Below, piece after piece: positions 1 to 64,000 of a stretch of DNA of 64,000 nt. The notes beneath the pieces were generated by a model. It was not told the DNA's origin and did not search any database. It worked only from the letters and a program-made list of their open reading frames with translations. A program made the translations under genes and the position numbers. Source of the stretch: a virus; IMG/VR virus record IMGVR_UViG_3300028786_000006, positions 1-64,000 of that record. One strand, given 5' to 3'. Within the stretch, counting starts at the first letter, position 1. Every line of letters begins with the position of its first letter.

Positions 1-14
1 ACAGAGATAGATTT

Positions 15-122
15 GTGAAAGAGTATTTCCAGAAACGCCCGGCCCTTGTTGATGACTTGATAATGGTCGGGATGGTCGCCATTCTGGTCTTTGCGTATTG
101 TTTCCGACACCGGCTTGCGTAA
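15..122 (+). CDS. small membrane peptide (35 aa)
   Basis: GTG-start ORF read by hand, MKEYFQKRPALVDDLIMVGMVAILVFAYCFRHRLA; one hydrophobic segment; weak SD. Confidence 0.4.
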   Translation: MKEYFQKRPALVDDLIMVGMVAILVFAYCFRHRLA

Positions 123-143
123 TCATCGACCCAGGCCTACCCT
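115..143 (+). promoter_or_regulatory. sigma70-type promoter
   Basis: TTGCGT-17-TACCCT upstream of ORF at 181. Confidence 0.45.
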
Positions 144-180
144 TTAACGACTGAACCCACCGACACATTGAGGTGTAACT

Positions 181-306
181 ATGAGCAGCATGGAAACTTG
201 CAACCCTGGACCAAAGTCCCACGACACTTCCGGCGTTGCCGGCTTCATCAACATCTGCGTGCTGTTCGCGCTTGCCGTAATGATGTCCTCAGCGTTACCG
301 ATTTGA
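181..306 (+). CDS. small membrane protein (41 aa)
   Basis: GAGGTG SD then ATG; C-terminal hydrophobic stretch FINICVLFALAVMMSSALPI; followed by terminator. Confidence 0.6.
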   Translation: MSSMETCNPGPKSHDTSGVAGFINICVLFALAVMMSSALPI

Positions 307-310
307 GACC

Positions 311-356
311 AAAAGAAAGGCCCCCATGGTTTGCACCGTGGGGGCCTTTCTCGTTT
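311..356. terminator. bidirectional intrinsic terminator (GCAA loop on - strand)
   Basis: GAAAGGCCCCCATGGT-TTGC-ACCGTGGGGGCCTTTC between convergent ORFs. Confidence 0.8.
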
Positions 357-365
357 CGGGATTCG

Positions 366-599
366 TTACGCAGGGACGCCCTGGTGGAGCCGTTCGCCGC
401 GCATCTGGCTAACCAGAAGGCTGACGAGGATGTCTTTCGCCCGGTTGGCTTCATATAGGGTTGGAATGACACCGTGGAACTGGCGGGTGATGTCTGGGTA
501 GACTTTGTGATCGACTCGAACCCGGAATTGCCCGGCCTTGTCTTTACGCATGTCGGTACGCAGGTGCTGGATGGTCAACAGCTTCGGGTCATGTTGCAT
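366..599 (-). CDS. hypothetical early protein
   Basis: CACTGAGGA SD; upstream TTTACT-17-TATACT promoter on - strand (~634-662). Confidence 0.65.
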   Translation of the reverse strand: MQHDPKLLTIQHLRTDMRKDKAGQFRVRVDHKVYPDITRQFHGVIPTLYEANRAKDILVSLLVSQMRGERLHQGVPA

Positions 600-695
600 A
601 GTGCATCCTCAGTGGTGCTTGATTTAGATCGCCAGTATACCTTTTGGCTTTGACCTAGTAAACTGGGTTGAACTACACCAGCCGGGACTTGAATT

Positions 696-956
696 ATGGA
701 AATCAGACAGATCAAGCGGGTCGGGGCTACGCCTGAGACCAAACAAGAGCGCCGCCAGGCAACCGCCGGGATGGTCAAATGCCGGTGCGGGAACGTCCTG
801 GGCCTTGATCGCCAGCGTATCGGTTACCACCGCTGTCGCGGGTGCGTGCCTGATGAAAACCTCCCGGAAGGTATCGACCAGAACCCAACACCAGAACAGC
901 CATCTTTTGGTGAGATGCTGAAGGAAAGGATGGTCGCCCTTGCCCGCCGCCCTTGA
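696..956 (+). CDS. hypothetical protein, CxC/CxxC motifs
   Basis: ORF in early cluster; KCRCG...RCRGC. Confidence 0.5.
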   Translation: MEIRQIKRVGATPETKQERRQATAGMVKCRCGNVLGLDRQRIGYHRCRGCVPDENLPEGIDQNPTPEQPSFGEMLKERMVALARRP

Positions 957-1028
957 CATCCTGGGCTTTACTTGCGCGATCGGGCTGTATACCCTACTGC
1001 TGACAATTTCATTCAACGGAAATCAACA

Positions 1029-1571
1029 ATGAACCTCTCCTCCCTGCTCGCCAACGTAGGCGACTCCAATGTCAAAGTCGAATGGCTGCTAAGCGGCCTG
1101 AAAAAGTTCAACAAGACCAAGCATGGCAGCGTGTTGTCCCTGGCAACCTCCATCCCCTACCCCGACATCCGCGACCGCAAGCAAGTCGGTGTGTTGGTCT
1201 GGTTCTTCAAGGACGAGCTGGACTCTGCGATGGCGGCCAAGCCGCCGACCCACGCTGAAGAGGTCGACCGTATCCTCGGGGTGTTGGCTGCCAAGTGGGC
1301 ACTGATTACCGACGACCAGCGGGCCGAAATTCTAAACAACGGCGGCCGGGCGGCCTTGCGCGGGATGTTGGACGACCCCACCGAAGAAATTAGCTGGACA
1401 GACAATCTCACCCTCACCGCACCGGATTATTTCGCCAATGGTGACGGCGACATTGAAGTCGAATATCGGAACGGAGATCGGGAAACCATCCTCGTCACCA
1501 TGGACCGCTCTTGCCTATATTGGCATCATACGACAGAAGACTTCGACGTCGTGCGTTGGAGAAAGTTATGA
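1029..1571 (+). CDS. hypothetical protein
   Basis: ATG at 1029 after ACGGA; upstream TTTACT-17-TACCCT. Confidence 0.7.
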   Translation: MNLSSLLANVGDSNVKVEWLLSGLKKFNKTKHGSVLSLATSIPYPDIRDRKQVGVLVWFFKDELDSAMAAKPPTHAEEVDRILGVLAAKWALITDDQRAEILNNGGRAALRGMLDDPTEEISWTDNLTLTAPDYFANGDGDIEVEYRNGDRETILVTMDRSCLYWHHTTEDFDVVRWRKL

Positions 1572-1810
1572 ACCGTACCCCTGAAGAACAAGCCGAACTG
1601 GAAATCATCGAGGGGATCGAAAAGGACTGGTATCTCACCGTGGTCACCTCGAACCGGGACGAGTCTGAATTCACCTACTTCTTCGGTCGGCGGGACATGT
1701 CTGATGGCTTACGCCCAACCAAGGTGCAAGTCAAGGCGTCTGAACCAAACCGCGCCCGAGCCGCCTGGTTAGCCCTGGGTCAAAGTTTGACCGAACCTAA
1801 AAAAGTTTGA
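1568..1810 (+). CDS. hypothetical protein
   Basis: ATGA overlap with the previous stop. Confidence 0.6.
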   Translation: MNRTPEEQAELEIIEGIEKDWYLTVVTSNRDESEFTYFFGRRDMSDGLRPTKVQVKASEPNRARAAWLALGQSLTEPKKV

Positions 1811-1892
1811 TTCAGGTTGCGCCACGGGGTGTCAGCGCTTATACTGGCACCTTGAATACCAACTCTTATTTGAACCACTGAGGTCCAAACCC

Positions 1893-2132
1893 ATGAATTT
1901 ACAAGCCCATGCAGCCCCTGCCGTCGTCGGTTTCCGAATCAACTTCGAAGAACTGGTTCCCTCAAAGGTAGACCGCAGCGGTAAGGTGATCGGTCATATA
2001 TGGCACCCGGCTGCTACCCTCATGGTGTTTGGTGACCGCCGCTTGGTTGACCTGGCAAACCTCCTCCCCAACCCGGCGAGCTTCCACATTCGCAACGTCC
2101 GGGTCCAAAAAGAAACCATCCACGCGGTGTAA
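1893..2132 (+). CDS. hypothetical early protein
   Basis: TTGCGC-17-TATACT promoter; CACTGAGG SD. Confidence 0.7.
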   Translation: MNLQAHAAPAVVGFRINFEELVPSKVDRSGKVIGHIWHPAATLMVFGDRRLVDLANLLPNPASFHIRNVRVQKETIHAV

Positions 2133-2134
2133 CC

Positions 2135-2362
2135 ATGAGTATTGAACTGCTCCCTCCCGACCCGGTGTACCCGGCCGGCTACCATGTCCGCCCAAACTAT
2201 TGTCGGTGTCACCCGGAAACCTGCTGCTGTTCGAATTACGCAGTACACGACAAGGCTGGCGCCAAGGTAACGACGGATGATGACCGCAGCCACCTGGAAA
2301 CCGTTGCGAAACATTTGAACGAACACCCTGAGTCAATCAAGCTTTACAAGACGTTGCGCTGA
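2135..2362 (+). CDS. hypothetical protein with CRCHPETCCC metal-binding motif
   Basis: 2 nt after previous stop; Cys/His cluster. Confidence 0.65.
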   Translation: MSIELLPPDPVYPAGYHVRPNYCRCHPETCCCSNYAVHDKAGAKVTTDDDRSHLETVAKHLNEHPESIKLYKTLR

Positions 2363-2398
2363 TTTCCCCTACGCGGTTATACTCCGACCGCTACCTTC

Positions 2399-2430
2399 GC
2401 CCCCTGCCGCAAGGTACGGGGGCTTTTCTT
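2399..2430 (+). terminator. intrinsic terminator
   Basis: GCCCCCTGCC-GCAA-GGTACGGGGGC plus T tract. Confidence 0.7.
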
Positions 2431-2510
2431 TGTCCGGGAGAAGCCATGTAGTCCCCGAGCAACGGATGTTGGTCAGCTTCAAATTAGAATAACCCATACG
2501 AGGATACATC

Positions 2511-2768
2511 ATGCACACGATCGTATTGACCGAAGCCCAAGGCGCCGTCGACGAATCCGGAACCCTGATTCTGACTGACGGCCGCGAATCCCGATGCTTC
2601 ACCATTGTCGAGGATTCGGATACCGCCCTGGTCGCGGGACAGAATATCGTTACCATCACCCAACGGTGTAAGCATAACGAAGCCATGATCTGCGTTGAAC
2701 TACCGGGCGTCGCCCATAAGTCCCACGCCGCAATGCGCTACGCGTATGGGTTATTTCCTGCGAAATAA
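2511..2768 (+). CDS. hypothetical protein
   Basis: GAGGA SD, ATG. Confidence 0.65.
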   Translation: MHTIVLTEAQGAVDESGTLILTDGRESRCFTIVEDSDTALVAGQNIVTITQRCKHNEAMICVELPGVAHKSHAAMRYAYGLFPAK

Positions 2769-2771
2769 AAG

Positions 2772-2813
2772 TTGAGCTTTGGGGTTTACGGACCCCAAAG
2801 CTCAAAGTATACT
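2772..2813 (+). promoter_or_regulatory. early promoter with -35 inside a 14-bp perfect inverted repeat
   Basis: TTTACG(2785)-17-TATACT(2808); arms 2772-2785 and 2792-2805. Confidence 0.8.
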
Positions 2814-2847
2814 GGGGCCTCAACCGAACGCTCACTAAGGAGCACGA

Positions 2848-3282
2848 ATGAAGAATCGCGCAGTTTTAACCGCCGTTGCCAGCCCTACCCCGGAACAGCC
2901 GGGCCGGATTATGTTCCGGGCGACCATCTTGGGGTTCTACCACTACCAGAACGAACTAACCGAAAGTCCACAGCGGATTGCCGGGCGCGAAGAATTCTCA
3001 ACTTCCGACGATGCGTATGGGTGGGCAATCGACCAAGGCGTCCCGCCATTATTGATCGAAAACCGGGTATCCGAATCCCTCGACCTACTGCTCGCCAACG
3101 CCCCTATAGCCGGGCCGCTTACCCTGGCCCCATCGGGCTCTATCCGTGGCGACAACAACCATCTGGTGGGGTTCTATGACCGCAGCACCGGCATGGTGTT
3201 TATCGACGGCCTACCTAACGAGATACGGGCAACCGACGACGCTCATGCGATGGAAATCGTGAAGGCGTACTACAAAGAGTAA
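2848..3282 (+). CDS. hypothetical early protein
   Basis: TAAGGAG SD; own promoter. Confidence 0.75.
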   Translation: MKNRAVLTAVASPTPEQPGRIMFRATILGFYHYQNELTESPQRIAGREEFSTSDDAYGWAIDQGVPPLLIENRVSESLDLLLANAPIAGPLTLAPSGSIRGDNNHLVGFYDRSTGMVFIDGLPNEIRATDDAHAMEIVKAYYKE

Positions 3283-3288
3283 TCTTTT

Positions 3289-3329
3289 TGAACTTGGGGG
3301 TTTACAAGCCCTCAAGTTCAGACTACAAT
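3289..3329 (+). promoter_or_regulatory. early promoter with -35 inside an inverted repeat
   Basis: TTTACA(3301)-17-TACAAT(3324); arms 3289-3301 and 3308-3320. Confidence 0.8.
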
Positions 3330-3365
3330 GTACCGACCAACCAAAGCTCACTAAGGAGCAACACC

Positions 3366-3818
3366 ATGAACACTATCGTATCCCACGCTGCCCCAACCGA
3401 AGCCGGCCAAACGCACCAGGCCTGGTACGTCCACATGGAAGGCAAAAGTGTCTCCCAGTATTTCGAATACATGGACCGCCGCCTCGGTGACCTGGCTCTG
3501 TCCACCCTGCTGTTGACCAAAACCCCGTACAACCCGCAAGCCCTGGAAATTACCGGCCTGGGTTACAGCGACATTACCATCGTGTTCGACGACGAAATCC
3601 ATGCCCGTGCGATGGTTGAAACGCTGGCCCGGATCCTGCCCCCGGCAAGTGCTGCGTGGCAGCACGATGTTGACCAGGTCAACGTTTACGCCATGCTCCA
3701 CGATGAAGTCGCCGAAGACGACGGCCAGGGTAACCTGTTCTGGGTTGCAACCGAACCCGCCAGCGGTGACGACATCATTATCACACCAACCAACCTCGGC
3801 CCGAAAGGTATCCGCTGA
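3366..3818 (+). CDS. hypothetical early protein, paralogue of 14005..14457 and 14501..14887
   Basis: TAAGGAG SD; motif ALEITGLGYSDITIVFDD shared with paralogue. Confidence 0.75.
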   Translation: MNTIVSHAAPTEAGQTHQAWYVHMEGKSVSQYFEYMDRRLGDLALSTLLLTKTPYNPQALEITGLGYSDITIVFDDEIHARAMVETLARILPPASAAWQHDVDQVNVYAMLHDEVAEDDGQGNLFWVATEPASGDDIIITPTNLGPKGIR

Positions 3819-4006
3819 TGTCCCACGAAGAACCCATTTTCGAAGATGGAACCCAATTCACTTTCAGGGGCGCCCGCTTTACCCTGGTTCGCTGGTACGG
3901 ACCTCCAACTGACCTAGAGTCCGTCTACCACTGTACCGACGCCAAGGGTGAGGAATGCACCTTCCTCCCCGAGGACGAGCCAGAGATGCTCCCTCTGCCG
4001 GCCTAA
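3818..4006 (+). CDS. hypothetical protein
   Basis: TGATG coupling to previous gene. Confidence 0.6.
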   Translation: MSHEEPIFEDGTQFTFRGARFTLVRWYGPPTDLESVYHCTDAKGEECTFLPEDEPEMLPLPA

Positions 4007-4020
4007 ACGCCAGGCAAAAG

Positions 4021-4054
4021 AAAACCCCCGAGGCTTGCGCCAAGGGGGTTTTTT
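4021..4054. terminator. bidirectional terminator
   Basis: AAAACCCCCGAGGC-TTGC-GCCAAGGGGGTTTTTT between convergent genes. Confidence 0.8.
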
Positions 4055-4057
4055 CGT

Positions 4058-5983
4058 TCAACCGAAAGTAAACATGCCGCCGGTTGTGCCCTGGTCTGGG
4101 TTGGTGGTGCTAATCTTCGGCGCGCTGACGCTGGTGTTGTTGCTGACGTTGGTGTTGTTGTTCTGTTGAACCACAGCCCCGGCCGCCGATTTGGCCTTCT
4201 CCTCTTCCTTCTTCGCCTTCTCCTCCTTGATATTATCCGCCGTCTTCTCGTATGTCTTCGGGAAGTTGGCCTGGTCTTTCTTGATTTGGAGGTCGGTCTT
4301 CTGCTTGATGATGTTGTTCATCGCGTCTGTACGGGCAAACTCCGGTAACATTTCGACCAACGAACCGATGCCATTGACAAGCAGATCCTGGATGGAGTCC
4401 TTGACGAAGCTGAACATGTCCTCAACCTTCTTCTTGAACCCCAGCTTGACATCGGTCATGAACTCGCCGACGTCGAAGTCGGACACCGCCTGGAACAGAT
4501 CAGAGAACATCTTCTTCTTACCGTCGAAGAACTCGCTAATGAGACCGACGGAGCTAACCCCGAACGAGACGATTTGCTTCACCCCGTTGGTGATGAAGTC
4601 GGCCACCGCGTTGTAGAACCCCGACATGTAGTTGTTGTACAGGGTAGCCAAGCCCTTCTCCACCATCCCAGCGAGGTTGGTGTCGAACCCGAACAACCCG
4701 GCAACCGTGTCGGCGATGCCGGCGATGCCCTTCCATACCCCGATGAAGCCTGACATCACCTTGTCGATGACCGACGGGTTCTCCTTACCCAGGACACTCG
4801 CTGCGTTGCTGAACCCGTCGAAGAAGTCGAACGCGGTCATGATGATGGTGATGATACCAGAGGCCTTGCCAGCCACTTTCAGGAACTTACCGGCCGTCTT
4901 GAATATGCCACCGAACGACTCAAAGATCTTACCGAACCCCTTACCACCCAGGCCTTTCGTGAGGAAACCTGGGACCCATTTCCCGACCATGTTCCCGACG
5001 GCTTCGCCTAGGATGTTCCCGATCATCCCACCGCTCTTACCGCCGTCGCCCTTACCGATTACTTTGGCGTCGTTGGCTGCTGGAAGGAGCTTGAAACGGC
5101 TCTCCTTGGCGTTCTCCAGACCCTGTAGCTTCGCAACCTGGGCATCCTGTTGTGCTTTAGCGGCCAGGCGGTTGGCTACCTTCTGGGCTTCTACACTCTT
5201 CTCCAGCTCGGCCTGTGAACCACCCAGGCGCTCGTAGATCTTGATCAGAACATCGAGCTGTTTCACTTGGGCGCTTTGGCCACCCTTGATGAACTTACCG
5301 TTCTCATCCCGGTCTGCCCCGCCGCCCTTGGAGTCGTTGGCTGGTGTCAGCTTACCTTCTTTCTCGTCCTTCAGCTTTTTCAGCTTCAGAGAGATTGCGT
5401 CTGCTTCCGACTTGACGTTGGCCAGGCGAGCACCGCGTTCGGCGTCGGCCTTGGCCTTGGCTTCCTTCATCATGCGCCCGGCGCTACCCACAACCTTCAA
5501 ACCCAGAGCGATCATCGGGTTGCTGGCGCTTGCCAGACTGACCAGGTTGTCGAGGGTTGGGAGCTTGGCAAGGAACCCGCCGTGCATATCGCCGGCCAGC
5601 TTGGATACCAGCCCAGAGGTTTCGACCGACTGGTTGATCAGCTTGTCGAAGATGTCCTCGAACTCTTTGACATGCGTGCCACCGCTGCCGTTGCTTGCCA
5701 GTTTCAGCTCGGTACGCAGCGACTTCAGATCCTTGAGGTTCTGGCGTTTAGCGACGGCGTTACCCTTGGCCTGGATATCGATGGAACGCATGAGGGTGGC
5801 CTCAATACGCTCGTTCAGTTCCTTGCCCTGGGCGTCACGTTGGGACTTGGCATCGCGCTCGAGGCGAGCAATTACGTTGGTCAGGCCAGAAGCTTCTGGT
5901 TGGATAACCGGGGCGGCCTGGGCTTGCGCCTGTGTCTGAGGCCGCCGAGGGGCCTGACGGGATGGTGGTTTCTGGCTCGCCAT
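4058..5983 (-). CDS. baseplate hub / tail length determinant (gp29-like tape measure)
   Basis: 641 aa helical, Gly-rich middle, Asn-rich C-terminus (VVQQNNNTNVSNN); last gene of the gp48-53-27 operon. Confidence 0.7.
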   Translation of the reverse strand: MASQKPPSRQAPRRPQTQAQAQAAPVIQPEASGLTNVIARLERDAKSQRDAQGKELNERIEATLMRSIDIQAKGNAVAKRQNLKDLKSLRTELKLASNGSGGTHVKEFEDIFDKLINQSVETSGLVSKLAGDMHGGFLAKLPTLDNLVSLASASNPMIALGLKVVGSAGRMMKEAKAKADAERGARLANVKSEADAISLKLKKLKDEKEGKLTPANDSKGGGADRDENGKFIKGGQSAQVKQLDVLIKIYERLGGSQAELEKSVEAQKVANRLAAKAQQDAQVAKLQGLENAKESRFKLLPAANDAKVIGKGDGGKSGGMIGNILGEAVGNMVGKWVPGFLTKGLGGKGFGKIFESFGGIFKTAGKFLKVAGKASGIITIIMTAFDFFDGFSNAASVLGKENPSVIDKVMSGFIGVWKGIAGIADTVAGLFGFDTNLAGMVEKGLATLYNNYMSGFYNAVADFITNGVKQIVSFGVSSVGLISEFFDGKKKMFSDLFQAVSDFDVGEFMTDVKLGFKKKVEDMFSFVKDSIQDLLVNGIGSLVEMLPEFARTDAMNNIIKQKTDLQIKKDQANFPKTYEKTADNIKEEKAKKEEEKAKSAAGAVVQQNNNTNVSNNTSVSAPKISTTNPDQGTTGGMFTFG

Positions 5984-5992
5984 GCGCGTACC

Positions 5993-7189
5993 TTATGACG
6001 TGATTGGTTGAGTACCGAAGCTGTCCTTGGAAAACTCCAGCGACATCTTGTATTGCTGCTTCGAAAAGGTCTGTTTCATCGCACTGACAATCCACGCACC
6101 CGAGAGGAGCTTGTCCTCTTTCAGCTGTTCACCGGCTTGCGGCTCGTGGGATGGGATCTTGAAGTCGATCTTGGAACCGTTGGTCAGCTCATCGTCGCCG
6201 GCTACCACGCAGAGGATCTTGGTGTTCCCAAGGAAGTGGCGACTCGAGTTGCGCTGGAAGACCGACACGTGGCTCATGTCCGGCTTTGTAAACGTGAACC
6301 CTACCTTAGATCGCTTCCCGGCCATGTCATCGAACGGCGTGTGTTTATCGATCTGTACCGCGTTGGGTTTGGCCGGGATGACGGTGGTGGTCTTGCTTCG
6401 AATGTCGAAGGTGACCAGGTCCTGCTCGAACATCCCATTCTGGTTCTGCTTCAGCTTGTCGTTTGACCGGCTGATTTCCATATGCTCGACGTTCAAGAAC
6501 TTCTTGACCATGTCGCGCCGGCCCTTGTCGTCGCGCTGATCGTTCGGTTCCGAGAAATACTCACGGACAGACGGTTGCGCATACAGGTAGGCCAGGGACT
6601 TGAAGTGATACCCGTCGACATCCTCCCAGAAGTAGAAGGGGCTCTGCTCACCGTCGGTTGCCCGGTCGGCCATGAACTTGGCAACCTTCAGGGGGCTCCA
6701 TTGCGGTGAGATAAAGCTCGATGTTCCGACCGAGGGTGAAGCATCGAGCTTCTTGGAAGAGCCCAGTAACGCGGGGATCTTCGAAATCATTTCTGTGTAT
6801 GATCCGGTGAAGGCCTGAGACACGCAGGTGTTGGCGTCGGCGTACTTCTCTGGGGTAACCAGGTGGACCCAATAGGCCAGGGTCTCCCCTTTCACCGGCT
6901 GGCGGTCACCCAGGCTGGATACCTTGAACAACAAGGTGCGATAGGAGCTGCGGCCGGCGGTGCGGTATCGAAGCTCGATCGTCTCTCCGCCCAGGATAGG
7001 CAGGTTCATCGGGAGGTTGTTGGCATCGGTCAACAAGACGCTGGCCGTCATGCTACCACTGCCCAGGGCGGTGTAGATGTTGAGCTCCTGAAACAGAAGC
7101 TTCAGGTCAACAACCGCCCCGCTGTGTGCTGTCAATTTCAACCCACCGAGGTCGTACTCGGTAGGCTGGACCATCTCGTTCGTGCTCAT
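5993..7189 (-). CDS. baseplate hub protein (gp27-like)
   Basis: LPILGGETIEL, FYFWEDVDGYHFKSL, LSGAWIVSAMKQ motifs; synteny. Confidence 0.75.
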   Translation of the reverse strand: MSTNEMVQPTEYDLGGLKLTAHSGAVVDLKLLFQELNIYTALGSGSMTASVLLTDANNLPMNLPILGGETIELRYRTAGRSSYRTLLFKVSSLGDRQPVKGETLAYWVHLVTPEKYADANTCVSQAFTGSYTEMISKIPALLGSSKKLDASPSVGTSSFISPQWSPLKVAKFMADRATDGEQSPFYFWEDVDGYHFKSLAYLYAQPSVREYFSEPNDQRDDKGRRDMVKKFLNVEHMEISRSNDKLKQNQNGMFEQDLVTFDIRSKTTTVIPAKPNAVQIDKHTPFDDMAGKRSKVGFTFTKPDMSHVSVFQRNSSRHFLGNTKILCVVAGDDELTNGSKIDFKIPSHEPQAGEQLKEDKLLSGAWIVSAMKQTFSKQQYKMSLEFSKDSFGTQPITS

Positions 7190-7725
7190 TCAGACATCAC
7201 CTTTTCAATCTCACGGCCGAAGGCGTCGATGTATACCGGATCAATCATGACGATCTTCCGCTTGGCATCGTTCACCATGGTCTCGTGGATTTCATTCGAA
7301 ATCGGAACCAGGGACATGTAGGTGGCAGCGTCTCGCATTGTCTCGAACCCATTGACGATCTTGACGCCACGCGGGTCGGTGATGTTACCCTCAAGGTCAA
7401 CCCAGTGGTGAACCTTGCCCCGGTCATTACCGTATTTCAGATCGATCAATGCCTCGAGTTCAACCGCGTTGAGTGGCCAACCTTCGTTCACGTCCATGAT
7501 GTTGTTGATCATCAGAACCAACCACCAGTAATCTGTGGTGTCGTACAGCCGGTATGATAGCACCTCCGGCCGCTCGTTGCCCTTGATTGTGTAGTCAAGG
7601 AGCAGCGTTTGATTGGTCCTGGCAGACTCGCTGATTGCAAAGCGGCGCGTAATGTTGCAGAGTAGCACCTTCTCGCCGGTGGGTAACTCATGCCACCGGG
7701 TGGGGAAATACTTGAAGTAAGACAT
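7186..7725 (-). CDS. gp53: baseplate wedge protein gp53
   Basis: YFKYFP start; ERPEVLSYRLY...YWWLVLMINNI.D..GWP. Confidence 0.9.
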   Translation of the reverse strand: MSYFKYFPTRWHELPTGEKVLLCNITRRFAISESARTNQTLLLDYTIKGNERPEVLSYRLYDTTDYWWLVLMINNIMDVNEGWPLNAVELEALIDLKYGNDRGKVHHWVDLEGNITDPRGVKIVNGFETMRDAATYMSLVPISNEIHETMVNDAKRKIVMIDPVYIDAFGREIEKVMSE

Positions 7726-7734
7726 GACCCTTCC

Positions 7735-8676
7735 TTAGAAACTGTTTTCGCTGTCTTCAAAGCGATTTTTGGTGAGCGTTTCCATCTCAGTGAACACCAA
7801 ATCGATGGTGATCTGAGTAGGGGCGTCGCTAGACAGAACCGAATATTCCCCTACCGCCGTATCGTTCACCGTCATGGTCGTCAGCGCGCAGGTACTGAAC
7901 CTGTGGAGCCACTTGTTGTGGTCGGCGCGGATCATGTAAGTGATGTCGAATGTCGATGGGTACAGGAAGTACGAACTACCCTCAGACTTGTACTTGTACT
8001 CCGGGTACATGTGGAACTTGAACCGGCGAATGATCTCGTGGATGACCCGGGACTCTTCCTCGTTGCGGGCGGCAAACTTGAACGTCATCGGGATTTCCCG
8101 GTTGTTCACGCCCTTGAAGAGTGTCTCTACGAAGGGGTTGGCAATCGTACCGGTGTACAGGTCAGCGGCATCCTTCGCGTTGAACCCAGTCAATCCCTGA
8201 ACCATACCAGTGATCGTGTTCTTCGCAGACTCGCCCAGGCGGTTACCCACGTCTTGCAGGGTGATCTGGTCATAGTTCTGGATGGCGTTCATCACGGCGG
8301 CGGCCGTACCCAACTCAGCACCCTGCCACTGCACGCCGTACGTGGAGATCACGTTCTCCGGCATCGGTAGCACCATGCTCTCGATCGTCCGCTTGTAGCT
8401 TGCGGACATCTTCACTTTCGAGCGGATGGAGGCGCTGCCCTCTGACTGGAACACCGGGGTCTCGCCATACGGGTTGGCCTGTTCGTTCTCGATCCTCTGG
8501 GTTGCTTTGGAGGTGAACGAAGAGCCTGTAATCTGGTTGATGTTGAAAAGGACGTAGTGGCCCTGGGTGGATGTAGGGTCGAGCAAGGCCAGAGGGTACA
8601 CCAACTGGGCCTGAGCGCTCGGGTCAGCTGTCTTATTCAGCTTCGCGTATTTCTGTTCTGTAGCGGTCTTGGCCAT
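7735..8676 (-). CDS. gp48: baseplate tail tube cap gp48
   Basis: LPMPEN, NPFVETLFKG, FKFAARNEEE, LVFTEMETLT. Confidence 0.85.
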   Translation of the reverse strand: MAKTATEQKYAKLNKTADPSAQAQLVYPLALLDPTSTQGHYVLFNINQITGSSFTSKATQRIENEQANPYGETPVFQSEGSASIRSKVKMSASYKRTIESMVLPMPENVISTYGVQWQGAELGTAAAVMNAIQNYDQITLQDVGNRLGESAKNTITGMVQGLTGFNAKDAADLYTGTIANPFVETLFKGVNNREIPMTFKFAARNEEESRVIHEIIRRFKFHMYPEYKYKSEGSSYFLYPSTFDITYMIRADHNKWLHRFSTCALTTMTVNDTAVGEYSVLSSDAPTQITIDLVFTEMETLTKNRFEDSENSF

Positions 8677-8693
8677 GTTGGCACCCGTCTAGA

Positions 8694-8713
8694 TAAGTCA
8701 CTGAAGCTATTTA
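8694..8713. promoter_or_regulatory. paired late promoters (TAAGTC on +, TAAATA on -)
   Basis: between divergent gp48 and gp4; resembles the core of T4 TATAAATA. Confidence 0.5.
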
Positions 8714-8726
8714 CTGGAGACCAGAT

Positions 8727-9191
8727 ATGGCTCGCAATTATGTACAGGGGTTTTTCGTCCCCTTGAACCCAACCAAGTACAAAGGCGATCGCAATCAGAT
8801 CGTGTTTCGGTCCAGCTGGGAGCGCGCCGCTTTCAACTTCTGTGACACTGAGAAGGCTATCATTAAGTGGGCGTCCGAAGAGGTGATTATCCCCTATAGT
8901 GATCCACTCACCGGCAAGCCCCGGCGGTACTTCACCGACCTGTGGATTCGCACACGGGCGCCTGATGGTACCACGGCAGACTTCATTGTCGAGATTAAGC
9001 CTCAGTCTCAGGTAGACGAACCGGTACGCGGGAAAGGCCCAAAGGCCGAGAAGCGACACCAGGAAGCGGTAGTGGAGTGGCTGACCAACCAGGCGAAATG
9101 GAAGTCGGCGAAGGCGTGGTGTGAGAAGAACGGGATGAAGTTCTTGATATGGACCGAGCACCACATCTTCCCCGGCCGCAAGGTCTGGTGA
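8727..9191 (+). CDS. gp4: head completion protein gp4 (TnsA-like nuclease fold)
   Basis: NPTKYKGD...FRSSWE, WASEE..IPY, VEIKP, NQAKW. Confidence 0.9.
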   Translation: MARNYVQGFFVPLNPTKYKGDRNQIVFRSSWERAAFNFCDTEKAIIKWASEEVIIPYSDPLTGKPRRYFTDLWIRTRAPDGTTADFIVEIKPQSQVDEPVRGKGPKAEKRHQEAVVEWLTNQAKWKSAKAWCEKNGMKFLIWTEHHIFPGRKVW

Positions 9192-9252
9192 TACGTTTGG
9201 GTGGAGGTTGAGACAAGACCTCAGAGGCGGCACTGGAGGAGATCCAGGGACC

Positions 9253-9295
9253 AAAAGAAAGGGGACTCGGCGCAAGCCGAGTCCCCTTTCTGTTT
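9253..9295. terminator. bidirectional terminator
   Basis: GAAAGGGGACTCGGC-GCAA-GCCGAGTCCCCTTTC perfect stem. Confidence 0.85.
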
Positions 9296-9420
9296 GTGTA
9301 AAGTGGCCCCGGTCTGGAAGCCAAACCAACCGGGACCAAACTCTTTCCGTGAGCCGGGCAAGTGTCCGTCTGCCTAGATAATCCCCTTTCCTCTCTCTAG
9401 TACGACCGTTACGGGAATGA
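9253..9420 (-). ncRNA. candidate GGA-loop (RsmY/Z, CsrB-like) sRNA
   Basis: own promoter, no AUG, ACGGA in two hairpin loops, ends at terminator. Confidence 0.5.
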
Positions 9421-9425
9421 ATAGG

Positions 9426-9454
9426 AGTATCGCAGGCATTTGATACAATTGCAA
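9426..9454 (-). promoter_or_regulatory. sigma70 promoter for the candidate sRNA
   Basis: TTGCAA-17-GATACT with TG extended -10. Confidence 0.6.
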
Positions 9455-9471
9455 CCAGCAGATAGTTCGAG

Positions 9472-10200
9472 TTACTTCGACTTGGCGAAAGCCAGGGCGT
9501 CCTTGTACACCTCGTTCCGGCCGGCCTTCTGCCATTGGTCGATGTTCAGAAATAATACCACCTCCCAGACGTTGGCCGGGATCTCAACCAGCTCACTCAT
9601 TACATGGTCGGCCCGGTAGGTTTTCACGCATGGGAGATACAGACCGGTCTGGCTGGCACCCTTGATCAAGTCATACTGCATCCGCAGGCTGGTGCGCGGG
9701 GTGTACTTCTTGGAGGTCTTCAGCTTCAGAAGTTCCAGGAACAGGATGTACCTCAACCGGGGTGGCAGGTAGTGCATGTTCAGGCCGTGAAGCAGCGTCT
9801 TGCCGGCCTTGGACTTGGAAGTGTTGAAGAAGAACGTCACCGGGAATTTATCCCAGTATGGCAGCTTCCCCCCTTCATCGATCGCGTCGTAGTGGTACAG
9901 GTACATGCGCCCAGGTACGATTGCAGACACACCTCTGTGTTTGAACTGCGACGCCTCGAAGAGCTTGTTACGCTGGGCTCGAACGTTAAAGTCCTTTGAC
10001 ACCCGCTTGTAGAACCACTCAGCGCTTTCTCTGGTGTTACGCTGGGCGGTTGCCCCCCGCGCTTCACGGTACTTCCGGATGTAGCGGCGGACGAGGTCTG
10101 GGGTATTTTCAATCTCGCCTTTTGATAGGAGGTCATCCCCTACCACGGCCTTGTCGACCGGAGTACCTTTGGTTTGGACTACAGGTTTTGGAGCAGCCAT
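9472..10200 (-). CDS. gp2: DNA end protector gp2
   Basis: PGRMYLYHYD, LPYWDKFP, GLNMHYLPP. Confidence 0.9.
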   Translation of the reverse strand: MAAPKPVVQTKGTPVDKAVVGDDLLSKGEIENTPDLVRRYIRKYREARGATAQRNTRESAEWFYKRVSKDFNVRAQRNKLFEASQFKHRGVSAIVPGRMYLYHYDAIDEGGKLPYWDKFPVTFFFNTSKSKAGKTLLHGLNMHYLPPRLRYILFLELLKLKTSKKYTPRTSLRMQYDLIKGASQTGLYLPCVKTYRADHVMSELVEIPANVWEVVLFLNIDQWQKAGRNEVYKDALAFAKSK

Positions 10201-10212
10201 TCTCGGCCTCCG

Positions 10213-10236
10213 TAAATATGGTCAGTACGATACTTA
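10213..10236. promoter_or_regulatory. paired late promoters (TAAATA on +, TAAGTA on -)
   Basis: between divergent gp2 and gp54. Confidence 0.6.
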
Positions 10237-10251
10237 TCTTAGGGGCTCATC

Positions 10252-11523
10252 ATGGGCGAAGAACCGTCGTTTTACGACAACATCATGTTTAGCATGCCTG
10301 ACAGTGTGAAGAGCACCGCTGGTAGCATCGGCGCCGGTCTGGATGAGGCCTGGGATGGTGTCAGCGACTACTTCAGCGGCACCCCTGATGGGTTAACCGG
10401 ACCTAACGGCCTGGGGAGCTCTCGAACGCTTACGCCGCTGGACGAGTTCATTGGCCACGTCAAGAAGAACGGTGTCACCCGCCCTAACCGATTTCGCATC
10501 ACCATCCCGTTGCCGACCCACGTGCTTGAAAAGCTTGACCCAGGGGCCGGCGAAGACTCTTCGGCCGGGTTTGTCCAGTCGGCGGTAAAGGTGATCGTGG
10601 GCACTGAGGGTGGGCGCGAAGGTTCAGCTCGAAGCTTGCAGATCATGTGCCAGGTTGCATCGTTCCCCGGTGTCAACGTCGATACCGCAGAACTGAAGGC
10701 CGGCGGCAAACCCAGGAAGATGGCATATGGCTTGTCATACGACAATGCTGATTTCGCCTTCGTGGTCTCGGGTGACATGCGCGAGAAGAAGATCTTCGAC
10801 TATTGGATCAAGACTGTTGTCGACCCAACAACCGCCGCCGTGGGATACTACGACGACTACATTGTCGACATCACCATCGAACAGCTCGATGTATGGGGCA
10901 ACAGCACCCACGGTGTGATCCTTGAGGATGCTTACCCGGTCGTGGTAACCCCGATGGAACTTGACATGGGGTCGGCCAACACCGCTGCGATGCTCAGAAC
11001 CAGCTTCACGTACCGCCGTCAAGTGCCGATGGACAAGGACGTGACAGAGCGTACCGCTTCAGGTTTACCTGGATCGGCCGACCAGTCGTTGTTCGGCCAG
11101 GTCATGGACAACTTCCGCCCGGCCCAGATCATCAAAGACGTTATGAACGGTGACATCAGCGGCGCGGTGAACAAGGCTGCGGATGTCTACATGGACGCAG
11201 TAACGGGTAACTGGGGCGAAGAGCTGACGGGCGTCTACAAGACTGTCAGCGATGTGTCTCGCAAGTTTACGGGCCTGGGCGCCCGCGAGCTGGAAACCAT
11301 CTACGGGGTTGTCAAGGGGGATGTGGCGAAGAACGGTAAGATCGGCCAGGCGGACAAGGCTGAGCTGATGCGAGTGATCACTGGCGTTATGGGTTCCGTC
11401 AAGAAAGTCGGCGGGCCACCAACGGCGCAGTACTCGCAACCGAAGCCATCAACCTTGATTACACAGAGCGCAAAAGACGCGGCGTTGCTACAGCTGGACG
11501 CAGACGAGGGTATCACAACCTAA
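10252..11523 (+). CDS. gp54: baseplate tail tube initiator gp54-like with C-terminal extension
   Basis: RPNRFRITI, CQVASFPG, GYYDDY, DAYP...SFTYR. Confidence 0.8.
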   Translation: MGEEPSFYDNIMFSMPDSVKSTAGSIGAGLDEAWDGVSDYFSGTPDGLTGPNGLGSSRTLTPLDEFIGHVKKNGVTRPNRFRITIPLPTHVLEKLDPGAGEDSSAGFVQSAVKVIVGTEGGREGSARSLQIMCQVASFPGVNVDTAELKAGGKPRKMAYGLSYDNADFAFVVSGDMREKKIFDYWIKTVVDPTTAAVGYYDDYIVDITIEQLDVWGNSTHGVILEDAYPVVVTPMELDMGSANTAAMLRTSFTYRRQVPMDKDVTERTASGLPGSADQSLFGQVMDNFRPAQIIKDVMNGDISGAVNKAADVYMDAVTGNWGEELTGVYKTVSDVSRKFTGLGARELETIYGVVKGDVAKNGKIGQADKAELMRVITGVMGSVKKVGGPPTAQYSQPKPSTLITQSAKDAALLQLDADEGITT

Positions 11524-11525
11524 CG

Positions 11526-11561
11526 AAAAGGGGAGCCAGCGCAAGCCGGCTCCCCTTTTTT
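11526..11561. terminator. bidirectional terminator
   Basis: AAAAGGGGAGCCAGC-GCAA-GCCGGCTCCCCTTTT. Confidence 0.85.
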
Positions 11562-11569
11562 ATTCATGG

Positions 11570-11776
11570 CTATTCCGGGAGGATTAGTTCAAGAAAATCA
11601 AGATCGAACACTTCCATGAACTTGAACATGTCAAACACTTTGCCGGACATATCAGGTTTGGATGGGTGGGTGTCGATGCGGACGCCTTTCATCTGGCGGT
11701 TGATCGTGAGTGTAGCGCCGGCTTCTTCGCCGGCGGTGACGCGGTATTGGCGGACGTGTGGTTTAGAACCAGCCAT
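11570..11776 (-). CDS. hypothetical protein
   Basis: ATG with SD-like GGAAG; ends just before terminator. Confidence 0.55.
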   Translation of the reverse strand: MAGSKPHVRQYRVTAGEEAGATLTINRQMKGVRIDTHPSKPDMSGKVFDMFKFMEVFDLDFLELILPE

Positions 11777-11796
11777 TCGGACTTCCGATTGAACCC

Positions 11797-11931
11797 CTAT
11801 TGTTTGGGGTCTGTTGATTGGGCGGTATCACCGAGGGGTGTCGACTGGGCCTGCTTCTCAACGTACGCGCTGAGAGCGATAAGGAGAATCAGGACTGCTG
11901 CCAACATGAAGCCGAAACGCTTGAATCTCAT
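11797..11931 (-). CDS. small signal-anchored protein (44 aa)
   Basis: GAGGA SD; MRFKRFGFMLAAVLILLIALSAY. Confidence 0.6.
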   Translation of the reverse strand: MRFKRFGFMLAAVLILLIALSAYVEKQAQSTPLGDTAQSTDPKQ

Positions 11932-12006
11932 AACGGTGTTCCTCGGGAACGTTGTAGGACGATAGGGGCGCCAAGATCATCAACATATAGCCGGTCGCCG
12001 TTGTCT

Positions 12007-12055
12007 ATCGTACTGCGGCCGGGCGTTTGAACACAAGCTCTAACGCCCGGCCGCA
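12007..12055 (-). promoter_or_regulatory. 14-bp perfect inverted repeat enclosing a putative -35
   Basis: arms 12014-12027 and 12042-12055; TTGTGT-18-TACGAT. Confidence 0.5.
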
Positions 12056-12058
12056 AGT

Positions 12059-13939
12059 TCAAGCGACCGCTTCGAGAATACTACACCCTTCGAGCCAGAC
12101 CTTACGGTCGTCGGCGCGCTTGGGGTTGAACGCCAGGTCAATGGCCTCTACATCTTCCGGGGTGTCGACGGTCATGGTGTCCCAGTATTTCGGGTCACGC
12201 AGGTAGCGGCGGAAGTCGTCGAGTTCGTTAGAGCCCAGGCCCTTGAGGTATGTGTGGGTGTGCTTGGCGCCCTTGCGAGCCCAGGCCTCGTAATCTTCAA
12301 CGCTGAAGAACTCGAGGAATTCGCCCTTGGTCGGCACCACCTTGAAGACCGGGGTGCTCAGAAACTTGAGCCGACCCTGTAGAACAAACTCTGGCCAGAA
12401 GACCCAGAAGAAGCAAGTCATCAACCCCCGGATGTGGGCACCATCCTTGTCCGCGTCGGTCGCAACCAGCACGGTGCCATAGCGCAAGTCTTCGGCGTGG
12501 TACTTCTTACCGACGGCCAGACCCAGGATCTTGCAGATGTTGATGACTTCAACGTTCTTGACGATCTTGGCCAGCTCGTTGCCCAGGGCGCTGATACTTG
12601 CCCCTCGCATCGGGAACACGCCGTGGAGGTTGGTGTCTCGGGTTGAGATAATCGGGTTGGCCGCCGAGTCGCCTTCCGCCAGGATCAGGATCTTCTCTTC
12701 GGGGTTGGTACTGTTGGCCGGCTCGTACTTGACAATCTCAAACAGCTCGTTCTTGGCAGACTTGGCCTTCTCCCGCGCCTCGGCCAGCAGGTCAGCTTTG
12801 GCCTTGCGCTCAGCCCACTCGATAATGTCTTTGACGATGTCGGTGGTCAGCAACTTCTTGATGAACTTCTCGCTCACCTTGTACGGGGCGCCGTACGAGC
12901 TGACCGGGGTGATCAGGTTGTCTTTGGTCTGGCTGTTGTACCGGGGGTTGTTGACGGTGCAGTCCAGGAACAGGCGCAGGTGGTTGCGGATTTCGCTCGG
13001 ACTCAGGGTCTGCTTGGTCTTCTTCGCGATGTGGCCTCGAATGCCCGCTATGATCTGGTCAATGACGTACACCACATGTGTACCACCGTTGTACGTGGAC
13101 GTCGAGTTGACGAAGGAGAAGTGCTCGAAGCCCAGGTTGTTGGACGCCTTTGCGATACCCACGCGCCAGTTAGGCGTCGACTCGAAGACATACTCGCTGG
13201 TGAACGCCTTGATGTAGTCTTCGAACGAGCGGATTGCCAGGCGGGTGCCGTTGAAGAACACCTCCAAATGCGGGGCCGTGGCCGCCATTTCGTAGACCCG
13301 GCGCTCGATCAGCTTGACAAATGCGCGGTCGAAATCGAAGTTCAGGGCTTCCTGGTCAGGCAGATACGTGATGCGGGTGTACTTGAGGGGGCAAGCGCTG
13401 ATGACCGCTTCGGACTTCTTGTGCATGTTGTCGGAGAAGGTCATCTCAAACCGCTTCTTGCCGTCAGCCGTCTCAACCTTGAATTCAGTAGAGAAGATGT
13501 TGGTCAGCGCGGCACCCTCGCCGTTTTGGCCGGCGGACTCGGAATCGGCCTCGTCGTCGAAGTTGGTGCCCGCCCGTACCCGACCCAGCAGAATCTCGGG
13601 GACCCAGGTCTTGTATTCGGGGTGCTTGAGGACAGGGATACCGCCGTCGTCATACACAGATATGGAACCCAACATCGCATTCACGTCAACCCGGATGGTC
13701 TTCATGTGCTTACCCTCGGGTGTGAGGGAGAAGTCGCGGCTGTTGGTGATAATTTCGTCAAAGATTTTGAGGGTCGCCGGGACGAAGGTGACTTCCTCGC
13801 GCACAGCCTTGCCGTCGGTCAGCAGGTATTGCTGACTCGGCTCCGGTGTGGTGGAACCGACGTAACGCGCCGGGCGCTTGAGAATGTGCTCGACCTCGGT
13901 GAGAATCTTGACTTTCCCGAGGTAATTGGCTGCGGACAT
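12059..13939 (-). CDS. gp39: type II DNA topoisomerase large subunit (gp39+gp60 fused)
   Basis: EHILKRP..YVGS, FDEIITNS.D, GQNGEGA, EGDSA, TDADKDGAHI, YLKGLGS. Confidence 0.95.
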   Translation of the reverse strand: MSAANYLGKVKILTEVEHILKRPARYVGSTTPEPSQQYLLTDGKAVREEVTFVPATLKIFDEIITNSRDFSLTPEGKHMKTIRVDVNAMLGSISVYDDGGIPVLKHPEYKTWVPEILLGRVRAGTNFDDEADSESAGQNGEGAALTNIFSTEFKVETADGKKRFEMTFSDNMHKKSEAVISACPLKYTRITYLPDQEALNFDFDRAFVKLIERRVYEMAATAPHLEVFFNGTRLAIRSFEDYIKAFTSEYVFESTPNWRVGIAKASNNLGFEHFSFVNSTSTYNGGTHVVYVIDQIIAGIRGHIAKKTKQTLSPSEIRNHLRLFLDCTVNNPRYNSQTKDNLITPVSSYGAPYKVSEKFIKKLLTTDIVKDIIEWAERKAKADLLAEAREKAKSAKNELFEIVKYEPANSTNPEEKILILAEGDSAANPIISTRDTNLHGVFPMRGASISALGNELAKIVKNVEVINICKILGLAVGKKYHAEDLRYGTVLVATDADKDGAHIRGLMTCFFWVFWPEFVLQGRLKFLSTPVFKVVPTKGEFLEFFSVEDYEAWARKGAKHTHTYLKGLGSNELDDFRRYLRDPKYWDTMTVDTPEDVEAIDLAFNPKRADDRKVWLEGCSILEAVA

Positions 13940-14004
13940 GGGGGCTCCTGTCTTGAATTGAACGCCCCAGCATTATACCGGGGCTTGAGGCGTTGGGGTA
14001 GTGT

Positions 14005-14457
14005 TTAGCAGTCAGCCTTGGCTAACATGATGTCCCCAGGGGCGGTACACTCCCACATACCCCAGCCCCACTCGAACTCAGGGTCGGTCGCAGGTTCATT
14101 GAACCATTCCCACCGTTCTTCCATGTACTGGGCGTAGAGGTTGCGGGCACCGGTTTCTTCTTTCCACCAGGCAGGGGCTTCCGGGAATTGGTCGTACATG
14201 GTGTTGATGAACTCTTCCACCAGGGCCTTGTCTTCCATCACGATAGTGACGTCGTTATACCCCACATTATGCAGGTTCAACGCGTTGGCGTAGTTGTGGC
14301 CCATTACGCTGGCAACGATTTCGCGAGTTTTCTCAAAGGCCACTTTAATGTCGGCACTCTTGAGGCTACATTTGAAATCGACGAGGGTATCAACACAGAC
14401 GTACACGTGGTACACTTCTCGGATTTCGCCTTGCTTGTGTGTTGGACGTGGGAACAT
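14005..14457 (-). CDS. hypothetical early protein (paralogue family)
   Basis: ALNLHNVGYNDVTIVMED; CACTGAGG SD. Confidence 0.7.
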   Translation of the reverse strand: MFPRPTHKQGEIREVYHVYVCVDTLVDFKCSLKSADIKVAFEKTREIVASVMGHNYANALNLHNVGYNDVTIVMEDKALVEEFINTMYDQFPEAPAWWKEETGARNLYAQYMEERWEWFNEPATDPEFEWGWGMWECTAPGDIMLAKADC

Positions 14458-14500
14458 GATTCAGCCCTCAGTGGCTTGGTTGGTGTGGGCGTATTATGGC

Positions 14501-14887
14501 CTAAAAGATTGAACCACGCAACTGGCTCGGGTAAATTATTTCAAGATCGGAACGGCCTTCCGGTATCCATGCCAATTCCTTGGTGTCGTTGTAGCCAACC
14601 TTCTCTCTGGTCGAGGTTGCGAACGACGGGTAACCGTAGGCGGAGAGCCACTCCCGGCTGGCCATCAGTTTAGCAGCAAACATGTCAACCAGGTCGCGGG
14701 CTTCCAGCTCATCGTGTACTGCAATGATCACCAGGCCGTCGCAGACGATGACTTCGACATTGTACGGGCTGACGTTGGTATAGTCGCTCACCAGGGCGGT
14801 AACGCTCTGCGGGGCCTTCTCCGGGTTACCCCCGAGGGCCGCCAAATCTGTGTGGATGTACCAACGTTCTCGCCTGTAGCTGTCCAT
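14501..14887 (-). CDS. hypothetical early protein (divergent paralogue)
   Basis: GGAGG SD; WYIH...VIIAVHDELEARDLV. Confidence 0.7.
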   Translation of the reverse strand: MDSYRRERWYIHTDLAALGGNPEKAPQSVTALVSDYTNVSPYNVEVIVCDGLVIIAVHDELEARDLVDMFAAKLMASREWLSAYGYPSFATSTREKVGYNDTKELAWIPEGRSDLEIIYPSQLRGSIF

Positions 14888-14911
14888 GTCAACCTCCCAA
14901 ATTAGACCTGA

Positions 14912-14946
14912 AGTATAACCCCAGAACTCAGGAAGTAAACTCTGGG
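14912..14946 (-). promoter_or_regulatory. early promoter
   Basis: GTTTAC-17-TATACT flanked by CCCAGA/TCTGGG arms. Confidence 0.7.
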
Positions 14947-15012
14947 CAATAAAAAGGCGGCCCGGTTACCCGGCGCCGCCCTTTATTCAGAACCCCTCGT
15001 ATTCCTCGCGTT

Positions 15013-15336
15013 TCATTTCCGCAACCTCACGGATTGACCGCTAACTGAGCTCTCGACGGTGACAGAACCGTACTTGCCCATGCATTCGCGAACCGCACCA
15101 CAAAGCTCTGGCGCGTCGCTGATGAAACGATCCCACCGGGAATACTTCTTCTTCCCCTTGCGGATGTTCCGATAGATGTTGTCTGGAACGGTGTAGTGAG
15201 GGTGGTTACCCTTCATCACGCGCTTGTAGCCGCCGGCCTCGGGTTGGGCGATAGAAGCACCCACGTCATTGCTGGGCTCCCCTTCCTCGTCGATGCGGTG
15301 GCGGTAGTTCTTCAGAAAGTCTCCGAAGTCGGCCAT
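15013..15336 (-). CDS. conserved T4-like hypothetical protein
   Basis: GAGGA SD; RKGKKKYSRW; terminator at ~14951-14986. Confidence 0.65.
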   Translation of the reverse strand: MADFGDFLKNYRHRIDEEGEPSNDVGASIAQPEAGGYKRVMKGNHPHYTVPDNIYRNIRKGKKKYSRWDRFISDAPELCGAVRECMGKYGSVTVESSVSGQSVRLRK

Positions 15337-15361
15337 TGTGTTGTCCTCGTGAAATTTCTAC

Positions 15362-15745
15362 TTACCTGCTGGCCAGGTTACCCTCGATCAGCCGGTAAAA
15401 CCTTACGCATGGAGTGAGTTTCTTGAACTCTTCGCTCCCAACATACCGGCCGGTGGCGATGAGTAACGCTTTCAGCTGGCGGTGGAGCTTCTTGTCGACC
15501 TTGAAAGCCAGCAAGCGGGTGGCCGCGATAGTACCGAACACATTGAACACGATGACCACGCAGTTAATCATCAACAGCAGGTTGGTCGTGTCTTTCTCGT
15601 CGACAGCTTCCTTCAGACACCGGTTGATCCTCGACAGGACGTTAACGTCGCGGACGAACTCCTCTCGGGAAGACCCGGCAACAAACTGATAGTTGTCGAG
15701 GGCATAGCTGGTGAAGTTGGCTTGGGTAAGGACCATCGGTCGCAA
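15362..15745 (-). CDS. conserved T4-like hypothetical protein
   Basis: LTQANF..YA..NY...EEF..D, IN..VIVFNVFG pattern recalled from T4-like phages. Confidence 0.65.
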   Translation of the reverse strand: MRPMVLTQANFTSYALDNYQFVAGSSREEFVRDVNVLSRINRCLKEAVDEKDTTNLLLMINCVVIVFNVFGTIAATRLLAFKVDKKLHRQLKALLIATGRYVGSEEFKKLTPCVRFYRLIEGNLASR

Positions 15746-15816
15746 TCCTGAGACTTTCAGATGCTATACCTTAGCCAAAAAGAAAGCCGGCTACCCGAAG
15801 GCGGCCGGCTTTGGTA

Positions 15817-16329
15817 TTACGCTTCTGATGCCGGAGCAACCTGGGCGTCCATGATCTTGTCGATCAGTTTGGCTTTGGTGGTGTCCTTGACCTTGAACTT
15901 CTCGCCGATAACGCGCAATTCGTCCATTTTCAGGGCGTCCAGACCTTCGTGAGTGAAGAGAGGGGCGCTCTCGTCTCCCGAAGTGCCGTTTCCGGCGTTG
16001 TCTTCCTTGTCGCCTTCGGTAATGACAACCGGGACAACGGGCGCTGGAGGCGCTACGACAGGCGGGGCTTCAACAACAGGTGGTACGATCACCACTGGCG
16101 GCTCAACTACGACCGGCTGCGGAATCACAATCGGCTCGACAACCGCAACTGGGGCGGATTGGCGATCGAGGGCTTCCTTCAGGTCTGGGTACGAAACCAG
16201 GATTTCAGAATAGCCGCCTGGCTGGATCACTTCCCAACCGCGATGGGTGGCAAAGGGTTCGCCGTAGGAGACCTGGGGTTTTGGGGGGAGGTTCAATTCT
16301 TCGCGTCGTTCAGACATGGGTTCTCTCAT
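15817..16329 (-). CDS. Pro/Val-rich protein with C-terminal HeH/Rho-N-like motif
   Basis: PVV repeats; LDALKMDELRVIG...KAKLIDKI. Confidence 0.65.
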   Translation of the reverse strand: MREPMSERREELNLPPKPQVSYGEPFATHRGWEVIQPGGYSEILVSYPDLKEALDRQSAPVAVVEPIVIPQPVVVEPPVVIVPPVVEAPPVVAPPAPVVPVVITEGDKEDNAGNGTSGDESAPLFTHEGLDALKMDELRVIGEKFKVKDTTKAKLIDKIMDAQVAPASEA

Positions 16330-16634
16330 TGGTTCTCGTATACCAGATACACCGCAAACCCGAAGTCTTTAGCCTTCGTGTCGTCGCGGCACTCTGAATG
16401 TACGAAGGCGATCACATCCTGAACGGATACGTCGCCGGCACGGGTGAATGTATTGGTCACGTGATATGTCGCATCACGCTTCAGCAGCCAGGTGTCGACT
16501 TCGATCCGAGCAAAGTTGGGGTCGAAGTCGAGCATGTCCTCGCTAGTGAAGACCGGTACGTTGGATCGTTTGACGCTGTATGTGTAGTTCGCAACCGCTA
16601 CGCGAACAACTCTGGTGTGATTGACTACTGGCAT
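16326..16634 (-). CDS. hypothetical protein
   Basis: coupled to the next gene; SD. Confidence 0.55.
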   Translation of the reverse strand: MPVVNHTRVVRVAVANYTYSVKRSNVPVFTSEDMLDFDPNFARIEVDTWLLKRDATYHVTNTFTRAGDVSVQDVIAFVHSECRDDTKAKDFGFAVYLVYENQ

Positions 16635-16685
16635 CGGGGGTTCCCCTTCCTAGCTTGGCCACTCCATTGTTACATAGCGCCGGGA

Positions 16686-17216
16686 TCACTCCACAGTGAC
16701 GTGGGTAGTGTGCGCCCAGGCATTAGCGTGTACGGCGGTCATGTCGTCGAAATCAGCCTTCAGCATGATCTGCATTGCAGGCGGCGGGCCGCCATCTGCG
16801 TAGTGTATCAGCTGAAGTACGCGCAGACGTTTCGGGAATTGGTGGACCGAGATGGCACCGTAGAAACCGTACTTGTCTGCGGCCACGCCCTGGAGGGTCA
16901 AGCCCTCCGAACGTAACACGGCGACGTCGTCGAACTGGAACCCGCCGAGGTCCGGCAATTCATCACCGAACGGCTCAAACACCTCATATGGGCCTTCCCC
17001 AAGTTCAAGGACCGCCCGGCGCGCAAGGACAGCCATGGCAAGCATGAAGGTCTTGAGTTCGTCGGGGTGGTCGATGATAATACACGACTCATTGGCCTGG
17101 GCCACTTTACCCAGGTGGCGGTACAGCTTTTGATACCAGTCGTCGTTAGACCCTGGCTCGGCTGGGACCAGGTGGTCGATTGGGTTGAGGTAGGCCGAAA
17201 TGGGCTGAGTGTGCAC
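16686..17216 (-). CDS. hypothetical protein
   Basis: AGGAG SD just after the ligase stop. Confidence 0.65.
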   Translation of the reverse strand: MHTQPISAYLNPIDHLVPAEPGSNDDWYQKLYRHLGKVAQANESCIIIDHPDELKTFMLAMAVLARRAVLELGEGPYEVFEPFGDELPDLGGFQFDDVAVLRSEGLTLQGVAADKYGFYGAISVHQFPKRLRVLQLIHYADGGPPPAMQIMLKADFDDMTAVHANAWAHTTHVTVE

Positions 17217-17225
17217 GTGTTGCTC

Positions 17226-18632
17226 CTATGCTGCGGCTTTGAGGCCGAGCTTGCTGTTGAACTGGTCGATAATCTGCCAGACCGTGTCGGCGACCTTTTT
17301 GTCTGTCCGCCGGTCAATATAGCGCGGCAGAAACAGGCTATACAGGCCGCCGGCCTTGGACGGGAACATGATGTTGTTGAAGCGGACCGTGAAGATGCTG
17401 CCGATCAGGTTGGCCTTGTCAGCGTTGATTTCCAGGTGACGTTCCCAGGTGAAGCCGCTGGCGCCGATGTTGACACGCAGCTGACCGCATTCAGATACCA
17501 TGGTAATGGAACCGAAGGTGTCAGCATACTTGCCTTCGCCCTTGTTGAACGACTCAACGCGCAGCTCGATGTCAACTTCAGGTTTGACCTTCAGTTGCTT
17601 CTGGCTGGTGCCGTCTTTCCAGAGGCCGTCAGGGCACTTGATCACCAGGCCTTCCAGCTTGCGGGCCAGGACTTCAGCGTAGTGTGCCAGCACTTCTTCA
17701 AAGTTACGGCACCGCTTCGATTCGATCAAAGTTACGCCGCTACCGGTCACCTGGTCGATGCAGTACGACAGGTCTTCGAAGCGCTCGTCATACTTGTCGT
17801 TCGCCGCGCCGGTCTTGTACTCGCCAACGGAGACCATGTCCCACGCCTGGTAGACCGCGATGAGGGTCGGATTGTCCCAGACGCCCGTCTTGGCCCACTG
17901 GTTGAAGATGCCGTTACCGACTTCACGCGGGAGGATCTCGCCGGTGGAGAGGCTCTTGACGAGCAGTTCACCGTCCAACTTGAAATCGATTACCGGGGAG
18001 ACCTTGGACATCTGGTTGATCGCTTCACGAACGGCCGCAAACGGGGCGCCGGTCGTTGGGATCGGGGTGCCTTCGCGGGAGAACAGACCACCGTCGTTGA
18101 ACAGGTGGCCGAACATACCGTCAGCTTTCAGCTGGCTGAATACGCCCCGTTCCCAGTTCAGCTTTTCGCGATACTGAGGTTTGTTGGTCTCGCACCGCAT
18201 GTAGTGCCAGACAGGGAACAGACCTTCAAATACCGATTCGATGGTCTTCGGGCCGGCCCCGGCGCGGATGTCGCGTTTGATCATGTACGTCAGCAGCTCG
18301 TTGTCTTCGTCGCCCAGGGCGTTGACCGATTCCTGGAGCAGATAGAGCGCTTCGTTGCCGCTGACCGCCCGGTTGGGCAGCTTCGCAAACAGCTCGTTCG
18401 CGACATCCCAGAAGGTCTTGGGTTGGGCGAACATGGAGAAGACACCGCCGCCGGCTGTCTTTTCTGGAAGACCGGTTTGGAACCAGTTGTGGCCAGTGTG
18501 GTACGTGAGTTCGAGGTAGCGTTTGAGCTCAGGGTTGTCGATGTGTTTCTCGAGCAGCGCCTTTTTGGCGTTGGAACCCTTGAGTTCCTGGAGCTCTTTG
18601 ATGACGGCATATACGCCAGTGGTGCTGGACAT
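17226..18632 (-). CDS. gp30: ATP-dependent DNA ligase gp30
   Basis: QLKADG (KxDG), LDGEL, EGLVIK, SLFLPR. Confidence 0.95.
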   Translation of the reverse strand: MSSTTGVYAVIKELQELKGSNAKKALLEKHIDNPELKRYLELTYHTGHNWFQTGLPEKTAGGGVFSMFAQPKTFWDVANELFAKLPNRAVSGNEALYLLQESVNALGDEDNELLTYMIKRDIRAGAGPKTIESVFEGLFPVWHYMRCETNKPQYREKLNWERGVFSQLKADGMFGHLFNDGGLFSREGTPIPTTGAPFAAVREAINQMSKVSPVIDFKLDGELLVKSLSTGEILPREVGNGIFNQWAKTGVWDNPTLIAVYQAWDMVSVGEYKTGAANDKYDERFEDLSYCIDQVTGSGVTLIESKRCRNFEEVLAHYAEVLARKLEGLVIKCPDGLWKDGTSQKQLKVKPEVDIELRVESFNKGEGKYADTFGSITMVSECGQLRVNIGASGFTWERHLEINADKANLIGSIFTVRFNNIMFPSKAGGLYSLFLPRYIDRRTDKKVADTVWQIIDQFNSKLGLKAAA

Positions 18633-18634
18633 TA

Positions 18635-18892
18635 CTAAACCTCAAAAAAGTCAAATAGACTGTTGGTGGACGATGGCTTGATTAACGCCGGGTCAACGAA
18701 TAATACGTGGCGGTCGCACATACCACAAGCCGAGCAGGTTCGCAGTTGTACCACGGAACCCAGGGCCGGGATAGGGGTGGCCCATGCGGCTTGATCCTTC
18801 GGGGTCATGATGCGGTAGACCACCGGGGAGCCTGTTGAGCCTCCGCATTTACATTCCATTCGAAGGCCTGGCGGGGGGCGCAACAACCACAA
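18635..18892 (-). CDS. small Zn-ribbon protein
   Basis: CKCG...CSACG; true start may be the internal MECKC. Confidence 0.5.
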   Translation of the reverse strand: MWLLRPPPGLRMECKCGGSTGSPVVYRIMTPKDQAAWATPIPALGSVVQLRTCSACGMCDRHVLFVDPALIKPSSTNSLFDFFEV

Positions 18893-19079
18893 AGCGTTGG
18901 CGGTTCTTGCGGCTGAGAGGGAAGAAGCCCTGGGTCACCGAACCAATGCCACAGGTAACAGGAGAGCACCCGATACCCAGCGACTCCTTCCTCCAAACGC
19001 CAGTGCTCGGATCACAGGAAGACCAGACCGCGCCGGTTTTCTTCTTGACCACATACGAACGACCTTGGCTGTAATGCAT
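18849..19079 (-). CDS. hypothetical protein
   Basis: GAGGAG SD upstream. Confidence 0.5.
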   Translation of the reverse strand: MHYSQGRSYVVKKKTGAVWSSCDPSTGVWRKESLGIGCSPVTCGIGSVTQGFFPLSRKNRQRFVVVAPPARPSNGM

Positions 19080-19134
19080 ATGAACTCCTCAAAGGCGAAA
19101 AACCCGGCGCGGGGCCGGGTTTTTGTGGGGCGGG

Positions 19135-19737
19135 TTACACGTACGAGTTGATGATAGATGTTGCGTCGAGGATACCGCCGACACCTTGAGGGTGGAACTC
19201 GTGGCGGCCGTCAGGCATGCGCTTCAACGAACCGATGTGCACGGCGGTGTCGGCCGAGTAGTCTTGGGTCAGGTTGTATCGCTTCAGCACGTTGCCGGTT
19301 GCTTCGTCCATGACGTCGAAGTGTGCGTTCGAGATCATACCGAAGTTCTGCTTACGCTTGTCGGCCTCGAAGATGATCGCAAAGATTTCATGCGAGCCAC
19401 GGTCCGCAGGCAGGTCTTTGATCTTCGCCAGGAAGTGCTCAGGCAGCGCAGCCCCACCCTTCTTGTTATCGACCGGGACGCCCAGGGAATTGTTATCGTT
19501 CCACTTGTGCTTGAAGTACATCACGTGCTTGACGTCGTCGATGGTACCATCCAACGCGGTGGAGACCACGAAGATGTCAATGTCGAACTCGTAGCCGCCG
19601 GCCGTGCTGGAGGCCTTTGCGTCCCAGGTCAGTTGACCGCGCAGGGTGACCAGGTCAGGGGCTTCTTTTTCCAGGTCCAGAACCAGGGCCGGGTTACCTT
19701 TAACCAGATCGAGTACCAGTGGGGCTTTGGTGTTCAT
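19135..19737 (-). CDS. terD: TerD-family stress protein
   Basis: LTWD...FDIDI, IFEADKRKQNFG, YNLTQDYSADTAV, EFHPQGVG. Confidence 0.85.
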   Translation of the reverse strand: MNTKAPLVLDLVKGNPALVLDLEKEAPDLVTLRGQLTWDAKASSTAGGYEFDIDIFVVSTALDGTIDDVKHVMYFKHKWNDNNSLGVPVDNKKGGAALPEHFLAKIKDLPADRGSHEIFAIIFEADKRKQNFGMISNAHFDVMDEATGNVLKRYNLTQDYSADTAVHIGSLKRMPDGRHEFHPQGVGGILDATSIINSYV

Positions 19738-19747
19738 AGGTGTATCC

Positions 19748-20791
19748 TCAAGCAATGGCGAGTTTATGTTCGCGACGGTTAACGATGGTGGAGTGAATGA
19801 ACGCGCCGCCGATGCAGAGTACGCTGACGGTGGCGATCAGCCATTCGGGTAAGTGGAACTGAACACCGATCATCATGGCCTGGGACAACGCCAGGATGGC
19901 GAGGAACGCGCCGTTTTCTAGGAAGCGGTAGGTCTCAAGGCTGCCGGTCTTGTCCATGTAGATGGTAAGGCAACGTACAGCCATCGCACCAACTGCCAGG
20001 CCGGCGGTAACCGCCCAGATGCTGTTACTGATTGCAAACGCAGCCACTACACCGTCAAAGCTGAACGAGGCGTCGAGCACTTCCAGATAGATGAACGTAC
20101 CCAGGCCACCGGCCAGTACCTTGAACCGGGTAGTCTTCATCCAGGTGTCGAGTTCTTCCAGGGAAGCCTTGGCGAATTCGACTGCGATGAACACGAGCAC
20201 ACCACCGACCGCCGCGTAGAAGAAGTTCGAACTACCGTTGAACGTGGAGTAAGCATAAGCGATACCGAGGACGATTAGGGCGTTGGCTTGTTCAAGCTTG
20301 CCGACCTGGATCACTTTGGCCAACCAATGCAATGGCACTTCCAAAGGTTTGAACCAGTGCATATCCTTCTCGTGGTTCACGAAGAAGTGCAGGGCGGCCA
20401 TCATCAAGAAGGCACCACCGGCGCCGGCTACGATGTCATGGGAGGACAGGAGTACCGCAGCGAACTGGTCAGGGTTACTGACAGCCAGTTGATACGCATC
20501 GACCAGGCCCATATTACCCAGCTGAGCAACGATCTCGAGCGGCAAGTAGAATCGCATGACCCCTACCGCGACGAACATACCGACCCACAGGAACATGGTC
20601 TTCCAGAAATGGTTCATTTCCTTCAGTTTGGCGGCGTTCATTACCGCGTTGTCGAAGCTGACCGAGATTTCGACGACGGTCAAGACCATGGCGGTGTACA
20701 GCAGCGCCAGGCTACCGGTAAAGAACCAGAGGAGGCTGTAGACCACCAGCGCGAAGATCAGCGTGACTCGGAAGTGTTTCAAGAGTTCCAT
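19748..20791 (-). CDS. TerC-related (DUF475-type) membrane protein
   Basis: EISVSFDNAVMNA and YLEVLDASFSFDGVVAAFA; multiple TM segments. Confidence 0.9.
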   Translation of the reverse strand: MELLKHFRVTLIFALVVYSLLWFFTGSLALLYTAMVLTVVEISVSFDNAVMNAAKLKEMNHFWKTMFLWVGMFVAVGVMRFYLPLEIVAQLGNMGLVDAYQLAVSNPDQFAAVLLSSHDIVAGAGGAFLMMAALHFFVNHEKDMHWFKPLEVPLHWLAKVIQVGKLEQANALIVLGIAYAYSTFNGSSNFFYAAVGGVLVFIAVEFAKASLEELDTWMKTTRFKVLAGGLGTFIYLEVLDASFSFDGVVAAFAISNSIWAVTAGLAVGAMAVRCLTIYMDKTGSLETYRFLENGAFLAILALSQAMMIGVQFHLPEWLIATVSVLCIGGAFIHSTIVNRREHKLAIA

Positions 20792-20831
20792 GGTACGTGT
20801 ATTCCTTGAAGTGTTGGCGAAAGCGCCGGGT

Positions 20832-21572
20832 TTAGCCGTTGATCCAGGAGGCGAACTTTTCGTTCGCCAGGAGCTCGAAGAAGTCCTCGTCCGACAGCAG
20901 GGTAGGCTGAGGGATGTGGATGAAGTGCATGTGCGGGTAATTCGCCGCGATGCGGGTCAGGTAGTTCAGGTTCACCTGGTTACCGATGGCGAAGAATTGG
21001 AAGAACGTGTCACCGGAGGTCTTTGCCATCTGGCGTTCGAATTCAGCCGGGTCCATGTTATCGCCGTCGGTGATAACACCAACATACGCACGGTATGGCG
21101 AGGTGCCTTCAGAGGTGGGTGTAGGCGCCGGGGCCTGGGCACCACCGAAAATGCGAGAGAGGAACCCAGCCTTCTTGACCGGTTCAGTAACAGCAGACGC
21201 CGATTGCACTTGACGGCTTTCGAAGTTCTGGATGATCGGACCGTAATGCGTACCGCCGCCCGGCCGGGTCATACCGTGCTTCGCCAGATACTTGCCAAGG
21301 TCAGACTTGGTGGCAGAAGGCGCTTCTTTCCACGTGGAACTGAAGAACCCGACGTCCAGGGTTTCGTTATCGTCGAAGGTTAGGGCCGCAGCCAGGAAGC
21401 GGTCGATGGTGCGCTGTACCAGCCCGCCTTCGTACTCTTCAGACATCGAGGTCGAGAAATCCAGCGCCAGGCGGGTTTCCATGGTAGGGATTTCAAGAAC
21501 CCCCGCTTTCGACAGGTCCAGGACGAGGGCGTCCCGGGCTTTGGTCAGGTCTAACACAAGTGGCGTGGACAT
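20832..21572 (-). CDS. vWA domain protein (TerF-like vWA)
   Basis: MIDAS motif DFSTSM, GGTHY, ITDGD, FFQF. Confidence 0.85.
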   Translation of the reverse strand: MSTPLVLDLTKARDALVLDLSKAGVLEIPTMETRLALDFSTSMSEEYEGGLVQRTIDRFLAAALTFDDNETLDVGFFSSTWKEAPSATKSDLGKYLAKHGMTRPGGGTHYGPIIQNFESRQVQSASAVTEPVKKAGFLSRIFGGAQAPAPTPTSEGTSPYRAYVGVITDGDNMDPAEFERQMAKTSGDTFFQFFAIGNQVNLNYLTRIAANYPHMHFIHIPQPTLLSDEDFFELLANEKFASWING

Positions 21573-22702
21573 CAAAGTGCTCCTTCAGCATTCAGGGCAG
21601 TCAGAAAGGCCTGTTGAGACTTCTCAACATCCTTCCAACCAATTTGTCGCTGGGTCTCGGCGGCCGAGTAGATTTCACGTACCTTGACTACCGCACCCAA
21701 CATCTTTTGACGCATGTGATTCATGGTTTCGTTGGTGATGGTCGGGGCAACCGTAGAGGCTGCTGATTCAACCATCACATCTGCAATCATGTCCGAGGTA
21801 CGGACCAGTGTTTCATTGCCAAGCTGGCGAGCCAGGTCAACCGCCTTGATCGAATCTTTACCGTCAAGGGCGGCGGCGTAGATGGCAAAATCCATCTTCA
21901 CGAACGGAATGACTTCTACCATAACTTCACGAAGGCTGGTAGCGCAACCCCGCAGAGCTTCTTGAATACCCATAATTTTTGGGCAGTTGAGCTCGGCCAG
22001 AGTTTTACCGCGCATCAGACCATCAAGTTTACCGCGCAGACGGCGCAGGCGGGTTTCAGCCTTGCGATACGCCTGGGTCTTCATGATGGCTTCTGGGTCG
22101 GTCGGGTCGATCACCGGCAGGTTGGTGATGGTGCGCTCCATGGAGGCAATCCACTGCTGGGTGCTCTGGATTTCCAGCATGGTCTGGTTGTAGACCCGGA
22201 AGTTGTCATCGTACACATCATCAAGGTCGTTTACCCAAGTTTCGGCGATGGCGATGTAGCCACTCATCTTCGTTTCCATGGCATCGAAGGACTCCTCGGC
22301 GGTACGGATTCGCTTCAGTACGGTGTGCTTGACATCGTAGATGCGGTTGGTGAGCCAGCCCAGGAGACCCTTGTTGATGATGGTAGCCGGGTCCAGACGG
22401 TCAGCCTGTAGTACCACATGCCCCAGAATGTCACCAAGCTCACCATAAGATGACGTGGCGCGTTGCTTGTTGATGTCGGTGAACTTGGTCGCCACCGTCT
22501 TCATCATTTGACCATTCTTCGTACCGATCTGGTCAATGTCCTCATCGGACACCGGTAGCAGGATCTCCTGTACGCCAACGGTGACCACGCTGCGGTTGCC
22601 CAGGGGGCTTGCCGGGCGTGCCATTACCGGCATCTCAGGAGGCGAGGCGAAGGGGCTCTGCGTTGCGACTGGGGTGGGTGTCCGGGACAATGGTGAAGTC
22701 AT
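21572..22702 (-). CDS. TelA / toxic anion resistance coiled-coil protein
   Basis: GELGDIL...LDP...KGLLGWL; long helical protein in ter context. Confidence 0.75.
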   Translation of the reverse strand: MTSPLSRTPTPVATQSPFASPPEMPVMARPASPLGNRSVVTVGVQEILLPVSDEDIDQIGTKNGQMMKTVATKFTDINKQRATSSYGELGDILGHVVLQADRLDPATIINKGLLGWLTNRIYDVKHTVLKRIRTAEESFDAMETKMSGYIAIAETWVNDLDDVYDDNFRVYNQTMLEIQSTQQWIASMERTITNLPVIDPTDPEAIMKTQAYRKAETRLRRLRGKLDGLMRGKTLAELNCPKIMGIQEALRGCATSLREVMVEVIPFVKMDFAIYAAALDGKDSIKAVDLARQLGNETLVRTSDMIADVMVESAASTVAPTITNETMNHMRQKMLGAVVKVREIYSAAETQRQIGWKDVEKSQQAFLTALNAEGAL

Positions 22703-22740
22703 GTTCGTGGTCTCTTAGTGAGATGGTTCCGATGGGGCGC

Positions 22741-22769
22741 AGTTTAACCAGCCCCGGTTGAGTTGTAAA
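22741..22769 (-). promoter_or_regulatory. promoter of the ter operon
   Basis: TTTACA-17-TAAACT. Confidence 0.65.
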
Positions 22770-22772
22770 GCT

Positions 22773-24038
22773 TCAGGCGTCTTTTTGTGGCTCAATACGC
22801 TTGAATTTGGCGTAGCCGATTCGGGTCTCTTTGATGTCGTTGTACGTGGAGTGCTCCATGATACGGGCGGTTGCGTGGTATACGTCACCGGCTTCCGCGT
22901 TGCGCCAGTGGCCTTCTACTTCGTCGCCCAGGGCATTACCGGTCTTGGACACGAACAAGCGCCCGGCCTCATCCGTGAACTTGTAGAGGTATGTGCGACC
23001 CCAATCGCCGTCGAAGTATGTCTTGAACGTGAGCTCAAGGATGAGGTCTATCTTGTCCTTCACGGCGCCGTAGTGCTCGTTCAAAACAGGGCGCTTACCC
23101 TCCTGGGACTTCTTCATGTTCATGTACGAGCCCACGATCCAGAACGCGATAGACCTCCATGGGCGGCCGACGTACCCGTCACGGATATAGAGGCCCAGCT
23201 CCCGGTGGAACTCGTTACCGCCTTCGGCCTGGGCCTTGGACCAGTTGATAGCGTCCTGGACCACCAGGAGATCAGCGTCGGTGACCTTGTTGGCTAGGAT
23301 GTCAAACTTGTTGTACGGGGCTTTGGGGTTGGGGTGCTGATTGAACGCAATCGACATCCACTCAGAAGTTGGCATCCCCTTTTCGGTGTTGTTGCCCAGT
23401 GCCCATCCGTCATTCTGGTCAATGATGTACTTGGCCACGGTGAGATAGTCGACCAGATCTTCCACGCAGTCATCTGAGACATACCTGGCGCCGCCGAACT
23501 CAGATTCCAGGTCAGGCCCAAGGGACTTGAGCAGGGCCATGCTCAGGATGGTTTCAGGCGTGCCCCACCCAAGAAAGTCGGCCACGCAGCTGTTACCCAC
23601 AGCTTTCTCTTCACCCTCTTCGCTGCGGACCACGATCATCTTGTTGCGGAAGACCCGGCGGTTGCAGTGGTCGCACACCTGGGCCTTACGCGGGGCTAAC
23701 CGGGTCCGCATGCTCTCTGAGATTGGGGAGACAATCTTGAACTCCGCCTCGCTCTGCTGGCCGCTGTAATCAGCTACCGCCATCAATGTCCAGCCGTTTA
23801 CCTTGATATCGCGACCGATGAAAGTGCTCTCGATGGTGACAACAACCACCTCGATTTCCACCTCGATTAGTTGGGTCGGGTCGAAAAAGCTTTGAACTTC
23901 CAGGGTAACGAGAGACCGGGCGCCGAACGTGGCCTTCACATCGTCAATAATGCCATGCATCTTCTTGATACGCTTGTTCAGGAAGCGAACCTTCTCGTTG
24001 AACTCTTCGATGCGTGACACGTTGATCTTCAGTTCCAT
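22773..24038 (-). CDS. Zn-ribbon plus OB-fold-like phage protein
   Basis: CDHC..R.R...VGNSC..DFLG; beta-rich C-terminus. Confidence 0.7.
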   Translation of the reverse strand: MELKINVSRIEEFNEKVRFLNKRIKKMHGIIDDVKATFGARSLVTLEVQSFFDPTQLIEVEIEVVVVTIESTFIGRDIKVNGWTLMAVADYSGQQSEAEFKIVSPISESMRTRLAPRKAQVCDHCNRRVFRNKMIVVRSEEGEEKAVGNSCVADFLGWGTPETILSMALLKSLGPDLESEFGGARYVSDDCVEDLVDYLTVAKYIIDQNDGWALGNNTEKGMPTSEWMSIAFNQHPNPKAPYNKFDILANKVTDADLLVVQDAINWSKAQAEGGNEFHRELGLYIRDGYVGRPWRSIAFWIVGSYMNMKKSQEGKRPVLNEHYGAVKDKIDLILELTFKTYFDGDWGRTYLYKFTDEAGRLFVSKTGNALGDEVEGHWRNAEAGDVYHATARIMEHSTYNDIKETRIGYAKFKRIEPQKDA

Positions 24039-24121
24039 GACGGCGTCTCGGTTTGTCAGTATGTTGAACATAATAAAACAAAAAGTCCGCCCCGGCAACC
24101 CAGGGCGGACTTTATTTTGAA

Positions 24122-24598
24122 TCATTCGAACTCGTTGTATCGACGAACGCCCATGAAGTCCACCTGCTGCCCGGTATGCTGGACGGCCCAGGACAACGCA
24201 GAGAAGAAATACGGCTCATCCATCGCGGTGCCTTCCTTCATAAAGTCGCACACCAAGTCTTCGATATCGAACTCGTATACATGGCGCCGCGACACCACTC
24301 CGACATCTTCGTACTGCGACTCGTATTTGAAACCGAACGCCAGGAACTCATCGACTGGGCCAACCAGGCGGAACTGGATGCGGTGGTTGTCGCCGTACTG
24401 CTTGCGAAGAATTTCCTCCAGGTTGGTCTTGGTCAGGTCAACGAACAGGCAGTTGGCCGGGCGGCCGTCCATCCATACGGTGTACAGGGTCAAGATACTG
24501 GCCCGCTCCATACACTTGCGGGTTCGCATACGATCGGTGTGGACACCAAACCAACTCAGGAAGCGGTCAAACATGCCAGGGGTGCTGTTAGCTCTCAT
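24122..24598 (-). CDS. hypothetical protein
   Basis: ORF in operon; terminator at ~24081-24118. Confidence 0.6.
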   Translation of the reverse strand: MRANSTPGMFDRFLSWFGVHTDRMRTRKCMERASILTLYTVWMDGRPANCLFVDLTKTNLEEILRKQYGDNHRIQFRLVGPVDEFLAFGFKYESQYEDVGVVSRRHVYEFDIEDLVCDFMKEGTAMDEPYFFSALSWAVQHTGQQVDFMGVRRYNEFE

Positions 24599-24893
24599 CG
24601 GGTTGTAATACCAGTTCAGGGTTCGACTTCATCAGAAGCTCGAACGGTTCATGAAATTCGCGGGTCAATACACGACCGCTGCCTTCCGCCAATTGCTCTG
24701 CAGCATAGTACCCAATCATCGCCAGGCGCCGCAAGCTTTGAATCTCGGTCTCGCATTCAAGGAGGGCCGCAGCGGTGAGGTCAGTTTCGAACATCTTCTC
24801 GAGCTGGGTTTCGAGCTCTTTCACCCGAGCATCACGTTCTTTCAATTGCCCGATTAGTTCCGGGCGACCTACATCAAGTCTCAGCGGTTTCAC
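24588..24893 (-). CDS. coiled-coil hypothetical protein
   Basis: overlapping stop/start arrangement. Confidence 0.55.
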   Translation of the reverse strand: MKPLRLDVGRPELIGQLKERDARVKELETQLEKMFETDLTAAALLECETEIQSLRRLAMIGYYAAEQLAEGSGRVLTREFHEPFELLMKSNPELVLQPDES

Positions 24894-25522
24894 TTTTGAA
24901 TCTCCATCCAGTCAGTTACGATCTTTCGATCTTTTTCATGCCACAGGTTGAGGGTTGGGACCTCATTATCAATGGCGCATCGGTACGCGGTATTGGTGCC
25001 ACCCTTGACGAAGCCCCTGCCCTGTGGCTCGGCGAAGAACACCACCAGGTTGGAAGGAAATGCCAGGCTTTGGCCCAGTACCTGATAAATGTTGCGGGCG
25101 TGGAGCGCCTTGGACCAAGAATCCAGCTGGTCCCATACCGGGTGAATGTCAGCCGCCTCGAGCCTGGCGCCCAACCAGTTAGTCTGCCGTGGCCCTGAAA
25201 TGCAGTGGTGCCACGTCTCCGGGTCGTCATGCCGATACGTCTGTTCGGTGCGTATGCGGTGACCAGGTGGCGAAGTTTCAGATGGCATGAAGATCTTCAC
25301 CAATGGTGATGCCTGGGCGATCGTCATGGACTGTTCTTCGATGTACCGCCGGTAGCCGCTGTAGAACGCGTCATCACTACCGTGGGCATCACCACCACGA
25401 AACAACAGACCCATTCGGGCGGCCTCGTACCCAACGTCGAACATCAGACGCCAGATGTGGTCTGGTATGTTACGGGCACCAACGCCGGTGAGGATTTGGC
25501 CCTTGACCAGTTCAGATATCAT
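24890..25522 (-). CDS. SLOG/DprA-like Rossmann-fold protein
   Basis: TGVGARNIP, RGGDAHGSD.AF, HARN.YQVLG, GGT.TA. Confidence 0.75.
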   Translation of the reverse strand: MISELVKGQILTGVGARNIPDHIWRLMFDVGYEAARMGLLFRGGDAHGSDDAFYSGYRRYIEEQSMTIAQASPLVKIFMPSETSPPGHRIRTEQTYRHDDPETWHHCISGPRQTNWLGARLEAADIHPVWDQLDSWSKALHARNIYQVLGQSLAFPSNLVVFFAEPQGRGFVKGGTNTAYRCAIDNEVPTLNLWHEKDRKIVTDWMEIQK

Positions 25523-25524
25523 GC

Positions 25525-26091
25525 TCAGTTATCCAGAAGGTCGATCATGCGAGGGTGCCAGCCGCGATAGTCCACGTCCAGGCGCTTTGCTGCCCGCATG
25601 ACCTGGTTAGCCGCCCGCTTCCACAGGGCTGAGTCACCACGCATCAGATACGGCAGGAGAAGGGCCTTCTCGGCGATGTATACCTTGGCGAACGCGGGGT
25701 CAGCCTCAGCGATGTCGCGGGTATTTGAAATCAGGTCACCCAGCTTAACATTTTGGGCTTCTCGCTCAGCATTGGCCAGGTGTCGTCGGTCTTTGGCTAC
25801 GCGGGCTTCGCGGTTGCCGTCGGCCGGCCTGGAGACGTCGGTAACCTGCAACACCAGGGAGACGGTACGCTTGGGGAACAGGAAGCGCATAAGCTGGCCC
25901 CAGAACCCGGCGTCTTCAACGACGTCATGTAACCAGCAGGCGGCCAGGGTATGCTTGCACTTGGTGACGCGCTTGACGATGTGGTACACCTCGGCCGGGT
26001 GATTGATGTACGGCACCCCGCTGTATTTTCGGCGGTGTCCGCAGGCCCAATGGGCGAAGGTGGCGTAGAACTTGGCGAAGGCTACAAGCAT
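25525..26091 (-). CDS. HD-domain hydrolase, SpoT/Mesh1 (SAH)-like
   Basis: H.RKYSG.PYI.HP, WLHDVVED, VKLGDLISN. Confidence 0.85.
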   Translation of the reverse strand: MLVAFAKFYATFAHWACGHRRKYSGVPYINHPAEVYHIVKRVTKCKHTLAACWLHDVVEDAGFWGQLMRFLFPKRTVSLVLQVTDVSRPADGNREARVAKDRRHLANAEREAQNVKLGDLISNTRDIAEADPAFAKVYIAEKALLLPYLMRGDSALWKRAANQVMRAAKRLDVDYRGWHPRMIDLLDN

Positions 26092-26093
26092 GG

Positions 26094-26297
26094 TCAGTCG
26101 CTCACGGTTACTACAGTGCAGACATCATCGTCGCACCGCAGGTTGGCGGTATAGTAGAGGGTTTCGACCCGGCAATAGCCGCTGTCAATACAGTCTACCG
26201 TGATAGGCACAAGGCCCTGGGTATTGAACATTTCGGTGACATGAGCATTGAGCTGAGCCACGGTCAAGGTTAGCGCAAGCGCCGCCCCGGTAATCAT
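26094..26297 (-). CDS. small secreted Cys-containing protein
   Basis: hydrophobic N-terminus; four Cys. Confidence 0.5.
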   Translation of the reverse strand: MITGAALALTLTVAQLNAHVTEMFNTQGLVPITVDCIDSGYCRVETLYYTANLRCDDDVCTVVTVSD

Positions 26298-26863
26298 GCT
26301 TCGCCCCGAAGGATTTTGATCGCGTCCTTGATGTAAGTGCGAACATTGTCCGGGATCGTGAACGAGGTGCTGGCCAGCAACAGATTCAGGTACATGATGT
26401 GGGTCTCGATCCGGTCGTCGATTGTGCCCAGCGGTTTGTTATCCGGGTCCCAGGGGGTACAGAGGGGGTGCCCAAGGTCGATAACGAACGAATCTCGGGC
26501 GTTTGCCCGGTTGATCATGTCGGCGCAATCCGCACAGTAATGTTTGCGGGTCGAATGGTTGTACCAGGCGGCCCCCGGCTTCAAGCAGTCGCTGCGATTA
26601 CACAGACCGAACTTGGCACCCTTTTCATCGTTGAACTGGCCTTGGTCAACAACCAGGCGACAATCGAACGATGCTGGGAGAACAGCTTCAACCAGGTGAA
26701 TGCGAGAAAACGAACGCAAGTCACCAGGTTTACCCTGCTCAATCTCACGACCATTGACATAGTTGTCGTAGTCCTTGAGGGTTGCCAGCTCTGAATCAGC
26801 CACGAACACGAATGTCCCCTGGCCAAGATATTCAAACAGTTTTCCTTTGACGCCGATATCCAT
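26294..26863 (-). CDS. Zn-finger hypothetical protein
   Basis: CNRSDC...HYCADC; AGGAG SD; TTTACT-17-TATGCT promoter. Confidence 0.65.
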   Translation of the reverse strand: MDIGVKGKLFEYLGQGTFVFVADSELATLKDYDNYVNGREIEQGKPGDLRSFSRIHLVEAVLPASFDCRLVVDQGQFNDEKGAKFGLCNRSDCLKPGAAWYNHSTRKHYCADCADMINRANARDSFVIDLGHPLCTPWDPDNKPLGTIDDRIETHIMYLNLLLASTSFTIPDNVRTYIKDAIKILRGEA

Positions 26864-26958
26864 GACACTTCTCCTGCTCAATTTGGGTAAGCATACGCCC
26901 GCCCTGTTGTCAAGTAAACCCCAAAGAAAAGGCCTGAGCTTTCGCCCAGGCCTCGTGT

Positions 26959-27267
26959 TCAATTGCTGGCCTGAGCCTCACGGATCCGCGCAATGGTTGC
27001 CGGGTGCCCGTAGATGACGCCGTTGGCGAGGTATAAGGTTTCGCTAGGGCCGGCCACAGTGACCACCTTATGCGACTGGAGAGGACGCCATGGTAGGGTG
27101 AACAGGCGTTCAATCAGACCGCGCCGTTTCTTTTCTTGCTTCTCGGCCTGAAGGAACGGCGCGTCCGCCAACTTGAACCCGATGTATGACCGACCGGCGA
27201 TCATTTCATCGAGGGTTTTAAGCGGGAGTTTGTTCAAGATGAGCACTCTCTTTGGCGCTCTGCTCAT
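26959..27267 (-). CDS. hypothetical protein
   Basis: ORF; LIERLFTLPWRP. Confidence 0.6.
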   Translation of the reverse strand: MSRAPKRVLILNKLPLKTLDEMIAGRSYIGFKLADAPFLQAEKQEKKRRGLIERLFTLPWRPLQSHKVVTVAGPSETLYLANGVIYGHPATIARIREAQASN

Positions 27268-27631
27268 CTTGTAGGCAGGCGGCGCGGTACAGGGGGGCCA
27301 TGGCGATGACCGTGTTCTTGAACATGGTATCCTTCATGCGTTGGGTCAGCGGCAGGGCCTGGTACGGCACCAGGTTAGGGTGCTCCCGCAGCTCTTCACT
27401 TTTCACTGGGCCGCGACACCAACCTTCAGACAACTTCGTTTCGCACCAGAGGTCATGCTGGGCGGCGGCCGGCGCCATTGGGTTCTTCAATCGGAACTGG
27501 ACGCCGGTACAGTAGCCGTCACGGACAGCTTGCGGGGCTTCCGACCATTCTGGTGGCACCGCATCATGCGTGACCTGGCAAAACACCCGGTTGGTTTCGT
27601 AACAGATGCGTGCGATGGACTCTACGTTCAA
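27218..27631 (-). CDS. RyR-domain phage protein
   Basis: QHDLW...GW..G...HPNLVPY..LP..QR.KD. Confidence 0.75.
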   Translation of the reverse strand: MNVESIARICYETNRVFCQVTHDAVPPEWSEAPQAVRDGYCTGVQFRLKNPMAPAAAQHDLWCETKLSEGWCRGPVKSEELREHPNLVPYQALPLTQRMKDTMFKNTVIAMAPLYRAACLQDEQSAKESAHLEQTPA

Positions 27632-27641
27632 AATAATTCCT

Positions 27642-27929
27642 TCACGTTGTTGGGTTTACTTCAGCTTCAACGATGGTTCGTTTCCACTTTCTGGTTTCGG
27701 GGATACGCTCGACCAGCTTCTTCTGTTGCAAGCGACGCAACAGCTCGGCGCCCATGAGGTACGATTCGCGAACGTACCCGAGGTCGGAGAAGGCTGTCGC
27801 AGCGACATCTTCATCGAACTCACCTTCTTGGTTAATCACCTCGTCAGCGGCAAGGTGAACGTGGTTCTCAATGATGAACCAGTCACTGATCTTCATGTCG
27901 CCGAGGCACAGCGTATGGCGTCTTCTCAT
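27642..27929 (-). CDS. hypothetical protein
   Basis: ORF in operon. Confidence 0.55.
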   Translation of the reverse strand: MRRRHTLCLGDMKISDWFIIENHVHLAADEVINQEGEFDEDVAATAFSDLGYVRESYLMGAELLRRLQQKKLVERIPETRKWKRTIVEAEVNPTT

Positions 27930-27931
27930 GG

Positions 27932-28624
27932 TCAGACCTTCTTGAGTTGTTTACCAGCCAGTTCGTCGAGGGTCCGGCAGAGACCTGCCATGGCCATTGA
28001 GTTGTTACGGTTGGACAGGACACGAACCACTTGGGCGGCCTTCGACAAGATCTGATGATTCAGCTTGGGTTGGGTGTCGATTTCCGTCAGGCGGGCGGCG
28101 CGGTACAACCCGTCCAGGATGCTCGACGAAATATCCAGGCAGGGGCCGTCTTCATCTTCGACGTCATTGCCTTTTTTATACCAGGCGGCTTTGAAGCCAG
28201 CTCGCATCGCTAGGTCGTCGATGGCAGCATGGATCGCACGGGAGGTAGTGCCGAGCAGGGCCTGGTACAATTGCGACCGGTTGAGTTCATCGCAAATCAG
28301 GGACGCGGCTTCGCGGCTTTCTATTGAGGCCACGATGAGTGGGCCGTCAGGGTTCGGGCCAGTACGGACGATTTCAACAAGAGCGGTGCCATTTTCGTGG
28401 CGGGCGCTCATTCTCATCCCGTACGTGTGGGTCTGAAGGTATGGAGGGTCGTACACGACTTCAGTCTGGTCAACGATGACCATCTGGTCGAGTAAGGCCA
28501 GAGCCTGGGCGCGGTTGATGGTCAAGGTTTCCCGGTCGGTGAGACGCAAGAAGTTCTCGAGAGCAACGCGGGCGGAGGTCAACGGGGAAACTGGTTCTTC
28601 TATGAATGCTGGCGGCTGTTCCAT
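27932..28624 (-). CDS. hypothetical protein
   Basis: GAGGG SD; TATACT at 28663-28668. Confidence 0.6.
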   Translation of the reverse strand: MEQPPAFIEEPVSPLTSARVALENFLRLTDRETLTINRAQALALLDQMVIVDQTEVVYDPPYLQTHTYGMRMSARHENGTALVEIVRTGPNPDGPLIVASIESREAASLICDELNRSQLYQALLGTTSRAIHAAIDDLAMRAGFKAAWYKKGNDVEDEDGPCLDISSSILDGLYRAARLTEIDTQPKLNHQILSKAAQVVRVLSNRNNSMAMAGLCRTLDELAGKQLKKV

Positions 28625-28764
28625 GATGTACGACCCTCTGGCGTTATGTGGTTGATGGCCACAGTATACCTCAAGCGCAACCTGGATACTCGCATTTGAG
28701 CCGTAAAAAAGCCGGCTACCCGTGAAGGAAGCCGGCTCGAATGTGGGACAGCCGTCCTGGTTCT

Positions 28765-29109
28765 TTAGACCATGGACTCTTGGGTAACTCGTTCGAAGAA
28801 GAAGCGCGGCTCATCGCCGCCGCGATCAACGATGACGATGTAATGCGGGGTGATTTCGCCCAGACGTGATGGTTCGAAGTCATCGTGGACAGCGTAATAG
28901 CGTGTGACACCCTCGTAGTGGCTGACTTCGACGTGACAAACAATCATGCCGTCGAAGAGACCTTTGAGGAGGTCAATGTTGGATGGTTCGAGGAGTACGT
29001 TGGTGACCGTGAAACAACCGCGTCGCACACCTTCTGCGGTAGCGAGAGGGGAGGTTGCACTGGTGACTTCGAGGTTAAGCTGCTGTACCGACATTCGTTT
29101 GGCTTCCAT
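28765..29109 (-). CDS. hypothetical protein
   Basis: TTGCCG-17-TATAAT promoter upstream; terminator at ~28705-28737. Confidence 0.6.
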   Translation of the reverse strand: MEAKRMSVQQLNLEVTSATSPLATAEGVRRGCFTVTNVLLEPSNIDLLKGLFDGMIVCHVEVSHYEGVTRYYAVHDDFEPSRLGEITPHYIVIVDRGGDEPRFFFERVTQESMV

Positions 29110-29309
29110 GATGAAACATACGGGTGGTGCGGGTTACCCCGCTATCTCCTGATCCCCATTCTCTTATCGGTTTGGGTGACCCGGTAGGACGCCATTATAT
29201 GGCTGGTTTTGTCGCCCGGCAAGTAGATGCGGATAAAGTTTCCTAAGATCCGCCTCAACATTACTTTGAACGACAGGAGCCCTGCAAACGCGAGGGATAA
29301 CGCGAAAAT

Positions 29310-29642
29310 CTAACAGGCCTCAGGAGTGATCCCAAAGATGGCGAGCAGTAAACCGGTGTGTATCCACACTATTGTCACCAACACCCAAAACGCGGCCCAA
29401 ATTCCTGCCACTACTAGGTGGTCTTTCGCGGTGATAGGCTTACACCTTGCACACACCGATGAAGACAGCAACACGGCGGCCAGGGCGGCCGCCACATAGA
29501 GCCAGAGGATAAGCTTCAGCGGCACATAGTAGTGAGCCGGGATCAGCATACACAACGCGCCCGAGAGCGCGCCTGTCATGTGAGAGAGGCTGTACCAGAA
29601 TTGAGAAGGCTCGGCGGGTTGGGTAGCCAGTACTTCAGACAT
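29310..29642 (-). CDS. membrane protein (3 TM)
   Basis: AAGGA SD; three hydrophobic segments. Confidence 0.6.
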   Translation of the reverse strand: MSEVLATQPAEPSQFWYSLSHMTGALSGALCMLIPAHYYVPLKLILWLYVAAALAAVLLSSSVCARCKPITAKDHLVVAGIWAAFWVLVTIVWIHTGLLLAIFGITPEAC

Positions 29643-29722
29643 CGTTCAGATCCTTGTGGTTGATCGTTCAAGCTTACGCCTCAATGCTGAAGTTTACAAC
29701 AACATTGAGGCGTATGGTCAGA

Positions 29723-32545
29723 TTAGGAGAAGAAGTCCATAACAGAGGCTTTACGCTCGTGGGACCAGCCTACCGCGTCGAGATAGTTACACAGGGGCTC
29801 GACAAAGGTCTTGGCCCAGGCAATTTCGCGGTCGACGTACTTCTCAAGTCCGAACTCACGCGGGAAGAACCCGGTGTACCCGATGATGCCGTGACCGATA
29901 GGGTTAGGCGACTTCAGCTGGACGAACAGGATCTTGTCACCGGAGCTGATCTTCGGTAGCGACAGGCCCTTGGACTTGATGACGCTATTGTAGATCAACG
30001 CAGCTTTGACCGCGATCGGGGTGCCCTTGGCGTAGACGTTAGCCGAATCGGCATACTTCTCGAGGTTGTTCGCGGACCGAGGCTGGGAGATGTCCTCGAT
30101 ACTCATCTTGTCGAACTCCTTCTTGATCTCCGCCACCCGGCGCTGCAGGGCCTCCTCTGGCTGCTCAATGACGATCTGGTAGCATTCTTGTAACCAGGTA
30201 CGGCAGTGGGCCGGCGTCGAGCTCTTCTTGGCCTCCAGACCCATGAACTTCAACTTCGGTGTATGGTAGCGGACACCCTCGGAGTCGTTGACCAGCATCG
30301 CATACCGCTTCTTGGCCTGGAACACCGCGCCCTGGGCGATTACCTCACGCTCCCAGACCATCCGGTCCTCGTAGGCGTTGGTCATGTTCGCTAGATCGAG
30401 CGTACCCTGCTTGATCATTGGGGACAGCTTGGCCTTGACGAAGCGATCGATCATATCGACTGTTTCTTCGACTGGCTTGTCCTGGTAGCCCATCTTGGTG
30501 ACGAGCTTATCGACCGTGATGTAGTTCGAGTCCGTGTCACCATAGAAGGCAAAGTCGAACCCAGGTGACGCCAGAAGGTTGCCCAGGTAGTCGTTCACCC
30601 GCAAGATGTTCCAGCGGTTGACGAATTGCCCGGCCGTGGTGATCGCGGTTGCGATGCGGATGTCGTAGTACGGCTGGAACCAGCGGTTACCCAACGCACC
30701 ATAAGCGGAGTTGAGCTGAATCTTGTACGCCTGCTGCAAGTTGAAGTGGAGCTTGACCTGGGTGTCCAAGCGCTCATACTCGACCTTGACCTCGGCGTCG
30801 TCCATGAGGTTGAACTGTTTGTGGGGTGGGATAACACCTTCCAGTTCCTTGAACACCACGTCCGGGCCGCGCTTGCCGGCTTCGCGTTCATGCTTCTCGT
30901 TCTTGAGGTCAGCCTGGTATTGCTCATAGTAGAGCATCCGCTTCTTCATGACTTTCCGGAGGTTGTATACCTCGCGGAACTTCTCGCTCAAGAACGACAT
31001 TTCGCCGTTGCGGAAGAACTGCAGGTTCGGAGTCATGTTGACACCGTGTGCTATCAGGGTGTCAAACCTGATGCCCGGCAACACATGGAACCGGAGCAAC
31101 TCGTCTACGATGTTACCTTTCTTCTGCTGCAGAGCGGAGATCAGGCCGCCGAAGATAGGGCGGTGGATGAAGTCACAACCCAGGGCCTTCTCCGTAAGCT
31201 CAGCGATCAGGTCTTCGATAATCTGGTTGCGATGTACCGGGTCGCGGATCAGGGTTTCTGGGCCCATGTTGTACTGCTGCACCAAGTGCGGGTACAGGCC
31301 ATTCAAGTCGACGGAGAGAGACCACGGGTAGCGGCCGGGCTTCACCTCCTTCACGTAGGCACCCTCGTACTCGGTGTCTTCGTTGGTCGGCTTCAAGATC
31401 TCAGGGATCTTGTTCTTGTTGTACAGCGAGCAGTAGGCCAGGGCCGACCACGGTTTCACTGTACCCAGGCCGTCGCCGTAGTTCGAGAACGAGCTGTACG
31501 CCAGGGCGAACATCACTTCCAACAGGCCGAGCTTGTCATTCAAGCGCTTGACCAGCATGGTGTCTTTGATGTTATAGTTTACGCGACGCGTGTGGTTCTT
31601 GACGTATAGCTCTGCCAAGTTGCGGCTGTCGTCATAGTCGAGCTTGTTCTCACCCAACTCTTCGTGCGCGATGTCATCCAGCTTGTACGACGATCGCGTG
31701 ACATAGGTGTGCTTCTTGTACACCTGGAGGTAGTCGAGGCCGGGGCAACCCACGAACTCATAGGTGGTGTAGTCGCCACCCCATTGGTCGTGCACCTTGC
31801 GGGCGTTGACCACACCCCAAGGGCTGAAGCGGTTGGCCGTACCTTCGCCCAGGATGTTGTTGACCCGGTTGACCATGTACGGGCAGTCGAACTGCTCGAT
31901 GTTCCAGCCGGTCCAGCAGTTGAACCCCTGGGATTCCCAGTAGTTCATAAACTCGGCGAGCATCGGCGCTTCGCCGTCGTACTCCTTGAGCACCACCTCG
32001 ACGCCGTGGTCCATCAGTTCCTTGACGCGGTCACCTTTAGCCCAGGGCGTGGTAAAACAGTGAGCCACCTTGGTGTAGCTGTTGTAGATCGCGATCTCGG
32101 TGATCGGGAACTCCGCCTGGTCTGGCTCAGGGAACGGCCCCTGGAAGATGTTACCCTCTTCGTCAACGCCACCAGAGAAGGTCTCGATGTCGAGGTAAGC
32201 AACACGGATCTTGGACGCATCGTACTTGATGGTCGAGCTGCTGAAGTTGTGGGCGATGAACTGGAAGTCAAACGACTTCATCCCGAACATCCGGAACCCG
32301 GTAACGCCTTCGTACTGCTCCATGAACTCGCGACATTCGCGGATGGATTCAAAGTCAACCTGCTTCAGCTTTACGCCGTCGAGGGACACGAATGGCGTCT
32401 CAACCCCGGCGGCGGCCGGAACCCAGAGTTTGGGCTTGAACGGGTGTTTGGTGACGCCTTGCTCGCCGGTCTCGCTATTGGTCCAGCGGTACAGGATGTT
32501 CTGCCCACGTACGGAGACGTCGGTATAGAAAATAGGATCGCTCAT
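29723..32545 (-). CDS. gp43: family B DNA polymerase gp43
   Basis: ExoI DIET, GWNIEQFD, DLNGLYPH, KIQLNSAYGALGN, YGDTDS, KKRYA. Confidence 0.97.
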   Translation of the reverse strand: MSDPIFYTDVSVRGQNILYRWTNSETGEQGVTKHPFKPKLWVPAAAGVETPFVSLDGVKLKQVDFESIRECREFMEQYEGVTGFRMFGMKSFDFQFIAHNFSSSTIKYDASKIRVAYLDIETFSGGVDEEGNIFQGPFPEPDQAEFPITEIAIYNSYTKVAHCFTTPWAKGDRVKELMDHGVEVVLKEYDGEAPMLAEFMNYWESQGFNCWTGWNIEQFDCPYMVNRVNNILGEGTANRFSPWGVVNARKVHDQWGGDYTTYEFVGCPGLDYLQVYKKHTYVTRSSYKLDDIAHEELGENKLDYDDSRNLAELYVKNHTRRVNYNIKDTMLVKRLNDKLGLLEVMFALAYSSFSNYGDGLGTVKPWSALAYCSLYNKNKIPEILKPTNEDTEYEGAYVKEVKPGRYPWSLSVDLNGLYPHLVQQYNMGPETLIRDPVHRNQIIEDLIAELTEKALGCDFIHRPIFGGLISALQQKKGNIVDELLRFHVLPGIRFDTLIAHGVNMTPNLQFFRNGEMSFLSEKFREVYNLRKVMKKRMLYYEQYQADLKNEKHEREAGKRGPDVVFKELEGVIPPHKQFNLMDDAEVKVEYERLDTQVKLHFNLQQAYKIQLNSAYGALGNRWFQPYYDIRIATAITTAGQFVNRWNILRVNDYLGNLLASPGFDFAFYGDTDSNYITVDKLVTKMGYQDKPVEETVDMIDRFVKAKLSPMIKQGTLDLANMTNAYEDRMVWEREVIAQGAVFQAKKRYAMLVNDSEGVRYHTPKLKFMGLEAKKSSTPAHCRTWLQECYQIVIEQPEEALQRRVAEIKKEFDKMSIEDISQPRSANNLEKYADSANVYAKGTPIAVKAALIYNSVIKSKGLSLPKISSGDKILFVQLKSPNPIGHGIIGYTGFFPREFGLEKYVDREIAWAKTFVEPLCNYLDAVGWSHERKASVMDFFS

Positions 32546-32634
32546 CGGTTTACCTGAATTAATTGTGGGTTCAAAGTGCCTATCCTCGCTATGTAAACGA
32601 AGGCACGATTATACCCCACGGGGGAGGAGACTTT

Positions 32635-33147
32635 ATGGCCGGGTTGCTCGACACAATCACGGGCTTTGTTGGTGGTGGGCTGTTCAAGGAGGTCAAGGAC
32701 ATCGTCCAGGATTATTGGCCACCTGACATTGCACCTGAGAAGAAGCTCGAAATGCAGTTAGCGCTGCAACAAGCTGAAACATCGAAAGAAATTGAGCTTG
32801 GAAAGCTCATGAACGACCAGACGGCGGCCCTCACGCAGCGCATCAGTGATCTGGAAGGTACAGCGGCTGACCTGAAGGGGATTCCCATCCTCGGTCCTAT
32901 CATGCTGTTCATCCGTGGTTCTCAACGCCCGGCTTGGGGCCTGGGTGCCATGTACGCTGACCTGATGTGGTTCAGCGGCCACTGGCAACACCTGACTGAC
33001 CAACAGGAGGCTGCGCTTTACCTGATCAACGCGTTGGTGCTTGGGTTTCTCTTCGGCGAACGTGCTGTCCAAAACGTTGCTCCGCTTCTCGGGGATGTTT
33101 TCACGAAAGCGCGTGGCCCCAAGCCAGTAGATACCAGCAAGAAGTGA
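32635..33147 (+). CDS. holin (3TM/GTA-type family)
   Basis: GGAGG SD; QRPAWG..., VLGFLFGER C-terminal motif. Confidence 0.65.
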   Translation: MAGLLDTITGFVGGGLFKEVKDIVQDYWPPDIAPEKKLEMQLALQQAETSKEIELGKLMNDQTAALTQRISDLEGTAADLKGIPILGPIMLFIRGSQRPAWGLGAMYADLMWFSGHWQHLTDQQEAALYLINALVLGFLFGERAVQNVAPLLGDVFTKARGPKPVDTSKK

Positions 33148-33205
33148 CCTCGAATGCCCTCTCTGGGGCGTTGTTGGTCGGCCCAGGCGGTTACGCCTCC
33201 GGGAC

Positions 33206-33246
33206 AAAAAAGGGGAGCCAGCGCAAGCTGACTCCCCTTTTTCTTT
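33206..33246. terminator. bidirectional terminator
   Basis: AAAAGGGGAGCCAGC-GCAA-GCTGACTCCCCTTTT. Confidence 0.85.
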
Positions 33247-33250
33247 GGGC

Positions 33251-34345
33251 TTACGCCCCGGCCAGCAGACGCTCGAATTCGTCGAGTTCGTCACCGGCAC
33301 TTTCGGCCTTCGGCGGCTCAACCTTTTCCACTACAGGTTCAGCGGCTTTGGTGACCGGCTGTTCCGTGGTGACAACGGTGTCAGCGACCGGCGGCTTCTC
33401 GTCCAGCTTGGGCTTTTCTTCCTCTTTCGGGGCGGCACCAAGCAAGTTGGTCGCACCGGCCAATTCGTCGACGCTCTTACGAGGCGCCGCGCCCTTGACG
33501 CTGAAGTCGTCTTCCAGGTTCATCACCTTGCACAGCAGGGTTTTGAGCGCTTCGTACGTCTTGAAGTTCTTGCGGTCGTAGAATTCCATGATGGAATACT
33601 GCTTCTTCCAAACTTCTTCCATCAGCTCGTCGCTTTCGAACAGCGGCCCTTTCTTGCCGAAGGACGCCAGCTTGAAGTCTGGAACGCGGGAGGTGCGACC
33701 GTTGAAGGTCTTCTCTTCCGAGGTCAGGTTCAAGATCAGGTTGGCACCTTCGATAATGTCGAACGGGTCAATCGGCTCGATGTTGTCGAACTGAGGCTTG
33801 GCAGCGGACTTCAGGATGTTGTCGATAGCGCGCCCGTATTTGAACAGGAACACCTTGCCTTCGTTTTCCGGGGCATTTTTGTCGCGAACGACATACAGGC
33901 CGCAGATGAAGTCTTCGCTCGGCAGGCGCTTCTTGAGGATTTCAGCGTACGCCTTACCCTCAACAGTTTCCTTGCCCATTTCATTCCGAACTTTCCAGTT
34001 CGGAGTATCCATCTGGCGGACCGGGCAATCTTCGCCGAAGGTCTGCAGACTGTTTTCTTTGTACCAACCGCCAGGGCCTTGGAACCAGTGGCTGACGATA
34101 CGGGCCGCCGGGGTCAGTTCGTCCCCATCCAGCTCACCAGCTTCGGCTTTAACCATATCCACATACGGGATAGGGAGCAAGCGCACGATGCTTTCGCTGT
34201 TACCCTTGGCGTCAAACGTCCACTTCCAGAAGCGGTCATCCTTCTGCCCGCTGTAGCCGCTGGTGGCTTCAATTTTCTTTTGAAGGGCCGCCATACCAGA
34301 TTGGCCATTTTGGGAACGTGTACGGAGTTTCGAGAAATCGACCAT
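33251..34345 (-). CDS. gp32: single-stranded DNA-binding protein gp32
   Basis: DDRFWK, GPGGWYKENS..T.G..CPV, PENEGKVFLFKYG, FKTYEAL, acidic tail. Confidence 0.95.
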   Translation of the reverse strand: MVDFSKLRTRSQNGQSGMAALQKKIEATSGYSGQKDDRFWKWTFDAKGNSESIVRLLPIPYVDMVKAEAGELDGDELTPAARIVSHWFQGPGGWYKENSLQTFGEDCPVRQMDTPNWKVRNEMGKETVEGKAYAEILKKRLPSEDFICGLYVVRDKNAPENEGKVFLFKYGRAIDNILKSAAKPQFDNIEPIDPFDIIEGANLILNLTSEEKTFNGRTSRVPDFKLASFGKKGPLFESDELMEEVWKKQYSIMEFYDRKNFKTYEALKTLLCKVMNLEDDFSVKGAAPRKSVDELAGATNLLGAAPKEEEKPKLDEKPPVADTVVTTEQPVTKAAEPVVEKVEPPKAESAGDELDEFERLLAGA

Positions 34346-34363
34346 GCTTGATGTTTACCTGTA

Positions 34364-34412
34364 CGCCCGTTAGAAGGTAAGAGGGTCCGGTATCCGGGCA
34401 ATAATCCGGCCC
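34364..34412 (-). promoter_or_regulatory. putative gene-32 leader pseudoknot
   Basis: stem GGGCCGG../..CCGGACCC; loop UGCCCG complementary to downstream CGGGCG. Confidence 0.55.
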
Positions 34413-34422
34413 CAATTTTCGT

Positions 34423-34677
34423 TCAGACCCCGAAGAGGTCTGTCAGCGAAACCGTGGTGTTCTTTTCTTTGAGGAGGTTGAGGCTGGAGGCCTCGTGCTT
34501 GACTTTTTCAACCAGGGTGCTGGTCAAGTACGGCTTGATCGCTTCGATCTCGATGTCGTACTCGTCAGCCTTTTCGCAGATGCAAGCGATATGCGATTCG
34601 GACTCGCCCCGGTGGACTGCAAGTTCAACTTCTAAGCTGAACTTGTCAGGCGTGATTAGTTCTTGTTCAGGTTTCAA
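34423..34677 (-). CDS. gp33: late transcription co-activator gp33
   Basis: FSLEVE...L.EKVK.EA..LNLL. Confidence 0.8.
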   Translation of the reverse strand: MKPEQELITPDKFSLEVELAVHRGESESHIACICEKADEYDIEIEAIKPYLTSTLVEKVKHEASSLNLLKEKNTTVSLTDLFGV

Positions 34678-34918
34678 TGTTTGACCCCAGGTTGCCCTTT
34701 TTGATCAGGTCGAGCTTGTCGCGGAAATCGCGAGGAGTCTTCGACATCATGTCACCAACACCGGAGACGATATTGGGGCACCCGATCTTCATGTTGACGG
34801 ATTCGATGGCGTTGCACTCGGGGCATGGTTGGTCGCGGGGGGTATGTCGCAGGTCGACCTTAAAGATGGCTTCAAACGTGTGCTCGCACTTCGAGCATTT
34901 GTAGTTGTACAGGGGCAT
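34667..34918 (-). CDS. FmdB-family Zn-ribbon regulator
   Basis: MPLYNYKCSKC...CPEC. Confidence 0.85.
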   Translation of the reverse strand: MPLYNYKCSKCEHTFEAIFKVDLRHTPRDQPCPECNAIESVNMKIGCPNIVSGVGDMMSKTPRDFRDKLDLIKKGNLGSNIET

Positions 34919-34940
34919 TCAGCGCTCCAGACATGTAGCA

Positions 34941-34983
34941 ATTATGGGCCGCCGGGCTGGCAAGAGCAACAGTTCGGCGGCTC
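34941..34983 (-). promoter_or_regulatory. promoter with -35 in the loop of an inverted repeat
   Basis: TTGCTC-17-CATAAT; arms 34946-34959 and 34970-34983. Confidence 0.65.
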
Positions 34984-34992
34984 AAACGGGGG

Positions 34993-35922
34993 TTACTGAC
35001 TAAAGATTCGGTCGATCAGTTCAATCACGTATTCTTCAGACAGTTCGCGTTGCGGGCTACCATCTTCGGGCTTGGCGTGCATGGCTCGAATCAGCATCGA
35101 GAAGTAGTGGCTGTCGCAACCGTTGAGCTGGTCGGACAGCACCGCCGCGTCGGTGAAATCGATCTTCTTGCACTGGATGGCCATCTTGAGGATCTGGCCG
35201 GCGTTGATTTTCCAGTCACGCTTGAGGAACTTGCGTACGCGCAGGATGGAGCAGATCGGGTACAGTGAGCCGGTATATACCAGCGACCGCGACAACAGCG
35301 ACTCCATGGCCTCGGGCTTCAGCTCCAGGTGGTCATCGTGGTAGGTGTACCAGTTCTGACAGTGGATGAAGTCGTAGTTCTTGTGAATCTGGTCTGGCTC
35401 GCCGAAGAAGCGGATGATCAGCTGCACCTTGTTGGTCAGCGTTACCGCGTTCTGGCTCAGGAAGGTCGGCTGATAGCGCTTTTCTTCGCCATCTTCAGGC
35501 GACGGGCCTTCTACCGGGGCCAGCAAATCAGCCAGCTCGATTTCTTCTTCCTGCTCTTGCGCGTCGGTTTCGGTCTGACCAGCAACACCAGCGCCTGAGA
35601 CGCGGATCATGATGCGCTCTTCGGACTCATAGTTGATGTTGGTGAAGTTGTCTTCGAAGACGTTGATCTCGTAGTTTTCACCTTTGATCAACTGGAACCG
35701 CTTGACGTAGTATTCAGCTACGGCCCTGGCGGTTGCCTTCGTCTTGAAGTACACATCGAAGTCGTTCGGTGCGTTACCCAGGAGCAGGGAAGCAATGGCC
35801 CCGCCGGTAATGATGGTATCCTTGGACGCCAGGAGGCGAACGGATTCATCTTCAATCGAGCCGAGCCATTCTTGAATCTTGGCACGGAGTACACGTCTGA
35901 TCGTTTTGCGGCGGGCGCCCAT
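34993..35922 (-). CDS. Pol-beta superfamily nucleotidyltransferase
   Basis: ITGGAIASLLLG..PNDFDVYF (hGG..DhD), YDFIHC. Confidence 0.7.
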   Translation of the reverse strand: MGARRKTIRRVLRAKIQEWLGSIEDESVRLLASKDTIITGGAIASLLLGNAPNDFDVYFKTKATARAVAEYYVKRFQLIKGENYEINVFEDNFTNINYESEERIMIRVSGAGVAGQTETDAQEQEEEIELADLLAPVEGPSPEDGEEKRYQPTFLSQNAVTLTNKVQLIIRFFGEPDQIHKNYDFIHCQNWYTYHDDHLELKPEAMESLLSRSLVYTGSLYPICSILRVRKFLKRDWKINAGQILKMAIQCKKIDFTDAAVLSDQLNGCDSHYFSMLIRAMHAKPEDGSPQRELSEEYVIELIDRIFSQ

Positions 35923-35931
35923 AGGTGGACC

Positions 35932-36396
35932 TCAGAGATTAGGGTAGACGGATCGAACCACAACCAGCGGGAGACCAGGGATCAGGGTCTGATGGTTGAA
36001 GATCGAGAGGATGATTTTGGCTTCGTTCGGGTGAAGCCAGTCCAGGATGTCGTTCAAGGCGTCCTGACGCAGACGCATGTTCCGAGCTTTGTCAGTGATG
36101 CGCTCGAGAGCCTGTACCACACCGAAGAAGGATTCGGTCGAGGCCACGTTTTCGAGGCGGCAACGGTAATCCGGGGTGAAGCCGGTCTCGCGAATGTCCG
36201 CGAACATGTCTACGGGACCGAAGGCGATCTGACAGAAAGACCTCATGGCCTTGGTGTCGTTCTCGCGCATGGCGGTTATACGCGCCGGGAGATCCTTGTG
36301 CTGGGTCACGTGTTGCATGATCTCAGACAAGGTGCCGATGCTCTGGCGGACTGAAATGGGTTGTTTCACTTCAACCACCAAACTTTTCGAAGGCAA
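35932..36396 (-). CDS. conserved T4-like hypothetical protein
   Basis: ILDWLHPNEAKII motif. Confidence 0.6.
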   Translation of the reverse strand: MPSKSLVVEVKQPISVRQSIGTLSEIMQHVTQHKDLPARITAMRENDTKAMRSFCQIAFGPVDMFADIRETGFTPDYRCRLENVASTESFFGVVQALERITDKARNMRLRQDALNDILDWLHPNEAKIILSIFNHQTLIPGLPLVVVRSVYPNL

Positions 36397-36616
36397 CCAA
36401 CGTGGTCACCAGGATCGATACGCTGAGGCAGTACATGGCCGCGTTACCGAACCAACTGCCAGTGATGGTCAACAGGGTGTTGTCCACGGCCTTGTGAGCG
36501 ATGTAGTACTGGACGGCGTTGGTCACGAGGACGGCGCGGCAGCAGAACAGGGTGATCACGTAGGCCAGGGCGAACACGAGGACCAGTTGGAAGTACGGGA
36601 GTAGGTTGAGAATCAC
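36371..36616 (-). CDS. membrane protein (2 TM)
   Basis: GTGA overlap with the resolvase stop; hydrophobic. Confidence 0.55.
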   Translation of the reverse strand: MILNLLPYFQLVLVFALAYVITLFCCRAVLVTNAVQYYIAHKAVDNTLLTITGSWFGNAAMYCLSVSILVTTLVAFEKFGG

Positions 36617-37182
36617 AGTGGTTTCCCCTGGGTGATTTTGAATGCGGTGTCGAGGACTGCCCAAGCGTCAGTCAGGTCGTCGATTGGCTTGACGTACGGC
36701 TTGTCCAGTTTGACGATCTTGTGCATTTCGACCATGAACAGGTCGTTGAACGCATCGACCATGGCCTCCTTCTTCGAGTTACCCTTACCGCTGTGATGTT
36801 TCTTGACAGTGGAGGGCGAAGGAGGCGTGGCTATTTCGATACCGGCCTTCCAGAGCATCTGCTTGAGGGCGCCGCCGTTTTCCGCCATGTTGAACACGAG
36901 GCCGGACGACGAACCCATCGAATAGCCTTCAATGGCTACTTTCTGAACCCCGTGTTCCAACATGATATCCCTGGCCCAGAGCGCGTTGTTGTGATAACGC
37001 TCTTCGTCGCAGGAGTATGGTGGGAGGGTCTGGATGGTGACGTTACCGAAGCGCCCGGCCTTCGTCTTGTATTCGCAAAGGCTGAACATCTTCACGTTTT
37101 CAAACTTCAGGGGCTGGGCGCTGTCGTAAATCGCAATGGCCGGCGAGTTCATCGAATAATCGACGCCCGCAAAAACGGTCAT
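36613..37182 (-). CDS. RuvC-like Holliday junction resolvase
   Basis: GVDYSMNSPAI, IEGYS, GKGNS.KE.M, DDLTDA. Confidence 0.85.
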   Translation of the reverse strand: MTVFAGVDYSMNSPAIAIYDSAQPLKFENVKMFSLCEYKTKAGRFGNVTIQTLPPYSCDEERYHNNALWARDIMLEHGVQKVAIEGYSMGSSSGLVFNMAENGGALKQMLWKAGIEIATPPSPSTVKKHHSGKGNSKKEAMVDAFNDLFMVEMHKIVKLDKPYVKPIDDLTDAWAVLDTAFKITQGKPL

Positions 37183-37346
37183 TCCTCGTCACCATCTTCG
37201 ACAGGTTCTTCGGTTTGGGTTGCATCAACTACGTCCTGGCCGCCACAGATGGGACAGAATGCCGGTTGGTCTTCGCGGCGGGTCAGGACGTAGAAGGTTT
37301 CGTCGCAGTCAGCGCAACTCAACAGATGTTTGAAAGTGTTGGACAT
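37179..37346 (-). CDS. small Zn-ribbon protein with acidic tail (55 aa, absent from ORF track)
   Basis: MSNTFKHLLSCADC...FCPICGG; GGAG SD. Confidence 0.7.
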   Translation of the reverse strand: MSNTFKHLLSCADCDETFYVLTRREDQPAFCPICGGQDVVDATQTEEPVEDGDEE

Positions 37347-37361
37347 CGATACTCCGGGAGA

Positions 37362-37604
37362 TCAGTTTGAAAGAACGTGTTCCCGGAAAGAAGTGAAGTC
37401 ACCAATGTGACGCTCGTCCAGGAACACTTGAGGGAAAGACCGGGGCGGGTTGCCGCCTGCCTGCTCTACCTTAGCATTCAAATCTTCGCGAGTGAAATCG
37501 GTGTCCAGCTTGAGCACAGTATGATCAAGCTTACGCGCTTTGCACACAGTGATTACCTGGGTGCATTGCGGGCAGTTTTCCTTGGAGTAAATGATGTACC
37601 CCAT
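37362..37604 (-). CDS. glutaredoxin
   Basis: YSKENCPQC, RSFPQVF, IGDF. Confidence 0.9.
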   Translation of the reverse strand: MGYIIYSKENCPQCTQVITVCKARKLDHTVLKLDTDFTREDLNAKVEQAGGNPPRSFPQVFLDERHIGDFTSFREHVLSN

Positions 37605-37606
37605 GA

Positions 37607-38104
37607 TTACAGCTTGTTACCGTCGAGGCCGACAATGTCGGTGGCCGGGGTGGCGATCTTGACGGCGTTTTCGGAGCTGACCTGACTGGCTGCTTCTTTG
37701 GTCAGTTCGACCACTTTGGCACGCAGGCGGGCTTCGTCGCTGACAGCCTTGGCTTCGTACGCAACCTGGCCGAAATGAATCTGACCTTCGTTGGCACCGA
37801 AACCGGCGGCATGCGGGTCCATGTAGATCAGACCAAACTTGGTGGCGAATGCGTGGGAAGCAACGGCCAGGAAGTGGATGTCGCCGTCGAGGCTGACGGA
37901 AATGGCGTCGAACAGATCATCCTTGCCGTCCTGGTGGACGTCCAGGGCGATGCAGATGGTGCCGTACGGGCCGATCATCCACTTGGCACCTTTGTCGCCG
38001 TCTTGCAGCGTGAAGGTGAACTCCTGATTACCTTTGAAGGCTTCAGTGGCGTAGGCCTGGATTTCGTCGATGCGGGCCTGCAATTGTTCTGGGGTGCGGG
38101 ACAT
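37607..38104 (-). CDS. hypothetical protein
   Basis: GGAG SD; host-like codon usage. Confidence 0.7.
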   Translation of the reverse strand: MSRTPEQLQARIDEIQAYATEAFKGNQEFTFTLQDGDKGAKWMIGPYGTICIALDVHQDGKDDLFDAISVSLDGDIHFLAVASHAFATKFGLIYMDPHAAGFGANEGQIHFGQVAYEAKAVSDEARLRAKVVELTKEAASQVSSENAVKIATPATDIVGLDGNKL

Positions 38105-38195
38105 TCAAAACTCCGTTGTATCATGATTGGTTGAACGGGGCAAACTATACCCCGCCCGTGTTGTATCTCAAATGGTTTCTACGCTCAAACGGCGG

Positions 38196-39227
38196 TTAGT
38201 CCCACTCAAGACCTTTGTCTTGGTAGTCGAGCACTTTCGCCTTCTCGAAGAAGTTCGACTCGATCACGATGCCGTGCTGGCCCATGTAGTCATTGATCCA
38301 AGGCATGGTGTCCTTAGTGACCTCTGGGAACACACGTTGGAGGCTCAGAAGGTCACAACCTTCGTTGGCCAGGAACTTGGTGCCACCCTCGACGATCTCA
38401 GGGGTGTAGCCCGGCAACCCGCCGTCAGCGATGTGGAGGCCCCACTGGATTTCCAGAAGCGCGCCGGTCTTGATGATCTGACGGCAGTCTTCCAGCACTT
38501 CGGTAGTGAACAGCTCAGGACGCTCAGCCTTCAGGTCATGCCACATGTCGCTGAACAGGTAGGTGTGTTCAGTTTCGTCGCGGGCGATGTATCGGATGTT
38601 GTTGGACACACCCGGGAACTTGCCGCCGTTGCGGTTTTGGCTGAAGAACAGACGGAAGCCGGAGTTGAACATGATCTTCTCGATCACGATGTTACCGGCG
38701 ATGGCCCGCACGAAGTTTTCAGGGGAGTAGTCGTCACGCAGGAGCGAGGTCAGGCGCAGGACGTGCTCGTTCTTGTCAGCCAGCAACGGGTTGGTGCGGT
38801 ACAGGCTGTACGTTGCGTCTGGGTCCATCCCCAGGGTGTCCACGATCCGACCGTAGGTCAGGCAGTGAATCATTTCCTGTCGGGTCTGCTCGGTCAGAGC
38901 GAAGATGTACTCAGGGGTGGTGATGTGCTGCCCGATTGAGGTGGCCAAGGTGCTGAGCTGGATACCGTCCAGGTTGGACAGGAAGCCCAGGGCGCGCTGG
39001 ATTGCCTGGCGCAGCTTGGGGGTGGCCGCTTCATAGTGAGAGCGGTCGACGACCATCTCAACGTCAAAATGTGTCCACTGGTCGTGGATCATCTTTTCCA
39101 GGCGGCGGATCGGTTTGTCATACTTGCACGGACTCACCTTCATCATGTTGTCATTGACACCTTCGATGATACGGCGGTCTTCCAAGCGGACGAACTTCAG
39201 TTTTTCGGGTTGAGCGGTGCTCGTCAT
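38196..39227 (-). CDS. nrdB: ribonucleotide reductase beta subunit
   Basis: LDGIQ, EMIH...Y, IE..F.SGF, RDETEH, NFFE. Confidence 0.92.
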   Translation of the reverse strand: MTSTAQPEKLKFVRLEDRRIIEGVNDNMMKVSPCKYDKPIRRLEKMIHDQWTHFDVEMVVDRSHYEAATPKLRQAIQRALGFLSNLDGIQLSTLATSIGQHITTPEYIFALTEQTRQEMIHCLTYGRIVDTLGMDPDATYSLYRTNPLLADKNEHVLRLTSLLRDDYSPENFVRAIAGNIVIEKIMFNSGFRLFFSQNRNGGKFPGVSNNIRYIARDETEHTYLFSDMWHDLKAERPELFTTEVLEDCRQIIKTGALLEIQWGLHIADGGLPGYTPEIVEGGTKFLANEGCDLLSLQRVFPEVTKDTMPWINDYMGQHGIVIESNFFEKAKVLDYQDKGLEWD

Positions 39228-39327
39228 TCTTACTCCGGGACAATGATACCACCAGTACAACGGGTCTGGTAGGAGGGGAAAGCACCGGAGGCGGCACGAG
39301 AGGCAGCCTCCGGGGTAGGTCAGGGTG

Positions 39328-41604
39328 TTACTGGCAGGACTCGCAAACTTCACCGCTGTCCTGGTGGAATTCAGGCTCTTCCTTCAGAACGACCGGTGGG
39401 TTATTCATGTCACCGTTCTGCTGTTCGCCGGAACCGGCTTCAGACTGGACCGGCTTGTTGCGCAGGTAATACGACGTCTTGTTGCCGCCGTCGTACATGC
39501 GGAAGTACCAGTCGTTCAGGGTGCGACCCTTGTGCTTCAGTGGGTCACGGTACAGGTTGGTGGACTGGCCTTGGTCGATCCACTTGGCGCGCACGGTGGC
39601 CGCGTCGATGATCCAGATCTGGTCAACTTCCCAGACGGTCTTCACCAGGTCAGGGCGGTTATACTTCGCCAGAGGGTTGATGATCTTGAAGTTCCCCGAG
39701 AGGTTCTCTTTGACCAGCACACGCTCGTTGATCGGCTGGGTGACTTCGGTGGTACCAACGATGTTGGCGATGGTCGCGGTAGGGGCCAGGGCGATGATGT
39801 TGCAGTTACGCATACCACCTTTGACGTACTCACGCAGCTCTTGCCACTCGGCTTCGCTGTACACAGACTTGGTCTGGTTACGGGCGGTGTCGATGGTCAG
39901 GATACCTTTGGACCACAACGAACCTTCGAACGACTCGTACGAGCCGCGCTCGCGGGCCAGTTCTGCGGACGCACGGATCGATTCATATGACATGATCTCG
40001 AACAGCTCGTCGGCCCACTTCAGGTGCTCTTCGCTTTCGAAGTCGATGCCACATGCAACCAGGGCCTCTGCGTAACCCATCATACCCAGGCCGATCGGGC
40101 GGTGCTTCATGTTGCTGTTGCGAGCCTGTTCGGTTGGGTAGAAGTTCAGGTCGATCACGTTGTCCAGGTTGCGGACAGCCAGGCGGATGGTCTTGCGCAG
40201 CTTCACGCGGTCGATCTCGCCATGCTTTACGTGCTTGGAGCCGTTGATCGAGCCCAGGTTGCAGACGAAGTGCTCGTCCTTGCTGTTGTTCAGGATGATC
40301 TCAGTGCACAGGTTGCTGTTGTGCACGACACCAACGTGTTGCTGTGGGTTGCGACGATTGGACTCGTCCTTCCAGGTGTTCCACGGCGCACCGGTACGGG
40401 TCAGGCGATCCAACATACGCTGCCACAGCTCGAAGGCTGGGACTTGCTTGCGGGCCAGGAAGTTGGCTTCAGCTTCCAGGTAACCACGTTCGAACTCTTC
40501 CCCCCACGTTTCGTGGAGGTGTGGTACGTCGTTCGGGCAGAACAGGGACCACATTTCCTTGTTACGAACCCGTTCCATGAACAGGTCAGGGATCCAGGCC
40601 GCCGGGTACACGTCACGTGCACGCAGGTAGTCGTCACCGGATTGCAGCTTCAGGTCTACGAAGTCAGGGAAGTTCAGGTGCCACACTTCCATGTACGGTG
40701 CGAATGCGCCCTTGCGCTTGCCGCCCTGGTCGACCGAGACCGCTGTATCGTTGTAGATCTTGATGTACGGGATCGGGCCGCTGGACTTGCCGTTGGTCGA
40801 CTTGATGTGCGAGCCCATGGCCCGTACCGGGGTCCAGTCGCTGCCAACACCGCCAGAGAACTTGCTCAGCAGGGCGCAGTGCTTGAATCCGTCGAAGATG
40901 TCAACGATGTCATCCTGGAACTGCGTACCGTAGCAGCTGGACATCTGGCTGTGGTTGGTGCAGCTGTTGAACAGCGTCGGGGTGCTGTTCATGAAATCGA
41001 ACGAAGACAGCAGGTGGTAGGTCTCGATCGCAGCAGCCGTCGGGTCTTTTTCCAGCAGGCTCAGACCCATGGCCACACGCATGAACATGTGCTGAGGCAG
41101 CTCATACACGCGGGAGCGCTTACCGTGCAACTGCGGAGAACGCAGGAGGTATCGGTCAGCGATGGTCTGGATGCCCTGGTACGTGAACTGGTCATCACGA
41201 TGGATGTGTTCAAATACCACATCACACAGAGCATCGATGTCGAAGAAGCCTTCGGACAGTACCAGAGGATTCAGGTGACCGAAGTTTACTCCGGTCTCCA
41301 GGTAGGTGCGGAGTTCGCCGTAGTGAGCAACGAACGTACCGGCTTCCTTCTTCAGTTCTTTGATCACGAAGCGGGCCGCGACCTTGTCGAACTCCGGGCT
41401 TTCTTCGCTGATCAGGCCGGCGGCGGTGTTCTTCAGCGCCACGTTGATCTCGGCGGTGGTCATATCATCGAAGAACTGCATGTTGAGGTTCGCCAAAAGC
41501 TCGGCGCGGTTGACGTTCAGGCCTTCGCACACCTCTTCAGCTTGGCGGGCGATTCGAGTGGCGTCAAAGTCGGCTCGATTACCGTCGGACTTGATTACTT
41601 GCAT
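39328..41604 (-). CDS. nrdA: ribonucleotide reductase alpha subunit (with ATP-cone)
   Basis: VIKSDG cone, SSC, SNLCTEI, VCNLGS, APTA, SYY, CESC. Confidence 0.96.
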   Translation of the reverse strand: MQVIKSDGNRADFDATRIARQAEEVCEGLNVNRAELLANLNMQFFDDMTTAEINVALKNTAAGLISEESPEFDKVAARFVIKELKKEAGTFVAHYGELRTYLETGVNFGHLNPLVLSEGFFDIDALCDVVFEHIHRDDQFTYQGIQTIADRYLLRSPQLHGKRSRVYELPQHMFMRVAMGLSLLEKDPTAAAIETYHLLSSFDFMNSTPTLFNSCTNHSQMSSCYGTQFQDDIVDIFDGFKHCALLSKFSGGVGSDWTPVRAMGSHIKSTNGKSSGPIPYIKIYNDTAVSVDQGGKRKGAFAPYMEVWHLNFPDFVDLKLQSGDDYLRARDVYPAAWIPDLFMERVRNKEMWSLFCPNDVPHLHETWGEEFERGYLEAEANFLARKQVPAFELWQRMLDRLTRTGAPWNTWKDESNRRNPQQHVGVVHNSNLCTEIILNNSKDEHFVCNLGSINGSKHVKHGEIDRVKLRKTIRLAVRNLDNVIDLNFYPTEQARNSNMKHRPIGLGMMGYAEALVACGIDFESEEHLKWADELFEIMSYESIRASAELARERGSYESFEGSLWSKGILTIDTARNQTKSVYSEAEWQELREYVKGGMRNCNIIALAPTATIANIVGTTEVTQPINERVLVKENLSGNFKIINPLAKYNRPDLVKTVWEVDQIWIIDAATVRAKWIDQGQSTNLYRDPLKHKGRTLNDWYFRMYDGGNKTSYYLRNKPVQSEAGSGEQQNGDMNNPPVVLKEEPEFHQDSGEVCESCQ

Positions 41605-41672
41605 GGATACTCCTGTGGTTGAAACATGATCGCTAAGCAACCTCAGCGACCGATTAATCTATGGAGGACAAA

Positions 41673-42407
41673 ATGAGTCTGCCAATTCTACCCAAGGCCA
41701 CGTTCCCGTACAAGAACAAGTGGCTCAAGGGCGCTATTAAATTTCACCCTTTCACCTGCGGCCAGGAATCTATCTTGGTTCAAGTGAAGGATTCGGAAGA
41801 CCCGAAAGAAAAGCTTGTGGCAATCGCCCAAATTCTGGACGAGTGTGTTACCGGCGCTGACTCTCAGACCTTGCCGCTGTTTGCGGTTGAAGATCTGTTC
41901 CTGCGAATTCGCGAGAAGTCTGCCGGCGAAACCCTGTCGCTGACTTATGTATGCAGCAACGAGGTGGAGCTCCCAGAAGGCCCCGAAGGAGCCCTGGTCA
42001 AACGTTCGTGTAACACCCCGGTAAACGTGGTGATCAACCTCAAGGAAGTCCAGTTACAGCAGGAGGGCGAGCACATCACCACCTTCCAGGTGTCTGAAGA
42101 CATCGGTATCAAGATGACTTATCCGACCCTGAAGTCGGCATCAGCTTCGGACTCCAACCCGGCGGCCATCGTGCTGTCCTGCATCGAAAGCATCTTCGAC
42201 GCCGAGACCGTTTACCCGGCCGCTGATAGCACGCCTGAAGAACTCAAACAGTTCTACAACAGCATGCCGCTGTCAGTCAAGAACGAAATCAAACTCAAGT
42301 TCTTCGACAGTATGCCCACCCTGCGTTACACCATCAAGGCCAAGTGCCCGAAATGCGGTTACGACCACGTCCAGGAGATTGAGTCCCTCAACAGCATTTT
42401 CACCTGA
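41673..42407 (+). CDS. baseplate hub assembly protein (gp26-like)
   Basis: F.PFT..QE, LFLRIR.KS.GE, IGIKMTYP, FFDSMP, CPKCG. Confidence 0.85.
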   Translation: MSLPILPKATFPYKNKWLKGAIKFHPFTCGQESILVQVKDSEDPKEKLVAIAQILDECVTGADSQTLPLFAVEDLFLRIREKSAGETLSLTYVCSNEVELPEGPEGALVKRSCNTPVNVVINLKEVQLQQEGEHITTFQVSEDIGIKMTYPTLKSASASDSNPAAIVLSCIESIFDAETVYPAADSTPEELKQFYNSMPLSVKNEIKLKFFDSMPTLRYTIKAKCPKCGYDHVQEIESLNSIFT

Positions 42408-42580
42408 TGTTTGAATTGGAGCTCATTGAATATTTTGAGATTGGTCATATCCTGAAGCGTGATTGCGACATAACCCTCACCGAGTACAATGCGATGCTGC
42501 CATGGCACCGTGAAGTGTACACCACCCTCATCAAGCGGGATCAACAAGCCGAAGCACAACGTCAGACCGGGCGGAGGTAA
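42407..42580 (+). CDS. small baseplate assembly protein (gp51-like, 57 aa, absent from ORF track)
   Basis: TGATG coupling; LTEYNAMLPWHREVY. Confidence 0.75.
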   Translation: MFELELIEYFEIGHILKRDCDITLTEYNAMLPWHREVYTTLIKRDQQAEAQRQTGRR

Positions 42581-42638
42581 TCCTCCCCCTCCCTGGCGGG
42601 TCTCTAATTAGCTGAGACAACCAAATTCGGATACCGCT

Positions 42639-45600
42639 ATGATCGACAATCCTTCCCTGTTTTTTGGCACGGTTGAGGACGTAGACGACCCTCTCCAAGT
42701 GGGGCGGGTCCGCGTTCGCGTCGTCGCCATGCACTCTACCAACAAATCCCTAATCCCCACTGAATCATTGCCTTGGAGCCACGTCAGCTCCGATGCAAAC
42801 AACGCCGCGTTCGACGGCCTGGGCTGGTCCCCAACTGGTATTCAGGTTGGCACCGTGGTCTGGGGCTTCTATACCGATGGTGATAAGCTGGAACCGTTTG
42901 TCGTTGGCACCTATCATGGTGTCGGGGAGGACGGTACTCACGACGTGAACCCGTTGGCTCGGGGTATTGTTAGCCCCGCGATGGCAGCCAATAAGACGCA
43001 GTTCGCTACAGCGGGCGTCGGGGTACGGGCTACGAGTCCGAATAGTACTCCAGAGGAGGACGCCGGGCAAGCGCAAACCAGCTCTGGGGGCGCTGCCGAC
43101 CCGGCTTTAGCAGTCAAAAACGATATCTCGGCGAAACAGGCTGCTCAACTGGAAACGGTCAAGTTGACTGATGCCCAGGTTGCCACTCTGAAGTCCGTAT
43201 GCGCAGGTGACACCAAGAAGTATGCGTTCATGTGTAACGTGCTGTCAATCGAGAACCGGGGCAAGCCTGCCCCCTCGAACGCAGTCAGCCCGGCGGGCGC
43301 GGCGGGACCATTCCAACTGATGCCTGCTACGGCCAAGGCCGTGGGTCTCACTGGGGTTGGCGGTGCCAACGACGAACGGAACAGTTTCCCTGCTGCAGCC
43401 GGCGGCGTAAGCGACCTGTATGACGAACTGAATAAGCGATACAATGGCAACCGCCGGGGCATGTACGCCGATTATAACGGTGGTCCCAAGTTCGGCAAAG
43501 CCGAAGTGGCCGGTTCGCCGCTCAGCAACAGCGAGAACAATCAGTATGTGGCGATGGCCATGTACCTGGAAGAAAAGAACGGCACCTCCACGCCACCAGC
43601 CCAACCCAACACCGACCCAGATACCACCAACGAATTCGACCCGAACAAGTGGATGTCGATCGCTGAGAAGGAAATCGGTATCAAGGAGGTCAGCGGTTCT
43701 GGTGCGAACGCTCGGATCCTCGAGTACCACGCCCAGACCAGCCTCAATGCATCCAGCGACGAAACCCCTTGGTGTTCAGCGTTCGCATGCTGGGTGATGA
43801 AACAGGCCGGTATCGCTGGTACACGCTCCGCATCCGCTCGGTCGTGGGTGAACTGGGGTTCATCCCTGACTGGCCCCCGGTACGGTGCCGTGGTTGTCAT
43901 CACACGCGGTAACGACCCTCGGTTGGGTCACGTTGGCTTCGTCTCGCGGTTTGACAAGGACTATGTGTGGCTGCTCGCGGGTAACCAGACTGACTCGGTC
44001 AGCGTTGTACGGTTCAGCCGCGCCAACGTATTGGCCTACCGCTGGCCAGGCCCCACCAACACCCTGGAAGCGGTGTCTGAGGCTGAAGCCAACCCAACCT
44101 GGTCCCAACCTATCGGCGGTGCAACCGTCTTCGTCCCACCAGCCGCCGGGGCGCCGATCGTTGTTGGTGCAGGCCCGTACCCTCACAACCGGGTATTCCA
44201 GAGCAAATCTGGGCACGTGATCGAGCTGGATGATACGCCGGGCAACGCCCGGATGCATCACTACCACATGTCCGGCACCTTCCGTGAAGTACTGAACGAA
44301 GGCACCCTGACAGACAAGAGTGTTCAGGATCGGTACACAATCACCACGTTCAACAGCTATGAGATGGTCGGGAAGAATTACAGCCTGACGGTCAATGGCA
44401 CAGCATACCATCGGTATGGCGGCGCGGCGGTGTTTCACAGCGATACCACGCTCTTCCTGGAAGGTGGGTCCCGGGTCCAGGTAAACTCGCCACTGGTAGC
44501 ATTCAGTGAACAGATCGCGGCCCCTTCGGCTTCGTTCCAGGCTCTGGACGTGCTGGGTGTCATCGAGGGCACTTGTAAGAACGCCCTGTGGGCAGCCCAG
44601 GCTGGTAGCATCGGCGGCGCGGCCCAGGCCGTCATCAACAAGAATATCAACACCGCGATGGAGGCATCCGTCAAGGCCGCTCAGGACATGTCTGCTGACA
44701 AGTTCACCGCTTCCTTCGGGCCAACCCCTCCCGCCGCTTCTACGGCACGAGAGGGTGATATCTGGGTGCCTACCGGCGTTTCAGGTACACAAAGTGGACA
44801 GCAGATCTTTAAAGACGGAGCCTGGGTCCCAGATACCGAATCCAAGGTCAGGATGGTCCCAGTTACCGCCGCTGGTGAAGACGGGAAGCCGACCTACTTC
44901 ATCCCTGACTCAGCTACCCCGGTCACGGTCATCGCAGGTTCTTCTGAGCCTATCCTGTCTGAACTGGAGAAAGCTGAAGCTGGGCACATGTGGGTCAACA
45001 AGCTCACTGGTGTCGTGAAAGAATGGGCGCCGGTGGCAATGAAGTGGGCTGTGGTCGGTGGCATGGCCGCGAAGATTTACTCGGATGACACGAACAATGT
45101 TGGCGGGCAACCGGCCGGCGTGGTAGCGTCCAAGGCGATCGACGGTTACGAGAAGGCTGTTCAGGCCCTCAGCTCCCTGGCCAAAACGAGCACGGCACTG
45201 GATGGCCAGGTGAAGTCGTTCTACCAGGAATCTGAGCCAACCCCAGAGCAGAACGCGGCGGTGGGTGACTACTGGTTCGACGTCGATAACCAGTACCGGA
45301 TGTACGTGCTGACCATCGTGGACAACGCCCCTGTCTGGAAACGCGACGAGAGCGAAATTGGCATCTTGCTGAAGAACCTCTCAGGCCTTCAGACCGGTAA
45401 GTCCACCACATTCTTCCAGGAAGAAGACCCGACCCTCAACGTGGCCATCCGCGTAGCAACCGGCGACATCTGGTTCCAGCCCGAAGAAAAGCTGTCTCGT
45501 CGATGGGACGGTAGCCAATGGGTCCTGGTGAAAAGTAGCGGTGACTCGATCAACGGCGGTACGATCTCGAACACCAGCATCACCACCAATGCGAACGAGA

Positions 45601-46028
45601 CCCAGGAACGCCTGGTAATCGACTCCGCAACCAACAGCACCAGCTACTACGGCCCTGACGGTACAGGTACAGTCACCGAGCTTGCCCGAACCGGCGGCAC
45701 CAGTGAAGTGGGTACGGAGAGTGTCCAGAAACTCGGGAGCACTACCAGCCCGCTGATCGCACAGGAACTGGAAAGCTCTGCCACCGCGTTGAAGGTAACC
45801 GGTGGTTCAGAGTTCAACGGTCCAGTGTTGATCAAGGATGCGATGGCGACCACCAAACCATTGAAGGTCGGCCCATACATCATCGGTTCCGGTACGCCCC
45901 CGGCCGCCGCGTCTTACCCTTTGTCTATGATGATCTTCGCAACGTCAGACGCTACCCCGGTGGTGACTCCGTGCTACTCAGACGGTGTCAACTGGCGCAA
46001 ATTCAAAGACGACACGGTGTTCATCTAA
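42639..46028 (+). CDS. gp5: baseplate central spike gp5 with SLT and NlpC/P60-like hydrolase domains and long C-terminal extension
   Basis: FFGTVEDVDDPLQVGRVRVR; GAAGPFQLMPATA/YNGGP; DETPWC..GHVGF..GNQ; YPHNRV...SGHVIELDDTPG. Confidence 0.9.
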   Translation: MIDNPSLFFGTVEDVDDPLQVGRVRVRVVAMHSTNKSLIPTESLPWSHVSSDANNAAFDGLGWSPTGIQVGTVVWGFYTDGDKLEPFVVGTYHGVGEDGTHDVNPLARGIVSPAMAANKTQFATAGVGVRATSPNSTPEEDAGQAQTSSGGAADPALAVKNDISAKQAAQLETVKLTDAQVATLKSVCAGDTKKYAFMCNVLSIENRGKPAPSNAVSPAGAAGPFQLMPATAKAVGLTGVGGANDERNSFPAAAGGVSDLYDELNKRYNGNRRGMYADYNGGPKFGKAEVAGSPLSNSENNQYVAMAMYLEEKNGTSTPPAQPNTDPDTTNEFDPNKWMSIAEKEIGIKEVSGSGANARILEYHAQTSLNASSDETPWCSAFACWVMKQAGIAGTRSASARSWVNWGSSLTGPRYGAVVVITRGNDPRLGHVGFVSRFDKDYVWLLAGNQTDSVSVVRFSRANVLAYRWPGPTNTLEAVSEAEANPTWSQPIGGATVFVPPAAGAPIVVGAGPYPHNRVFQSKSGHVIELDDTPGNARMHHYHMSGTFREVLNEGTLTDKSVQDRYTITTFNSYEMVGKNYSLTVNGTAYHRYGGAAVFHSDTTLFLEGGSRVQVNSPLVAFSEQIAAPSASFQALDVLGVIEGTCKNALWAAQAGSIGGAAQAVINKNINTAMEASVKAAQDMSADKFTASFGPTPPAASTAREGDIWVPTGVSGTQSGQQIFKDGAWVPDTESKVRMVPVTAAGEDGKPTYFIPDSATPVTVIAGSSEPILSELEKAEAGHMWVNKLTGVVKEWAPVAMKWAVVGGMAAKIYSDDTNNVGGQPAGVVASKAIDGYEKAVQALSSLAKTSTALDGQVKSFYQESEPTPEQNAAVGDYWFDVDNQYRMYVLTIVDNAPVWKRDESEIGILLKNLSGLQTGKSTTFFQEEDPTLNVAIRVATGDIWFQPEEKLSRRWDGSQWVLVKSSGDSINGGTISNTSITTNANETQERLVIDSATNSTSYYGPDGTGTVTELARTGGTSEVGTESVQKLGSTTSPLIAQELESSATALKVTGGSEFNGPVLIKDAMATTKPLKVGPYIIGSGTPPAAASYPLSMMIFATSDATPVVTPCYSDGVNWRKFKDDTVFI

Positions 46029-46039
46029 GGAGGTGACTT

Positions 46040-46429
46040 GTGGCATCAACGCCTGCATACCGGGACTTCGACCTAACGTTCGGAGCCCACCCAATGTCCG
46101 GTGACGTAAGCATGAGGACTGACGCCGCTGCTGTGCTTCAGTCCATCAAGACCCTGGTTATGAGCATGGAGGAGGAAATCCTCTTTGCCCCCCAGATCGG
46201 CGGCGGGGTGTACAACCTGCTGTTCGACCTGGCCGGGCCGCTTACCGAGATCAACATCAAGAACCGTATCGAGGATACCATCAGGGCATTCGAGCCCCGG
46301 TGCGACCTCAAGACGGTGGTGGTGAACCGCTCGCCCGATGGGCACGGGTTTATCATCAGCCTGCTGTTCTTCATTCTCAACAACCCGGACCCGATCGAAG
46401 CGGTCATCCCGCTGAAGCGTCTCCGCTAA
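46040..46429 (+). CDS. gp25: baseplate wedge gp25
   Basis: YRDFDLTF..HP..GDV, FEPR. Confidence 0.9.
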   Translation: MASTPAYRDFDLTFGAHPMSGDVSMRTDAAAVLQSIKTLVMSMEEEILFAPQIGGGVYNLLFDLAGPLTEINIKNRIEDTIRAFEPRCDLKTVVVNRSPDGHGFIISLLFFILNNPDPIEAVIPLKRLR

Positions 46430-46434
46430 ACGAC

Positions 46435-46475
46435 AAAACCCCCGCCCGGCTTGCGCTGGACGGGGGTTTTCTTTT
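46435..46475. terminator. bidirectional terminator
   Basis: AAAACCCCCGCCCGGC-TTGC-GCTGGACGGGGGTTTT. Confidence 0.8.
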
Positions 46476-46479
46476 GAGG

Positions 46480-46758
46480 TCAGACAACTGTGGGACGCAT
46501 CACCTCGGTGAATTCCTTCAGGATTTGCTCGCGCTCCTCGCCGGTGAATGTATCCGCGTAGACCACCATTGCGTCACGCAATGCGATCTCCATCAAGTCG
46601 GCCATGAGCTTGGACTTGGTGATACCCAACTTATCGGTCAGCATGTTCAGACCCCGGTCGACCCCACCAGGGAGCCGAACCGTGTTCGACATCTTGGGTT
46701 CCTTGTTCGCTGCATTCACCAAACCTTCGACATACTGCTTCACGTTATTCGACAACAT
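46480..46758 (-). CDS. ribbon-helix-helix (CopG-like) DNA-binding protein
   Basis: TVRLP..VDRGLNMLTDKLGITKSKLMADLM. Confidence 0.6.
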   Translation of the reverse strand: MLSNNVKQYVEGLVNAANKEPKMSNTVRLPGGVDRGLNMLTDKLGITKSKLMADLMEIALRDAMVVYADTFTGEEREQILKEFTEVMRPTVV

Positions 46759-46800
46759 CACAATCTCCCAAGTGGCCCCGGTTGCCCAGGGCCGTATCAA

Positions 46801-47331
46801 TCACAGTTGTTTGAATTTCGCTTCCGACATAAACTTCAGATTTACATAAATTCTTGCTGGAAATTGGTTGAAAACCTTACCCTTCGAGGATACGTTCAGG
46901 ATCATGTCCTGCTCGATCCGCACGTTGTTGCCGTTCTTGATACCGACGATGGCGAAGCGGCAACCGTTGATGTGGAGACATTCAGCTTTTTCCAGCTCAC
47001 CCATCTTACCTTCGATCTTGTTGGCCCAGGCCATCACGGTTTCGGTGGCGTGTGCTACAGCCATGCGCTCTACTGCTTCTGGGTTCAGGGCGTAGATTGC
47101 GGCGCCGTCACGGGTGCGGTTGCGGCTACCTTCGACCGGGTTAGTGCAGACAACCACGCGGCGGACGGTCTCGGTCCAGAGGCTGTAATACTTGCTGTTG
47201 GACACGTTGTCGAAGGTGTTGGTGAATTCACCAACCAGGAAATCGTACTGCTGGCCGATCAGGCGGGTGTAGTTGGCGGTCAGTTCTGGGATGCGGGCTT
47301 CGAGGGCGGCTTTCAGGGCTTCGGATTTCAT
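46801..47331 (-). CDS. hypothetical early protein
   Basis: TTGTAC-17-TATAAT promoter (~47367-47395); CACTGAGGA SD. Confidence 0.7.
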   Translation of the reverse strand: MKSEALKAALEARIPELTANYTRLIGQQYDFLVGEFTNTFDNVSNSKYYSLWTETVRRVVVCTNPVEGSRNRTRDGAAIYALNPEAVERMAVAHATETVMAWANKIEGKMGELEKAECLHINGCRFAIVGIKNGNNVRIEQDMILNVSSKGKVFNQFPARIYVNLKFMSEAKFKQL

Positions 47332-47424
47332 GGCTAGTTCCTCAGTGAACTCGTTTCGATGGGCCCATTATACCAGTGTTATTGAACCAGTACAACCCCC
47401 AAAAGTAAAATAGTTCAAACTATT

Positions 47425-47961
47425 TTACCAGTGACGCGGAAACTCCAGAACGTCACCGTCTTTTGCGCGAAGTACCCAGTTCTCGTCGATGCGCAGGAAC
47501 ACGCCCCGGTGTACGTCGCCATCGACCATCTTCTGGCAATACTTCGACACCCTGACGCCCCGGTCGGTCAGATACTTCAGACCATCGAAAGTGGATGGGC
47601 TCTTGTCCGACTTATAGAGCTGCTCGAACACCACGGCCTCGATCCTCGACTTGATGATCTCGCGAGCGCAGCCCAGGCAAGGCTCGTGGGTAACGACCAG
47701 CGTGGCCCCGGCGGCGGTTTCATGGATGTGGCGCAGCTTGTCTAGGCAGTTGATCTCGGCGTGGACGACATCTTCTTTGGTGACGTTGTTGATTTCACAC
47801 TCGTTGTCGTCTCCTGGGTATGTGCCATTATAACCACACCCCAGGGGGCTGTCGTGCTTGATCAGAACAGCCCCGACCTTGTTGCGCTTGGCTGAGCTCT
47901 GCATGGCATAGGCCCAGGCCGCTGCCATGTGGGCTCTCATGTTCTTCGGTTTGTAGCTCAT
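47425..47961 (-). CDS. cd: dCMP deaminase
   Basis: VGAV, GYNG, HAEIN, PCLGC. Confidence 0.92.
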   Translation of the reverse strand: MSYKPKNMRAHMAAAWAYAMQSSAKRNKVGAVLIKHDSPLGCGYNGTYPGDDNECEINNVTKEDVVHAEINCLDKLRHIHETAAGATLVVTHEPCLGCAREIIKSRIEAVVFEQLYKSDKSPSTFDGLKYLTDRGVRVSKYCQKMVDGDVHRGVFLRIDENWVLRAKDGDVLEFPRHW

Positions 47962-48566
47962 ACCACACCGCCCATGGCTTTCTGGAGGCGGAGGAAATCC
48001 AGTACCGAGTCATGGACAGGGTCATGGTAGACCATCTGTGGATAGTCCGACGGCTTCACACCGGCGTACCGGTCGTTGATGCCACAACCACGGAAGAAGC
48101 TGACGATCTCGGTGGTGTGGTGGTAGTGCCACGGCTCGCGGTCTTGCTGGCCACAGGTGATTTCGATGATGTGCTGGAGCTTCTTGAAGTCGAAGGCGTT
48201 CCGGTCAAACCACATCACCGAGCGCGGCTCAACCCCGAGCGAACGACAGAAGATGCTCATGGTGTCAGCGATCTTGTCCAGGGACAAGAACTCGGTTTCT
48301 GGGCGCACGGTGAAGGACTTCTCGCGGGCGGCGTCGGTTACGCTCTTGTCTTCACGCCACCAGTCGATGGTACGCTTCTCACGCACCCGGCCGCGCTTGG
48401 CCTGGTCCATCGGGTCTAACCGGAAGAACAGGCTCTGCTCTTGAGCCAGCTGGTCAAACGTGTAGTTCTTCGACAGATCAGCAACGACAAGCCCGACCGA
48501 CAGGACGATTGCATCGTCGTACCGGGCCAGGGTTTCAGTATCGAGCACGGCAATTGGATTTTCCAT
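47958..48566 (-). CDS. DEDD 3'-5' exonuclease (DexA-like)
   Basis: LDTETL, TIDWW, FDF, HDPVHD...D. Confidence 0.8.
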   Translation of the reverse strand: MENPIAVLDTETLARYDDAIVLSVGLVVADLSKNYTFDQLAQEQSLFFRLDPMDQAKRGRVREKRTIDWWREDKSVTDAAREKSFTVRPETEFLSLDKIADTMSIFCRSLGVEPRSVMWFDRNAFDFKKLQHIIEITCGQQDREPWHYHHTTEIVSFFRGCGINDRYAGVKPSDYPQMVYHDPVHDSVLDFLRLQKAMGGVV

Positions 48567-48574
48567 ACAGCTCC

Positions 48575-48874
48575 TTAATGTCGGTATTGAACCTGGCCGG
48601 CGATAGACCACGTAGGTTGGTTGATGCCGTCGTTGAACAGGCGGTACAGGTTGGGGTCAGGGCGGATGGCCAGGAGGGTCTCGTAATCTCCCTCTCCAGG
48701 GCTTGCATGTTTTGTGACGATAACGTTGGCCTTCAGCGGTAGACGCTCGTCCAGCTCCTGCAGGAAGTCCATGGTCTTCATCAATCGCCCTTGGATGTAG
48801 GCGGGCGGGTACTCTTTACAGACGAACGTGATATCACGAACACTGCCCGGCTCTTGAGGGACAGGTTTAATCAT
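48575..48874 (-). CDS. hypothetical protein
   Basis: AAGGAG SD. Confidence 0.55.
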   Translation of the reverse strand: MIKPVPQEPGSVRDITFVCKEYPPAYIQGRLMKTMDFLQELDERLPLKANVIVTKHASPGEGDYETLLAIRPDPNLYRLFNDGINQPTWSIAGQVQYRH

Positions 48875-48931
48875 TCTTTGCTCCTTGGTAAATACACGAT
48901 AACCATCCGGCCACCCCTAGAGGAACCAGCC

Positions 48932-49258
48932 ATGATCATCACTAGCGAATACACCCCCGTGGCCAACGCGGCACTTGTCGAACTGGCCCAGCACAATCTC
49001 TTCCGCATCCACGTTGGTGTGAAGTATTACAACCTGGTCTCAGGTTCCTACGTCGAAGTCAACCCAACTGCTGGGTCCATCGATGTGACGGTTTCCAAGC
49101 CGACGCTGCGGGCTCCGAAACCTGTGGGGACGTTGGTGGCGACCGATAAGGTAACCGATCTTGTCAACGATGGCCCTATCACGGCGCTTCAAGCTTCGAA
49201 AAACGTGAACATCGCCGGGGCCACCCACTACAAGCTCGTCATCGTCACCGAGCGGTAA
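48932..49258 (+). CDS. late, probably structural beta-rich protein
   Basis: TAAATA at 48889; GAGGA SD; terminator follows. Confidence 0.65.
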   Translation: MIITSEYTPVANAALVELAQHNLFRIHVGVKYYNLVSGSYVEVNPTAGSIDVTVSKPTLRAPKPVGTLVATDKVTDLVNDGPITALQASKNVNIAGATHYKLVIVTER

Positions 49259-49260
49259 CA

Positions 49261-49295
49261 GAAAGGGGAGCCGGCTTGCGCCAGGCTCCCTTTTT
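49261..49295. terminator. bidirectional terminator
   Basis: GGGAGCCGGC-TTGC-GCCAGGCTCCCTTTTT. Confidence 0.8.
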
Positions 49296-49297
49296 CG

Positions 49298-51436
49298 TTA
49301 TTCAGCCAACAGAACGGTGAAGTCGTCGCGCAGCTGGTACTTGATGACCTTCTCGAAATATTCGCTGAATTCATCTTCGCGCTGGGTCACCACCATCAGG
49401 TTGGTGCTGTTGGCCATCTGGGCTTCGAACATGCCCATGAAGTCCACCACGCCTTGCTGGCTCAGGTTTTCCAGCACTTCGTCGAGGATCAGCAGGTTGC
49501 AACTGATCGAACTTTTCATCGAGGCGATTTCGCGCCAGGTGAACAAGATGGCCAGGTCGATCCGGCGCTGTTGACCGGTAGACAGGTCATACAGGTTCTG
49601 GTTCTTGCGGGTAGGGTCCGCCATCTCGATATTGAAGTCTTCGTCCATGACGAAGTTGATGTACATGCCCATGCCATCCAGGATCTCATTGACCCGGCGG
49701 TTGAAGAATGGGATGTACTGCTTCACCACGTCGGCCTTCACGCCGTTGTCCTTCAGGATGATCAGCAGGTCGCTGTAGTTCCGCACTTCCGCCTTCAGGG
49801 CGTCATACTTGGATACCAGGGCTTCCTTCTGGGTGTTCAACTCCTCCTGCTCAACTTTGAGCTTCTTCAGCTGCTCGTCAGCACCTTGGTCCAGGTTGCG
49901 TTCGATGATGTCGCGCTGGGTCTTGATCTCCGCCTGGAGAACCAAGATCTGGCCGTCCAACGAAGCAATCGCCGCGTTAAACTCATTCAGCTTCGTTACG
50001 AAGGCCATGTTGGCCTCTTTCAACGGCACCCTTTCGGCTTCGAGCTGGGCAGTTGCCGCCTTCCATTCAACCCGGACGCTGTCCAGGGCGCCTTCCATTT
50101 CAGAAGAGATACCCTGTACCACGGCCGGGCCGCTGAGGGCTTCCAGCGCCGCTGTTTGGTCGCTCACGTCTTTGGAGATGGCCGCGATTTCGTCTTCAGT
50201 GGCCTTCTTGGCGTCCAGGACCGCTTGCTCAGCCTCGGTCAGTTTCGGGGCCAGGCGCTCCAGACCAGAATTCACTTCAGCCGCGCTGGTTTCCATCTCA
50301 CCAGCAATGCGGTCTTTGTGCGCGTCAGGTACAACCTGCATGCAAGTTGGGCAATCACCCAACGAGCGGAAGCTGTTAGCCTTCGATAGTTCACCGCTCG
50401 CCTTGCGTTCCAGGTCACCCTTGATACCACGCATGCGGGTCAGTTTGGAGCTGGCTTCGTCCTGGGCGGCCCGGCCGCGAGCCGATGCTTCTTCAGTGCG
50501 GGTACGCTGATCGGTGTTCAGCGTACGCAGTTGGGTCTGGTGGGACAGGTTGATCTGTTGGATCCTGTCGCTGAAGCCCTTGCGGGTTTCTTCCAGGTTC
50601 GCATTGAACTGGTCATCGACGGTCTTGATCGATGTCTGGATCGCGGAAAGCTTGTCGGCTTCTACGGCTGCCTCTTCTGCCGTCTCCTGCCGCTTCGCGT
50701 CTAACCGGCTACGAACGTCACCCTTCTTACTGAGATCATCCTCGAGCGCGGTAATACGCTCCCGAGCGCTGGTTACGATGTCGCCCCGGTTCGTGTTGTG
50801 CTGCTCTACCAGCCGGGTCACTGAACTCAGCTTTTGGTCTACCGCGGTCATTTCAAACTCGACATCGCTGACCTGGCGGGCCAACACCTTCATGTCTTCC
50901 TTGGCCACTTCGTTCATAGAGCCGAAGATGCCGGTGCTGAGCATTTCGTCGGCCACGTGGCGGCGGGTACTGGCATCCATCTTGATGAACGGAACGAAGC
51001 GGTCACGGCCCAGGGCGATGACGTTTTCGAAGATGACGTGGTCGAAGCCCAGGACTTCCAGCAGACGCTTCTGGTTGTCCGTGTTATCGGAATCGTTCTT
51101 CCACAACTCACCTTCTTCGTGGACTTCGAACACTGCAGGCTTCTGGCCCCGGCGGACCAGGTAGTTCTTCCCACGAGCTTCGAACTCAACTTCTACCAGG
51201 CTGTCCTTGTTGGACTTGCTGTTGATGAGGGAAGTCTTGCGGGCCTTCTCGCCGTACGCCTTGTCGAACAGGCCGTAGTACAGGGCCGAGATAGTCGTGG
51301 TCGACTTACCAGCGCCGTTGTCCACCGACACGACCAGGGTGGAAGGGTTCTCGATGAGGTCAACCTCAATGAAGCTTGCCCCCACCGATCGGAAGTTCTT
51401 GCTGCGGACCTTCTGCAGAATTACCTTGTGGCTCAT
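49298..51436 (-). CDS. gp46: recombination ATPase gp46 (Rad50/SbcC-like)
   Basis: NGAGKST, CPTC hook, LSTGQ, LILDE. Confidence 0.95.
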   Translation of the reverse strand: MSHKVILQKVRSKNFRSVGASFIEVDLIENPSTLVVSVDNGAGKSTTTISALYYGLFDKAYGEKARKTSLINSKSNKDSLVEVEFEARGKNYLVRRGQKPAVFEVHEEGELWKNDSDNTDNQKRLLEVLGFDHVIFENVIALGRDRFVPFIKMDASTRRHVADEMLSTGIFGSMNEVAKEDMKVLARQVSDVEFEMTAVDQKLSSVTRLVEQHNTNRGDIVTSARERITALEDDLSKKGDVRSRLDAKRQETAEEAAVEADKLSAIQTSIKTVDDQFNANLEETRKGFSDRIQQINLSHQTQLRTLNTDQRTRTEEASARGRAAQDEASSKLTRMRGIKGDLERKASGELSKANSFRSLGDCPTCMQVVPDAHKDRIAGEMETSAAEVNSGLERLAPKLTEAEQAVLDAKKATEDEIAAISKDVSDQTAALEALSGPAVVQGISSEMEGALDSVRVEWKAATAQLEAERVPLKEANMAFVTKLNEFNAAIASLDGQILVLQAEIKTQRDIIERNLDQGADEQLKKLKVEQEELNTQKEALVSKYDALKAEVRNYSDLLIILKDNGVKADVVKQYIPFFNRRVNEILDGMGMYINFVMDEDFNIEMADPTRKNQNLYDLSTGQQRRIDLAILFTWREIASMKSSISCNLLILDEVLENLSQQGVVDFMGMFEAQMANSTNLMVVTQREDEFSEYFEKVIKYQLRDDFTVLLAE

Positions 51437-52554
51437 ACCCGCTCCTCGGCGCGCTTCAGGACGTCAGCAGCAATCACCTTGAGGCGAGCCGCATCACTGA
51501 CCATTTCCTGGCGGTCGATGTAGTTGCTGACGACCTCGTTGGTCTTCAGGGTGTAGTTGATTTCGGAATGACCCGTACCGGCTTCAGTTTCAGCCTTCGT
51601 GGTTTCAACCATGATGGTCTTGTCGATCACCGCGTAGTCGATCAGCTCCAGCTTGTTGATGGCCGCGAGAAACTTCTTCATGTGGGCCGGCGTGCCGTGC
51701 TCGTTGATCAACACCTTCATTATGGTGCCTTTGAAGGCATCCAGCAATGAATCGTCAGTGTAGTCAGCCTTCGGGTCGTACTCGACCACAGAGAACATGG
51801 TCATCCATTCCGGGTTGTTGTTCTCGGTTTCTTCCATTGTGTCATGGTCGAGAACAGTGAAGCCCCGGTTGGCCCCGTCGACGTAATCGGCCCAGGTCAG
51901 GTGGTATGGTGCACCGATGTACCCGATGTTACGGCGGCGGCTGCGTGTGTGGTAATGGCCTGTCAACACCAGATCGAATCGATCGAAGATGCTGCTCTCC
52001 ATCCCATGCTCGCTCATGACACCGGAGTACATTGGGAACCCGGCCAGCTCAAGGTGGCCCACTACCACGTTTGCATCAACGGTGCGGAGGAACTCTAATG
52101 ACGCTTCGCGGTTTTCGTCGTTGATCCAGGGGAGCATGGCGATCTTGACGCCGTCCACCGGGGACACATACAGCTCAGCTTCGCGGTATGATTTGACCAG
52201 GCCGCCAGACAATCGATCAAGCAGCTCAACCCAGCTGATGCGGTTGGACTCACGGAGGGTGATGTCGTGGTTACCGGTGATGGCCATGATTTCGACGTCG
52301 ACGCCCTTGGCCTTCATCTGGTCCCGGTAGTTCTCCATCATTGGGAGCAACTTGGTGATGAGGAATTCGTAAACCCGGCCGTGTAGGGTCTTGCGGACAT
52401 CGAACAGGTCACCGACGAACACAACGCGAGCGATGCCCTGTTCGATCAGCTGGTCAAACATCCATTCCAACCACTGGGCCTGGAATTCCAGGAAGTGGTG
52501 ATTAGAGCTGCGAACCCCGAGGTGGAGGTCGCCAATCCATGCGGTACGCTTCAT
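51433..52554 (-). CDS. gp47: recombination nuclease gp47 (Mre11-like)
   Basis: GDLHLG, GDLFD, GNHD, GHLE, GHYH. Confidence 0.95.
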   Translation of the reverse strand: MKRTAWIGDLHLGVRSSNHHFLEFQAQWLEWMFDQLIEQGIARVVFVGDLFDVRKTLHGRVYEFLITKLLPMMENYRDQMKAKGVDVEIMAITGNHDITLRESNRISWVELLDRLSGGLVKSYREAELYVSPVDGVKIAMLPWINDENREASLEFLRTVDANVVVGHLELAGFPMYSGVMSEHGMESSIFDRFDLVLTGHYHTRSRRRNIGYIGAPYHLTWADYVDGANRGFTVLDHDTMEETENNNPEWMTMFSVVEYDPKADYTDDSLLDAFKGTIMKVLINEHGTPAHMKKFLAAINKLELIDYAVIDKTIMVETTKAETEAGTGHSEINYTLKTNEVVSNYIDRQEMVSDAARLKVIAADVLKRAEERV

Positions 52555-53243
52555 ACTTCAAGTGCCTCTTCAGACATATCAGGTTCTTCAGCAGCGAAGA
52601 ATTCATCGAAAATGGATCGCGCTTGCGGCGGGGCGGCGGCGCGGGCTTTTTCAGCGTTCTTGACCCGGGTCACTTCCATCTTCGCTTCATACTCAGCGAT
52701 TCTGGTCATGTAGTCCTGAGTGAAACCGGATTCTTCCAGGGTGGCCATGGTATCCACGTTGTCCATGTCGTCGCCCAGGGCGGCAAATCCACCGGCCATC
52801 TCGAACAGCTTCAGCTTGTAGTACTCTTGGCGCTGTTCCATCTGGATACGGTTACCGAAGGTGTTCATCACAATGCGAGTGATGTACGAGAAGGCGTTCG
52901 GCTTGCCGCTGCGAGTGATGGCGAACGGGTCGAAGTTGTGCAGGTATGCACAGCAGTTTTCGATCGCGTCTTCAATCATCTCTTCTTTGTAGCTGTACCG
53001 GTTGTAGTTGAACCGGGTCGCGATGTTGCGGCTGATCTTGAGGATGCACAGACCAACAAACTCTGGCATCTTCGGGCGCTTTTCGTCGCCATTGGCGGCC
53101 GCCGCGTTACACTTGATACGCCACTCGGATAGGGAAGCGCTCAGCTTCACGTTGTCGACATAATGCGGGCGGGCGGGCTCTTCGGCTTTCAGGCTGTCGA
53201 GGGTGAGGCTGTCAATATCTTCAATGTCAAACTTCTCAGCCAT
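52551..53243 (-). CDS. gp55: late sigma factor gp55
   Basis: HYVDN, NF..YSYKEEMIEDAIENC..Y..NFDP, NAFSYIT. Confidence 0.93.
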   Translation of the reverse strand: MAEKFDIEDIDSLTLDSLKAEEPARPHYVDNVKLSASLSEWRIKCNAAAANGDEKRPKMPEFVGLCILKISRNIATRFNYNRYSYKEEMIEDAIENCCAYLHNFDPFAITRSGKPNAFSYITRIVMNTFGNRIQMEQRQEYYKLKLFEMAGGFAALGDDMDNVDTMATLEESGFTQDYMTRIAEYEAKMEVTRVKNAEKARAAAPPQARSIFDEFFAAEEPDMSEEALEV

Positions 53244-53718
53244 TAGATCTCCGTACGCACAGACCAGGGAGGTCTATGGTTTCTGTTGAGTTATCGGATC
53301 CCGCGTTGGCCCAAACATCAGCCAGTTCGTTATTGGGTTCGCCGCTGTGGCCACGCTCCCATTTGACGGTATGCATGGTTTCATCCCAGAGGGAATAAAC
53401 TTCCTTCCAAAGTTCAAGGTTTTTAACCTTGGCCCCGGCGGACGTCTTCCAACCCCTGTGCTTCCAGCCCTTCATGTATTCAACGATACCTTTCTGAACA
53501 TACTGACTATCAGTAATGAACAGCAGAGGGGTATCACCTTTCCCGAACAGGCGGAGGGGTCGAATGAGTGCCAATAGCTCGCCGATGTTATTCGTCGAGG
53601 GGGCTGGTAGGTGGCCATATACCACGTGTGTCTTGTCGCGGATTTGAGTTACGAACGCCCAGCCTGCGCACTCGGTAGTCCGAGGTCGAGAGGAGCCATC
53701 CGTGTGGATAGTGAGCAT
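53236..53718 (-). CDS. ribonuclease HI
   Basis: TDGSS, TNNIGEL, TDSQYV, VKNLELW, GHSG...NELAD; TTGCCC-17-TATAAT promoter. Confidence 0.93.
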   Translation of the reverse strand: MLTIHTDGSSRPRTTECAGWAFVTQIRDKTHVVYGHLPAPSTNNIGELLALIRPLRLFGKGDTPLLFITDSQYVQKGIVEYMKGWKHRGWKTSAGAKVKNLELWKEVYSLWDETMHTVKWERGHSGEPNNELADVWANAGSDNSTETIDLPGLCVRRSNG

Positions 53719-53817
53719 AAAGAGGCCTCTTGAATACAGGCCTCCATTATACCACTCAAAGAGCTTCGGGGCAACGAATTACGCGGCCCGAGCGGGGAGT
53801 TGAGCCAACTATCGGGC

Positions 53818-54603
53818 TCAAGGGACGGATACTGGATCCTGGGGGATTGCCTTGTAGATCAGGCAGGAGGTGTCGTTGGCCGTCAGGGTAACCAGGGCGT
53901 TAGAACCGTGTTGGTCGATTGCGATGGTGATCAACAGGTTCTCGTCTTCTGTCTCGGCGTTCTGGAGCGCGATGGACACCGAGAAGGACGGACATTTGAC
54001 GTCCAATGATGGTACGTTACTGACCGGCGGCGAAACCACCAAATCAGTTGCATACGTGTTATCCTGATTCACCCGGATCATCAGCGAAGCCTTACGGGTC
54101 ATCGCGGTCGTATCAGGGATGAGGTATGCACGCAGGTCCATATCGACCCAGATGGTGTCCTCGACGTTCGTGGGGACAATCATCTTGAAGAAGTTCACGC
54201 GCCCTGTTACCGAAGTGACAGGCTCGTTCATCACGCTGAGCTTCCGACCATTCTCAGATACCAGGCCGGTAATCGCCTGGTACGACTGCTTGAGGTAGGA
54301 GCCGTCGGATTGCACCTGGTAGAGCCCGCGCTTGCGGGGGTCAGGGTCGGCCGTCACGTAACCGATCGCGTCTTGAGGGAGCGGAGGGATCGTCTCAATG
54401 AGTGATTCGTATGAGTCGAACTCCACAATGGGGTGAAAATACCCCGTACTGGCCATTCGCCGGGCAATAGCCCCAATGCTCTCGACCGGGCCGTTGTCGG
54501 TCTGCATGATCCCATTGCCATTGATGAAGAAGTTGAACTTCTGCGACAAATTCTTGACCACGTCGAGCGCGTTCTGTACACTGGTTTCTAGGCTATTTCC
54601 CAT
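53818..54603 (-). CDS. late virion protein with tail-fibre-like N-terminus
   Basis: FING....TDNGPVESI; TAAGTA late motif upstream. Confidence 0.55.
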   Translation of the reverse strand: MGNSLETSVQNALDVVKNLSQKFNFFINGNGIMQTDNGPVESIGAIARRMASTGYFHPIVEFDSYESLIETIPPLPQDAIGYVTADPDPRKRGLYQVQSDGSYLKQSYQAITGLVSENGRKLSVMNEPVTSVTGRVNFFKMIVPTNVEDTIWVDMDLRAYLIPDTTAMTRKASLMIRVNQDNTYATDLVVSPPVSNVPSLDVKCPSFSVSIALQNAETEDENLLITIAIDQHGSNALVTLTANDTSCLIYKAIPQDPVSVP

Positions 54604-54625
54604 GTTGAGGGTCTCTGAGCAGGGT

Positions 54626-54647
54626 TAAATACGTTCAACGATACTTA
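54626..54647. promoter_or_regulatory. paired late promoters (TAAATA on +, TAAGTA on -)
   Basis: between divergent genes; same layout as 10213-10236. Confidence 0.6.
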
Positions 54648-54672
54648 CACGACCACCGTTCCGGGGATCGAC

Positions 54673-55413
54673 ATGCTACCAACCAAATACAGATCACTGT
54701 TCACCGGCACCGAGATCGATCAGATTCTCCAGTCGGTGCGAGACAAGATCGACAAGTCTGCAATCACACAAGACTTCAGCAGCGGCGAGGCGGACCAAGT
54801 TGTGTCTGCAGCGGCTGTCAAAGCCCTGTCAGAAGCGTTCGACAACACTTTCACCCCTACCGGCGTGAAGGAACTTCTGGCCCAGGCCCCTGACTCCAAC
54901 ATCTTCACCGATGACGACAAGCGCAAGGTCGATGCGATCAACGTCCAGTTCAAGGGCACCGTGGTGGACATTCCATCGCGTGACGCCATCGACACCGCCC
55001 AGTACACCGGGGGTGAAGTCATCCTGGTTCTGCGTACGGCGGCCCGCACAACTGAATTCCAGTGGTGGGACGGCCTGACAGACTCATGGGAGCCCGTGAA
55101 TGCCGGCGTGGGTGACATTGAGACGGTAGTTCTGCCGACTGGTACCACTGTCATCGCCGGGTACGACTCCACTCTCATCTCTGGAGTCAAATACGTCATC
55201 CACGGCAAATCCGCCACTGGGGATTCCCATATGGCGGAGGTGATGATCGTGAGCAAGGGGGTTGAGATCAGCTTCTCGGTCTTCGCTGAGGTGGTGGCCG
55301 GCGTTGATGCATTCTACCTCTCTGTCACCAAAACGGGCGACGAGGTCGAACTCAATGTTACGACCACCACGGCTCTGACTTCAATCACTATCTTGAAGCA
55401 AGCCGAGTTTTAA
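54673..55413 (+). CDS. late virion structural protein
   Basis: FTGTEIDQIL N-terminus; VKYVIHG...HMAEV beta domain. Confidence 0.55.
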   Translation: MLPTKYRSLFTGTEIDQILQSVRDKIDKSAITQDFSSGEADQVVSAAAVKALSEAFDNTFTPTGVKELLAQAPDSNIFTDDDKRKVDAINVQFKGTVVDIPSRDAIDTAQYTGGEVILVLRTAARTTEFQWWDGLTDSWEPVNAGVGDIETVVLPTGTTVIAGYDSTLISGVKYVIHGKSATGDSHMAEVMIVSKGVEISFSVFAEVVAGVDAFYLSVTKTGDEVELNVTTTTALTSITILKQAEF

Positions 55414-56033
55414 GAATGCTTCGCACCCTTCCGGATCTTGTTCGAGCGGCCGTACCGGCGGGTGGTGTCGCGGATCGATTCGCTGGTGTCGATCAAAATG
55501 GCGTCGAGCTCAAAAACAGCCGGATCGATCTCATTGAGCTTGATCTGGTATTGCTTCTCGATGGCGGCTGAGAGGTCCTTCAAGGCATCCTTCACCCAGC
55601 CCTTGACCTTCTCTTCCTTCGACACGTAGGTCCCAGGAACGCACTTGTGGCGTGGGAGGCCGGCGAACAACTTCTTCTGCTTGATCAGCTCGTGGTAGAG
55701 CCAAGTCATGTGGCGGACGTACTGCTCGAGATACAGGCGGAAGTAGGACTGATGGCCCAGGTAGCAGCCCTCAAACTCGTCATCAGGGACCAGCGGGCAG
55801 TGATGCAGCCAAGGATTGCGGCCGATCGCCGCCGGGTTGAACGAATCGCCCAGGTCAAGGCTCACACGACCTTCCCAGGTCTCCGCTTTGCGGTTCCAGG
55901 TAGGGTTACGTCGGCCGACCACCTTGCCGTCAGGGGTGGCAGTGAAAAATTTGATACCGCGCAGAAAGCGGTCGTTCATTACACGAGGGCGGCGGGCGGA
56001 TTTGACGTTCTTGACCTGGACTTCGGCGTTCAT
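55410..56033 (-). CDS. hypothetical protein
   Basis: ATGA coupling; basic protein. Confidence 0.6.
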   Translation of the reverse strand: MNAEVQVKNVKSARRPRVMNDRFLRGIKFFTATPDGKVVGRRNPTWNRKAETWEGRVSLDLGDSFNPAAIGRNPWLHHCPLVPDDEFEGCYLGHQSYFRLYLEQYVRHMTWLYHELIKQKKLFAGLPRHKCVPGTYVSKEEKVKGWVKDALKDLSAAIEKQYQIKLNEIDPAVFELDAILIDTSESIRDTTRRYGRSNKIRKGAKHS

Positions 56034-56263
56034 AGTGTGACCCCAACGGAATTCAAATTGGTGGTGTAGTAGAGTTCGACAGCATTTTGAGCTGCGGTGA
56101 GGGTTTCGCGTTCTGTGTGGTTGAGGAGCGAATCAGGAATCGTGAGGCACAGGGATTCAGTCAAAACCGACAGTTCGTACATCTTGTCACGGAAACCATG
56201 GCTTTTCCGGTCTTTAGCCGGGGTGGCGTTGATCTCTTTGAGCAGTTTAGTCAATCGTTGCAT
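56030..56263 (-). CDS. hypothetical protein
   Basis: ATG 4 nt after the upstream micro-ORF stop. Confidence 0.5.
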   Translation of the reverse strand: MQRLTKLLKEINATPAKDRKSHGFRDKMYELSVLTESLCLTIPDSLLNHTERETLTAAQNAVELYYTTNLNSVGVTL

Positions 56264-56267
56264 GTGT

Positions 56268-56342
56268 TCAAACCAGGGCCGGGGCGGCGTGGCATGCAGC
56301 CAGCGCAAAGGCCATCAAAGTGAGTTGAATTACGGCCTTCAT
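56268..56342 (-). CDS. 24-aa lipobox-containing micro-ORF
   Basis: GAGGA SD; MKAVIQLTLMAFALAACHAAPALV. Confidence 0.45.
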   Translation of the reverse strand: MKAVIQLTLMAFALAACHAAPALV

Positions 56343-56437
56343 TTGAAGGGTCCTCTATGTGTTCTATGGGGCCTAAATTACCTTAGAATCAGGGACTTAG
56401 ACAACATCCCCAGTACTCAACATCAAGGATCAAACTT

Positions 56438-56629
56438 ATGGGCCGTATCACCGAATTCAAACTACGTGCAGTTATCACTTCAACCGGTCAAGAGATTGAA
56501 GGTTTTTATCCTGTTCCACACTACGCCGAAATGGTTGAGTCTGGAATGAGCGAAGCTGAAATCCAGCTTGCGGTCATGGACGAATGGCTGGCAACCCAAG
56601 TGTCTATCGTCGAGGCCAAGAAAGTATGA
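56438..56629 (+). CDS. hypothetical protein
   Basis: AAGGA SD. Confidence 0.6.
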   Translation: MGRITEFKLRAVITSTGQEIEGFYPVPHYAEMVESGMSEAEIQLAVMDEWLATQVSIVEAKKV

Positions 56630-56775
56630 AACCACATGCAGTCCTCATGGCTCTGCTGCTCGTCATCAACCTCTTGACGTTCGGTCAGTACCCCGTAACG
56701 CTCGAGCAACGATACCCGCGTTGGAACTCAAACGGCGCCCATTACATTGTTCGGGCACCTCGACATCGCTACTGA
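56626..56775 (+). CDS. small signal-anchored protein
   Basis: ATGA overlap; VLMALLLVINLLTFG; terminator at 56782-56816. Confidence 0.5.
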   Translation: MKPHAVLMALLLVINLLTFGQYPVTLEQRYPRWNSNGAHYIVRAPRHRY

Positions 56776-56816
56776 AAAATCAAAAGGCCGACCTGGTTTC
56801 CCAGGTCGGCCTTTTT

Positions 56817-58325
56817 CTATTGGGCTTCGAAACGCCGTTTGGTCGTCTCATGCCCCTCTGCCTCATAGAACTCAGTGCGCTTGAGTGCATGCCTGACCGC
56901 GTAGTTGTTGCGGCCGGCGGTCCTCAAATCATCCACCAGGTCGTACAGGTTGGAGTAGTCCTTCGACTTGTGAAGACGCAGCACCCGCCCGATGGACTGG
57001 AGCACCCTCACGATCGATTTGGACGGGTGACAGAACACGATGTTGCGCAACCGCTTGATGCTGATGCCCGTGCTCACGCACCCATATGTCCCCAAGATGA
57101 TCACGCCATCCTCGGCTTCGGCTAACGCCTTGATCATATCCCGCTCACCAGTCTTGACGTCGCCGTGAATTACCTTGACGTCGAGCCCGGCTTCCTTCAT
57201 CAGCCCTTCCAGCAAGAGCAAGTGGCTATCCACGCGCTCGAACAGGAACAGGCTGTTCCCCTTCAAGGATCTCGCCAGATTGACGATGACCTTGTTCCGC
57301 CACTGATGTTCGAACAGGAATTCAACCTCCTGCTGGAACGACAGCGCTTCCCCGTCTTTCCCACCCCCGTTCACGTGTAACCGGTCGGCTATGTTGTATG
57401 ACAGCAACAGCTGACGCACATAGACCTTGGTCGCCCGGCCGCTATCGATCAACTCTTTGGTGGTGACCACCCGTTGCGCCGGCCCGAAGCACGCCTGTAC
57501 TGCAATCGGGTGCAGCTCGTTGTCCTTCAGCGTACCGGTCAGGCCGATGCGGATGAAAGCGTTCGTGCTGTAGTTGCAGATGTTGGTGAGCTTCTTGGCG
57601 GACGCGCCGTGGCATTCATCGACCAGCAGTACAGCCATCTGCTCGAAGAAATCGCGATCCATGTCCTGGATGGCTTGCCATGTGGAGATAAAGATGGGCT
57701 TCGGAGAGGCCTTCGTTGCGCCGTCCACGATACCATGTACCTTGGCAGCAGCGTTCCAGCCATTCCTCTTCGAGTAGTCCGAGAAGTCCTTCGAGAGCTG
57801 GTTCACGAGCTGGGCCGTCGGCACCACCACGATCTTCTTCATCTCAGGATACAGCTCGTCATAGAAGCGGTTGATCAGGTAGATGATCAGCGACTTGCCC
57901 GCGCTTGTGGCGGCCAGCAGCGTCAGCTTCTGATACTTGACAGTCAGGAACAGGGACTCGACCTGGTAGTCATATGGCGATATGGATTCGCCGTCTTCGT
58001 CGCTGATGTCCAACGAGTCGACCCAGGCCTGAATCTCTGCCCGGGTGATCTTGTTGATCAGGTTCTTCTGGAGCCCAGGGTCTACCGTGTAGGTGTACTT
58101 GGATTCCTTCAGCCACCTGAGCAGGATGAACAACAGCCCGGCCTGCATCTTGCCGGTCTTCTTGTCGTACATGCGCACAGTCCCATCCCACTTGTTCCAC
58201 TTGGTGGGCACATGGGTCGGGTCCAGGTACTTGAACGACTGATAGATGTCCTCGATGCAGCTGTCATCTTCGGCGGTTACCTTGATGAAGCTCTCATTCA
58301 GCGAGGTGATATGGAACTGGCCCAT
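56817..58325 (-). CDS. uvsW: DNA helicase UvsW
   Basis: WDG..R.Y, ATSAGKS, DECH, GLTGT, QSIGRVLR. Confidence 0.95.
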   Translation of the reverse strand: MGQFHITSLNESFIKVTAEDDSCIEDIYQSFKYLDPTHVPTKWNKWDGTVRMYDKKTGKMQAGLLFILLRWLKESKYTYTVDPGLQKNLINKITRAEIQAWVDSLDISDEDGESISPYDYQVESLFLTVKYQKLTLLAATSAGKSLIIYLINRFYDELYPEMKKIVVVPTAQLVNQLSKDFSDYSKRNGWNAAAKVHGIVDGATKASPKPIFISTWQAIQDMDRDFFEQMAVLLVDECHGASAKKLTNICNYSTNAFIRIGLTGTLKDNELHPIAVQACFGPAQRVVTTKELIDSGRATKVYVRQLLLSYNIADRLHVNGGGKDGEALSFQQEVEFLFEHQWRNKVIVNLARSLKGNSLFLFERVDSHLLLLEGLMKEAGLDVKVIHGDVKTGERDMIKALAEAEDGVIILGTYGCVSTGISIKRLRNIVFCHPSKSIVRVLQSIGRVLRLHKSKDYSNLYDLVDDLRTAGRNNYAVRHALKRTEFYEAEGHETTKRRFEAQ

Positions 58326-58357
58326 AGCGGCTTTCCGTTAGACTTCAATATTCTAAC

Positions 58358-59065
58358 TTAGGCCGCCTCTTCGAGCTGCTTTCTGAACTGTTTGACGCGT
58401 GCTGCCAACTTGGGCAACAGCTCTTTCCTGCGGAATTCAATCACCGAAGCGCGTGGTGATTTCTCAGTGGCGATGATGTTCACCAACCGGTCGATCCGGA
58501 TGCCAAACATCTCTTCGAACATCAGGCTGTAACACAGCAGCTGAAGACCGTAGTCCTCAATGTGTTCCTTACACTTGATTTGGTTCGAAGTCTTGTAGTC
58601 GATGATACACAACTCACCTTTCCAGACTGCTATCAGGTCTACCCGGCCGGCCAAGCGGAGCATTCTACTGAAAAGCGGTATCTCAATGGCGTAGACCTCA
58701 GTCACACTGTTCAAGTATGGCCGGATCTGATTGAAGAGGCTACGGTGTATGCCAGCAGACAACTCGAAGTCGGGAAGATTATTCAAGTAATCCTCGCACG
58801 CCTTGTGTACTGCTTCACCCCGCACTGCGCACCGCTGGGTTTCAGCGGAAGCGGCCTCAGCCCCCAATCTTTCGCGCCACTCATCTAGCCAACCATGGTC
58901 GCTGGTCTTGCCGAGAAAAGTGGTTACACTGTGATACTTGAATCCGTCCGGCGTAGTATACCACCTACCGGCGTCCGTTGTTACACATTCTAGTTCTTGA
59001 AACGCAAGCTCCTTGTGCTTGAACGTTGGTCGCTCAAGCTTCAGTGATCTGAGCGAGAGTGTCAT
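58358..59065 (-). CDS. PD-(D/E)XK exonuclease
   Basis: YHSVTT, RG.AVH, AGRVD, IIDYKTS, QL..Y. Confidence 0.88.
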   Translation of the reverse strand: MTLSLRSLKLERPTFKHKELAFQELECVTTDAGRWYTTPDGFKYHSVTTFLGKTSDHGWLDEWRERLGAEAASAETQRCAVRGEAVHKACEDYLNNLPDFELSAGIHRSLFNQIRPYLNSVTEVYAIEIPLFSRMLRLAGRVDLIAVWKGELCIIDYKTSNQIKCKEHIEDYGLQLLCYSLMFEEMFGIRIDRLVNIIATEKSPRASVIEFRRKELLPKLAARVKQFRKQLEEAA

Positions 59066-59589
59066 CAGCGCGGCCCGGCAACCATGACGACTTTTGCTGA
59101 CTTGACCGAATCACGGTAGAGCAGCACTTCCTGGGCCTGGGCGAAGTATTCCCAGTCATCCATGTCGTCGAGTTGGCTGAACCCTATGATGTCGGTGAGG
59201 TTCGTGGTATCGCAGATCACTTGGTCTAGCGTTGCGTCGAACTCAATGACCAACCCAGCTACGCCTTCCTGGGAGTAGCTCTCTGCCACGGCGCGACTTT
59301 TGGTGGCGTGTAGTGTGACCTGGGAGCCAGACGGCGAGAGGAAGCGCTCGGGGACTTCGTCACCGGCCTTGAGTTGGTAAAACTCTTCAGCCTCCTGCTT
59401 AGTCATGTTGGCTATACTCAACCCACGAAACAGCTTGTAACCATCGCCCTTGGCGGTTTGGGACAAGAATGTTAGGACTTCATCGCTAGGCATCGCGCCG
59501 TTGCGGCTGGCCAAGGTCACAAGGTGGAGGAACGTCACCGCTTGCTGAACCACGTTCTCGCTTTCCAGGAACTGTGTGAATGTTTTCAT
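59065..59589 (-). CDS. putative ADP-ribosyltransferase with capsid-targeting-like N-terminus
   Basis: MKTFTQFLESE; LFRG, HATKS..VA..Y, QEVLL. Confidence 0.55.
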   Translation of the reverse strand: MKTFTQFLESENVVQQAVTFLHLVTLASRNGAMPSDEVLTFLSQTAKGDGYKLFRGLSIANMTKQEAEEFYQLKAGDEVPERFLSPSGSQVTLHATKSRAVAESYSQEGVAGLVIEFDATLDQVICDTTNLTDIIGFSQLDDMDDWEYFAQAQEVLLYRDSVKSAKVVMVAGPR

Positions 59590-59599
59590 GCTTCACCTG

Positions 59600-60094
59600 T
59601 TACGTGCCGGAGGTAAACCGCTTGTAATCGAGAATGGTCTTGACATCGTAGCCACGGGTCTGAAGGCACTTGATGCCATTCTCGATCGCTTTGACACGAT
59701 GCTCAGCTTCGTTGATCAACCGGTTCATGTTGGTGATCATTGGGTCAGCATCGATGTACTTGTCGACGTCGGACTTGATCACAGTTTCTTGCAGGGGATG
59801 CTTGCGATAGAAGTCACTCGGCAGCTTGCCCTGGTAAAACTTCCACCGGTTCAACCGCATCGTCTTCAGGGTGTCCTGGAGGCGCTTCAGCTTCGTACCT
59901 TCGCTGTAGAACAACCGCTGCATCCGCGACATGTTCTTGGGGCCGTTCATCATTGCAATGTCGAGGTTGTCAGTATCAAAACTGGTGTACCTCTCGACTT
60001 CATCAAGCACTTCCTCGGTCCGGTCTTGGGACTCGACGAGCATCTGATTAAAATCGTTCTGTTGGTTGTCAACCGGCGGCGAATCGGTGCTCAC
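59600..60094 (-). CDS. uvsY: recombination mediator UvsY
   Basis: RWKFYQGK, KSDVDKYIDAD, RGYDVKT..DY.RF..G. Confidence 0.85.
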   Translation of the reverse strand: MSTDSPPVDNQQNDFNQMLVESQDRTEEVLDEVERYTSFDTDNLDIAMMNGPKNMSRMQRLFYSEGTKLKRLQDTLKTMRLNRWKFYQGKLPSDFYRKHPLQETVIKSDVDKYIDADPMITNMNRLINEAEHRVKAIENGIKCLQTRGYDVKTILDYKRFTSGT

Positions 60095-60570
60095 TAGCAA
60101 TCCTCACATGGGTCATCTACGAAATCGAAATAGGTGTATTTGATGCTGGCCATCGTGGTCACATCAGGGATTTCGCTGTTGGTGTCAGTGTCTACCTGGG
60201 AAAGACCATAGGCGAACGCATCGTAGAAGACGACGGCCACGCCTTGCGGGTTCTTTTGGTTGTCCAGGAGTTGGACGGTGATGTCTACACGCTTGGCGAC
60301 GCCCTGATCAACGCTTTCGTTGACCCAGTTGTACATCTTGCGGTAGTTGCGGAAGCGGGAGTCAATGAAAAACTCCAGCATCATTTCTTCGTACTCGATG
60401 CGATCACCAGTGTCGGTGACCATGATCTTTCCGGGAGACGGCAATTGTACCGGTGTTGCCATGAAACCGGGGATCGGGCAGGTTCGGAGTTTAAACGTGA
60501 CGTCGTCCATCCCGGGAATGGTTGCGATCCAATTGCCCGAGGCGAAGTTGTTGAGGTTCTGTTGGGTCAT
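60094..60570 (-). CDS. gp3: tail tube terminator gp3 (gp19-like fold)
   Basis: IPG...GDRIEY..M..EFFID..F.NY, F.DAF...LS, KYTYF. Confidence 0.8.
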   Translation of the reverse strand: MTQQNLNNFASGNWIATIPGMDDVTFKLRTCPIPGFMATPVQLPSPGKIMVTDTGDRIEYEEMMLEFFIDSRFRNYRKMYNWVNESVDQGVAKRVDITVQLLDNQKNPQGVAVVFYDAFAYGLSQVDTDTNSEIPDVTTMASIKYTYFDFVDDPCEDC

Positions 60571-60640
60571 GGAGGTGGGTCCAGGATGGGTGATGTTCTA
60601 GTTAGGGTATCCGGTCTTCCTCTCATGTACGCGTACGCGG

Positions 60641-60830
60641 TTGTTTATTATTAATACATTGGACATTTTAATCTTTGAATCATTTACACTCAGGTAATTT
60701 TTAAATGTACAATGTATTAATATATTCATTGGACATTTTAATTTTTGAATCATCAATCCTCCTTTCATTTTGAATGTTTACTTCCTCAGTTATTAATCTA
60801 ACCCTTTGAAAGTATTGATTAACATGATTA
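60641..60830. repeat. AT-rich repeat region, putative replication origin
   Basis: 27-bp direct repeat at 60657 and 60727; 20-bp inverted repeat 60649-60668 / 60703-60722. Confidence 0.6.
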
Positions 60831-61231
60831 ACCCGCGAAGCGGTTGTTTCCAGCACCACAATGGTCGGAGGCCCAGTCTAAATGCCTGTCAGGCTTCCTC
60901 GAATGCCGTCTCAAGGATTTTATGTGACATCTCAAGGGTATGTCGCGCCCATAGTAACAAGGACTCAAGGAGGTGACTATACTCCCTCAATGGGTTTCGC
61001 TGGTCCAACACCTCAAACGCGGTTGCTGTTCCCAAGAACGAGGTCGCGCCAAACCTGGTTCTTGAACCAACAAGTCAAACGCCCCGCTTGCAACCGTCGA
61101 GGAACCGAGTAAACTGCAAATTCCTAGCGAGAACACTGTTAAGCAGCGTCGACCATCTGGTGTAAGGAGTAAGAGCCATGAAGCGTTAATCAGCCTGTCC
61201 CCATCATAACTGCAAACGAGCTATACCCGTG

Positions 61232-61262
61232 AAAAAGCCCTGGCCTTGCGCCGGGGCTTTTT
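61232..61262. terminator. terminator
   Basis: AAAAAGCCCTGGC-CTTGC-GCCGGGGCTTTTT. Confidence 0.75.
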
Positions 61263-61336
61263 CGTTTCCGGTCTTCGAGTTCTCGTGACCATTAAATACC
61301 CCAAACTGGTCTACATCGCCCAGAAAAGGGTATCAC

Positions 61337-62953
61337 ATGACATCAATCAAAGATTTTAACCCGCTGGGGTCCGGTGGAAAGCTGATCAAGGCCGGCCTAT
61401 CCCAGTATGATCAACACGCCAGTCCTGACGAACGCATCAAGGTCAGGAACCAGGAGCTCACCAAGGGCCGGGAACAAGGTGTTCAGTCCATCGACGCCTT
61501 CGGGTTCGGTACGACAGCACTCCCGCTCGGCGTAGTCGATTTCACTGACACCAAAGAACTGATCGGTGAATACCGTTCGATGGTGGTTCAGGAATCTACC
61601 GTGGATTACGCGGTCGACGACGTAGTGAACGAAGCTGTCAGTGTCGACGAAGACGAAGCGCCGATTACACTCGATATGTCGAATGTAGAGGGCATGTCTG
61701 AAGCCGTCAAGAACAAGGTCAAAGATCGCTGGGATCACATCTGCCAACTGCTCGACCTCAATGACAACGTTTATGAACGTTTCAAAGAGTGGTATGTAGA
61801 TGGGCGGGCGGCGTACCACCTTGTGTACGACAATGACAACCCAGGCGTCAAACGCTCACTCTCGAAGATCGAACTTCTGGACCCACGGTTCGTCAAGAAG
61901 ATCATCAAGAACGTGGTCAGCTCGGATCGACTGACTGGCGTCAAGCAGGTCAACGCCACCAAGCAGGTGTATGCGTACAACCCGTCTGAAGAGAACACCA
62001 ACTCTGGTTCATCGTTCTCGCCAATCTACAACTTCTCAGGTCGCACCTTCGCCGAGCTTGACCCGGCCTACGTGGTGTTCTTCCACTCTGGCATCATCAG
62101 CGCTGACGGCTCTCGCATTCTCGGCCCGCTCGAGAAAGCCCGCAAGCCTCTGAACAACCTGAAGATGGTCAAGGACAGCCTGGTGATCTACCGGTTGACC
62201 AACTCCACAGAGAAGCGCGTCTTCTATATCGACTGTGGTGACATGGGTAAGACGGCGGCTGAAGAGCACGTCAAGAAGCTGATGAACCGCTACCGCAACC
62301 GGCTGTCGTATGACCCGGCCACCGGTAAGGTGAAAGGCTCGTCCTCCCGCATGACCATGATCGAAGATTTCTGGATCCCACGGAACTCTGACGGTAAAGG
62401 CACGCAAGTCGACACCCTTCAAGCAGGCCAAAACCTGGGCGAAATGGACGACGTGCTGTACTTCCAGAAAGAACTGTACCGTTCACTGAACATCCCGGTC
62501 TCCCGCCTGAACGAAGAAGGTGGCCTGGTCGGTGGTCGCATCGCCGAGATCACCCGCGACGAATGGAAGTTCTCGAAGTTCATCAACCGCTTGCGCCGCC
62601 GCTTCAGTGCTGGCCTGATGGAAGTCCTGCGTCGTGAAGTCATCGCCCAGCGAATCATGACCGACAAAGAATGGGTCGTCATCGAACCGTTCATCAGCCT
62701 GATCTACGCTTCCGACTCCTACATCCGAGAGCAGCGCGAATCCGAAGCCCTGACTGAAAAGCTGGGTTCCCTGGATGTCGCTGACCGGTACGTCGGGAAA
62801 TACTTCAGCAAAGACTTCGTGCTGCGCAACATCATGCGCTTCAGTGAGCAGGAATGTATCGAACAGAAGGCCATCATCGTCAAAGAGAAGGCGGCCGGTG
62901 AGTATGACCCAATCGTCGAACCCGAAAATGAAGGCGGCGGTTTCCCAAACTAG
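61337..62953 (+). CDS. gp20: portal vertex protein gp20
   Basis: WYVDGR, LVIYR...EKRVFYID, EDFWIPR, QNLGEMDD..YF, EITRDE.KF; TAAATA late motif at 61293. Confidence 0.96.
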   Translation: MTSIKDFNPLGSGGKLIKAGLSQYDQHASPDERIKVRNQELTKGREQGVQSIDAFGFGTTALPLGVVDFTDTKELIGEYRSMVVQESTVDYAVDDVVNEAVSVDEDEAPITLDMSNVEGMSEAVKNKVKDRWDHICQLLDLNDNVYERFKEWYVDGRAAYHLVYDNDNPGVKRSLSKIELLDPRFVKKIIKNVVSSDRLTGVKQVNATKQVYAYNPSEENTNSGSSFSPIYNFSGRTFAELDPAYVVFFHSGIISADGSRILGPLEKARKPLNNLKMVKDSLVIYRLTNSTEKRVFYIDCGDMGKTAAEEHVKKLMNRYRNRLSYDPATGKVKGSSSRMTMIEDFWIPRNSDGKGTQVDTLQAGQNLGEMDDVLYFQKELYRSLNIPVSRLNEEGGLVGGRIAEITRDEWKFSKFINRLRRRFSAGLMEVLRREVIAQRIMTDKEWVVIEPFISLIYASDSYIREQRESEALTEKLGSLDVADRYVGKYFSKDFVLRNIMRFSEQECIEQKAIIVKEKAAGEYDPIVEPENEGGGFPN

Positions 62954-62964
62954 GAGGTTCCTGA

Positions 62965-63414
62965 ATGGAGCTCAAGCTTACCCGGAAGGCCCAGATCGGT
63001 GATGCCACAATCGGCAACCTGACGTCTGACACCGGGATCAAATGTTTCACCCTGGAAGACATCGGCCGCGACAGCAAGGTCCACGGTCAGACGCGCATCC
63101 CGGCCGGCAAGTACGAGGTCAAGTTCCGGGAGGTGATGTCTGGTAAGACCACCAGCTACCGCAAGAAGTATCCGTGGTTCAGTTGGCACCTGGAGCTGCA
63201 AGATGTTCCGGGTTATCAGTACGTCTACATCCACGTGGGTAACACCGCGACGGATACCGAGGGATGCATCCTCGTTGGATCCTCCTGGGATGGCAAGAAG
63301 CCCTTTGTCGGGGCATCTGGCGTTGCCTTCACGGTCTTGTACCAGGCCGCTCGAAAGGCACTAGAGAGCGGCGAAAAGGTGACGATCGAAGTTCGAGATG
63401 AATCTGCTGCATAA
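62965..63414 (+). CDS. DUF5675-family protein
   Basis: TIG.L...CFTLE, IPAGKY, DVPG...IHVGN...DTEGCILVG. Confidence 0.8.
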   Translation: MELKLTRKAQIGDATIGNLTSDTGIKCFTLEDIGRDSKVHGQTRIPAGKYEVKFREVMSGKTTSYRKKYPWFSWHLELQDVPGYQYVYIHVGNTATDTEGCILVGSSWDGKKPFVGASGVAFTVLYQAARKALESGEKVTIEVRDESAA

Positions 63415-63449
63415 GTAACCCATAACACCATTCATTGAGGGTAGATCCC

Positions 63450-63674
63450 ATGAGTCAAGCAGGAAAGATTCTGGAGGCCCTGGCCTCCGGTAACAAAGAC
63501 GAAGCCCTGGCCCTGGCCAAGCTGCACATGACCGAGAGCTCCTCGGAACTGATCGCGGCCGGCACCCAGTACATCCTCCAAACCGCAGTGGACACCTACA
63601 CTGACGGCACTTCCGGTGACCTCAACGAAGAAGAGGAACAGGAAGAAGAGGAGGAAGAAGAGGAAGAGGAGTGA
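63450..63674 (+). CDS. prohead core protein gp67-like (acidic)
   Basis: after portal; poly-Glu C-terminus. Confidence 0.55.
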   Translation: MSQAGKILEALASGNKDEALALAKLHMTESSSELIAAGTQYILQTAVDTYTDGTSGDLNEEEEQEEEEEEEEEE

Positions 63675-63946
63675 TGGAACATTTCCAGACCTTTCTCGAA
63701 GCCTACATCTTCCGTGTTACGGCGGCCGGGCTAAAGACCCGAAAGCTGACCTGCCCCAAGGGCTATCAGCCCAATCAGGACGGGTCTGCCTGTGTACCAA
63801 TCAGTGGTGACCAGAAGATGGTCATGCGAAAGGCTCACATTAAGGGCATCCGCTCCAAGAAGAAAAAGGGCGCCGGCTACATGCGCAAAGTTATCCGCCG
63901 CCAGAAAAAGGCGATGCGGATTCGGACCAAAGTTTTCAACCTCTGA
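63674..63946 (+). CDS. prohead core protein gp68-like (basic)
   Basis: FLEA N-terminus; K/R-rich C-terminus; position. Confidence 0.55.
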   Translation: MEHFQTFLEAYIFRVTAAGLKTRKLTCPKGYQPNQDGSACVPISGDQKMVMRKAHIKGIRSKKKKGAGYMRKVIRRQKKAMRIRTKVFNL

Positions 63947-63955
63947 GGTGTCACC

Positions 63956-64000
63956 ATGATTGGTACATTCGAAGACTTTCTGCTCTGCGAAGCATACCAG
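63956..64000 (+). CDS. 5' fragment, possibly prohead protease gp21
   Basis: GAGGTG SD; MIGTFEDFLLCEAYQ; synteny only. Confidence 0.4.
   Translation, partial: MIGTFEDFLLCEAYQ

Follow-up and report, generated by a model that had tools for sequence, protein, structure and literature searches.

A Candidate Small RNA with RsmA/CsrA-Type Sites and a Putative Antisense Loop between gp2 and gp4 of Soil and Root Phages

The Locus and Its Relatives

The window analyzed here is a stretch of 64,000 nucleotides at the start of a virus record of 162 kb, and the locus of interest lies between the gene of the head completion nuclease gp4 (8727..9191, + strand) and that of the DNA end protector gp2 (9472..10200, - strand). 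A contig from a root-metagenome DNA run spans this locus with 0 differences. The original prediction placed here, on the - strand, an RsmY/RsmZ-like RNA that would act as a sponge for the host regulator RsmA/CsrA. Among cultured phages, only Pseudomonas phage Cygsa01 is a close relative. Its gp2 is 74% identical and its gene order is shared; since this myovirus of P. syringae (PMC11256456) infects Pseudomonas, we infer a Pseudomonas host for the window phage also. The phage group comes from soil and root and is predicted to be virulent.

Homologous gp2 proteins (67-98% mutual identity) gave access to nine further complete copies of the element (L005, L014, L018, L019, L021, L022, L023, L024, and L025), which amount to about six independent lineages, the copy in L013 being partial. 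Nine related loci, that of Cygsa01 among them, likewise have the promoter, the GGA hairpins, a long stem, and the terminators in the interval from gp2 to gp4. Searches of IMG/VR by gp2, by the target protein described below, and by three DNA patterns gave no more homologues, and a second copy was found neither in the window phage genome nor in Cygsa01. In L012, the closest relative by gp2, only the bidirectional terminator lies between gp2 and gp4 and the sRNA is absent, which marks the element as accessory. Taken together, conservation supports a noncoding RNA gene with RsmA/CsrA-type sites, and we regard it as very likely that this is a genuine RNA gene and the representative of an undescribed phage sRNA family.

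Some further features of these genomes may be mentioned. No csrA gene was found in the window phage genome. A conserved peptide encoded at the sRNA locus can be ruled out, as there is no AUG in 9420-9253, just as originally claimed, and the homologues differ by indels of 1-2 nt. In L024, a 257-aa open reading frame with an HNH-like N-terminal motif (3238-4011) is inserted on the opposite strand between gp2 and the sRNA promoter, and the sRNA cassette has moved intact. The genome behind L006 is rearranged: promoter-driven small genes follow gp2 (3714-6714), and gp4 and the sRNA are absent within 3 kb, yet a homologue of the target gene is encoded there.

The Promoter

A host sigma70-type early promoter occupies 9426..9470 on the - strand. 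It consists of an upstream TCGAAC (9470-9465), a -35 hexamer TTGCAA (9454-9449), a 17-nt spacer ending in TG-C, and an extended -10 hexamer GATACT (9431-9426), and the hexamers, their spacing, and the TG extension are all as the original prediction gave them. The start of the sRNA is predicted at about 9420-9418. With a score of 8/12 this promoter fell below the threshold of a generic promoter scan, which missed it; it nonetheless fits a phage-wide class whose pattern occurs 32 times in the genome, a count for which no null was computed. Its position and spacing are kept in seven complete relatives (L005, L014, L018, L019, L022, L023, and L024) and in the partial L013, and in L025 and L021 an inserted small gene separates the promoter from the sRNA element. 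There is no GacA box upstream of it in the window, where the best match has 5/12 mismatches. The best match in Cygsa01 has three mismatches but overlaps the -35 hexamer, and the RsmY controls carry the box with 0-1 mismatch at about -76.

The Long Stem, the Terminators, and the Ends of the RNA

The 11-bp stem at 9304..9338 (- strand) covaries across the related phages and is probably also the intrinsic terminator of the sRNA itself. Double-sided changes affect 7 of its 11 pairs, none of 500 shuffles reaches its score, and slid controls collapse, these being controls that the relatedness of the sequences inflates. Each complete copy has 10-12 consecutive pairs without a mismatch, followed by a U-rich tail. 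Read on the - strand, the stem contains five G-U pairs and no A-C pairs, which favors that strand as the RNA. The whole RNA folds with z = -4.26 and the long stem alone with z = -3.55, whereas the GGA-bearing 5' 81 nt are not more stable than shuffles (z = +0.93); the folding signal thus comes from the long stem and terminator and not from the GGA region.

Further downstream, a bidirectional intrinsic terminator (9253..9291, both strands) separates the gp2 side from gp4; it has 16 bp (9291-9256) and a U run that extends to 9253. The perfect GCAA-loop terminator that had been described for the sRNA is therefore present, but GCAA is the + strand reading of its loop, which on the sRNA strand is UUGC. 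The RNA probably ends naturally at the U tract that follows the long stem, which gives a length of ~120 nt, because the relatives have strong U tails at this point and because in L025 and L021 a further promoter and gene sit between the stem and the second terminator. The U tail there is weak in the window phage, which makes a 165-nt read-through form plausible in this phage. The originally proposed RNA of ~165 nt could thus arise by read-through, although an end at ~120 nt is the likelier one.

The GGA Hairpins

Of the string of hairpins originally described, hairpin 2, hairpin 3, and the long stem lie where they had been placed, but hairpin 1 is weak. This 5' hairpin or purine-rich segment (9374..9400, - strand), with one AGGA, is not conserved; it is absent from both the MFE and the centroid structure, G9374 is common to hairpins 1 and 2, and its second GGA is predicted to pair with the 5' end (unpaired probability 0.19). 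Hairpin 2 (9357..9374, - strand) presents the loop ACGGACAC, the same 8 nt as a GGA site in the host RsmY, with its GGA unpaired at a probability of 0.83, and has equivalents in L019 and L013. Hairpin 3 (9339..9355, - strand), with the loop ACGGAAA, is the counterpart of a single ACANGGANGU hairpin in the Cygsa01 group. The window RNA is left with two ANGGA loops and one AGGA, and the presence of two loop sites has P = 0.03 against shuffles.

Six relatives have one hairpin of the form CAC-ANGGAN-GUG (ACANGGANGU), in which variation is confined to the two N positions; this pattern agrees with the consensus from CsrA SELEX and with the hexaloop and NMR signature of RsmE (PMC7652899). A single RsmA site is found in 8 of 10 sequences (L005, L014, L018, L021, L022, L023, L024, and L025), that of L025 and of L021 being a CAGGAUG. 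Two AGGA hairpins occur in L019 and four GGA elements in the partial L013, and the host RsmY, used as a control, has eight GGA. The GGA array is not conserved across the homologues, and no part of the sRNA is less conserved than its GGA region. What most relatives have kept of the GGA loops is one site, with a textbook consensus in six of them, and not a multi-site array, so that the multi-GGA sponge of the original prediction does not correspond to the conserved core of the element. The ACANGGANGU hairpin of the six relatives and the ANGGA loops of the window nevertheless make it likely that the sRNA binds RsmA.

An Invariant Apex and Its Complement at a Distant Gene Start

The best conserved part of the sRNA is one that the original prediction missed. 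At the apex of the long stem lies a putative antisense element (9315..9326, - strand) whose loop is predicted to be unpaired and whose core, UGGCUUCCA at 9323-9315, is unchanged in 9 of 10 homologues above a stem that covaries. The sole change, A>G in L024, would preserve pairing with the target described below through a G-U pair. Over 12 nt the element is the complement of a site in the leader of the gene 29094-28765, one of five further places in the genome where the complement of the apex occurs.

This predicted target gene (28765..29094, - strand, start at 29094) lies ~20 kb from the sRNA and encodes a 109-aa protein of an uncharacterized viral family; its matches were to uncharacterized viral proteins only, with none to Pfam, PHROG, PDB sequences, or folds. 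An early sigma70-type promoter precedes it at 29194..29222 (- strand), as assigned by sequence pattern. The gene and the sRNA occur together in five genomes, and homologues of the target are also encoded in the genomes behind L025 and L006; for the 161-kb genome behind L014, a word-limited search found none.

The predicted target site is a 15-mer, AUCAUGGAAGCCAAA, which covers the Shine-Dalgarno sequence (29098..29112, - strand) and is invariant in the window phage, in Cygsa01, and in the L024 and L019 contigs. It is separated from the start codon by 3, 5, 4, and 3 nt in the four genomes and so falls in all three reading frames, which indicates that it is conserved as nucleic acid and not as coding sequence; a mere coding match (MEAK) is thereby ruled out. 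The 15-mer contains the one GGA that is both Shine-Dalgarno-like and suitably spaced from the target start. It also resembles the RsmA consensus, and this leader is the only one of 184 orthologous start regions with a conserved CANGGANG. The segment 29098-29112 includes an upstream AUG (that of MEAK) without a Shine-Dalgarno sequence of its own; in Cygsa01 the upstream AUG opens a 6-codon open reading frame whose stop overlaps the main start.

The complementarity between sRNA and target extends over 12, 10, 9, and 11 nt in the four pairs, covering -14 to -3 in the window phage. Among the 184 orthologous start regions, the target is the sole top match, with 10 nt against 7 nt for the next. As 273 of 262,144 9-mers are common to orthologous start regions, the chance of such a match is ~0.001, or ~0.0004 when scaled to four genomes, both values being post hoc in that the match was found after looking. 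A looser control gave two chance 9-mer matches among other terminator-like hairpins, where ~0.9 were expected. These post hoc values and chance matches lead us to take the evidence for an apex/target interaction as strong but not conclusive. A scan with the complete sRNA turned up no further conserved site in the phage, and in three relatives the antisense word is present once more, in the linker.

The apex thus has the properties of a predicted seed: it is conserved, predicted to be accessible, and complementary to a conserved translation-initiation region. Its last CC is predicted to be paired inside the stem, which would leave only 4-8 loop bases free to nucleate. In equilibrium co-folding, which cannot model kissing loops, the apex came to lie on the site only for the window pair; the linker copy did so in one more pair, and in the other two neither did. 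With both sides invariant, no compensatory change in sRNA and target is seen, and the extension to 12 nt in the window phage is a single observation. One other candidate role for the loop, mimicry of a tRNA-Gly anticodon, was rejected: no 7-nt anticodon loop can be closed from these bases, and ARAGORN found nothing.

Other Repeats and Hairpins in the Genome

Several other repeated elements were seen in the course of this analysis. A dispersed 16-25-nt repeat with the core TGCCGTCTC after CCTC lies in the window at 9224-9239 (- strand), between the gp4 stop and the terminator, and also in G000 at 33139, 39312, 50662, 60888, and 119377 and in at least five places in Cygsa01. It occupies this interval in nearly all relatives, including L012, which has no sRNA, and probably serves independently of the sRNA as a binding site on DNA or RNA. 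A noncoding RNA candidate with CAAGGA motifs at 60854-61263 of the window has ~50 nt of similarity in Cygsa01, part of which is the TGCCGTCTC repeat, and its CAAGGA array is not clearly conserved. Many leaders of early genes share the word CACTGAGG/CACTAAGG and a small hairpin over the Shine-Dalgarno sequence, conserved in Cygsa01 (window 2848-3366, 14457, and 47331; G000 137150, 146202, 151843, and 152613); GCUCAC from this word also opens hairpin 3 of the sRNA. Finally, a family of terminators with the loop word GCGCAAGC is present in G000 at 4024, 9286, 11555, 33237, 46438, 49264, 77081, and 82001.

A Possible Mechanism and Its Alternatives

The explanation that we prefer, and to which we would give somewhat better than an even chance, is that the element is a trans-acting antisense sRNA which represses the gene at 29094 and also binds RsmA. 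Conservation, covariation, complementarity, and the RsmA sequence signature are the computed observations at hand; transcription, pairing, repression, and RsmA binding with its role are what we infer beyond them, along the following lines. Host RNA polymerase would transcribe both the sRNA (~120 nt, or 165 nt on read-through) and its target early in infection. The sRNA would have two modules, a 3' antisense stem-loop and a 5' part with one to three RsmA/RsmE sites. The 4-8-nt apex loop would first pair with the bases just 3' of the target GGA; the weak upper stem would then open and the pairing extend across the GGA, blocking 30S entry and hence translation, so that the protein would be made only as a short early pulse. 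RsmA binding would probably serve to stabilize the sRNA or to bring it to the RsmA-consensus-like target, and multi-site versions such as the window allele may, as a secondary role, also titrate some RsmA. In a more specific version, which we put forward as a tentative possibility, the host RsmA dimer would act as an RNA matchmaker, holding the GGA hairpin of the sRNA on one face and the Shine-Dalgarno GGA of the target on the other; the apex would then take over the site, and the early gene would be shut off in a manner tuned by the state of Gac/Rsm. Precedents exist in the CsrA-promoted pairing of SR1 with ahrC (PMC6546359) and in the dual function of McaS and GadY (PMC7652899). The antisense reading has weak points, namely that the word-limited search found no target homologue for L014 and that the apex co-folds onto its site in one of four pairs; it also counts against a combined antisense and RsmA role that titration of RsmA would relieve, and apex pairing impose, repression of the same gene.

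Were the element instead mainly a sponge for RsmA/RsmE, the apex match would be incidental or secondary. The strong early promoter class, the RsmY-like size, the 8-nt site common with RsmY, and the perfect SELEX-type hairpin of six relatives would all suit such a function, as would the several sites of some versions (the two ANGGA loops and the AGGA of the window, the two AGGA hairpins of L019, and the four GGA of L013), and in a phage without csrA it would be the host protein that is bound. Against this stand the single site in 8 of 10 sequences, where RsmY has eight GGA, and the fact that conservation is lowest precisely in the GGA region; moreover, since the invariant apex contains no GGA, a sponge role leaves it unexplained. 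Few phage ribosome binding sites look RsmA-repressed, and the original suggestion that titration de-represses those of the AAGGAG type finds no support, as AAGGAG occurs in 7 of 184 start regions and a conserved CANGGANG in only one. We therefore consider a predominant sponge function unlikely. Still more doubtful is a genuine sRNA with a different partner for its apex, be it a host RNA, a protein, or its own GGA loop in an internal kissing switch. The last would gain from a comparison of L024 (4118-4248) with L018 and L023, in which a U>C in the GGA loop and the A>G of the apex would compensate in a loop/apex pairing, but the remaining homologues mismatch at this pair and the case is a single event noted post hoc. 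The C/U-rich linkers of the Cygsa01 group could pair with other ribosome binding sites, yet the phage offers no second conserved target, and five Pseudomonas genomes show no evident mRNA start-site match to the 10-nt complement: all 18 occurrences of this complement that an ATG follows fall inside long open frames, with no evident gene start.

The locus might also produce no stand-alone RNA and consist of tandem terminators and the gp2 3' untranslated region, or of DNA-level sites at which a protein binds the 9-mer in both places. Stem and U tail do score like ordinary terminators, matches to the stem model in five Pseudomonas genomes are generic terminators only, late gp2 transcripts would run into the element, and L012, the closest gp2 relative, lacks it. 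The dedicated promoter conserved just upstream, the loops whose invariance is not normal for terminators, and the G-U pairs on the predicted strand only argue for an RNA instead, and in L012 the downstream terminator alone suffices for gp2/gp4; we consider this explanation highly improbable.

Significance of the Locus

Targets have been assigned to hardly any of the sRNAs of virulent phages. Neither CsrA nor RsmA is mentioned in a review of phage sRNAs published in 2025 (PMC12197685), and in the open-access literature we found no described phage RNA that binds RsmA/CsrA. At the present locus both the sRNA and its predicted target site can be named, and Cygsa01 is a cultured phage that carries them. 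If the proposed mechanism is true, it would link a phage to the Gac/Rsm network and would provide, on the Gram-negative side, a second system in which to test whether proteins of the CsrA family act as RNA matchmakers.

Comparison with Known Regulatory RNAs

Among known regulatory RNAs, the nearest in kind are the dual-function sRNAs McaS and GadY, SR1/ahrC, and the C4 antisense RNA of phages. With RsmY/RsmZ/RsmX (RF00195, RF00166; clan CL00106) and CsrB/CsrC the phage sRNA has in common a length of ~120 nt, GGA loops, an intrinsic terminator, and one 8-nt RsmY site. Unlike these RNAs, which have about 8 sites, it has 1-3, is phage-borne, lacks a GacA box, and carries an invariant non-GGA apex with a predicted mRNA target. 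Rfam, applied at gathering and E-value thresholds, assigned no family to the window copy or that of Cygsa01. The RsmY/RsmZ/RsmX/CsrB models, which the original prediction had proposed as a check, gave no gathering-level match in the window. PrrB_RsmZ scored best, with 15.6 bits against 44, but its match lies on the other strand and owes its score to the terminator; control RsmY loci score 123-127 bits. Arrays of this type have about five or more single-stranded GGA and the window RNA has 2-3 plausible sites; hairpins of the high-affinity ANGGAN type are present, as ACANGGANGU in six relatives and as the two ANGGA loops in the window. From the lack of an Rfam match and of a GacA box and from the single site in most relatives, we conclude that the sRNA is not a member of RsmY/RsmZ, although it may work partly like RsmY.

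The C4 RNA of phages belongs to temperate-phage immunity and to the same operon as its target, and it is not known to have Csr sites. In the part of PMC8198154 that cites Citron and Schuster (1990), the C4 antisense RNA of P1/P7 is a structured phage RNA whose pairing represses genes of the phage itself, and in this it resembles the present sRNA, a phage-encoded structured RNA and predicted repressor of the phage's own gene. It differs in that our predicted target is 20 kb away and the phage group is predicted to be virulent; furthermore, the Rfam C4 models gave no match, and the flanks of the sRNA are gp2 and gp4 and not an icd/ant-type operon. In plasmid copy-control RNAs such as CopA and ctRNA, a strong stem-loop whose upper stem is weak or bulged is both terminator and recognition loop, and these RNAs are cis-encoded with full-length complementarity. 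The phage sRNA is like them in that one strong stem-loop would serve both purposes, but it would pair over 9-12 nt in trans; ctRNA models score on it at sub-threshold levels only.

With McaS and GadY of E. coli (PMC7652899) the likeness is one of kind, with no claim of sequence relation: they combine few CsrA sites with a base-pairing region. They are, however, chromosomal, with at least two GGA sites and host targets, whereas the phage sRNA has a predicted phage target and its seed in the apex of a 3' stem. SR1 and ahrC of Bacillus subtilis (PMC6546359) have CsrA-type sites on both the sRNA and its target, as would the phage pair; that system is chromosomal and shown only in Bacillus, whereas the role of RsmA in the phage sRNA is a putative one, and by analogy it suggests how RsmA could assist the pairing of the phage sRNA with its target.
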